Source: Octopus sinensis
Lineage: Eukaryota
Direction of reading: 5' to 3'
DNA: 49,848 nucleotides
Assembly: GCF_006345805.1 (NCBI RefSeq)
Contig: NW_021829890.1
Span: forward strand, 1 to 49,848
The position numbers and the translations under genes were made by a program. Each line of letters opens with the position of its first letter. Position 1 is the first letter of the stretch. Shown in pieces: positions 1 through 49,848 of this stretch. Under the pieces are notes generated by a model, which worked only from the letters and a program-made list of their open reading frames with translations, had not been told where the DNA came from and ran no database searches.

Positions 1-47
<47 letters not shown>

Positions 48-497
48 AACGCGCGCGCATGTGTGTGTATATGTACCCATGTATGTAAGTATCAAAGTAT
101 GTATGTATATATATATAATATACCCACGCACAAACACCCACCTACACACACAAACACCCACAACACACAGACATATACACACACGTACAGAGTCATATCG
201 ACACAGACACATACAGGTGCGCGTACACACACGCACACACGTACCCACGCGCATGTACCCACAAAGATATACATACCCACACAGAGAATGGTAAACCAAT
301 GGGTTATGCAAATATTTACCGCTGCACTAATTAACATCTGGGCAAATTAACGTTGTTTTTACATGCGATACTCACCCCCAAAGTTCCGAGAAGGAATATT
401 CTGGAAGAGGGATTTCGTTTTGGGGTTTCTTCTTCAAGATTTGTCTTTTAATTTTTCTTTTTTTAAGGACTTTTGTTTTTTCACAGTCTGCTCCTGA

Positions 498-1308
498 AAT
501 TAACGTGAAAGTGGCTGAGCACTACAGACACGCGTAACTTTAATGTAGTTTAAAGGCGAGCTGCCAGATACGTTAGCACACCGGGCGAAATGCTTAGCAG
601 TATTTCGTCTGCCGCTACGTTCTGAGTTCAAATTCCGCCGAGGTCGACTTTGCCTTTCATCCTTTCTGGACCGATTAAATAAGTACGAGTAACGCACTGG
701 GGTCGATATAATCAGATTAATCCCTTTGTCTGTCCTTGTTTGTCCCCTCTGTGTGTAGCCCCTTGTTGGCTGTAAAGAAATAAGTATTTCGTCCGTCCTT
801 ACGTTCTGAGTTCAAATTCCGCCGAGGTCGACTTTGCCTTTCATCCTTTCGGGGTCGATATAATCGATTTAATCCGTTTGTCTGTCTTTGTTTGTCCCCT
901 CTGTGTTTAGCCCCTTGTGGGTAGTAAAGAAATAGGTATTTCGTCTGCCGTTACGTTGTGAGTTTAAATTCCGCCGAGGTCGACTTTGCCTTTCATCCTT
1001 TCAGGGTTGATAAATTAAGTACCAGTTGCGTACTGAGGTCGATCTAATCAACTGACCCTCTCCCCAAAGATTTAGGGTCTTGTGCCTAGAGTAGAAAAGA
1101 GTCTTAATATAGTTTCTTAGGGAGATTAAGTGTGTCACAGAATGTGACAAGGCTGGCCCTTTTAATTACGAGTACAACTCATTTTTGCCAGCTGAGTGGA
1201 TTGGGAAAATGTGAAATAAAGTATCTTGCTTAAGAGACAAACGTGCAAGCGCGAATTGAACTCACGACTTTTCGATCGTGAGCTTAATATCCTTACCACT
1301 TAGCCACC
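498..1308 (-). mobile_element. SINE family C split by the family A trimer
   Basis: 498-551 and 1104-1308 are consecutive reverse-complement parts of the element seen at 24061-24318. Confidence 0.75.
552..1103 (+). mobile_element. tRNA-derived SINE family A, trimer, nested in a family C SINE
   Basis: Head aaggcgagctg...; B-box-like gagttcaaattcc three times; central gcctttcatcctttcggggtcgataaa domain. Flanked by ttaatgtagttt (540-551) and ttaatatagttt (1104-1115). Confidence 0.88.
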
Positions 1309-1329
1309 CTCCGTTGCGTCTCCAAAGTC

Positions 1330-1950
1330 CATCCCCTCCTCACCGTGGTGGGGACGCTGGCAACGGGTAGTGTCAGAACTATGCCGTTGGGAACTTCGGT
1401 TCCTGGTAGGGCAACCCAAGGCGGATTGGTCTGACACCGAGTGGTATTAGGGCCACAAGGCGGCGAGGCTGGAAGAAGAGTGGCCGGTGGCAGCTTAGGC
1501 AGACGTTAGCACGCCAGGCGAAATGCTTTGCGGTATTTCGTCTGCCGTTATGTTCTGAGTTCAAATTCCGCCGAGGTCGACTTTGCCTTTCATCCTTTCG
1601 GGATCGATAAATTAAAGTACCAGTTACGCACTGGGGTCGATGTAATTGACTTAATACCTATGTCTGTCCTTGGTTGTCCCTTCTATGTTTAGCCCCTTGT
1701 GGGTAATAAAGAAATAGGTATTAGGGCCACAACCCGGCAAACGAAAATCCTCGGAGTGTCTGTTTCGGCAACAGGCGGTTCCTCAGTCGTTCTGTCCCTG
1801 CGTCTGCGGACAATCTGCGGCAAACAGGATGTCTCAACATGCAGGATTGTTGGGGACCGCTTGTGAAATCGATATATTCTCACGAAACTTCTTCCAACCT
1901 TCGAGGGTGGTAGAAGAAGCCGCCCAGGGTGAATGTCGCCACAAGTACAA
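1330..1950 (+). mobile_element. Probable RTE-clade LINE 5' leader, interrupted by a SINE
   Basis: GC-rich; ctatgccg...ctggtagggcaacccaaggcgg resembles, from memory, the conserved 5' UTR motif of BovB/Expander RTE elements. Right boundary uncertain. Confidence 0.5.
1459..1716 (+). mobile_element. SINE family A monomer with Tx1-like tail and 16-bp TSD
   Basis: Perfect direct repeat ggtattagggccacaa at 1443-1458 and 1717-1732. Confidence 0.9.
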
Positions 1951-2103
1951 GTACCCTCCTTTGTAGTATATATTTTTTCTTTTATTCTTTTATTTCTTTC
2001 AGTCATTTGATGTGGCCATGCTGGAGCACCACCTTTAGTCGTATGAATCTACCCAAAGACTTATTGTTTTTAAGCCTGGTACTTATTCTATCGGTCTCAT
2101 ATT

Positions 2104-2390
2104 ACCGCTGTTTAGCCCTAGGAAGCATCGACGCCTCCTAATGGCTTTAACACATTTTCCTGTGTCCTTATATACATTTACGAAGGGGAGACAAATACCC
2201 CCAGCCGCCCGGGCTACATCTAGGGACACGTGTTTCAGGATGATTGTCCTTCGTCGGCCTGAAACACGTGTCCCTAGATGCAGCTCGGCGGCTGGGGGTA
2301 TTTGTCTCCCCTTTGTAAATGTATATAAGGACAGGAAAAAATGTGTCAAAGCATCAGGGGCGTCGATGCTTCCTAGGGCTAAACAGCGGT
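2104..2390. mobile_element. 287-bp fold-back (long inverted repeat) element
   Basis: Arms 2104-2239 and 2258-2390 are near-perfect reverse complements (accgctgtttagccctagg...cctagggctaaacagcggt) around an 18-nt spacer. Confidence 0.85.
2222..2260 (-). ncRNA. Minimal type I hammerhead with one core substitution
   Basis: Minus strand AGG-CCGACGA-AGGA-caauca-UCCU-GAAA-CACGUG-UC-CCU; core has CCGACGA instead of CUGACGA. Confidence 0.6.
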
Positions 2391-2437
2391 GGTGTACCCC
2401 CTACTGTCACGTTCGTGTTAGATTGACAGTATACAAC

Positions 2438-2497
<60 letters not shown>

Positions 2498-2771
2498 GAA
2501 GCTTCTTTCAGTTCCCGTCTACCAAATCTACTCACAAGGCTTTGGTCGGCCTGAGGCTATAGTAGAAGACACTTGCCCAAGGTGCCACGCAGAAGGACTG
2601 AACCCAGAACCATGTGATTGGTAAGCAAGCTACTTACCACACAGTCGCTCCTGCGCCTATGTGATAATATATAGAACAAAACCACCATAAATGAAGAAAC
2701 TAAGAACCTTTTAACAAGTCCAACCCCACGAAAATGAAGAAAAAAATAGAACGAGAACACAGCCTATATAA

Positions 2772-3647
2772 GATTCTTTTCTACTTTACAAGGCCCGAAA
2801 GTTTGGGAGAGGGAGTGGCAGTCGATTAGATCGACTCCAGTATGTAACTGGTACTTAATTTATCGACCTCGAAAGGATGAAAGGCAAAGTCGACCTCGGC
2901 GGAATTTGAACTCAGAATGTAAAGACAGGCGAAATACCGCTAAGCATTTCGCCCGGGTGCTAACGTTTCTTATTTCTTTACTGCCCACAAGGGGCTAAGC
3001 ATAGAGGGGACGAACAAGCACAGACAACGGGATTAAGTCGATTACATCGACCCAGTGCGCAACAGGTACTTAATTTATCGACCCCGAAAGACGAAATACC
3101 TATTTCTTTACTACCCACAAGGGGCTAAGCACAGAGAGGACAAACAAGGACAGACAACGGGATTAAGTCGATTATATCGACCCAGTGCGCAACATGTACA
3201 TAATTTGTCGACCCCGAAAGACGAAATACCTATTTCTTTACTACCCACAAGGGGCTAAGCACAGAGAGGACAAACAACGACAGACAAACGGATTAAGTCG
3301 ATAATATCGACCCCAGTGCGTAACTGGTACTTATTTAATCGACCCCGAAAGGATGAAAGGCAAAGTCGACCTCGGTGGAATTTGAACTCAGAACGTAAAG
3401 ACAGACGAAATACCTATTTCTTTACTACCCACATGGGGCTAAACACAGAGAGGACAAACAACGACAGACAAACGGATTAAGTCGATAATATCGACCCCAG
3501 TGCGTATCTGGTACTTATTTAATCGACCCCGAAAGGATGAAAGGCAAAGTCGACCTCGGCGGAATTTGAACCCAGAACGTAACGGCAGACGAAATACGGC
3601 TACGCATTTCGCCCGGCGTGCTAACGTTTCTGCCAGCTCGCCGCCTT
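2772..3647 (-). mobile_element. SINE family A, five-unit array
   Basis: One head at 3647; four Tx1-like tails starting near 2971, 3101, 3231 and 3415; an alternative tail near 2775. Confidence 0.88.
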
Positions 3648-4953
3648 ACAGGATGTATACGATTACAAGATATTTCAGATTCACAGACAATCTGCACATC
3701 TTAAACTTGTATCATTTACTGTTCAACACACATCATTATAGTCTCCTTCACAAGTGTTAATAGTGTGTAATCAGACCGAACTCTGATCCCTCGCTGGATC
3801 AATCCACCGAGCTATAAATAGATACCATGGGTAGGTTGTAGCAACATGTTGCAACCAACGATTATCATGACAGCTCACAGTGAGCTCAAATTCTTTTATA
3901 CAACAGAAATTCCCGTTCTCACAGACCAGTCGTGCCAACCACTTTGACTTACATGAGACAGGACCGTCTGTCTTGTTGCTCGATATAACAGCCAAATTTC
4001 CCTCAAATTACACGCAATCGTTTTGAAAAAGAAAGGGAAGATAAGATATAATGAAGTCTAAGTTTACGCTGTTCGAAAGTAAGATGGTTAATTTTATGGG
4101 TGTCTGCCAAGTCAGCCGCCAGACGTCGGAGTTTCAATGTATCCATGCCCAGGGAAGTAAGGCGTTCAGAATATGGCAAATGCCTGATGGAGGGTGAGAA
4201 TAAGCACGGAACTTAAAAATTAGTTCTAGGGTCGATTTGTCCGACTAAAAGCCCCTTCAAGACGGTACCTGAAACCGGTAAAAATTAAAAGAGAAAGATA
4301 GACAGAAATAAGATGATGATGTAGCGTTTATAGAATAATTTCAAACAAACAGCAAAATACCGTGAAAATGAATGTGGCCATTGCAGTAATATTTATAAAA
4401 GAAAGGGATTCCGGAACCTAGGACAGGCAAACATTGTTGAATATTGATTTAATTAACCAAACAATGACAGGGGAGAGAACTCAGAGTAAATTGTAAATTA
4501 TTTAATAGCTAATGCACTGGTGTCCTGGAAGATTAGAAATTCATAATAGGCAACAAGGTTAAAAATAATGAAAATCAGATTGATGATAGGCAAGGGAAAT
4601 AACTGTGGGTATTGTTCAGAGTTTTAAACCTCTTCAGCGAAGTTTAGCTTTTCAAATGTCTGCCAAATAAATGCAGAGAAAGGAATATATGCATATATGT
4701 TGCTTGTATATAGGTCCGTCTGACAAAACAGCATGAAGACAGAGAGGAAATAACACAGGGGCATGATCTGCAGGGAAAATGAATAGATAAGTTGAATGTT
4801 AACACGCGTTTATGTGGGGGGAAACGATAATTTTAATTAATAAAGACAATATCCCTATGAGGAGAAGTAAACACGATAGAAGTGGTAATTAGCAACAGGA
4901 ACAACTTCAACAACAACAACAACGCTTCGTTACACAATGATAACTGCAAGCAA

Positions 4954-5478
4954 TACACACACACACTCTCTCTCTCTCAGACACACACACACACAAGCTC
5001 ACACACACATACTCACACACTCTCTCTCTCACACACTCTCACTCACATACACTCACTCACACACACCACACACACCACACACACACACACACCCTCACAC
5101 ACACACTCACACACACTCTCTCTCTCACACACACACTCTCACACACACACACACACCCTCACACACACACACTCACACACACGCACATAATGACATACAC
5201 ACTCTCACACACACACCTACACACACACATTCACACACTTACACAGACACTCACACACTCACACACCGCACACACTCTCACGCACTCACACACACGCACA
5301 GTCACACACACTCTCACACATACATTCACACACACTCACACACACACTCACACACACCACATGCGCGCGCACCTCGAACAGCAAGCAAATTTACTTATCA
5401 AACACTTTTCCAGAATCACTCATAAAAACTTATACAAATTAGACAAACAGAAGAGAGAGAGAGAGGGGGGGAGAGAGA

Positions 5479-5522
<44 letters not shown>
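4954..5522. repeat. (CA/CT)n and (GA)n microsatellites
   Basis: Seen directly. Confidence 0.95.
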
Positions 5523-5524
<2 letters not shown>

Positions 5525-5848
5525 CGGGAATTCAGGTGTGTTCTCTTGATAAGACAGTAGTCAGATATTCCAATGAATAATTAAGAAGGTGGAGGTGGGT
5601 AGATGACGGCTGAGTGGGACTGTGTATTTGGAAGTGAGAAACAGGTCAAGGATCTGTGCTGTTCATTGGGAAAGAATGACTGTTTCGTTGCTATCAGGTG
5701 CTGGTTGTGTTTTGACGTTCTACAAAAGTGTCTCTTGTTGTGATTGTCGTACTTTGGTGTTGTAGAAAGAGATTATTTTATAGAGATGTTGTTTTAATGT
5801 AGAAAAATGTATCTTGTAGAGATTCCATTTTCGTGTTGTGTTTATCTT

Positions 5849-6160
5849 GGCGTGTGGCTTAATGGTTAGGGGTGTTCAGCCTTCGATCCTAAGGTAATGA
5901 GTTCGATTCTCGGCAGCGTGTTGTGTCTTAAAGCAAGGCACTTTATTTCACGTTATTCCAGTCCACTCAACTGACAAAATTGAGTTCCTCCTGTATTTCG
6001 AAAGGGCCAGCCTTGACACAATCTGTGTCACGCTGAACCTCCTTGAGAACTACGTTAAGGGCACGCGTGTCTGTGGAGTACTCAGCCACTGGCACGAGCA
6101 GGTTATTCTGTTGATTAAATCAGCTAGAACACACGTAGCCGTAGCTATTAGAGTGCCTGT
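5849..6160 (+). mobile_element. SINE family C (tRNA head, V-domain-like gtgtccttgagcaagacacttta)
   Basis: A box tggcttaatggt, B box gagttcgattc; body matches 24061-24318. Confidence 0.8.
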
Positions 6161-6319
6161 TATTAGTTATGTATCTATCGATCCGGTTGAGTGATTCGCC
6201 TGGACAAATGCAACTCTTCCTTGGCAAATGTCCCAACCGAAACAAGTTTGGTTGGGGTGGGGCCGCAGAAGGAGACGGGAAAAAGCAACCATTGTACCTG
6301 GAGGGTTTATTTTCTAATA

Positions 6320-6922
6320 TCTAGGAAGGCACATTTCGGTCGTCTTTTCGTCCGAGGATTAAATTCCGCCAAGGTCGACTCTGCCTGTTATCCTTTCGGG
6401 GTTACTAAAATAATTACCAGTTGAACACTGGGATTGATGTCACCGATTTAAACCATCTCCCAAAATTGCTGGCATTGTCAAAATTAGAAACGAATATCAA
6501 GAAAGGCGGTGAGCTGGCAGAATCGTTAGCACACCGGACAAAATGCTTAGCAGCATTTCGTCCGTCTTTTCGTTATGAGGTCCAGTTTCACCGAGGACGA
6601 CTTTGCTTTCCATCCCTTCAGGATCGATAAAATAAGAACCAGTTGCATACTGAGGTTGATGTAATCGATTTATTCCTCTCCCTGGAAATTGCTCGCCTTG
6701 TAGCAATTTTCCTTTTCTGCTCTAGGCACAAGGCCCGAAATTTAGGTGGGGGGGGGCCAGTCGATTAGATCGACCCTAGTACGCAACTGGTACTTAATTT
6801 ATCGAACTCGAAAGGCAAACTCGACCTCGTCGGAATTTGAACTCAGAACATAAAGGCAGACGAAATACCGCTACACGGTGCAGACCAATGCCAAAACGCT
6901 CTTGAATGTAATAGTGGGGCAT

Positions 6923-7002
<80 letters not shown>

Positions 7003-7205
7003 AACATTATAAACTTGCAGAGAAGGATATAACGTATGAAGGATATATTACTGGAGAGAAGCAGAATCGTTGACACATTTGTCTTTACGTTATGAGTTCA
7101 AATTCCGCTGAGGCCAACTTTGTCTTTCATCCGTTCAGGGGCAGTGAAATAAGTACCAGTTGAACACAGGGCTAGATGTAATCGAGTAGCAACCTCCCCA
7201 CAAAT
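6320..7205. mobile_element. Cluster of family A SINE copies and fragments on both strands, around (AGT)n
   Basis: Copies at ~6320-6500(+), 6505-6705(+), 6712-6870(-) and 7060-7205(+). Confidence 0.75.
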
Positions 7206-7213
7206 TAGACAGG

Positions 7214-7309
<96 letters not shown>

Positions 7310-7310
7310 C
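7214..7310. repeat. (GATA)n microsatellite (others at ~8275-8360, 25712-25904, 45392-45490)
   Basis: Seen directly. Confidence 0.97.
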
Positions 7311-8026
7311 GACTGACAGAGTGAAAGAAGTAGAGGGAGAGAAAGAGAGAGAGAGATGCGGTGGGTCGCAGAGGGGCAAAAAATACAGGGTTTGTAAGAC
7401 AATCAACATGCAGGGGTGAGGTTCATCGGAAAGCAACATGAAGAAGGATCAGTTAATGGGTGAACGAACGAAGGGTGTAAAATACCAGGGTGGTTATCCA
7501 GAAGAATATGTCAATGACTGCATCAATGAACAGACGCATGAATGAAATTCGTTATAGGGAGTACGCACATCTCACACAACCATTACACACTCATACAAAC
7601 ATAAGTGCGTGTGTACCTCTACATAATATAAATAGGCATATATGTGTGTATGTATGTATGTATGTATGTATGTATATGTGTATGTATGGTTGGAGGCAAG
7701 GATTTTTAGAGCATTTGTTTGCACGTGCGCTTCTGTTAGTTGTATAGGAACATTTATACATATATAGACATACACATACGTCCATATAAATGTATATACA
7801 TATATATAAATAGATATATTATATGTATATATATTATATAATATATATTTTTATTTTATATTTTTTTATATATATATATCTATATATAGATATATATATA
7901 TTATTATAATATATATCTATATATATATATATATATATGGTATGTATGTATTTATATATATGTATATAACAAACTTTATATGGACGTATGTATGTCTATA
8001 TATGTATAAATACATATATATATATT

Positions 8027-8057
<31 letters not shown>

Positions 8058-8274
8058 ATGTATATGTATATGTAAACACACATACATACATTTTAACCGT
8101 TTACAAATGAGTAAGCTAACATAAATACTAGGAAGTACAGGCTCACATATTCTCATATGAGACAGGGCAGATAGGCAGATATATATATGTATATATATAT
8201 ATATATATATATAGGGAGAGAGAGAGAGAGGGAGGAGAGGGAGACAGAGGCAGAAACAGAGAGAACGAAATGGC

Positions 8275-8361
<87 letters not shown>

Positions 8362-8801
8362 GTAGACATTCCTATATACAGCAAAGATTGCCGGTAGAGT
8401 TGTGTAGGTAGGTGGTTGGGTGACGGCCTCATAGAGAAAGCGGGGGTGTTTATTTATCTTATCATACTTCTTTCTTTCTTTTCTTTTCTTTCTATTTCCC
8501 TATTTCAGTGAGCAGACAGCTATTTCCTACCCCCGTCTCGCCATCCTCCGTTTTAATATCCCTCCCCTGTAATTTCTCGCCTTCTCCCAACTGTTGGTTT
8601 CCTACAACCAAACTAATTATCTCTCTACACATCTGTAGACATCTGTTTTCACAGATGTACAGATGTGATGATAAAATTAAGTTAATGTGCAACCAGCACT
8701 CTCAAGTTTTCTCTCTCTTTCTCTCTCCTCTCTCTCCCCCTCTCTCACTCTCTTTCTTTATTTCATTACACAAGTAATGCATGCTAACATATGTGTGTGT
8801 G

Positions 8802-8835
<34 letters not shown>

Positions 8836-9223
8836 AGTATATGTGTAATATAATTCATATACATGTGTATGAATCTATATATGCATATAAGCATATAAGA
8901 ATTTAAGAATATATATACATATAATATATATTTCATATAGGTGTCTGTGTAAACTTACACCCCCCCCCCCACACACAACATAATGTATGTACGTATATAA
9001 TATATATATATTATCTATATATATTATATATATATTATATAAATACATATATATATATAATATATATATATATTATATATATATATATTTATACATAGTA
9101 CATATATATTTATATATATTCATATATACAGATATATATAACGTATATATATAAATGCATATGCACTTACATGCATACATAAATGCATACATATTGTGTT
9201 TATATACTGTGTAATATATATAG

Positions 9224-9290
<67 letters not shown>

Positions 9291-9895
9291 TATACGTATA
9301 TATGAATATATATGCATGTATGTATGTATATACCTATGGTGTATGTTTATGAGTATATATTTAAATATATATACGTATATATACGCATATGTGTGTGTGT
9401 GTGTGTGTGTGAGTATTTATACATATCTGTATATGGTAACTGGACTGACATGTAGACGACATCCCAGACTGCATTGCTACTATTGTCTATGAAACAGACC
9501 TACTTCCTGTTTCACTCCTCTAAACAACACTTTTATAACTTTTCACTTCACACTTCCTTCTTTTATTCGCGAGTCGCATCTTTCTTTCTGATACATCCTC
9601 AACAATTCTCTCCAGAGAGAAACGAAGACAAAAGCTAACCGTCATTCGGTAATTCTGAAGCAATGGGGAAGTTTTAGTCTATTTTATGTATCAATTTAAA
9701 TGTATTTTTATTCATTTATTGCTGTGCATAGTTTCCTGTTAGAAGCCACGTATTTTCGTCTCTCTCTAATTTCTCTCTCAAAGACTTAATCTTCCTTCTT
9801 TCTAAATATTCCTAGTTCTACAGCATTAGTTGTCTCACATTATCTATTGGTCTCTTCGCTTCCTCTCTCTCACACACACACATAGTCTCTCTCTT

Positions 9896-9926
<31 letters not shown>

Positions 9927-9949
9927 TTCTGTCTATATATACTTTTTTT

Positions 9950-10296
9950 TCCTTTATTTGTTTCACTCATTTGAACAAATCGACCCCAAGGCTTATTCTT
10001 TGTAAGCCTGGTACTTATTCTATCGGTCCTTTTTGCCGAACCGCTAAGTTACGAGAACGTAAACACACCAAAATCGATTGCCAAGGGATGGGGGGGACAA
10101 ACACAGATACACAAACATATACATAGATACATATATATACGACGGGCTTCTTTTCAGTTTCCGTCTACCAAATCCACTCACAAGGCTTTGGTCGAGCCGG
10201 GGCTACAGTAGAAAACACTTGCCCATGGTGCCACGCAGTGGGACTGAACCCGGAACCATGTGATTGGTAAGCAGGCTATTTACTGCACAGCCACTT
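9950..10296 (-). mobile_element. SINE family B
   Basis: Reverse complement matches 45930-46352. Confidence 0.85.
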
Positions 10297-10734
10297 ATAT
10301 CCTTCTCTTCCTCTTTCTTGGTGTAGACATACATATATATGTATTGTTGAAACACTATTTTCAAACAAAAATTTTTTGGCAGGATGCGCCCACCAAACCA
10401 ATAATTTTCACAATTAAGTAAATAAATATTTTCTCTCAGCCTCAGGCAGACTAGGATCTAGTGAGGACTTCTTGTTTGTAAAAATAATTTGCGACTTACA
10501 ACAGGTTCTCACTAGACAGAAGGAAGTCTTACCTTACAGCTGAGTTTCAAAAGTCTTCAATTTAAGACGTCTTCAAAAGCACGCCTTACCGCTTCGGTGT
10601 CAAACACAATTCTGTATCGCTCATGCGCAATGAGGTAAGCAAGCTACTTACCACTCAGCCACTCCTGCACCTCAACCACACAGCCACTCCTGCGTCTATC
10701 CACACAGCCACTCCATCGCCTGTATATATATATA

Positions 10735-10767
<33 letters not shown>

Positions 10768-10789
10768 AGAGTGTTTATAATTATGAATA

Positions 10790-11170
10790 AATCACAATTA
10801 TAAGGGAGAGGGTAGCAAAAACTCTTACTTGATTAGAAATAGCAGTCAAAGACCAGTATAAAGCCACTATTTTCACTCGTATTATATCTTTTTAGAATAA
10901 AGCTGTCTGCGAGCGACATGACATATAAAATCCACAATTTACAAATAGAAGGTTAAATATCTATTACGATTTCGAAGTTAGGAACCTATTATACCAAATT
11001 ATATACCGTATCGTAAAATAACGGAAATAAACAAGATAATGGTACCATTCTTCTGGTCAGAAGAATATTCCTATAGATACAAATTGATACAAAACCCTGC
11101 CGTGGGGCTTATATGAATCCCAACCGGCAAGAATAATGTGTCGACCTCTATCTACACAATTCAAATTCTG
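10790..11170 (-). mobile_element. Diverged relative of the 28945-30360 element with a decayed hammerhead (~10955-11069)
   Basis: Shares ttagaaatagcagtcaaaga with the 29-kb unit and follows (TA)n. Minus strand reads CUGACCA-GAAG...CUUC-GAAA-UCG-UA. Boundaries approximate. Confidence 0.45.
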
Positions 11171-11310
11171 AATTCCAAAGTCATGCACAGCGTTTATGAG
11201 CCACAGCAAAACAGGGGGATATGGGTGAGAAAAATGGGTTTGAAGGAAGATTTGTAATGGATAGAGAACGAGGGGGTGAGGAGAAGAAGAAGAAGAAGAA
11301 GAAGAAGAAG

Positions 11311-11343
<33 letters not shown>

Positions 11344-12148
11344 ATGATGATGATGGGGTGGTGATGGTGGTGGTGGTGGTGGTGGTGGTGGTGAAGGAGG
11401 AGGAGGAGGAGGAGGAGGAGGAGATATAAAGTTTTCAAAACAGAACTTTACGACATCGTGAAAATTTCATTGTTGATGAATTACTTCAATAAATTTTAAT
11501 CAAAAATTCCAATCTTGAAATTATTGCGTCTTGGTCAGAAGATGTTATTTTTATTTCGGTTTCTTTTGTTTTGTTTTGTTTTTGTTTTTGTTGTTTGTTT
11601 TTTTTTATTTTTCATTATCTCATTGCAGACATTTTTTTTTCTTTTTTCGAAACTATCATTATTGTCTGCCTCAGTAGAAGTAAATCTCTTTTAATTATTA
11701 ATATTTGTCTTTTTAGAATATTTTCTCGGTTTCTCTTCACAATATAAAACTTTGTAACTGATTTTTCACATTTTACGAAAGATAAAACAAGTTATCTAAA
11801 TAATACTTTTCTTTTCGTCTTCCTTGCTTGAATTTACTAAATAGAAGAAATTATTTATATATAACGTTCATCTTATTACATATATATATCGATCCCACAA
11901 GAGTAAACAACAGAGACAGAAACAGGCAGAAACAAGGAAAATGCCACTTGCATTTGAACACTATGCGAATATTCTTTTAAAAAGCTTTTTTAATTTTTCC
12001 AAAATTTAATTGTTTTCCATATTTACAGTTGAAAAAGTTTGAATGACTGAAACCGGTACTGAAATGTTATTTTATAAAATTGTTTTAGCATTTTCTACCT
12101 TAACTTTTTTCCATATATATATACATACATATATATATACATACATAT

Positions 12149-12183
<35 letters not shown>

Positions 12184-12667
12184 CACTCACAGAGTGCGTA
12201 AAGTATTTGAGGACATAATATTTTGGGGTCATTGCAATATTTTTTCTTACTCTGTTTAATCTTTGTCTCAGAAAGACACCTGTTGTTATTTTCTTGTTTG
12301 TATTTGTAAAACTGTAACATTTTTTCCGATTTTTTTTTGTCTTTGTTGTCGTACACATTCGTTTGTTTTCTCCCAAAGAATTTGATGCTCGTAGCTTAGA
12401 TTTTGGGGGTCAGTCAGATTTGAACAGTCTCATATGTAACCGCCCGAAACTGTAAGGAAGATCTGGAAACTTGACTGATGAGAGACGGCTGCGAATGACC
12501 CGTCCTTGTTTATTCCTGTCCGTCTTTGTATTGCCTAGCTGTCTGTTAAAATCACCAGTCTATATAGTAAAACGGCTGTTTATTGGTTGCGGGTAACCCG
12601 AAGATCCGTGAATATATCAAAGGAATAACTGGTACATTTAACATGATGTATTATTTTAGTAAACAAA

Positions 12668-12885
12668 AAGGCAGCGTGCAGGTAAAATCGTTTACACACC
12701 TAACAAAATGTTTTGCGACATTTCGTCCGTCTTTACGTTCTGAGTTCAAATTCTGCCGAGGTCGTCTTTGCCTTTCATCCTTTCAGGGTCGATAAAATAA
12801 ATGCCAGTCGAGCACTGGGGTCAACGTAATCAACTTACTCTTCCCCACTAAAATATTGGCCTTATGCCTAAATCTGAAACCAGTA
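12668..12885 (+). mobile_element. SINE family A, diverged
   Basis: tacgttctgagttcaaattctgccgaggtcg...gcctttcatcctttcagggtcgataaaa. Confidence 0.8.
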
Positions 12886-13281
12886 CTTTAGTAACCGAAT
12901 GGAGAATTCAAAACATCAGTGCTCATCTCTCAATAGCGTGGTTTATTCCAAATGCGAGTCCATTGCATAATTTACATGGTAACATGAACTGTTTTGCGAC
13001 ATTACAAACTTACATAACGTCAGCTAATAAGTTACGCAACAGACTCGTACAGTAATAAACCACGCTGTTGAAACACGTGTAATGATGCTCTGAAGAAGCT
13101 ATTTTCTTTGTTTACAACGATAAGTGTGTATGTGTTTGTATGTATGTATGTATGTATGTATGTATGTATGTATGCATGCAGGCATGTATATGAATGTGTG
13201 TGCGCGTTATGTGTGTGTGCATCATTACTTCTTACGTCTTGTATGTATGTGTGTATGTATGTATGAATGTATGTGAGTATG

Positions 13282-13313
<32 letters not shown>

Positions 13314-14289
13314 CGTGTGTGTGTGTGTCTATGTTCGTATGTACGTATGTATGTGTGTATGTATATATGTATATATATGCATACGTGTATGTATGTGTCT
13401 TCCTTTTTCCTCTCTGTATGTTCATTTACAAGAATTTCTCTTTCTTATGCCTTAACGGCGATTTCTTTGCCAATTACTTAGTTAAAGCAATTATTTCTTT
13501 ATAATTAATATTATAATTATATAATAATTATAAATAATTCTATAATAATATGATTATTATAATTAATATAATAGTTAATGCAAATCTTCGTAGTAGCAGT
13601 TTGATTTTCGCCGTTTGGTGGTGGTGGGGGGATTTTTGTTTCGTTTGTGGATTCCTGTACGTGGTAACACGCGCCAAATTATTTTCATTGTCGTAAGCCG
13701 CCATTTTCATGAACCAATAATCTACGTAGTTCCGTAATGAACTTCATAACCATGCGGCAATGCCTGCACCAATATTTATGTATGTGTGTGCGTACCTATG
13801 TATGTGTGTATGTGTGTAAATGTGTATATATATAGGTATATATGTACATATATATAAATATAGTGATACACGTACATTTATATAAATGTAGTTATACATG
13901 TATATCTGTATATATACATATATATAAATATAGTGATGCATGCATAAATAGACACATCTATACGTATGTATAGATACATGTATATACAGTACACATTTAT
14001 ATATATAGCCTGTAATTATGCGTGCATCTATATATGTATGTTTCTATACACGTACATATATACGCATATATACCAACACACAATATCCATATCATCATCA
14101 TAATCATCATCATCATTATTATCATGTGGCCTCTGTATACAAATTATACATTCTGATAGAAAACCCAGGAGATTATATACAGCAGACCGGTCTGTACACA
14201 TGGGAATTCACGAGTGTGTATACGTACGTATGTATAAAGATGTTTTGGTTGTATTTTAAATATTGCACACGTAACATGTGTATATAAGA

Positions 14290-14310
14290 TGTGTGCATAT
14301 ATATACATAT

Positions 14311-14356
<46 letters not shown>

Positions 14357-14434
14357 AAATACATATAATATACATATATATAGGTATATATGTCTATATA
14401 TATATATACATAATATGTTTGTATATATATATAT

Positions 14435-14514
<80 letters not shown>

Positions 14515-14908
14515 AGACGGGTAGGTCGCGTGTGGTAAAGAAATGGGATGTGAGAAACAAAAGAGAGCCAGGCAGCAGGTAGACGCAAACAAGGGCGCGT
14601 GTAGGTTGCATAGGTTATTTAAGAGTCACGTGGCATATTGTGGACGCTATCTTAATGTCACGTGACTGAGCGACGTCGTTGAAAATGTCATTAATGGAGG
14701 AGAATAAAGTTAAATGCATTTTTATCCCCTTGAGAACCGGTGGAACTTTAGTGAGAAGGTTCATACCGTAGTTTATATAATGGTGTGTGAGTGTTATATG
14801 TATATACATATACACACACACACATATATATATATATATAGATATAGATATATATATCCTTAAAAATGTTTTAGCCCGAACGCCGCGGCCAATACATACC
14901 TGCATATG

Positions 14909-14946
<38 letters not shown>

Positions 14947-14951
14947 ATGTA

Positions 14952-15005
<54 letters not shown>

Positions 15006-15084
15006 TTCATACATATATATACATAATGCAGATATAAATATATATATACATACCTGCATATGTATATATATGTAATATATATAG

Positions 15085-15116
<32 letters not shown>

Positions 15117-15185
15117 GATATTATAATATATACATAGATATAATACATATATAATACATATGCAGGTATGAATATATATATATAG
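14290..15185. repeat. (TA)n-rich tracts, partly duplicated locally
   Basis: Seen directly; tacatacctgcatatgtatat occurs twice. Confidence 0.9.
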
Positions 15186-15404
15186 CATAAGAAAGTGATG
15201 GGATCAATAGGCGGTATTCATCAGCTTTTAGACATTATATTATGTCAATATATTTATATATGTACTAAATTACAAGAATATACAAGAATTACAATTACAA
15301 GAATATACATACATGTATAACATATTATGCTTTACATATATAATATATAAAGATACTAGTAATTATCAAAATATATAACATACAGGAATAGAAATTGGGA
15401 AAAT

Positions 15405-15514
15405 ATCTTACAGCTGTTTCGGCCAAGAGGCAAAAATACCTCATTCTACCTTTATCCCTTTATTAGTAGATGAAATTGAGGTACTTGGGTGTTTCTCTAG
15501 GCTTTGTCAGAGAT
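15405..15514 (-). ncRNA. Degenerate type I hammerhead with long stem II
   Basis: Minus strand AUCU-CUGACAA-AGCC...GGCC-GAAA-CAGCUG-UA-AGAU; inner stem II pairing UACCUCA/UGAGGUA; core CUGACAA instead of CUGACGA. Confidence 0.6.
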
Positions 15515-16369
15515 TTTAGAAAGTACATAAGATTAAGTTATAAATATAAATACATACACATATACATACTTATACATATATGTTTATGTATATTCATGTA
15601 TACATATATACATACATAAAATGTACGTAAGTATGCATATTCGTCGAAAAAGAAACGCACGAGAGAAATCAATCGTTCCTGGTTATGTTTCGACTCATAC
15701 CATCATCATTAGCTCAACGAAATGAAATCAGAGAACTCATTATTGAATCATAGATTCAATGAAGTAATTCTACAAACAAGCATTAAGGGTTGTTTTACAA
15801 CACGGTTAAGTACACATACGCACGCACGCACAGAGGTTTCTATGAATGAATGTATATATATATAAATATATATACACATGTATATATGTATATATATATG
15901 TGTGTATATATATATATATATATACATGCATACATACTTATATTCTCCCCAAAAACATATACACACATACACGTATATACATACATATACACACACATAC
16001 AAATACACGAATACAATCACACACGCAGGCACACACACATATGTGTGTGTATTTGTGTGTGTGTGTGTATGTGTGTGTGTGTGAGTGCATGTGTTATTAC
16101 GTATGCGTAACTCTTGCTGTGTCTAACTTAAACCGGATCTAATTATTATATCAAAATGTAATTTAACACAAAGTAATTATAACACAATGTAATTAAAACA
16201 GAATGTAATTAGAAGAGAATGTAATTATGACAGATTTAATCAAACGGGAAGAGATAAAAATTCGTCTGTTGAGGTAAAAGGTCATATCTTGGTCACGAAT
16301 CGAAATATATCTAACAATGAAAGTATTGAAGTGTTGAGTAAAAAACACTGTGTTGTGTGCTGATTCCGG

Positions 16370-16860
16370 GAGTTCACCGTTGTTAACTATTCATTAACAC
16401 CGGTTAATCACTGTTGTTAATTGTTGTGCCAGGTATCCGCTATAGTTAATGCTAGATGTCCAGTGTTGTTAACTGTTAGTTGGCGCCAGTCGTTCATGGC
16501 TATTTCTTGATTGACGCTAAATGTTCACCGTTGTTAAGTGATGTCAGGTATTCACTGTTGTTAACTACTGATCTATGCCAGATGTTCACTGGTATTTGCT
16601 AATTGACAACAGAAGTTCACTCTTGTTAATTGTTGGTTGGAATTCAGATGTTTACTGTTGTCAACTGTTTACCGATGACAAATGTTATGATAGATGCCTG
16701 ACGTTCACTTTTGCTAACGGTCGATCGACTCCAGATGTTCATTGTTGCTGAATGTTGACTGATGCCAGATGTTTACTAATATTTGTTCATTGATGTCAGA
16801 TGCTCACTGTCGTTAAATCTTGATTACTGCTAGATGTTCGCAGGTAATTCAGTTGATCAA
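16370..16860. repeat. Degenerate ~35-bp minisatellite
   Basis: Recurrent gatgttcactgttgttaa-like motif. Confidence 0.7.
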
Positions 16861-17161
16861 ACAGTTGAACCCTCATTGGCGAAACTGGTGGAGATTCAGT
16901 TTAGAAAATGGGAGGAAACGGCAGTGCACCAAACTAAGTACTTTACTTACATTTTCCATTCGTCAAAACCGGTCGGCTGGGATTACCTTTTATATCATTC
17001 AAAGGTCGATAAATAAAGCACCAGTAACACTGGCAGTGTATTACGCTCTGTAATAAAATCAGTGGACTTGCACCGAACTAGTACCACAGCCAAAACATTA
17101 TTACCCACATCACCCACCCGGTCATCTTCCAGTAATGACTTCCTGTTATTTTAATTTCATT

Positions 17162-17381
17162 AGAAGATGGTGACTTAGCAGAATTATTAACACGCCAGAT
17201 TAAAAAGCATAGCGGCATTTCCTCCGGTTCTTTGTGAACTGAGTTCAAATCCTGTCGAGGTTGACTTTGCCTTTCATTCTTTCGGGGTCGATAAAATAAG
17301 TTCCAGTTGATCACTGGGGGTCGATATAATCGTCTTAACCCTGCCCCTGAAGTTGCTGGCCTTATGTCAAAATTTGAAGCG
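17162..17381 (+). mobile_element. SINE family A with 17-bp TSD
   Basis: gttattttaatttcatt at 17145-17161 and 17382-17398. Confidence 0.85.
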
Positions 17382-17611
17382 GTTATTTTAATTTCATTTA
17401 ACCCATTTTAACCCAGGTTAACCCTGTCGCAATTTTGAAGATAGTTATATAAATAGGGATAACAAGCATACGGAAGCGACCAGTTAACCTTGATTGCAGA
17501 AAATAAACCAAATACAAGTGTCCCCAAACGAGGACGGAGGATTAATATGAATTAAGGTGGAAAGTTGATAGAAACTTCAGCGAATCGGATAAAAGGCTTA
17601 TTGGTATTTCG

Positions 17612-17848
17612 TACTCTTTTACTCTTTTACTTGTTTCAGTCATTTGACTGTGGGCATGCTGGAGCACCGCATTTAGTCGAGAAAATCGATCCCGGGACTT
17701 ATTCTTTTGCAAGCCCAGTACTTATTCTATCGTTCTCTTCTGCCGAACCGTTAAGTAACGGGGACATAAACACACCAGCATTGGTTGTGAAGCAATGCTA
17801 GGGGGACAAACACAGACATCACAAACACACACATGCATATATATATAT

Positions 17849-17932
<84 letters not shown>

Positions 17933-18360
17933 TATTATATATATATATATATTATTACATATATATATATATATACATATATATAATACGACGGGCTTCT
18001 TTCAATCCACTCACAAGGCATTGGTCGGCCCGGGGCTATAGCAGAAGACAACTTGCCCAAGATGCCATGCAGTGAGACTGAACCCGGAACCATGTGGTTG
18101 GTAAACAAGCTACTTACCACACAGCCACTCCTGCGCTCTTCCATATTTTTTTATATTTCTTTTAGTAATTTGACTCCGGCCATGCTGGGGCACCGCCTTT
18201 AGTCGAACAAATCGACCCCATGACTATTCTTTGTAAGCCTAGTACTTATTCTATCGGTCACTTTTGCCGAACTGCTACGTTACGGGGACGTAAACACACC
18301 AACATCGGTTGTCAAACGATGATGGGGAAACAAATACAGACATACAAACACATACGCACA
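17612..18360 (-). mobile_element. Two family B SINEs (full 17612-18137; 3' half 18150-18360)
   Basis: Match the family B head and tail; expanded internal (TA)n at ~17838-17985. Confidence 0.85.
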
Positions 18361-18409
18361 CACGCACCACTTGTCTAAAACTGCTGACCTTGTGCGAAAA
18401 TTAGAAAGG

Positions 18410-18735
18410 AATCCCCGCCGTGGTCAACTTTACCTTTTATCATTTCGAGTTTGATAAATCACGTACCTGTTTAATATGGGATCGATGACATCGATTCTCC
18501 ACCCACAAAAAAATGTTCAGACCTTAGGCCTAAAATAGAAAGGATTATCACAAAATGCTTAGCGGTATTACATCCGGATGTAAGTTCTGAGTTCAAATCC
18601 CGCAAGCGTTAACTTTATTTTTTATTCTTTTGGGGCCGATAAAATAAGTACCAGTCAAGTACTGCGGTCGATGTAATCGACCTCGCCCTCCCATCAAAAT
18701 TTCTGGCCTTGTGCCAAAATACGGAAGAATTATTT
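18410..18735 (+). mobile_element. Two truncated family A SINEs in tandem
   Basis: Central domain and ggccttgtgccaaaat-type tail present twice. Confidence 0.65.
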
Positions 18736-19494
18736 TAATTTCATTTGATTCTTTTATTGCGATGTCTTCTCTGTAACCTTTAAGCGGCGACATCTTGTTG
18801 TCAAAGAGGCAAAGAATAAGCAGAAAGACAAACAATTGAATGGCAATACTTCAAAGTAAGCAGCAATGCAAATATGCAAAACTTCCACCGAAATTCAAGA
18901 CTTGACGCCACCAAACAGCAACAGGAATCTTGTCTTTTATATAGAATTTAGCAAATGCAGTATTTTCTCTTCGGTTGTTCTGGGAATTATCGGGAAGAAG
19001 AAAACAAGAAGAGAATACCAATACAAGAACAACATTTAGTTTTATCTTTTGAACATCTTCAACTTGGCCAGTTTCTGTCTCTGATGGAAAAAACAGCGCT
19101 TTTTTCCTGTCGCTGCTATTGTTGTTGTTGTTGTTGTTGTTGTTGCTGTTGTTGTTACTGCTGTTACTACTATTGTGAGACTTTTTGTTTTGTTTTTTTC
19201 CTGTTATGTGTGTGTGTTTGTTTTTACTGCCATTTCACTCTTCCGATTCTACTTTTCTGTTCTCTTAGCCTTCAGTGTCATTGCTGTCTAGATCTTCTGT
19301 TTTATGAGAAGTAAAAAAATAGATGTTTTTTTTTTTCTCAACGACATTAACGGTAAAACAAAAGATATATTTTATGAGATATTAAAAATGTGATGCTGTG
19401 AAGTTAATGCTAAAGAATAACAGATTCAACCGAGTATTGAAACCTCATGACTTACATCTACATCTATGGCGTTCGTCCCATGTTTATTATCGTT

Positions 19495-19871
19495 CTTTTA
19501 TATTCTGGGGAAGGAGGCCAGTGGATTAGATCGACCCCAGTACGCAACTGGTATTTAATTTATCGATCCCGAAAGGATGAAAGGTAAAGTCGACCGCGGC
19601 AGAATTTGAACTCAGAACGTAAAGACAGACGAAATATTTATTTCTTTACTGCCCACAAGGGTTTACACAACGAGGGGACAAACAAGGACAGACAAACGGA
19701 TTAAGTCGATTACATCGACCCCAGTACGTAACTGGTACTTAATTTATCGACCCCGAACGGATGAAAGGCAAAGTCGACCTCGCCGGAATTTGAACTCAGA
19801 ACGTATCGGCAGACGAAATATGGCTACGCATTTCGCCCGGCGTACTAACGTTTCTGCCATCTCGTCGCTTT
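19495..19871 (-). mobile_element. SINE family A dimer with 15-bp TSD
   Basis: atgtttattatcgtt at 19480-19494 and 19872-19886; internal Tx1-like tail near 19640. Confidence 0.88.
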
Positions 19872-20199
19872 ATGTTTATTATCGTTACTGTCAAAAGACC
19901 GATACATTGTCAAGGAATTAGAGCGTTGGCGAAGGGTTCTTTAAGCTCTAACTTCAAATCCCTCCAATGAAGAATTTTGCCTTTCAGTTGTGCTATGTTG
20001 TATGTATATTTTATTATTCATTAACTGATTAAGAGAAATTAGTATTTTTTCCTTTAATTATTTTCTCTAAGCTATAAAACTTATTACCTGTGGATTTTCT
20101 ATAATAGCCATTGAATTACATGTAAAATATTTAACAAAATGTAAAATTAAATAAGAGGTTCGCTAAACAACGTTTATAGTTCACGTGACGTCTGATCAT

Positions 20200-20330
20200 A
20201 TCCAGTGAGTCTATGTGACACAGCAGTGAATCTGCAAGTTACACCAGTAAGTCCGCAAGACACACCAGTGAGTCTGTGAAACACACTAGTGAATTTGTGT
20301 GACACACAAATGAGTCTGTGTAACGCAAGT
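20200..20330. repeat. ~21-bp minisatellite
   Basis: Repeated accagtgagtctgtga-like units. Confidence 0.75.
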
Positions 20331-20629
20331 CTAGAGCCAGCTCTCTTTCGAGTCAATATGCGTTAATCAGAGAAACACCTGCTATTTGAGTTATAACTAG
20401 AGCCCTACTACACGCCAGAGCGAGCCTGAGAATAGTGGTCATTAACTGGTGACTGCATACTTTCTAAAACACCCGACACGCCCAAGCTGGAGCCTCAAAC
20501 CCTAATGAAGCTTGATGTCTTACCAAAAAGTGAGGAGTATTCTCCTTAGAATATTATGAAATTTTAAATGACCGACAATTTAATATATTGGAAAAGGTGT
20601 CACAGATGGTGAATGATGTACCAAATTCC

Positions 20630-20800
20630 GGTTTCCAAACCAAAGTCCTAGCCATAGAAGTGGATGTGATAAGGTTTGTTGGCAAATGTTCTTATGGTCT
20701 CATAAAAATGGCTCGAATATCTTAACGATAAGGACCCAGAGGTCGTAAGGCAATGGCAGAAGCAGTTAAGAAGAGTTTCAACTGGATCTGGTAAAAGAGG
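20630..20800 (+). pseudogene. Relic C-terminus of an RLE-type (HERO-like) non-LTR retrotransposon
   Basis: One frame reads GFQTKVLAIEVDVIRFVGK...RKAMAEAVKKSFNWIW*KR, resembling the recalled VEVGCRGF...WLWLKR end of HERO ORFs. Confidence 0.55.
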
Positions 20801-21540
20801 AATTGAAGCGAATTTCTGAGAGTATCATTTACCCTACAGCCAACTGGAGTTTCAGTCTGAACTGGTTACAACCCACAAGGTACTTTGGCTCTGGGGTGCT
20901 TCCACCATCCAGGAGAGCTGCAATGAAAGCAGTAGCACAGAATATGGCAACTGAGGAGTATCCAGCTGTCATTACCTGAAAGTGACTTGACCCTCTTAGA
21001 GTGTAAGAGTTAAGGGCCAAAAACCTTGGATGAGTCGGGGGGGGCGTCTTCTCTGAAGCCTTCTTGCGTTCAGCCCCGCTTCAATGTCATACGACCTAAA
21101 TGGTGTCACGGATACTTAATGGTTCACCAAAATGAATTGCAATGATAAAACCGTTGATGGGCCATTCTCGGGAAAGTTCAAACGAAATAGGTTTCCAAAA
21201 ATGTTTAGAATGTCCAAGAAAGCCACTATAAACCTGTACAGGTGTGTTAAAATGGTTAATTTCCGACCAGATATTGATATTGGGACATTTTCTTCCGGAT
21301 CTACGCAGAGTTATCGTTAACACGAAACTTTTCGGCACGTACGTCACATCTATTTTTGTCACGCACGTCAGAATAGGTAAATGAGAATTGCGATCACAGA
21401 CAGGATCGTTCGGCGAGCTCATTAGAATTTTTTATTTCAATGTCTATGTAAAAGAACACCATAAAGCTTTTTATGGTGATCTCGAGAACTTCAGAGGAAC
21501 CAACGGTTAATATCTTCAGAGTTTTTTTCTTTCTTTTTTA

Positions 21541-21760
21541 AGGCGATAAGCTGACAGAATCGTTAGCACGCCGGACGAAATGCTTAGCGGCATTTCGTCC
21601 GTCTTTACGTTCTGAATCAAAACGCCACCGAGGTCGACTTTGATTTTATCCTTTCGGGGTCAATAAAGAATAAGTCCTGGGGTCGATTTGTTCGACTAAA
21701 GGCGGTGCTCCAGCATGACCGCAGTCAAATGAATGAAACAAATAAAAGAAATAAAAGAAG
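21541..21760 (+). mobile_element. Chimeric SINE: family A head and body with family B tail
   Basis: Switches at ggggtcaataaagaataagtcctggggtcgatttg into ...ggcggtgctccagcatgaccgcagtcaaatga. Confidence 0.75.
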
Positions 21761-21884
21761 TATTTTCCAGGTGCAAAAAAAAGATTTATTAAATAGTTAC
21801 CTAAGTAGTAAAACTTTACTGTGTATGATGGATCAATACAATTCTTGACAGTGTCCCAAATTTACTGTTTCAATACTTTTTTTT

Positions 21885-22575
21885 TTACGTTCTGAGTTCA
21901 AATTCCGCCGTGGTCGACTTTGGCTTTCATCTTTTCGGGGTCGATCTAATCGACTGGCCGCCTTCTCCAAAATTTTGGGTCTTATGCCTAGAGTAGAAAA
22001 CAATATTTTAAGGCGGCGAGCTGGCAGATACGTTAGCACGGCGGGCGAAATGCTTAGTGGTATTTCGTCTGCCTTTACGTTCTGTGTTCAAATTCCGCTG
22101 AGGTCGACTTTGCCTTTCAATCTTTGGGGGTCGATTAAATAAATACCAGTTACACACTGGTGTCGATATAATCGACTTAATCGTTTGTCTGTCCTTGTTT
22201 GTTCTCTCTGTGTTTAGCCCCTTGTGGGTAGTAAAGAAATAGGTATTTCGTTTGTATTTACGTTCTGAGTTCAAATTCTGCCGAATCGACGTTGCCTTTC
22301 ATCCTTTCGTGGTCAATTAAATAACTACCAGTTAAGCACTGGGGTCGATATAATCGACTTCATCCGTTTGTCTGTTTGCTCCCTGTGTGTGTAACCCCTT
22401 GTGGGCAGTAAAGAAACGTTAGCACGCCAGGCCGTATTTTGTCTTTATGTTCTGAGTTCAAATTCCTCCGCGGTCGACTTCGCCTTTCATCCTTTCGGGG
22501 TCGATAAATTAAGTACCAGTTGTGTACTGAGTTCGATTTAATCGTCTGGCCGCCTCCCCGAAAGTATCAGGCCTT
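21885..22575 (+). mobile_element. Truncated family A SINE followed by a family A trimer (22010-22575)
   Basis: Head at 22010; Tx1-like tails ending ~22240 and ~22416; alternative tail last. Confidence 0.85.
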
Positions 22576-23011
22576 TTTATTAACTTGTGTGTCTGACTGT
22601 CACGTACGACACTTGAAAACGGCCCTAAAGTGGAACAATTAATAGCGTTTTATTAGAGCGATGGGGAGGCTGATGCGCCCGCTTCCTTACCCCTTACACT
22701 CCAGTATACATTAAGCTGGGGTAGGTAGAGAAGGCAGAAGACAGATGAAAGTGTGTCAAAGGAGGATGGGGGCAAAGGGTAGATCCAAACCAGACAAACT
22801 AGGTCACTATCAACAACATGCCTCTACGTTCTGATGTAATTATTTCAAATAACACGCCATAATACGGTCACTGTCACATTCTTATTCCTTCTCATCTTCT
22901 CCCTGCCTCTCTGCCTTCCTCTCTCACTCTCTCCCCTTTTCTCCCTATCTTTTTCTCTCACTCTTCCCCCTCTCTCTGTATCTCTCTATTTATATATATA
23001 TATATATATAG

Positions 23012-23046
<35 letters not shown>

Positions 23047-23401
23047 ATACATATATGTATGTATATGTATTTTATATGCATATATATATATATCTGTGCG
23101 TGTGTATATACGTACGTGTATGTATGTATATATGCGTGGGGGGGGGCAAACTTGGCTGTGTGGTAATATTCTTGCTTGTCAGCTACATGCTTCCGGGTTC
23201 AGTCCCAATGCTTGGCATCTGCGGCAACCGTCCTCTGTTATTGACCTAGGCTGACCAAAGGTAGTCTGAAACTGGGAGAACCCTGTCGTATGTCCGCCTG
23301 GGCCCAACAAACTGGGTTCCTGTAATGAGCTTACAAAAGTTTACGTTGCACGATGAGGAATCTGAGTTTTTAATAATAATAATTATTATTATTATTTGTT
23401 G

Positions 23402-23465
<64 letters not shown>

Positions 23466-23494
23466 CTTACACTTGCCCAAGGTGATATGTAGTA

Positions 23495-23875
23495 TGATTA
23501 AATCCAATCACGTGGACCCGAGTTCAGTCCCACTGCGTGGAACCTTGAGCAAGTGTCTTCTACTATAGCCCCGCACTGACGAAGGCCTTGTATGTGGATT
23601 TGGTTGAAGAAATCAAAAAGAAGTCCATCGCATGCGTGTGTATGTGTGTGTATATGGGTTTGTGTGAGAGCGCGCTGTGTGTGTGTATCTGTATATATGT
23701 GTGTGTGCGCGCGTGTGTTTGCGTCCCCGGAACTTAACAGTTCGACAAAAGTTCTCGATGGAATAAGTAAATAAAAGTACTGAAGTCGCTTCATTCGATA
23801 AAATGTTCTTCAAGGCGGTGCTGCAGCATGGTCGTTGTCTAATGACTGACACAACTCAAAGATAAAAGATTAAAG
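23495..23875 (+). mobile_element. SINE family B, diverged
   Basis: gagttcagtcccactgcgtgg...ccttgagcaagtgtcttctactatagcc; tail aaggcggtgctgcagcatgg. Confidence 0.7.
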
Positions 23876-23878
23876 ACT

Positions 23879-23917
<39 letters not shown>

Positions 23918-23983
23918 AGGTATATATATATATATATATATATAGATATATATAATATACACATACATACATACATACATACA

Positions 23984-24014
<31 letters not shown>

Positions 24015-24039
24015 GTGTGCATATATATGTATCGTGAAG

Positions 24040-24318
24040 GTGGGTGGCTTAGAGGTTAGGGCGCGTGGCTTAGTGGTTAGGGTATTCGGCTCCAGATTGT
24101 AAGGTCATGAGTTCAATTCCTGGCGACGCGTTGTGTCCTTGAGCAAGACACTTTATTTCTCGTTATTCCAGTCCACTCAGCTGGCAAAAATGAATTGTAC
24201 CTGTATTTCGAAGGGCCAGCCCTGACACACTCTGTGTCACGCTGGATCTCCCCGAGAACTACGTTAAGGGTACACGTGTCTGTGGATACTCAGCCACTTG
24301 CACGTTAATTTCACGAGT
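24040..24318 (+). mobile_element. SINE family C with duplicated 5' end
   Basis: gtggcttagaggttagg followed by gtggcttagtggttagg; B box gagttcaattcc. Confidence 0.85.
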
Positions 24319-24719
24319 ATATATATATATTTGTGTGTATATATGTGTCTATGTATATATGTAAGTATGTAGGCACATGTGTGTGTATGTATGTAAGCAC
24401 ATACACGGTATGCATTTTCAAGATTGATACTGCCTAAATGCATTGTGGGTAATTACGTAATCTGGTCAAATGCAAAACTATTCAACATCAAATCCAAAGA
24501 CGATTTTGCATGAAAAAACTTTCCTGTTTGCTTTTTATGCTTTTTGTTTTGTTTTGTTTTTTTAATAAAACAAAATCGTCAAAGTGTGCCACAAAGAAAA
24601 ATTAAACAATTGTTTTATTTCGTATGAATAAAGTGAATCTGAAAAACAGCCATTTTAATCAAGTGTTTAAAAAGACAGGCGTTAATATTTAATGTTTGCA
24701 AACAACTTATATTAGAAGA

Positions 24720-24810
24720 GTTGAATGTATTCAAGTTAATCTCACAATGTAAGGGTTGAATGTATTCAAGTTAATCTCACAATGTAAGGGTTGAATGTAT
24801 TCAAGTTAAT
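24720..24810. repeat. Perfect 35-bp tandem repeat, ~2.6 copies
   Basis: gttgaatgtattcaagttaatctcacaatgtaagg at 24720, 24755 and partial at 24790. Confidence 0.95.
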
Positions 24811-25234
24811 TCTTGCTATTTTGATGAATTAAAACGGTCAAAAATCATCAACGTTGTAAAAAGATAATTTCGCACCAAGCGTTAAACGGGCGCCATTTTG
24901 TGGTTCTTATTATCAAATGTATTACCCTGTGATAACATGAACCAGTTTTGTTTTGGCTTTTTTATTATTTTTTGCTTAACACGTACGACCTTAGTTGTCA
25001 TTGAGTAGTTTATTGTTGTCTTGGCTAAGACATTAATCTTAATCCGATAGTAAGGCTCTATGTCGGAAGTTCACATGTTTGGGAAAATACGAAGTCACTC
25101 CTCGGTTACTACAACTCACAATTCCGCTGACATATGATGGTAGTTCCTGTTGGCTCTAGGTGTAGGTCAAATAGCAAAATCTGGAGCTGTGGCTTAAAGC
25201 AAAAAGGACTCGGTGTGAGACTGGCTCCTAGATA

Positions 25235-25450
25235 CGAGGGGGTGCTGAAAAGTTCCTGGTTTTGGGTAAAAGAAAATACAGGCAGATTAGTTAATTGTGA
25301 TTTTAATCAACATATTCCTCTCTCAGATTCACACACTTATTGCAGCGGTCCTTCAGCTTTTCTAAATCCTGTAAAAGAGCCCGGAAAGTTGGACCTCCAG
25401 CTAGGCCTTTCAAGATACCCTTAAAGCCAGGAGCTTTTCAGTACCCCTTG
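25235..25450. mobile_element. Tc1/mariner-type MITE
   Basis: TA|cgagggggtgctgaaaagttcctgg ... ccaggagcttttcagtaccccttg|TA: ~28-bp imperfect terminal inverted repeats, TA duplication, 216 bp, non-coding. Confidence 0.85.
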
Positions 25451-25711
25451 TATGTGTCGCAAAAACCCCATGATGAGTAGACATGTTCTCTTATCGCGTG
25501 AACCAGTCTTTCACCCTAAGATTTGAATAAACCCTGAGACTCAAAGGTATACTCAAGAGAACAGGAGACCAGCGGAGGAAACTCAAAATAAACCAACAGA
25601 AGGCAAAAGTACTCCATTTCTGGAACTCTCTCAGGGAAAATCAGGAATCTTAAGATTTTCGCATAGAGACCCATGATTACTGACGTTCGTAGATATGAAG
25701 CAAAACCGTGT

Positions 25712-25819
<108 letters not shown>

Positions 25820-25823
25820 CAGG

Positions 25824-25905
<82 letters not shown>

Positions 25906-26319
25906 CAGAGAATGTGAGGAGAAAGAGGGGAGAGAGATAGTTATTGGTGTGTCAAAGTCATTGTCGACACGCATAAATCCGGGTAAGCCTGAGTAATTGG
26001 ATAATAACAAAAGGAAAATGTTTTACTTAGAAATACTCTCGCAGGAATAACTGTAAATTATTCACTTTTTCAAGTGCTCAACTTCTAAGGGAATCTCAAA
26101 TATATTGTGTCGTTCCCCAGTATATTTAAATGTGTAACAGCACATTTATTTGGATAGTTTTATTGTTTAGTGTATTGTGAATTTGTATTGAACATTTTTG
26201 TGGTGATTCATTTGGACGTAGAAATGATGGTGACACTGAATGCAGAATGAGATATGATTGTGGTGATTGCTGATTGCCAAGAGACACACCCAGCGATTGG
26301 CTGCGTCAGTTACGGGAAG

Positions 26320-26337
26320 GATGATGATGACGACGAC

Positions 26338-26372
<35 letters not shown>

Positions 26373-26448
26373 GATGATGATGATGATGATGATGATAGTG
26401 GTGGGGATGATGATGATGATGATGTGATGATGATGATGATAGTGGTGG

Positions 26449-26485
<37 letters not shown>

Positions 26486-26493
26486 AGTGGTGG

Positions 26494-26527
<34 letters not shown>

Positions 26528-28000
26528 GATGATGATGATGATGATAGTGGTGGGGATGATGATGATGATGATGATGATGAAGATGATGATGATGATGATG
26601 ATAGTGGTGGGTGGGGTGACGATGAGGAGGAGGGGAAGGAGGAAGAAGATAATGCTTATGACGATGACGATGGCGATGTTGATAATAATGATGGTAATAT
26701 ATTTTTGAGTGTGTGTGTGTGTGTGTATGCTTATGCATGTATGCATGTATTTACGTATGTAGCTGTCGGTCTCTCTGTCTATCAATCTCTGTCTGTCAGT
26801 CTCTCTCTCTTTCTCTCTCACTTTCTTTCTCTGTCTCTCTCTCTTCTTGTCCTTCTCTTCTCATTTTCTCTACATATTGAACAATTTCACTCACACCTCT
26901 CCCTCTCTTCCCCTCACTTATCCCTCTCACCTTCTCTCTCTCCCTCACTTATCCCTCTCTCCTTCTCTCTCTCCCTCTCTTATCACTCTCTCCTTTTCTC
27001 CCTCCCTCTCCCTCCGTCTCCCTCACTATCTTCTTGTATTTCTCTCCTATTCTATCTCTGTATATCGAAGTGTTTCATACATTCCTCTCCCCTTCTCTCC
27101 ATTTCTCTCCCTTTCATATCCCCCTCCCCCTCTCTCACTCCCTTTTTATCCCTCTCTTCTTCTCTTCTTCCCTCCTCCTTTCCCTTATTCTCTCTCTCTC
27201 TCTCTCCTTTCCTATATTTCTCTCCCATTCTACCTTTGTATATCGAACTATTTCACACACTCCTTTCTCTCACTCTCCCTATCTCCCCGCTCTCTCTTTC
27301 ACTCACTACATCTCTCTCTCTCAACCCCCTCTCATCCACCCTACCTCTCCATTTCCATCTCCTTTTACTATTACACTCTCTCCACCCGTAAGCCACCCGC
27401 TCTTATCTACTCTTGTACCCTATCTTCCTTTCCTTCAAGTCATTTAAAATGCGATGTTATCAACAACCTCACACGTCAAGGGATTTTTTATATTTTATTT
27501 TCATTTTTGGTTTGTATTTTCATTTTTTTAGCCTCGGTAATCTGCCGTTGTTACTGCTGCAAATGCTGCTGTTTCTATTGCAGCTGCTGTTCTTGCTGCT
27601 GCTGTTATAGATTTCTGGATGCAGTTATTGTTGTTGCTGTTGTAGGTGTTGTTGTTTTGCTATTGAAATTGTTGTTGCTGTACGTATTATTGGTTTTGTT
27701 GATGTTGCTGTTGTTGTTGCTGTTGTTTTCTGCTGTTTTTGTTTCAATATTTTTCATTGATGCTGCTGCTGCTTCTACTGCTGCTCTTTTGGTGCAATTC
27801 TATTTTTTATTGTTGTTGTTGTTGATGTTGCTGTTATTGTTCTACTTCTTGTTCTTGCGGTTCTTTCTATTATTTTTGCTCTCATTATTGCTGCTGCTGC
27901 TGTTGTTGCTGTTGTTGTTGTTGCTGCTGCTGTTGTTGTTGTTGCTGTTGTTGTTGTTGTTGTTGTTGTGTTGTTGTTGCTGTTACTGTTGCAGTCGTTG
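26320..28000. repeat. Compound low-complexity block: (GAT)n, polypyrimidine, (TTG/CTG)n
   Basis: Seen directly; explains the long poly-His/Met/Leu ORFs. Confidence 0.92.
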
Positions 28001-28257
28001 CCGTCGTCGTTACCGAGGTAATCGTCACCCCAGGGTATATGAACACACCTCTTGCAACAAGTGCTGATCGCAACAGATTAAAGCCTCAACGCCAGCCGGC
28101 CAGCCAACCTGCCAACCAACCAACGGGACAGCAAGCCAACCACCACCCGACGAACCAGACAACCATCTACCCATCCACACTTCCATATAGATGGCGACGA
28201 AGAGATATTACCGCAGTTAAAATATCTTTAAAACTAGGGTATAACCACCAACATAGA

Positions 28258-28595
28258 AAGGCTCATGGCTCAGTGGTTACAGCGATGAGCTCACAATCAC
28301 GAAGTAGTGAGTTCGATTCGCGTACCAGGCTGTGTGTTGTGTTCTTGAGTAAGATACTTTATTTCACGTTGCTCCAGTTCACTCAGCTGTGGAAATGAGT
28401 TGCAACATCACAGGTGCCAGGCTGTATCGGCCCCTTTGCGTCTCCCTTGGATAACATCGGTGGTATGGAGAAGGGGAGGATGGTATGCATGGGCTATGCT
28501 CTTCCCTGAAACAACCTTGCCTAGACTTGTGCCTTGGAGGGGAACTTTCTAGGTACAGTCCTATGGTCATTCATGACCGAAGGGGGTCATTAACC
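28258..28595 (+). mobile_element. Family C-related SINE with a different 3' part
   Basis: tggctcagtggt A box, gagttcgattc B box, gtgttcttgagtaagatactttatttcacgttgctccag body. Confidence 0.7.
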
Positions 28596-28721
28596 CCAAA
28601 TATATTTGGAATATATTTTGCTTCTCTGGTTAATAACGAGTAATGGCTGAGCAAAATAATTATAATTCTACTCTTTTTATTTATTTTTTTTTTCAAATTT
28701 CATGGATGGTGAAATGAATTA

Positions 28722-28945
28722 GGCGCAGGCATGGGTCAGTGGTTAAGAAGTTTGCACCGCAACCACCTGATTTCAGGTTCAATTCCACTGTATAGTAACT
28801 TGCGTGTCTTCTACTATTGCCTTATGAGTAAATTTCACAGAGACAGGTACTTTGTGATTGAAGCAAGTAGTGTATATGTGTTTGTAAACATACATATGTA
28901 TATGTACATGTGTGTACATGTGCATATATATATATATATATATAT
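28722..28945 (+). mobile_element. Diverged family B SINE head; its TA tract hosts the hammerhead element
   Basis: ggcgcaggcatgggtcagtggttaagaag...ggttcaattccactg...gtcttctactattgcc. Confidence 0.6.
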
Positions 28946-29143
28946 AAGTAATACTAAGCAATAAAGGGTTTAGCAACGAATTGCCTTACCACAGACCGAA
29001 TTTAGAAATAGCAGTCAAAGAGTTATAGCTATTTCTTCTACTAAAAAGGGAGATCTCAGTAAAAAAACACAGCAATTGGAAGGCAGACACAAACAGGTAA
29101 GAGAGAATGAATTGACGGCAATCTATCATACAATTTTAAGTTA

Positions 29144-29243
29144 TCTACGGACGCACGTTTCGAAATCAAGGTTTTAGGAAAGCATAAGAATTAAATATTA
29201 AATAATTCTACCTTACCCAAACTTCTTTTCTCTTCAGCGTAGA
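29144..29243 (-). ncRNA. Type I hammerhead ribozyme, copy 1
   Basis: Minus strand reads UCUACG-CUGAAGA-GAAA...UUUC-GAAA-CGUGCG-UC-CGUAGA: 6-bp stem I, intact CUGANGA and GAAA core, stem II, GUC cleavage triplet. Confidence 0.85.
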
Positions 29244-29739
29244 ATACTATAATCATAAATGATTATATATTGAATTTTGAGATACTAGAAGGCACCAACT
29301 CAACTCAGTATCAGAGCGAGCTAGAATCCGCAACTAGTATCACCAAATTCAAAGTGTGAATGAAAGGATTGTGTCACCAGCCCCTTCCCACCCGCGTGTA
29401 GCCAAAAAAAGATGCTATGGTCATCTACTGAGATAAAATATGGTTATCCGTAATAATGAAGGGTGAAATTAATTAATTTGGAATAATTATCAATTACACC
29501 AAGTAGTCTTCGGCATGTAAAAGCCTCATTCGAGGAAAATTTAAGTAATACTAAGCAATAAAGGGTTTAGCAACGAATTGCCTTACCACAGACCGAATTT
29601 AGAAATAGCAGTCAAAGAGTTATAGCTATTTCTTCTACTAAAAAGGGAGATCTCAGTAAAAAACACAGCAATTGGAAGGCAGACACAAACAGGTAAGAGA
29701 GAATGAATTGACGGCAATCTATCATACAATTTTAAGTTA

Positions 29740-29839
29740 TCTACGGACGCACGTTTCGAAATCAAGTTTTTAGGAAAGCATAAGAATTAAATATTAAATA
29801 ATTCTACCTTACCCAAACTTCTTTTCTCTTCAGCGTAGA
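29740..29839 (-). ncRNA. Type I hammerhead ribozyme, copy 2
   Basis: Same core and stems as copy 1, offset by 596 nt. Confidence 0.85.
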
Positions 29840-30355
29840 ATACTATAATCATAAATGATTATATATTGAATTTTAAGATACTAGAAGGCACCAACTCAAC
29901 TCAGTATCAGAGCGAGCTAGAATCCGCAACTAGTATCACCAAATTCAAAGTGTGAATGAAAGGATTGTGTCACCAGCCCCTTCCCACCCGCGTGTAGCCA
30001 AAACAAGATGCTATGGTCATCTACTGAGATAAAATATGGTTATCCGTAATAATGAAGGGTGAAATTAATTAATTTGGAATAATTATCAATTACACCAAGT
30101 AGTCTTCGGCATGTAAAAGCCTGTTTGTGTCTGCCTTCCAATTGCTGTGTTTTTTACTGAGATCTCCCTTTTTAGTAGAAGAAATAGCTATAACTCTTTG
30201 ACTGCTATTTCTAAATTCGGTCTGTGGTAAGGCAATTCGTTGCTAAACCCTTTATTGCTTAGTATTACTTAAATTTTCCTCGAATGAGGCTTTTACATGC
30301 CGAAGACTACTTGGTGTAATTGATAATTATTCCAAATTAATTAATTTCACCCTTC

Positions 30356-30398
<43 letters not shown>

Positions 30399-30555
30399 CT
30401 GTGTCATACCATAATATATTTTATTCTCCGATTTAAAGCGACAATTTATGAATACAAACAAATGGCTGAAAAATGATTAGCAAACTCCAGCCATAATGAA
30501 ACCCACAAATCAACGCTAACATGGCTCCTTGCACATCTGATTGTCTACAAATATT

Positions 30556-30559
<4 letters not shown>

Positions 30560-30646
<87 letters not shown>

Positions 30647-30647
30647 C

Positions 30648-30678
<31 letters not shown>

Positions 30679-30729
30679 ATATATCTATATATATATATAT
30701 ATACATACATATATATATTATATATATAT

Positions 30730-30784
<55 letters not shown>

Positions 30785-30786
30785 AT

Positions 30787-30856
<70 letters not shown>
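30560..30856. repeat. (TA)n microsatellite
   Basis: Seen directly. Confidence 0.95.
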
Positions 30857-30857
<1 letters not shown>

Positions 30858-31222
30858 CTTTTGTTCATTTATTCTTTTACTCGTTTCAGTTCAAATTTAC
30901 AGAAAACAAGAGACTAAGACAGCTGAATGGACGATAAGCATGTGCAATAGTTAGGATAGCAAAAACCTTTGACGTTTCGATCTTATGCACTTCGACAGAA
31001 TGGACTGAGAAGAAAACAATGGATAAAGAAAAATAGGTGTAGGAATTAATGGTTCAACATAATGAAAATGCATGTGTGTGTGTGTGTGTGTGTAATACAA
31101 GAATAAGAATAGAGAAAAATCACATCTTTAAGTAGTGATTACACTATACGATGCCATACAAGTTCATTTATATGTACGCATTTCCTGTATATTTGTAGTT
31201 TACCCCATAATTGTGGATGCGC

Positions 31223-31279
<57 letters not shown>

Positions 31280-31509
31280 CGCGTATCTGTGGCTCTCTTG
31301 TGTGTCTGTCCGGACGGACGGGCGGAGAGTTGATGGGTGGATGGCAGGTGGGAGGGAAACGGTAGGCTAGATAATTTGGACGGATAGATTAGAGAATAGC
31401 CCTGGAACCATCGGAGCACTTTGTATCCTGAACCAGCGCAGACTTGGTTCTTGTGGCCAAGACGCGTCACTCTGAGTCCGCTTAGTCCTCACTGCTAGTG
31501 ATACCACAG

Positions 31510-31800
31510 AGAAGCGTAGTTCACTGTTGTAACCGGTGGTAATCTAATGTAGGGTAATGTTCACAGTTGTAACCAGAAGCAGCATAATATCATATCGTTT
31601 ACTATTGTACTCATCGGTGATATAATATTGTGTAGGCCACTCTTATAACCAATGGCAGTGTAGTGTGGTACAGTTCACTCTTTTAGCCAGTGGCATCAAT
31701 GTGGTACAGTTCACTCTTGTAGCCAGTGGCATCAATGTGGTACAGTTCACTGTGGAAACATCATGCGATTCAGCTCAATGTAGTAGCCAGTGGCAATATT
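31510..31800. repeat. 36-bp minisatellite, homogeneous at 31664-31752
   Basis: gtggtacagttcactcttttagccagtggcatcaat units. Confidence 0.8.
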
Positions 31801-33639
31801 ATGAATCTACTGCATTTTTCGAATATATGTGGGACCAAGTTCAATTCCCCTCGTAGGCAAACTCTGCAAGAGACCAGCGTCCTATCCAGGGTAACATACT
31901 CTTCTCATCCTACTTAACACTCCCTACTGATCTTTGTCATTCAGATACGCAATTAGTTTTTACCTTTTCCTTTTTTATTTTTTTCTGTTTCGGCTTTTCC
32001 CCGGTACTAGAAGAACTAAAGTAAAATGATTTCAGTGAGATTTGAAAGCAGAAACACAAAGTCGCGAACACGTTAATATCAAGCAGCCTCTCTATCACCA
32101 TACAGTGATGAAAACGACATGAACATCTTTGATCTGTTGTTAAATAAACTATAGATTATATGAGATTCCAGTGCAGTGAAATATTCGAAAGAAGTAATAA
32201 ATCAAAGAGGAGATATATGGGAAACAAAATCAATATTTCTGAATTGAAATGATCCAGAATTCATGTAAGACATTGTTTCTGAGTCGGACATATTTAATCC
32301 AACAAGAAAATTGAATATAATTAAATGTAAAGCGAATGTGTTTCACGTAAAGAAAAACAAAATTATCGACGCTTCGAGCGACAGACGTTCTTCAAATTAG
32401 AGAACATCAAATTAGAGAATATTCTTGTATTATCTTTCTTTTGAGCTACGGAAGGTGATGGCAGTACAAGGGATGTGAAAGTGAGTTCAATACACATGAA
32501 GAATTAAATCATAAAGAATAAAGGGTCAACAGCCGGAGTTTCAGAAAGTATCTGCAACAGTATTGATCCAACAACACAGAACTGCTTGTCCAATACCAGA
32601 TGCGTTTGAGAAGTAAGAATACCACCAGTTAGACGATTTCATCTATCCCAGTAGTTAACTGATGTTATATTTTATCGACCCCAGTATGTGCGGGAGCGGA
32701 GAGAGTAAAAGAAAAATTTTACATCGGCAAGATTTGAACTCAGAAAGAAGAAAGCCGAAACATATACTGTTGAGATTTTTTTTCCAACGCCCTAATGAAT
32801 CTGCTAGCTCTTATAATTATAATAATAATTTACGATTCTGCCAGCTCATGAGACCTCATGAATACCACAGCTTCGGCTTAAAGATCTCCCATTTAAAAAA
32901 AATGTAATTTGTTTTTCAAAAAGCGATAGTTTATGTTGAAAAATACATTTTATCGCTTTAGCATATTTTTCTAGAAAAACAAATAACTATATATAACTAA
33001 TCGATAATCCATTTAAATCATCAGTATTTCTGCATTTTGGATAATCGATTGTTGATTCTAGAAACTTCAGTCAATCGTCAGGAGAACAGAGAAACTATAA
33101 ACAACGGTTTGAAGCCATCAAAATCAACATCCACAGAAAACAAGATGGCGGAGATCTGTGATCACATCACGTGAGCATTTAGGTTCTGCCTGCTAACTTT
33201 CAATAGCGTGAAGGCATTAGACAATGGAGAAAGCTAGAAATAAGAGACTAGTTTTATTTATGAAAGCAGTTATAGTGTGATAATTAGATGGAAATTAATA
33301 CCCAAAATTTTTGTAAGGCATGGATCTGTGGTTAAGAAGTTCGCTTCGCTTCCACGTGGCCTTGGGTTCAGTCCGACTGCCTGACAGCATGGGCATCTTC
33401 TACTAAATCTCAGAGCCGGTCAATATCTTATGAGAGAATTATACAAAGACAAAATCTCTGTAGAAGCTCCTCCTCTGAGTGCACGTATGTGTATACATAT
33501 ACGTATATATATATATATGTATATATGGAGGCACATGGTCTAGTGGTTAGAACAACGGACTCGCGATTGAGATATCGCGAGTTTGAATCTCAGACCGGAC
33601 GATAAGCCAGGCGTGGCTCGAGAAGGAACAAACAACAAC

Positions 33640-33732
<93 letters not shown>

Positions 33733-34041
33733 TATATTAATATATACTCTCTTACTTTCATACATACATATACACATGCATACATACATACAGACAGACA
33801 TACACACATGTGTCCTCTTCTATTTTCAATTAATTAAATTCTCCTCTGAGGAAGGAGCTGCTTCCTAACAAAGATACAAAGCTCCATCGTTCGAATGTAG
33901 ATAACGAAAACTATGTCACGTTCTAAACTTGAGAAAAGTCTTGCACATTTTTACTGTAACCCTTATAAATTGTTTTTTGCAATATGTGTGTTGGTTGATT
34001 TCTTATTCTGAAAATTCACGCTCATCCAGATTGTTAAATAA

Positions 34042-34072
<31 letters not shown>

Positions 34073-34273
34073 TGTATGTATGTATGTATGTATGTATGTA
34101 TGTATGTATGTATGTATGTATGTATGTATGTATGTCATTGTTTAGTTTAATTCAAGATTTCTTGCCAATAGTGAAAGATGAGGAGCAAATCCCAAGACGT
34201 TCAACGAATCATGAAATGTTTGATCATATATTTTTCTCAACTTTACTGGTTCGAAAAATGTAAGTACCAGTCA

Positions 34274-34660
34274 TAGGCGCATGCGTGCTTGTGTGGTAAG
34301 AAGATGGTTTCCCAACTACATGGTTCAGGGTTCAGGGTTCAGTCCTGCTGCGTGGCATCTTGGGCAGGTGTCTTCTACTGTAGCCTCGGGCCGACCAAAG
34401 CCTTGTGAGTGGATTTGGTAGACGGAAACTGAAAGAAGCCCGTCGTGTGTGTGTCTCTGTGTGTAGTGTCTGTGTTTGTCCCCACACCATCGCTTGACAA
34501 CCGATACCGCTAGGTTTACGTTCCCGTAACTTAGCGGTTCGGCAAAATAAACCGATAGAATAAGTACTAGGCTTGCAAAGAATAAGTCCTGGGGACGATT
34601 TGTTCACCTAAAGGCGGTGCTCCAGCAGGGCCGCAGCCAAATGACTGAAACAAGCGAAAA
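34274..34660 (+). mobile_element. SINE family B
   Basis: Full head-to-tail match with a short internal (GT) tract. Confidence 0.85.
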
Positions 34661-34879
34661 AATAAATATGCGTGTAGGGGGCGGGGTGTATCACACTGGA
34701 AGATAAGAAATATTTTTTTTTGTTTCTACATTGCATTGTCATAAACAAGAACATTTTTGGTCAAGGATTTCCTGGTCCATGTCAACCTGTGGCTAAACAA
34801 TAACAACATAAACAACAACTACAATAACATCAACACCATCACCAACACCATCAACGACAACATATATATACATAATATA

Positions 34880-34947
<68 letters not shown>

Positions 34948-35221
34948 TATATATACATATATATTATGATATATAATACAACTAAGAAAATGGAGAAACA
35001 AATTTAGTTTGTTCATCAACTTCGGATATTAGACTGTTGAATTATTTATTCATTTAACAAAATGAATACCTTAATATCATACATATATATCTTATAATTC
35101 AATACATATAAGATAAGAATACAAATTATAAAAGTCATAATATAAATTATTGAAATCAAATGCTATCCCATAGTGGGTTACACCCATAACCCCTATCCTA
35201 CTTTGTACTATATATATATAT

Positions 35222-35660
35222 AGGCGCAGGAGTGGCTGTGTGGTAAGTAGCTTGTCTACCAACCACATGGTTCCGGGTTCAGTCCCACTGCGTGGCACCT
35301 TGGGCAAGTGTCTTCTATTATAGCCTCGGGCCGACCAAAGCCTTGTGAGTGGGTTTGGTAGACGGAAACTGAAAGAAGCCCGTCGTATATATGATATATA
35401 TATAATATATATATATATATATTATATATATATATATATAATATATATATATATATGCGTGTGTGTGTTTGTGTTTCTGTGTTGTCCCCCTAGCATTGCT
35501 TGACAACCGATGCTGGTGTGTTTATGTCCCCGTTGCTTAGAGGTTAGAATAAGTACTGGGCTTACAAAAGAATAAGTCCCGGGGTCGAGTTGCTCGATTA
35601 AAGGCGGTGCTCCAGCATGGCCGCAGTCAAATGACTAAAATAAGTAAAAAAGTAAAAGAG
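35222..35660 (+). mobile_element. SINE family B
   Basis: aggcgcaggagtggctgtgtggt...gggttcagtccc...(TA)n...gcagtcaaatgact...gtaaaagag. Confidence 0.9.
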
Positions 35661-36311
35661 TATATATATATATATATATACATACATACATATATGATAT
35701 ATATATACATACATATATGATATATATATACATACATATATGATATATATATATATACATATATATATGATATGTATATATATATATATACATATATATG
35801 TGTGTGTGTGTATATGCAAAGAACTTCGTTTGCATGAGTGCGTGTTATGTGTATATATATGTGCATATATGTGTAAATAGACATTGCACACCAACTTCAC
35901 ACAATTTTATAATTAAACACCTACACCGATGTACGCATGTCCTTCATATAGTAGGAAATATGTTGAAATAGATCCAGAAATGACCGCCGTAGCTGACTTC
36001 ATTTGGTCCCCATGGCCGAGCTGTCATGATGTTATCTCCCCGACAAAAGATAGTGGGGTGCCTTCATCCAGACACCGGAAGTTAACATTTCAACTTTACA
36101 AGTGAAACGATGGTAAACATTGTTGCAATTTCCGGTTCGTGATTTTCGTCTGTATTGTACGTACACACACACGCCCACAAACATACGCAAACACACTCAC
36201 ACCCCACAAACACACGCAAACACACACACACAAACATATATATGCACACGTAATTATATAAACACATACGCATATTCACACATACAAATATGTGCTTGTG
36301 TGTATATATAA

Positions 36312-36351
<40 letters not shown>

Positions 36352-36440
36352 GTACACACACATATATATGTGTGCGTATGTTTGTATATACATATATATG
36401 TGTGTATGTATATATGTGTGGTATGTATATATATATATAT

Positions 36441-36475
<35 letters not shown>

Positions 36476-36520
36476 GTAAAGAGTAAGTAGGAACGGAATA
36501 TATGTGTGCATGTATAGAAG

Positions 36521-36552
<32 letters not shown>

Positions 36553-36622
36553 CAGAGAGAGAGAGAGAAACAGAAATAGACGCAAATCATTTCTTAGTCT
36601 CTTTTCTCTCTATCTCTATCTT

Positions 36623-36710
<88 letters not shown>

Positions 36711-36865
36711 CACATACACAAAGGGACACAGATCATCTCGTAACGTTTACATTGTAAGTTCGAATGCCGCCGAAAGCAAGCTTTCCTTTCGACCTGCCGA
36801 GATCGATAAAATAAAACACCCGTTGGGTTACTGATGTCTGGCACTTTGCCTACTTTCTTTCTCTC

Positions 36866-36911
<46 letters not shown>

Positions 36912-37348
36912 TCCAGCTATTACATTAATTGATGTCCTGCTGAGTCGATGGTGCCACAGCGGAGCCGGTGCCTATATCAACTCATGACTCCTAAAACAAA
37001 GGCGGAAGTAATCTATACATTACGATCAAGTGCCATACCGCTTTCTGACGACTCGGAAGAATCAGCCAATACAAACCTTTATATTGAGGCTTATGACTGT
37101 GCTCCCTAACCTTAGCCCTATCAAAGACTTTGCCTTCTTTAAATGATTTTTACTACGGATCCCGGGCATTTTTAAAGGTCTCTCTTTTCAGTAAAATTGT
37201 GAGTCCAATTAGAGAGGTTCAGCTTTGTTTAAAGTCGTAATGTTTGTATACCTTATACCTGCTTTTCATATGCTCGTGCTCATTATACGTATAGACAGAC
37301 AGAAAGACAGACAGACAGACTGACAGGCAGGCAGACAGACAGACAGAC

Positions 37349-37390
<42 letters not shown>

Positions 37391-37791
37391 TAGATAGATA
37401 GATAGATAGATATGTTTCTTTATTAGCCACACAGGGCTGCACACAGATAGAACAAATTACAAGGTAGAGCTTTTCTTTTGAAGGTTTTTAAAAAAAAAAA
37501 AAAAAAGGAAGGGGGAGTTTCGATCAAAAGGGATCGTAAAAGGAGAGAAAGAGGACAAAAAAAGGGGGGTTAAAAAAAAAGGGGGAGAGGAAAAAAAAAA
37601 AAAAATTGATCAATAGGGATCGTTATCACAGAAATGTCAATATGAAGTGTAAAGGAGAGGACAGGTGAGGTTTACCCGTGGAAAGAAAAGCCTACGGAAA
37701 AGACCACGGTAACCTCGGTCAATGGAGTCACATGTTATATTTTTTTTTTTTTTTTTTGCAAATAAGCAACTCTCTGTTTTCAATTCTGGGC

Positions 37792-40700
37792 TCATAGGAT
37801 CATGCTCAAGGTGGCTTCGTCATTCATACGTGCCATTCTTGCTACATTCACCCATCTTTTTTAAAACATTCGCTAGACAAAACTTGCCTCTCTACTCTCA
37901 CTTTCCTTTTCATGGTACTTGAAGAAGTTGATGAGAGATTGACCAGAGAGGAAAGTGTTTGTCTCCATCCTTTCAGACGCGTCCACCAGATACATTCTTT
38001 CGCCATAGCCACAAGGATGATGAAAATAGCTCTTCCTTCCCGTTTGAAGGAGGAGGCGTGACAATATTAACGATAGATTCAGCTGATAAACCGACTCGTC
38101 CCACACGTGACAGCAGTTGTTCGACACAAGCCCACAGGTCGGAAATTGTTGGACACTGCACGAGTGCGTGCAGAACGGTTTCGTCGCTCTGACCGCATCT
38201 CGGGCAGGTCGGCCCCGTGTTTCTCGAGCCGTGTCTGTAGAGCTTATCCCGAACGGGTAGCGCTTCTCGGTAGCACTGCCAGGCCAGGGATCTCTGGAAG
38301 TTGTCCATGGGCCCTGGCCCGAAAGTCGTCCTGAACAGGCGGGTCAGGTACTCCTCGTCGACGTCCAGGTTCGCCCCGAGCTCGTCGTCGTACCTCCCCT
38401 CCACTAAACCCCTATAGAATGCTTTGGTTGTGTTGAAGTCACTCAAGGTCGACCCAGGACGGCAGAGTTGCTTGAGAGCAACGCGACACTCGCGGTGCCA
38501 TTCGCCCTTCTTCGGCCTCTTTTTGATCCACGACTGCAGTTCGGTCATGGAGACGAGCTGCGGGAAAGCGTGCCTCACAAACGGCGACCACACCTGTTCA
38601 CCGTCGTCTACATAGAGCCAGAGATGTCGCAGTCTCAGCGCGTGTCTGCGCATCATCAACCACGGCATGCCCAGCCCTCCTTTTAACGGGTGTTGACAGC
38701 AAATGGATCGCCTGACCATCGGGACGCATCCTTTCCACAAGAAGCGAAAGAGAATGCGTTGTATTTGGTGATGGTAGGGTCGGGACAAGGTACGACGGTC
38801 AGGCGTAGTAGATGACGGACGCGATTTACGTGTTCGCCACCTCCGCCCGACCTTTTAGGGACAGTTCCTCTCGGCCCGTTGCCGGGCGAGAGTGACCACC
38901 CTACTCGTTATCTCGTTCCAGTTCTTCTCCACTTGGAGGTCCGGACCAAACCAGACCCCGAGCAACTCAACCGGGCCGTCGGTCCATCGTCCCACAACGG
39001 AGGCGCTAGTGGACGGCATGGGCTTGCTCTCCAGGTGCCTAGTCGCAAGCCCACTGACTTTTCCCGGTTGATTTTCGCTCCTGTCACCGCTCGTAGTTTT
39101 TCAGTGTCTCGCCGACCTGCTCGATGTGCTCGTGGCTAGACACTATGACGGTGACGTCGTCCGCGTATGCAGACACGCTCGTCCCGCATCCCAGTTCTCG
39201 CGGGATGCCTCTCAAGGTTGCCAGCTCCGCAATAATGGCTCGAGAGTCATACGTATAGAAGCGACGAGAGGGGGCATCCCTGACGGACCGAACGTGCGAT
39301 GTCGAAGGGTCTCGATAGATGTCCATTCACGCGAATTACCGAACGGATGCCTCTGTACAAAGCGGCTATCCAGCCGCGGAAGACGGGACCGAAGCCAGCC
39401 GCTCCGAGGACCGCCTCCAAGTATCGATGGTCCACCCTATCGAAAGCTTTCGATTGATCCAAATTGATCAACGCCCCACCCATGCCAGGTTCGTTAACTA
39501 CCCTGTCTATGATGTAGCGCATCAGGTGGAGGTTGTCATGGATGGTCCGGCCTGGCACGGCGCATGTTTGCGCCCTGTCGACCAGTTTCTCGATGACAAG
39601 CGCCAACCTCTTGGCTAGCACCTCGGCCAAAATTTTCAAGTCTGCATTAAGCAGAGTGATGGGCCTAAAGTTATCTATTACATTTCCCTTGTTTAGATCT
39701 TTCTTCAGCAGTGTTACGGCTCCTCGGCTCACAAACCAGGAATGCTCCGTTTTGCTGCCAGTTGCAGTACACCGCCGCCAAGAGATCTCCAAACAAGTCT
39801 GGCATACAATTGTAAAGCTCGTAGGGTAGACCATCCAAACCCGGTGATTTGTCCCCCGAGCATTCTGCCATCGCTTCCTTGCACTTCCGCCGCCGTGATG
39901 GCACCTTCGCAGCACCCTGCCTTTCTTGTCGAGAGTCGTGGTAGGCTATGTAGGTAGGCACTGAAGTCCACCCTACGTTCTTGCCCTCCACTCGTTCCGA
40001 ACAGTCGGGCAAAATGCTGCTGAAAGGCCTCACACATTTTACTTGGCTCGAGCAATTCGCGCCCCTGTTCATCTACCAGGGACCGAATGGTGGCTTTGTT
40101 GCCCTGTTGCGCCTCTGCCACCCGGGCCTCTCTCGCGGCTCCAACACCTTCGTTCCTTAGAGCACGCATCCTAGCTCTGACAGCACATCCTTCGTGTTTG
40201 GCGTTGAAGTGTTGGTCGAGGGCCAACCTCGCCGCCAAAACGTCGGATGCGATGCCGCTTCTAATTGCCTCTTCTAGCTTCTTAACTAGCTCACCCTCTA
40301 CTCTATTTCTATCTATGGCTAGTGCTTTGCTGTACCTAATCGCTTCTGCTTTAACTGCTCTCTTGAGGGCAAACCACCATTTGTTGTTGATGATGGCTCC
40401 CGTCAAAGCCCTCTTTACTAGTGTGCTAATCCGGTCTCTGAAAACCTGTCTCGATGGGAAAGACGCGTTTAGTTTCCAGTATCCGGGACCTGCCTAAGTG
40501 TCTTACCTAAGTCTAGCGTACATGTCACAAGTTTGTGATCCGTGTAGCTGACTATGTGGAATTGTGGACATCCTATGCTATCTCTGTCTACTGTCCTACA
40601 CAGTATCCTATCTAGATACGATCTCGACGACCCGATGCGGTTGCTCCATGTCCACGTTGGCGCATTCGGGTGGTCTAGTCGGAACCTGTCAGACAGTTGG

Positions 40701-41216
40701 AATCGTCTGAGCAGGTCTCTGAGGCATTTGCATCCCCTTCTGTTTCTGTCTCTACCCACGTAGTCTACATGCGTGTCCAAGGTAGCATTCCAATCCCCCA
40801 CTAAGAGTAAAGGACGAGACGTTCCCAAGAATACTTCTAGACGTTGAAAGAAATCCGCCCGACCTGTTAAGGGCGGTGCGTAGACTGATACGAGTCGAAA
40901 AGCGCACCCATTGCTGCCGTCGACATCCATCCAGGACGACCAGTCTACCCTCCGGGTCTACGAATATTGTCCTTACTTTGAGATCCAGACTCTTGTGAAA
41001 AGTACCGCGGTGCCACTACCGCCCATTCTCGGCAGACAGGGGGAAAAATAATGTTGAACTGTCCGCCAAACATGTCTTTAGGGCCCGCGGATTGTGGAGT
41101 CTGGTCTCACTTATGGCTATGATTTCTAACTTATGTGACTTTATGTCATTTAAGAGGTACCCTTGTTTCCAGGGGGACCCCAAGCCACGCGCATTTACAC
41201 AACCAATCTTGATCAT
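37792..41216 (-). pseudogene. Retrotransposon ORF2 (APE endonuclease + reverse transcriptase), frameshifted
   Basis: APE motifs MIKIGCVNARGL, IAISETRL, LLVGDWNA, SYLDRIL, YTDHKLV. RT motifs KSPGLDG, FRPITLLNADLK, DQSKAFDRVDH, VRQGCPLS, YADD. C-terminal CPRCGQSDETVLHALVQC. Last frame ends ...ATLSMIL* at 37792. Confidence 0.93.
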
Positions 41217-41256
41217 AGTCCTAATGAATTAGAATACAAGTGAAAGGAACAGAGGG

Positions 41257-43253
41257 TTACTTACTGCTCGAAAGTTTTTGCTTTCTCCTCCTTTGGTTTG
41301 TCCTCGGGAGATCCCAGTACAGTTTTTTTGTGAGATATTTTTGGCATTTACCAACCGCGCTGGGAAAATGCCTTTGAGTGTGTGGTGCAACTTTTGGAGA
41401 TGTGTAATATTTGATGTGGTCTGGTGGTGTTGTGTATGGGTGATTGTTTGTTTTTATGTCATCTTCTGTTATGTTTGTTTTTGATTGGATGTATTCCATC
41501 AAATTTGTGTTTTTGGTGTCTATAGCTGTGAGCATGTTTGCTGTATATATTTTTGTGGTGTTGGTGTGGCTGTTGTTTGCGTTGGGTTTTGAAATGTCTT
41601 CGGGAGATGTATTTCCCCCTGCTTTGTTCGTGTTTGCATTGGTTTGGTTGTGTTTTCTCTGCTCTTTATTTTCCTTCTTTTTGTAGCTATTTGCCATTCC
41701 TCACTGGTTTCGTCTTCCGACGAAATTTCTGAGGAATCAGTAAGGGGTAGGGGTATTTGTGGGCTTCTATGTATGTCTGTGTAAGTGGTTGTGTTGTTGT
41801 TTTCGTTGTTGTTGGTTGTTGAGTGTTTGTGTGTGTTGAGTGCGGTATAAGGGATGTGGGATCAGTTTGTGTGTGTTTTCTTTGTTTTTCTGTTCCTTTG
41901 GGTTTTGCTGTTGTTGGTGGTGTTGGTATTTTTCAGGTTGAGTGGTTTTTGGTTGATGACGGATTAGCTTGGTGTGCTTCTCTTGTCGTCTTCTGTGTTG
42001 ATGGTGGTGTGGGTAGTAGAGCTTTTTTTTCGGAGTGCTTTGGTTGTGTAGTGGTTGTTGTGTTGCTCTGGTGTGCAGTGGTTGGGCACGTCTTTTTCAA
42101 GTGTGTTTCGCTTCCACACAAATAGCAGCGTGGTCGCCTGCTCTCTACCACTATATAGAGTTTGTAGCCTCCTGGCAGTTCTATAGCGGTGGGTATCTTC
42201 TCTCTTGCTGCTTCATCCAATTGAAGCAGGAATTCGATTGATTTGCCCACATAGTCTTTCTCTCCTAGAACCGCGATTTCCAGGATGTTTGTCTCTGACA
42301 TTGTCTCTGTCATTTCAAAGCAGATGGCAGAGACCAACCATTGTGTTTCGACATCAAATGGTATGTTTTTTATTTGGACTTTCGTGACCCTTTTGTTTAA
42401 ATAGACTGGTATTCATTACCAAGTCGTCCGAATGCAGCTCCAATGTGGAAAAACGTTTTGCTAAACTTTCGTGAGGAAACGTACTGGACTGTACCAAATT
42501 TGTTTCCCCAGCTGCTATATTCCTTGGAGTCCATGCAGGACGAAGGCATTTCGATTTTTTCCTGCGGTGCATTTTCTGTTCTTCCTGTTTTCTTGTTTAT
42601 TACTTTATAAATTATTGGGTTTTTTTGTGTGTTTTCCACGATGTGTTGTGGAATGTGAAGGTGCAATTTGTCTCCTTCTTTGGAGAAGAGTGCCTTTGTG
42701 CGGTTTATCTCTTGTGTGGTGAATGTTACAATTGTTCTTTTTTGTTTTGTTACGTCCGCAAAATTCGTTTTGAATTTGGCAGTAGAAATGTTAATTGTGG
42801 CAGGTGAAGTCATGGTAGTAGTGTTGGTGTTGGCGGTATTAGCAGCAGAAGGCTTGGATGTAGCATTTGACGTCGTAGTAGTGGTGTTGGTGTTGGCGGT
42901 GTGTCTTTGGTAGGCGGCTTTGTGCCAATTTCGTTGTTGTTGTTGGTGGTGGTGATGGTGGTGGTGCTGGCATTCATGTTTTCGTTTGTATTCATTTTTG
43001 AAATCCCTTTCTCTGTCCCTTTATCATCAACAAGTGGTGTGGGGAGTGAGGGGAAATCTAAGTTAATGTCTTTGGTCGCGGCGATGGTGAATGCGACGTT
43101 AGTTTTGTTGTTGTTGTTGGTGGTGGTGGTGGTGATGGTGGTGACAGCGGTGTTCACGCTGCGATGTTTAGCAGCTAGTGGTAGCGATAGTGTTTTGCTA
43201 CCGTTCTGCATGACTGGCAGGCTAGCCACGTGGTTTCTAGTTGCCATTTTCAA
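41257..43253 (-). pseudogene. Retrotransposon ORF1 (gag-like nucleic-acid-binding protein), frameshifted
   Basis: Chained minus-strand ORFs 42810-43253, 42397-42813, 42354-42572, 41933-42337, 41257-41697. CX2CX4HX4C knuckle CYLCGSETHLKKTC; Thr/Asn/Lys-rich low-complexity ends. Confidence 0.75.
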
Positions 43254-43464
43254 AATGAAAAATGGCTAAAAAACCCACGAAAGTTTTGAAAGTTTTTTTG
43301 TAATTTCGCCCATACAGGGGCGGAATTCTACGTGAATAATTCTCAGGTTTTTTAGTGAATGAACTTGCACAACGATTAAAACAAAATATTTGACAGCAAG
43401 GAGTTTTAAACATGTAAAAGTGGCCAACTTACGTGGAGCCAATATGACTAGCGTCCGTCCATTT

Positions 43465-43755
<291 letters not shown>

Positions 43756-43756
43756 C

Positions 43757-44270
43757 CATGGCTGTCGACTCGTTAGCCGGCCATGATTATCGCCGATGGT
43801 TGGCTTATGACGGATCCTTCTTACGAACGTGATATCGATAATGACACATGTAGCCGGCGAGAGACTCACAATGTTTGCCGCCAGCCCAATCCATGTTTTC
43901 GGCTTGACAGTCAGATCTCTCAGGTGGAAGATTACTGAGTTTTCAAATCTCACCTGAGTCCGGATCTGGCAAACCTTGCCACATACATTACAGGTAAGCG
44001 GGTCTGCAATAACGAATTAAATATAATCTGCTGGATGGTTGTCTGTATGACTCCTGAACTATCTTTGGTATCCTACATTTCACAAGCATGTTCAGTCTCA
44101 TTCATGGCAAACTAAATGAGAAACCGCTAATTCTACTTTATCTCCCTTGCGGTCAGCTCTTTTGGTTGTTGCTCAGCTTATTGGCTTTAGACGGAATGAG
44201 TGACATCCTTCGTATGTTTGTTTTCTCCACTTGTCTCTGTTGTCAGCCTATACATCCCAACAGTGAAAGT
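43757..44270 (-). mobile_element. Decayed 3' end of an RTE-like LINE with zinc-finger relics
   Basis: Minus-strand peptides [16 protein letters not shown] and [17 protein letters not shown], then a short UTR and a (GTAT)n tail. 5' boundary uncertain. Confidence 0.55.
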
Positions 44271-44433
44271 TGAGCTCGAAATGAGGAGTAGGTAGACAGC
44301 CGACAACTGATGAAGGGTCGCTCTTTATGTTACTCGTCCTCTTTTCCATTTGTTTCTCTCGCTGTTGCGTATTGAACTCAATGTTTTCGTATATTCATGT
44401 TGTTTTCTGCTGGTAATGTCCCGTACCCATATA

Positions 44434-44522
<89 letters not shown>

Positions 44523-44584
44523 CATATATACATATATACATATATATACATTATAATATACATATATTATATCTATATATATAT

Positions 44585-44618
<34 letters not shown>

Positions 44619-44678
44619 ATATATATATATATATATAGATACATATACATATACATTAAATACATATATATATATAAT

Positions 44679-44715
<37 letters not shown>

Positions 44716-44757
44716 TATCTACATATATAATATATATACATATATATATATATATAC

Positions 44758-44792
<35 letters not shown>

Positions 44793-45361
44793 TGTATGTA
44801 TGTATATAAATATACATATACACATACATACATACAAACATACATATAGTTCAAATTTACAGAAATCAAAAGACGAACGTAAGTGAACAACAACCAAGTT
44901 TTAGTTTAACTCTTGGGAAAAATGAAAAAAGTATTTGACGTTTCGAGCCTACGTATATACTTACATATACACAGATATATAAATAATTTTTATATCATTT
45001 CACTTTTACTAAACTACGTGTTTATTACACATCTACATGGAAAAGGTTGACAGTAACTTCGAAGTTTTTGAGCTTCCTCTTGTCGTCAGACTGTCTGATG
45101 TTGGCAAGCAAAGCTAAAACTCTGAAGTCAAACAAACCTTACCCTTGTTACAGTTTAGAAAACATGCGTATGTGCTTAAGAGGGTGTGGATACTTGTATA
45201 CATACAAATACGTTAATTTGTTTTATTATTATTAATCGGCAGACGATTACGAAATTGGCTCGCGAGAAATAGAGTTTCGTGCATAGCAGTGTGATAGAGG
45301 CCGTACACGAAACTCTCGGCCATTGAGTCACTTTTGTGACTGTTTTCCATTGAAAATAATG

Positions 45362-45393
<32 letters not shown>

Positions 45394-45437
45394 GATAGAT
45401 AGATAGATAGATAGATAGAGAGATGAGAGAGAGAGAG

Positions 45438-45516
<79 letters not shown>

Positions 45517-45586
45517 TAGATATAGATATACATAGAGGGAGAGGGAGAGAGAGGGGGAGGCAGATACACACATACGCGCGCGCGCA

Positions 45587-45620
<34 letters not shown>

Positions 45621-45929
45621 GGTATTGAATTCTAATAATATATATTTATTTACATACATTTACACAGCTTCACGCACGTCATTTAACCGTTCCACATTAC
45701 ATGTAGTTTTTTGTAGTTCGCTATTAACGAGAAAAAAGGGAAGCTTTTCATTTTTCGTTCGACAACGTAGATTCGAACAGTCACATCTGATGAGTGCAGT
45801 TTCAGAGAGCTGCATGAAACACTGGGTAATGTTACCCTTTCTCTTTATGTTATATGAAAAGCAATATAGAATTATTTAACTCTTTCACGTATTGAGTTCT
45901 TCTCATTTTTTAAATGTTACATGAACATT

Positions 45930-46103
45930 ATAGACGCAGGAGTGGCTGTGTGGTAAGTAGCTTGCTAACCAACCACGTGGTTCCGGGTTCAATCCCACTG
46001 CGTGGCATCTTGGGCAAGTGTCTTCTGCTATAGCCCCGGGCCGACCAATGCCTTGTGAGTGGATTTGGTAGACGGAAACTGAAAGAAGCCTGTCGTATAT
46101 ATG

Positions 46104-46134
<31 letters not shown>

Positions 46135-46352
46135 TTGTGCGTCTGTGTTTGTCCCCCTGGCATTGCTTGACAACCGATGCTGGTGTGTTTACGTCCCCGT
46201 AACTTAGCGGTTCGGCAAAAGAGACCGATAGAATAAGTACTGGGCTTACAAAGAATAAGTCCCGTGGTCGATTTGCTCGACTAAAGGCGGTGCTCCAGCA
46301 TGGCTGCAGTCAAATGACTGAAACAAGTAAAAGAGTAAAAGAGAGTAAAGAG
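45930..46352 (+). mobile_element. SINE family B
   Basis: Full copy ending in (gtaaaagag) repeats. Confidence 0.9.
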
Positions 46353-46919
46353 TATTACCTGATGACAATATAACCACATACATGTACAGAGACACAAAGT
46401 GACAGGCAGACAGAGTAACTGGCAGACAGAGTGACAGGCAGAATGATAGGCAGACAAATAGACAGACAAGCAAACAGACAGGAAGACCGATAGACGGACA
46501 CGCAGACAGACTGACAGATAGACAGGCTGATGGGCATATCCCCAGATACACAGATAGACAGAGTGACAGACAGGCGGACAGACAAACAGACTGGCGGATA
46601 ATCTTTTACAAGACATTGTAAACAGGAAACGTAACGGCACGTGCAGTTGTTTAATATATATATCCTCTCGTGGGCCGCAGGTCATCTGAGGAGCACTTCA
46701 TGATCGGAGGTGTATATGTATTTATATCTATTTATATCAATAATAGGTTAGCAGAAGTTGGTGATGGCGATGGTGATGATGATGGCGATGGTGATGGTGA
46801 TGGCGATGGTGGGCGAACGATGGAAGAAATCTTTGACTAAACCATCCAACTTTTTTTTATATATTATCATCTTGATAACATTCAAGATATGGGAAGATAT
46901 TATCGATGGAAACGGCAGC

Positions 46920-47280
46920 GACAGAAAGGAGAGAGAGATGGAGAGAGAGTGTGAGGAGAGTGGGGGAGAAATAAGGAGGGAGAGAAAAAGAGGAGAGAGA
47001 GGGAGATAAGAAAGGAGAGAGAGGAGCGAGAGAGAGAGGGGGAAAGAGAGAGAGAAGGAGAGAGAAGGAAGGAGAGAGGGAGAGAGAGAAGGAGAGAGGG
47101 AGAGAGGGAGAGAGGGGAGGAGAGAGGAGAGAGGGAGAGAGAAGGAGAGAGGGAGGGGAAGAGGGAGAGAGAGAGAGAAAGAGATATAGAGAGAGGGACG
47201 GACGGACAGAGAGAAACTGACAGAGAGAACGAGAAAAGAGAGAGAGAGGGGGACGGAGGGAGGGAGAGAGAGAGAGATGG
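46920..47280. repeat. Polypurine (GA-rich) tract
   Basis: Seen directly. Confidence 0.93.
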
Positions 47281-47353
47281 CGTAGAAAAATACGTCTCGT
47301 GTGTGCATATGAGATAGAGGTATTCTGTAGAATTGGTTTTAATCCACTTACCA

Positions 47354-47392
<39 letters not shown>

Positions 47393-48129
47393 TGAGTGTG
47401 CGTGTGTATGAGTGTGCGTGTGTGTGTGTGTGTGTGTGTTTATGGGAAGGGACGGTTTTGTCTTTGTTATTTTTAAACAACTTTTCCCCTTCGGAGAATC
47501 GTCGAAATCTCTTTCGATGGAATGTCTTTTTTATCAAAAGACATATTCTGGATATTCTCCCGATATTGTTTCCTCCTAGAATATTTATGACCCTCGAGGA
47601 AGGGGATGGCTTAAATGTCTGCCAAATATAAAGGCGGTCTTTGTTTAAGATTCCGTAACCAAAGAACTTATCTCTAATTAAAGCTAACTCGATACCTAAA
47701 AGCAAAAGTCTTTTAGTCAACTTAAGCTGAAATTTACGGTAATTTGAAGGTCGAATTCTAGAAAGTATCTATAATGTCCCTTGTTGTAGAGCTGCTGGTT
47801 TTGTAGCTAGTCATCATGTGACAATCATCACATGACATCCATCATGTGATAGGATTATAGTTAGGACGTTTTCTATTTAAGGGCTTAAAGGAAAGCTGAT
47901 CATTCTATTCCAGACATTGTCAAGATTAAAGAAACGTAATACTCGCGTGTGTTTATGTGTGTGTTGTGTGTGTGTGTGTGTGTGCGTGCGCGTGTGTGTG
48001 TGCGTATGTGTGTGTGCATGTGCGTGTGTGTGCGTATGTGTGTGTGTGCGTGTGTGTGTGCGTGCGTGTGGGTGTGTGTGCCACTGTGCATACACACGCA
48101 TGCGCATAAATCCACTCCATCCCTTACTT

Positions 48130-48800
48130 ATAGAAGCCTGGTACTTAATCTATCGGTCTATGTCGGACATCTATGTTACGGGTGCGTAAACAAAGCAACA
48201 CCGATTGTCAAGCTGGGAGTGGAACAGACACAGAAACATACACAAACGTACATTCATACATACATACATACATACGTACATACATACATTTGTGTGTATG
48301 TGTGTGACAGGCTTCTTTTCAGTGTCTGCCTAACAAATCCACTCACAAGGCTTTGGGTGGCTCGGAGACATAGGAATAAAAACACTTATCCAAGGTGCCA
48401 GGCAGTAGGACTGAACCCGAAGCCATGCTGTCGGGAAGCAAACTTCTTACCAGACAGCCATTCCTGCACGAGGGTTCCAGTTGATCCATCATCGGAACAG
48501 TTTGCTCGTGAAATTAACGTGCAAGTGGCTGAGTACTCCGCAGACATGTGTACCCTCAACGTATTTTTCGGGGAGATTCAGCGTGACACAGAGTGTGACA
48601 AAGCTGGCCCCTTTGAAATACGGGTACTACAGAAACAGGAAGAAAGAGTGAGAGAAAGTTGTGGGGAAAGAATACAGCAGGGTCCGCTACCACCCCTGCC
48701 GGAGCCACGTAGAGATTTAGGTGTTTTCACTCAATGAACACTCACAACACCCGGCCTGGGAATCTAAACCGCGATCCGCTACCCTAACCATTGGGCCATT
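48130..48800 (-). mobile_element. Adjacent family B (48130-48468) and family C-related (48470-48800) SINEs
   Basis: Reverse-complement matches to both families. Confidence 0.7.
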
Positions 48801-49848
48801 CTTTAATCTTGACAATATATATATATATATATAATATATATATATATATATAATGTTTGTGTGTGTGTGCGTGTTTACATGTTCATATCTCTCTGTGTAA
48901 TATATCCGCTTTCAGGGTGGAGCCGGTTGCAAATATTTTCATGTATTATAACACAATTGCCTAAAAGTACTCGTCAGGCCAACCCGAGACTTGTTAAAGA
49001 GTCTGCTTTCGCTGAATTGAGCGAGAGTCATAAATTAGATTGACACGCCAGTGAAATGATTTGTGGTATTAAGGACAAGAGAATTTTTACCGTCAGCAAT
49101 GTATCAAAATCTTTAAGATCCTCTATAAAGAAAAGAAGGTGTAACATGACATATTTCTCCTCTGTGTACCTCAATGAATGTCACCCAACGTAGCCAAAAT
49201 CTTTCTCAGTTTGGTATATAAGTATTTGTCCCTTGTCCCCTAATAGTGGAGTTAATTTAAAAGGTACACCTTTATTTGAGTTAGATGAAAAACATGAAAG
49301 ACTTCATATCGCTTAGACTCATTGCTATATTTTAAAAAAGATGTAATTGCATAAACAACAATGCATGCATTCTGAATGAATTCTGTCTTACCAAAAATAT
49401 TACCAGTCAAGCAGAATCTGAGTTTTTAAACCAGTCTAATTTCGGCAACACCAAAGAACGGCCCTTGACTAAACACAAAAAAAACATCCGGTCTTTGAAA
49501 TAATCAGCCTCTAAATACAGTGTTAAATGCTAAATACTAGACAACCTAGAATGGTTCACAAACTGCAACTTATGTACTGCTGAAGAAAAGTCTAATACTG
49601 AAGAAGCCAGATGTCTATCTTAATTAAAAATTAGAAAGACTTAGAAAATGCTAATTTGGAAGGAAAATATATCCTGAGATCTTTGTTGGAGACTCCTTCA
49701 AGGCACAGCATAGACTGTCACACTATGCAATCTGCGCAACATAGATGCAATCGTATCACTTCTGCACTACTCAATTAGCTTTTCCGCTTTCGCACTTAGC
49801 GTTCTTTACTTTTCACCCATTAACTTCCAGACAAGGAACAATCCAATC

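Follow-up and report, generated by a model that had tools for sequence, protein, structure and literature searches.

A young L1-group retrotransposon family of octopus with an apparent preference for (TATC)n/(GATA)n microsatellites

The window, that is, the whole stretch of 49,848 nucleotides of Octopus sinensis contig NW_021829890.1 analysed here, holds a two-ORF retrotransposon lying on the minus strand between two microsatellite arrays. Its features and those of its flanks are:

37413..43464, minus strand: full-length copy of a non-LTR retrotransposon, L1 group, Tx1-like (6052 bp)
43248..43464, minus strand: 5' UTR
41264..43247, minus strand: ORF1, Thr/Asn-rich at both ends and 665 aa long in L098, an intact copy
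about 42083-42130, minus strand: single zinc knuckle CX2CX4HX4C of ORF1
37795..41216, minus strand: ORF2, 1145 aa long in L117 (P0204), an intact copy
40500..41216, minus strand: APE-type endonuclease domain of ORF2 (Pfam PF03372, structure model)
38956..39699, minus strand: reverse transcriptase (RT) domain, bounds approximate (PF00078, E 1e-30)
38132..38290, minus strand: C-terminal zf-RVT zinc finger (PF13966, E 2.5e-8)
37413..37791, minus strand: 3' UTR, T/C-rich, without poly(A)
37419-37424, minus strand: AATAAA, 6 nt from the 3' junction
37293..37412, plus strand: 3'-flank array, (GACA)n and then (GATA)n at 37333-37412
43465..43692, plus strand: compound array of the 5' flank, (GATA)n including blocks of GGTA and of GACA; (CATA)n then extends to 43755

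Both ORFs of this copy are frameshifted in the present assembly. Compared with an intact copy, its ORF2 shows 19 gap openings, and 19 of the 23 indel bases adjoin an identical base; these indels may be errors of long-read assembly. The three ORF2 domains all score above the Pfam cut-off. The ORF1 knuckle resembles zf-CCHC families at E 0.008 and 0.06, weaker than the cut-off, and ORF1 as a whole had no match in Pfam. Searching the whole window against Rfam returned no match, and a hairpin sought at the 3' end of the element was not supported (z = 0.61).

The sequence-only reading had placed the element at 37413..43464, with (GATA)n abutting both termini in the same orientation, and the repeat indeed stops at 37412 and restarts at 43465, both flanks (TRF arrays 37333-37412 and 43465-43692) being (TATC)n on the element strand. 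The absence of poly(A) and the AATAAA 6 nt from the 3' end, which it had also reported, were found again, as the element runs through AATAAA and GAAACA straight into TATC. Its 3' boundary stands, being common to 28 of 30 loci among the matches listed, with the other two ending one base inside (BLAST spans). The 5' boundary is uncertain by a few bases with respect to the array, since most full-length copies begin with (T)CTCAC-AATGG and the window copy with TATC-A-AATGG.

By its protein sequence, the element belongs to the L1 group (L1 and Tx1) of non-LTR retrotransposons. The RT scores 182 bits against human L1 and 75 bits against R2, and a split with 100/100 support separates it from the RTs of three other LINEs in the same assembly; moreover, 5' truncation with intact 3' ends, an L1-group trait, was seen in the copies examined. 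Membership of the Tx1 clade is likely. Xenopus laevis Tx1L (P14381, here P0462) scores 334 bits against ORF2, with 29% identity over 922 columns, compared with the 182 bits of human L1. The earlier label of Tx1-like is consistent with these scores, but a strict position within the clade meets a polytomy in the backbone of our careful 25-row RT tree, which has no vertebrate L1 row and includes P0291 as its most L1-like row; a quick 63-row tree placed P0291 outside with an SH-aLRT of only 90. In the 25-row tree, the element and proteins of Argonauta and Sepia together make up a six-row group (95/100). The vertebrate group, in which Tx1L is joined by four rows from fish or turtles, is separate (100/100); no row was identified by name as Kibi or Koshi. 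As the octopus element lies outside this vertebrate group, which holds Tetraodon BAC82605 as well as Tx1L, its lineage may have acquired microsatellite targeting independently. Tx1L itself is alike in having two ORFs, APE, RT and zinc finger domains and site specificity. However, its target is the Tx1D transposon rather than (TATC)n, its ORF2 is 1308 aa long rather than 1145, and its betaB6-betaB5 loop has 11 residues and not 9 (our alignment, with loop anchors from excerpts of PMC1950540). In Octopus vulgaris, 13 recently active L1-Tx1 families have been listed, without targets (PMC13282606).

The family is abundant, with 590-1816 candidates per search, from which the best 30-40 were sampled; the samples are therefore biased toward young copies, and they include two non-independent pairs (L068/L069 and L242/L256). 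The family is young, with a median of 0.26% ORF2 substitutions among the matches listed, and it has copies with an intact ORF2. No RNA run was present among the public runs listed as matching the family, and the search for relatives in metagenome contigs confirmed none.

Among the matches listed, truncated copies, whose break points are many and varied, abut (TATC)n at 33 of 41 5' junctions under a strict criterion (the upstream 30 nt containing three TATC units) and at 35 of 41 under a relaxed one, after exclusion of 11 of 52 boundaries as internal breaks or inversions. A replicate set, picked with an internal probe and with no boundary excluded, gave 26 of 33 (strict, matches listed), and the opposite orientation was seen in neither set. 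With the full-length copies, of which 38 of 40 listed have (TATC)n at their 5' junction, the repeat is present at 79-95% of the 5' junctions listed, depending on the sample; Kojima's criterion for a target preference is a target in >20% of flanks (excerpts of PMC4494074). The background, estimated from 20 arbitrarily picked 10-kb stretches (200 kb), is 670 of 398,400 strand-positions (0.17%) under the strict criterion and 0.5% under the relaxed one. Copies outside the target include L028 and L023 in the first truncated set and L255 and L272 in the replicate. Since TATC occurs at the 5' junction whatever the truncation point, it is best seen as the target and not merely as a tail, and the GATA/TATC preference suggested by the sequence-only reading is borne out: 5' flanks are not mostly non-GATA.

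On the other side, 83 of the 101 3' junctions listed read AGAAA-CATATCT. The perfect run that follows is shorter than 8 nt in 20 of these 101 and at least 40 nt in 23, which argues against a fixed tail. In 62 truncated copies, perfect runs have medians of 20.5 and 19 nt on the two sides (p = 0.43), a similarity that insertion into a pre-existing array would produce. In four public runs from four studies, the largest listed class of sequence after the 3' end was the TATC repeat (111, 54, 54 and 76 contigs), followed by TA-rich flanks (39, 25, 22 and 30 contigs), a class that includes related families. ATCT ends 9 of 14 unambiguous 5' junctions (p = 0.002), and 31 of 40 are compatible with it. 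Duplications containing a non-repeat base were found at 3 of 65 loci when exact (8-15 bp; 0.36 expected) and, when slack was allowed, at 5 of the 65 (0.65 expected). In 29 truncated copies, a non-repeat base interrupts the 3' flank within its first 16 nt, and in most of these no duplication extends as far as that base. We infer that the array was present before insertion. An empty allele was found neither in the assembly, where no second, nearly identical copy of either flank is present, nor in public runs, where contigs stop at the arrays or do not reach the flank. Long target duplications (80-250 bp) were considered, as 7 of 67 loci scored at least 15 compared with 1.3% of mismatched pairs, but they were dismissed: split arrays free of any insertion score alike (9 of 31, versus 6 of 23 across insertions), which points to higher-order repeat structure.

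The endonuclease is predicted, from alignment and a structure model, to have an intact fold and intact catalytic residues. D141, N143, D202, D226 and H227 are invariant among 50 relatives, and human LINE-1 ORF2p is the best PDB match of the protein both by sequence (182 bits) and by the fold of the modelled endonuclease (TM 0.8). Human LINE-1 nicks at a T/A step, within a loose TTTT/AA consensus, and has a poly(A) tail. In contrast, the octopus element lacks poly(A), its ORF1 carries a zinc knuckle, and its preference for the repeat is strong. The same genome holds a sister family whose RT is 65% identical. Directly after AATAA, this family runs into its own target, a tRNA-like SINE always entered at the same site; TATC followed none of its 23 readable 3' ends.

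Our preferred reading, to which we give a probability of about 0.8, is that of a young octopod LINE family of the L1 group, likely of the Tx1 clade, that inserts in a single orientation into (TATC)n/(GATA)n arrays, likely through its own APE nicking the GATA strand. The predicted endonuclease would nick this strand, likely at the T/A step, and the RT would be primed there; the non-polyadenylated RNA end, likely reaching a few bases into UAUC repeats, would pair with the freed DNA end and then be copied. The exact position of the first-strand nick is masked by the overlap between the element end and the repeat. On the TATC strand, the cut would usually fall at that same T/A step, between TATCT and ATCT, and would leave no duplication or a short one masked by the repeat. 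Because an old copy offers a further target in its 3' flank, copies would stack head to tail. The advantage of GATA is likely that of a plentiful, cheap landing site.

It is unlikely that the specificity is instead driven by the RNA, a relaxed nuclease nicking many T/A steps of which only GATA nicks pair with UAUC read-through and prime, even if this may operate alongside endonuclease-driven targeting. The absent poly(A), the overlap of the element end with the repeat, the TA-rich second class of 3' flanks and the similar termination of the sister family would all fit such a process, and loop grafts have changed APE specificity with partial success only, failing by themselves to transfer it (excerpts of PMC1950540). 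Nevertheless, little pairing would be possible at the 20 of 101 listed 3' junctions where the perfect repeat is shorter than 8 nt, a particular phase is favoured at the second-strand junction, and the Tx1L endonuclease alone nicks almost exclusively its target in vitro (same excerpts).

Creation of the arrays by the element, RT slippage adding TATC repeats at both ends of insertions at ordinary sites, appears very improbable. Such slippage would agree with the lack of an empty site, with the irregular TC-rich additional bases at the 5' tip of full-length copies and with their longer perfect run on the 5' side (31 vs 15 nt, p = 0.014). However, the flanks are compound (TGTC, TACC and TCCA blocks) and often extend over hundreds of bases, the 3' run can be as short as one unit, short duplications with non-repeat bases occur, distant loci share no 3' flank with distinctive variants, and GATA arrays without an insert are common in the window and in the 200-kb sample. 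Transfer of arrays from locus to locus by 3' transduction was likewise rejected, as 107 flanks share only plain TGTC/TACC runs and one tandem pair. Random insertion with passive survival or accumulation in GATA arrays, as proposed for Drosophila Waldo-A/B near CA repeats (excerpts of PMC3812793), is the least credible, since these very young copies are contiguous with the array at base resolution, all facing the same way and favouring one phase, and none is seen in AC or AAT arrays, although these are commoner (0.7% and 1.0% of the sampled 200 kb, with AT at 1.6% and GATA/TATC at 0.24%).

Microsatellite targeting by Tx1 elements is already known, and the surprise for specialists should be moderate. 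Waldo, Mino, Dong (R4 clade) and Togen are also non-LTR elements with microsatellite targets, but they belong to other clades and use other repeats. According to excerpts of PMC3812793 and PMC4640811, these are (ACAY)n for Waldo and (AC)n for Mino, both of the R1 clade by a cited title, (TAA)n for Dong and (TG)n for the NeSL-related Togen. Closer are the teleost families Kibi, in (TC)n, and Koshi, in (TTC)n, whose targets the sequence-only reading had given correctly, and Tx1 families of crocodilians, in (TTCC)n/(TTTC)n (excerpts of PMC4494074 and PMC3812793). These are likewise APE-type L1-group LINEs inserting specifically in microsatellites, and the crocodilian ones already have tetranucleotide targets. 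None of these repeats is the (TATC)n of the octopus element; they are pure pyrimidine/purine, and the mixed-base repeat and the mollusc host are additions to the known Tx1-like targets. A search of the published literature, as opposed to the Repbase and Dfam libraries, found no GATA/TATC-targeting LINE.

Insertions of 1-6 kb can split octopod GATA marker loci. Microsatellite recognition by APE-type LINEs has been described as poorly understood (excerpts of PMC3812793), and the question of APE specificity becomes testable in a family that is young, includes copies with an intact ORF2, has a target of 4-bp period and is closely related to a sister using another target. We tentatively suggest, as a possible but rather doubtful extension, an octopod L1/Tx1-like radiation apart from vertebrate Kibi/Koshi, in which sisters retargeted one endonuclease scaffold, to the GATA microsatellite or to the fixed tRNA-like SINE site. 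The GATA family would be active now, its RNAs, devoid of poly(A), beginning and ending in flanking TATC, and the target would provide the site of primer binding and also delimit the transcript. If this is true, the GATA and SINE-site sisters would form a natural pair to map the determinants of APE specificity.

The element is real and, by genomic criteria, target-specific. On inspection of the sequence, the GATA repeats of the window stop at 37412 and start again at 43465, and a tandem-repeat scan places an array against each terminus of the element:

37333-37412, (GATA)n array adjoining the 3' end of the element
37413-43464, minus strand, the two-ORF, Tx1-like LINE (window copy)
43465-43692, (GATA)n array adjoining the 5' end of the element

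On the minus strand, the element begins directly after (TATC)n, and its 3' end reads AATAAA-GAAACA and then (TATC)n. The sequence-only reading had described GATA at both termini, no poly(A) and an AATAAA lying 6 nt from the 3' end, all of which are seen in the window. Translation of this copy gives pieces of two ORFs, with Pfam matches to an endonuclease, an RT and zf-RVT as well as a weak zinc-knuckle match. Four more GATA arrays of the window (7206-7309, 8275-8360, 25712-25905 and 45371-45522) have no ORF2-like sequence adjoining; at 699-1012 and 2971-3597, tandem units of 130-184 bp resemble an abundant short interspersed repeat that also lies beside L134, a copy of a sister family.

Since a tail is not expected at 5' truncation points, TATC found there would be a target and not merely a tail. 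Four probes against the 2.72-Gb genome gave 1816 (3' end), 1133 and 1751 (internal) and 590 (5' end) candidates, which are not copy numbers; the best 40 of each list were scored and 76 loci were fetched, 39 picked by the 5' end and 37 by an internal probe. Under a strict test (three TATC units within 30 nt upstream of the 5' boundary, element strand), TATC was present in 38/40 full-length copies. In a first truncated sample (identity at least 85%, length at least 100 nt), a rule for internal breaks and joints of inversions removed 11 of 52 boundaries; the remaining 41 junctions, with breakpoints spread from position 2415 to 5733, gave 33 strict and 35 relaxed matches and none in the opposite orientation. 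In a second sample, with no exclusions, 26 of the 33 truncated copies and 2 of the 4 full-length ones matched under the strict test, the opposite orientation again being absent. Mostly non-GATA 5' flanks, which the sequence-only reading had held out as the contrary outcome, were thus not what the truncated junctions of either sample revealed. Visual inspection attributed most misses to array variants or breaks in the alignment and judged about four copies to be truly off target (L023, L028, L255, L272); the duplicate pairs L068/L069 and L242/L256 represent one event each.

At the 3' end, AGAAA-CATATCT was found in 83 of 101 copies, and the perfect TATC run is shorter than 8 nt in 20, 8-15 nt in 32, 16-39 nt in 26 and at least 40 nt in 23. 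In public contigs from four runs of four studies, the TATC repeat is the largest listed class past the 3' end (111, 54, 54 and 76 contigs) and a TA-rich class ranks second (39, 25, 22 and 30), these classes mixing in related families with a common tail. A break after ATCT is compatible with 31/40 clean truncated 5' junctions, and 9 of the 14 unambiguous ones end in ATCT (p = 0.002), which points to a second-strand break at the T/A step between TATCT and ATCT. The 3' junction is consistent with the same step, its exact position being masked by overlap between the end of the element and the repeat. Exact duplications holding a non-repeat base flank 3 of 65 truncated copies (8-15 bp; 0.36 expected), and allowing slack raises this to 5 of 65 (0.65 expected). 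Of the 29 copies whose 3' flank has an early variant base, most have no such duplication, and duplications therefore appear short or absent as a rule. Apparent long target duplications failed a within-array control and were rejected, and no empty allele was found by flank searches in the assembly or among contigs of public runs, which break at the arrays or stop short of the flank. L098 and L067, both bounded on the outside by a TATC array, resemble products of 5' inversion, presumably by twin priming; at the internal joint of L098, about 10 nt of TATC repeat lie on the inverted 5' tip, which hints, from this one copy, that the RNA might start in the upstream TATC repeat. Head-to-tail stacks, each copy lying in the TATC flank of the preceding one, occur at L023, L030, L065, L069, L103, L109, L114 and L126, and at L114 one compound array motif repeats after three successive 3' ends.

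We favor, with a probability of about 0.8, target-primed reverse transcription in which a repeat-preferring APE domain would nick the GATA strand, synthesis would start from this nick, the non-polyadenylated RNA end would pair with the repeat and aid priming, and the second strand would be cut mostly in the same phase. Set beside both the perfect runs shorter than 8 nt at 20 of 101 3' ends and the ATCT phase of the 5' junctions, a site chosen by RNA pairing, with the nuclease itself relaxed, seems unlikely. Production of the arrays by the element is more doubtful still; among 62 truncated copies, the runs are similar on either side (medians 20.5 versus 19 nt, p = 0.43). Passive accumulation in arrays is the least credible. 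The background rates are 670/398,400 positions (0.17%) for the strict and 107/20,000 for the relaxed test; GATA arrays are 3 to 6 times scarcer than AT, AAT and AC arrays in background stretches, and one family copy within the draw (82-89% identical) carries TATC on both flanks.

The background draw also surfaced a sister family (RT 65%, endonuclease 44% identical), with 575 candidates in the genome:

L184:2100-5760 (from the background draw), L134 and L187-L211, sister family, G000:C3 near 60.005-60.011 Mb plus 24 further loci

All 23 readable 3' ends (25 loci; the probe contained about 7 flank bases) go from AATAA into one common non-TATC sequence, which for most loci is a long tRNA-like SINE stretch, recognised as a SINE on visual inspection of its A- and B-box-like motifs, and the junction is one fixed site in the SINE head. 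This head also lies before the 5' junction of three copies (L191, L196 and the full-length L134), two of which, L191 and L134, show what looks like a duplication of about 15 bp. Each family has a 9-residue endonuclease hairpin loop, the loop that has been linked to target read-out (PMC1950540), but the two loop sequences differ.

The ORF2 protein of the intact copy L117 (P0204, 1145 aa) carries three domains over the Pfam cut-off:

P0204 20-208, endonuclease
P0204 507-756, RT
P0204 979-1031, zf-RVT

Residues D141, N143, D202, D226 and H227 are invariant across 50 relatives, and the endonuclease model (pLDDT 93.5) has the L1 endonuclease as top fold match (TM 0.8). The 665-aa ORF1 contains a single CCHC knuckle; a Pfam search of the whole ORF1 gave no match. 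Bit scores of P0204 fall from 334 for Xenopus Tx1L (P14381) to 182 for human L1 and 75 for R2; between Tx1L and human L1 the score is 263. In a careful RT tree of 25 rows, vertebrate L1 not among them, the query, the sister family and Argonauta group together (95/99) within a 6-row group with Sepia (95/100), and the vertebrate group holding Tx1L stands apart (100/100). By sequence comparison, bit scores and tree show that the element belongs to the L1 group, make Tx1 clade membership likely and do not support membership of the Kibi/Koshi lineage; for the Tx1-like RT proposed earlier, the L1 group stands and the clade itself is likely, the tree backbone being open. Among named relatives, Argonauta hians has the nearest (73% over the RT piece), followed by Acanthosepion pharaonis (57%), which points to an octopod as the likely host. 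In Patella caerulea, eleven related ORF2 proteins (SNE40_003393 to 003415) form one 90% cluster (P0211), and their near-consecutive locus tags on a single chromosome-size contig suggest that this limpet has a relative, possibly site-specific, arranged in tandem. The top RVT_1 matches of the searched genome (L159-L183) belong to a separate LINE clade whose members have long open frames, nearly all of them on unplaced contigs and possibly from a co-sequenced organism.

Among the 76 fetched loci, L117, L249 and L272 have a fully open ORF2 and L119 an almost open one, L098 and L243 have an open ORF1, and no locus has both open together. Compared with L117, ORF2 of 36 loci and the window copy shows a median of 0.26% substitutions (range 0-2.1%) and of 10 gap openings; ORF2 of the window copy has 65 mismatches over 3440 columns and 19 gap openings, and 19 of its 23 indel bases adjoin an identical base. 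Low substitution, many gaps and indels beside the same base suggest that the family is very young and that many frameshifts may be assembly errors. At least half of one locus's words were found in 20 public runs (9 studies, five organism labels). A second subfamily (L242, L244-L246, L250, L251, L256, L084), 87-93% identical and also with a TATC target, ends in GCCAATAAAGAAAC-T where the main form has GCTAATAAAGAAAC-A. Two full-length copies contain the same SINE-like insert of about 330 bp (L100:2800-3128 and L106:5137-5465).

Tx1 families in microsatellites include Kibi in (TC)n and Koshi in (TTC)n, as the sequence-only reading had stated, and crocodilian families in (TTCC)n/(TTTC)n (PMC4494074). 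The targets in the available text of PMC3812793 are ACAY, AC, TC, TTC and TAA, GATA not being among them, and (TG)n is further known (PMC4640811). For Octopus vulgaris, 13 recently active L1-Tx1 families are described in a report whose accessible text never uses the word 'target' (PMC13282606), and the accessible parts of PMC10294476 and PMC2684134 add nothing further on targets. A search of open-access papers found no GATA/TATC-targeting LINE. The target and the host lineage appear to be new, for a strategy that is itself already known.
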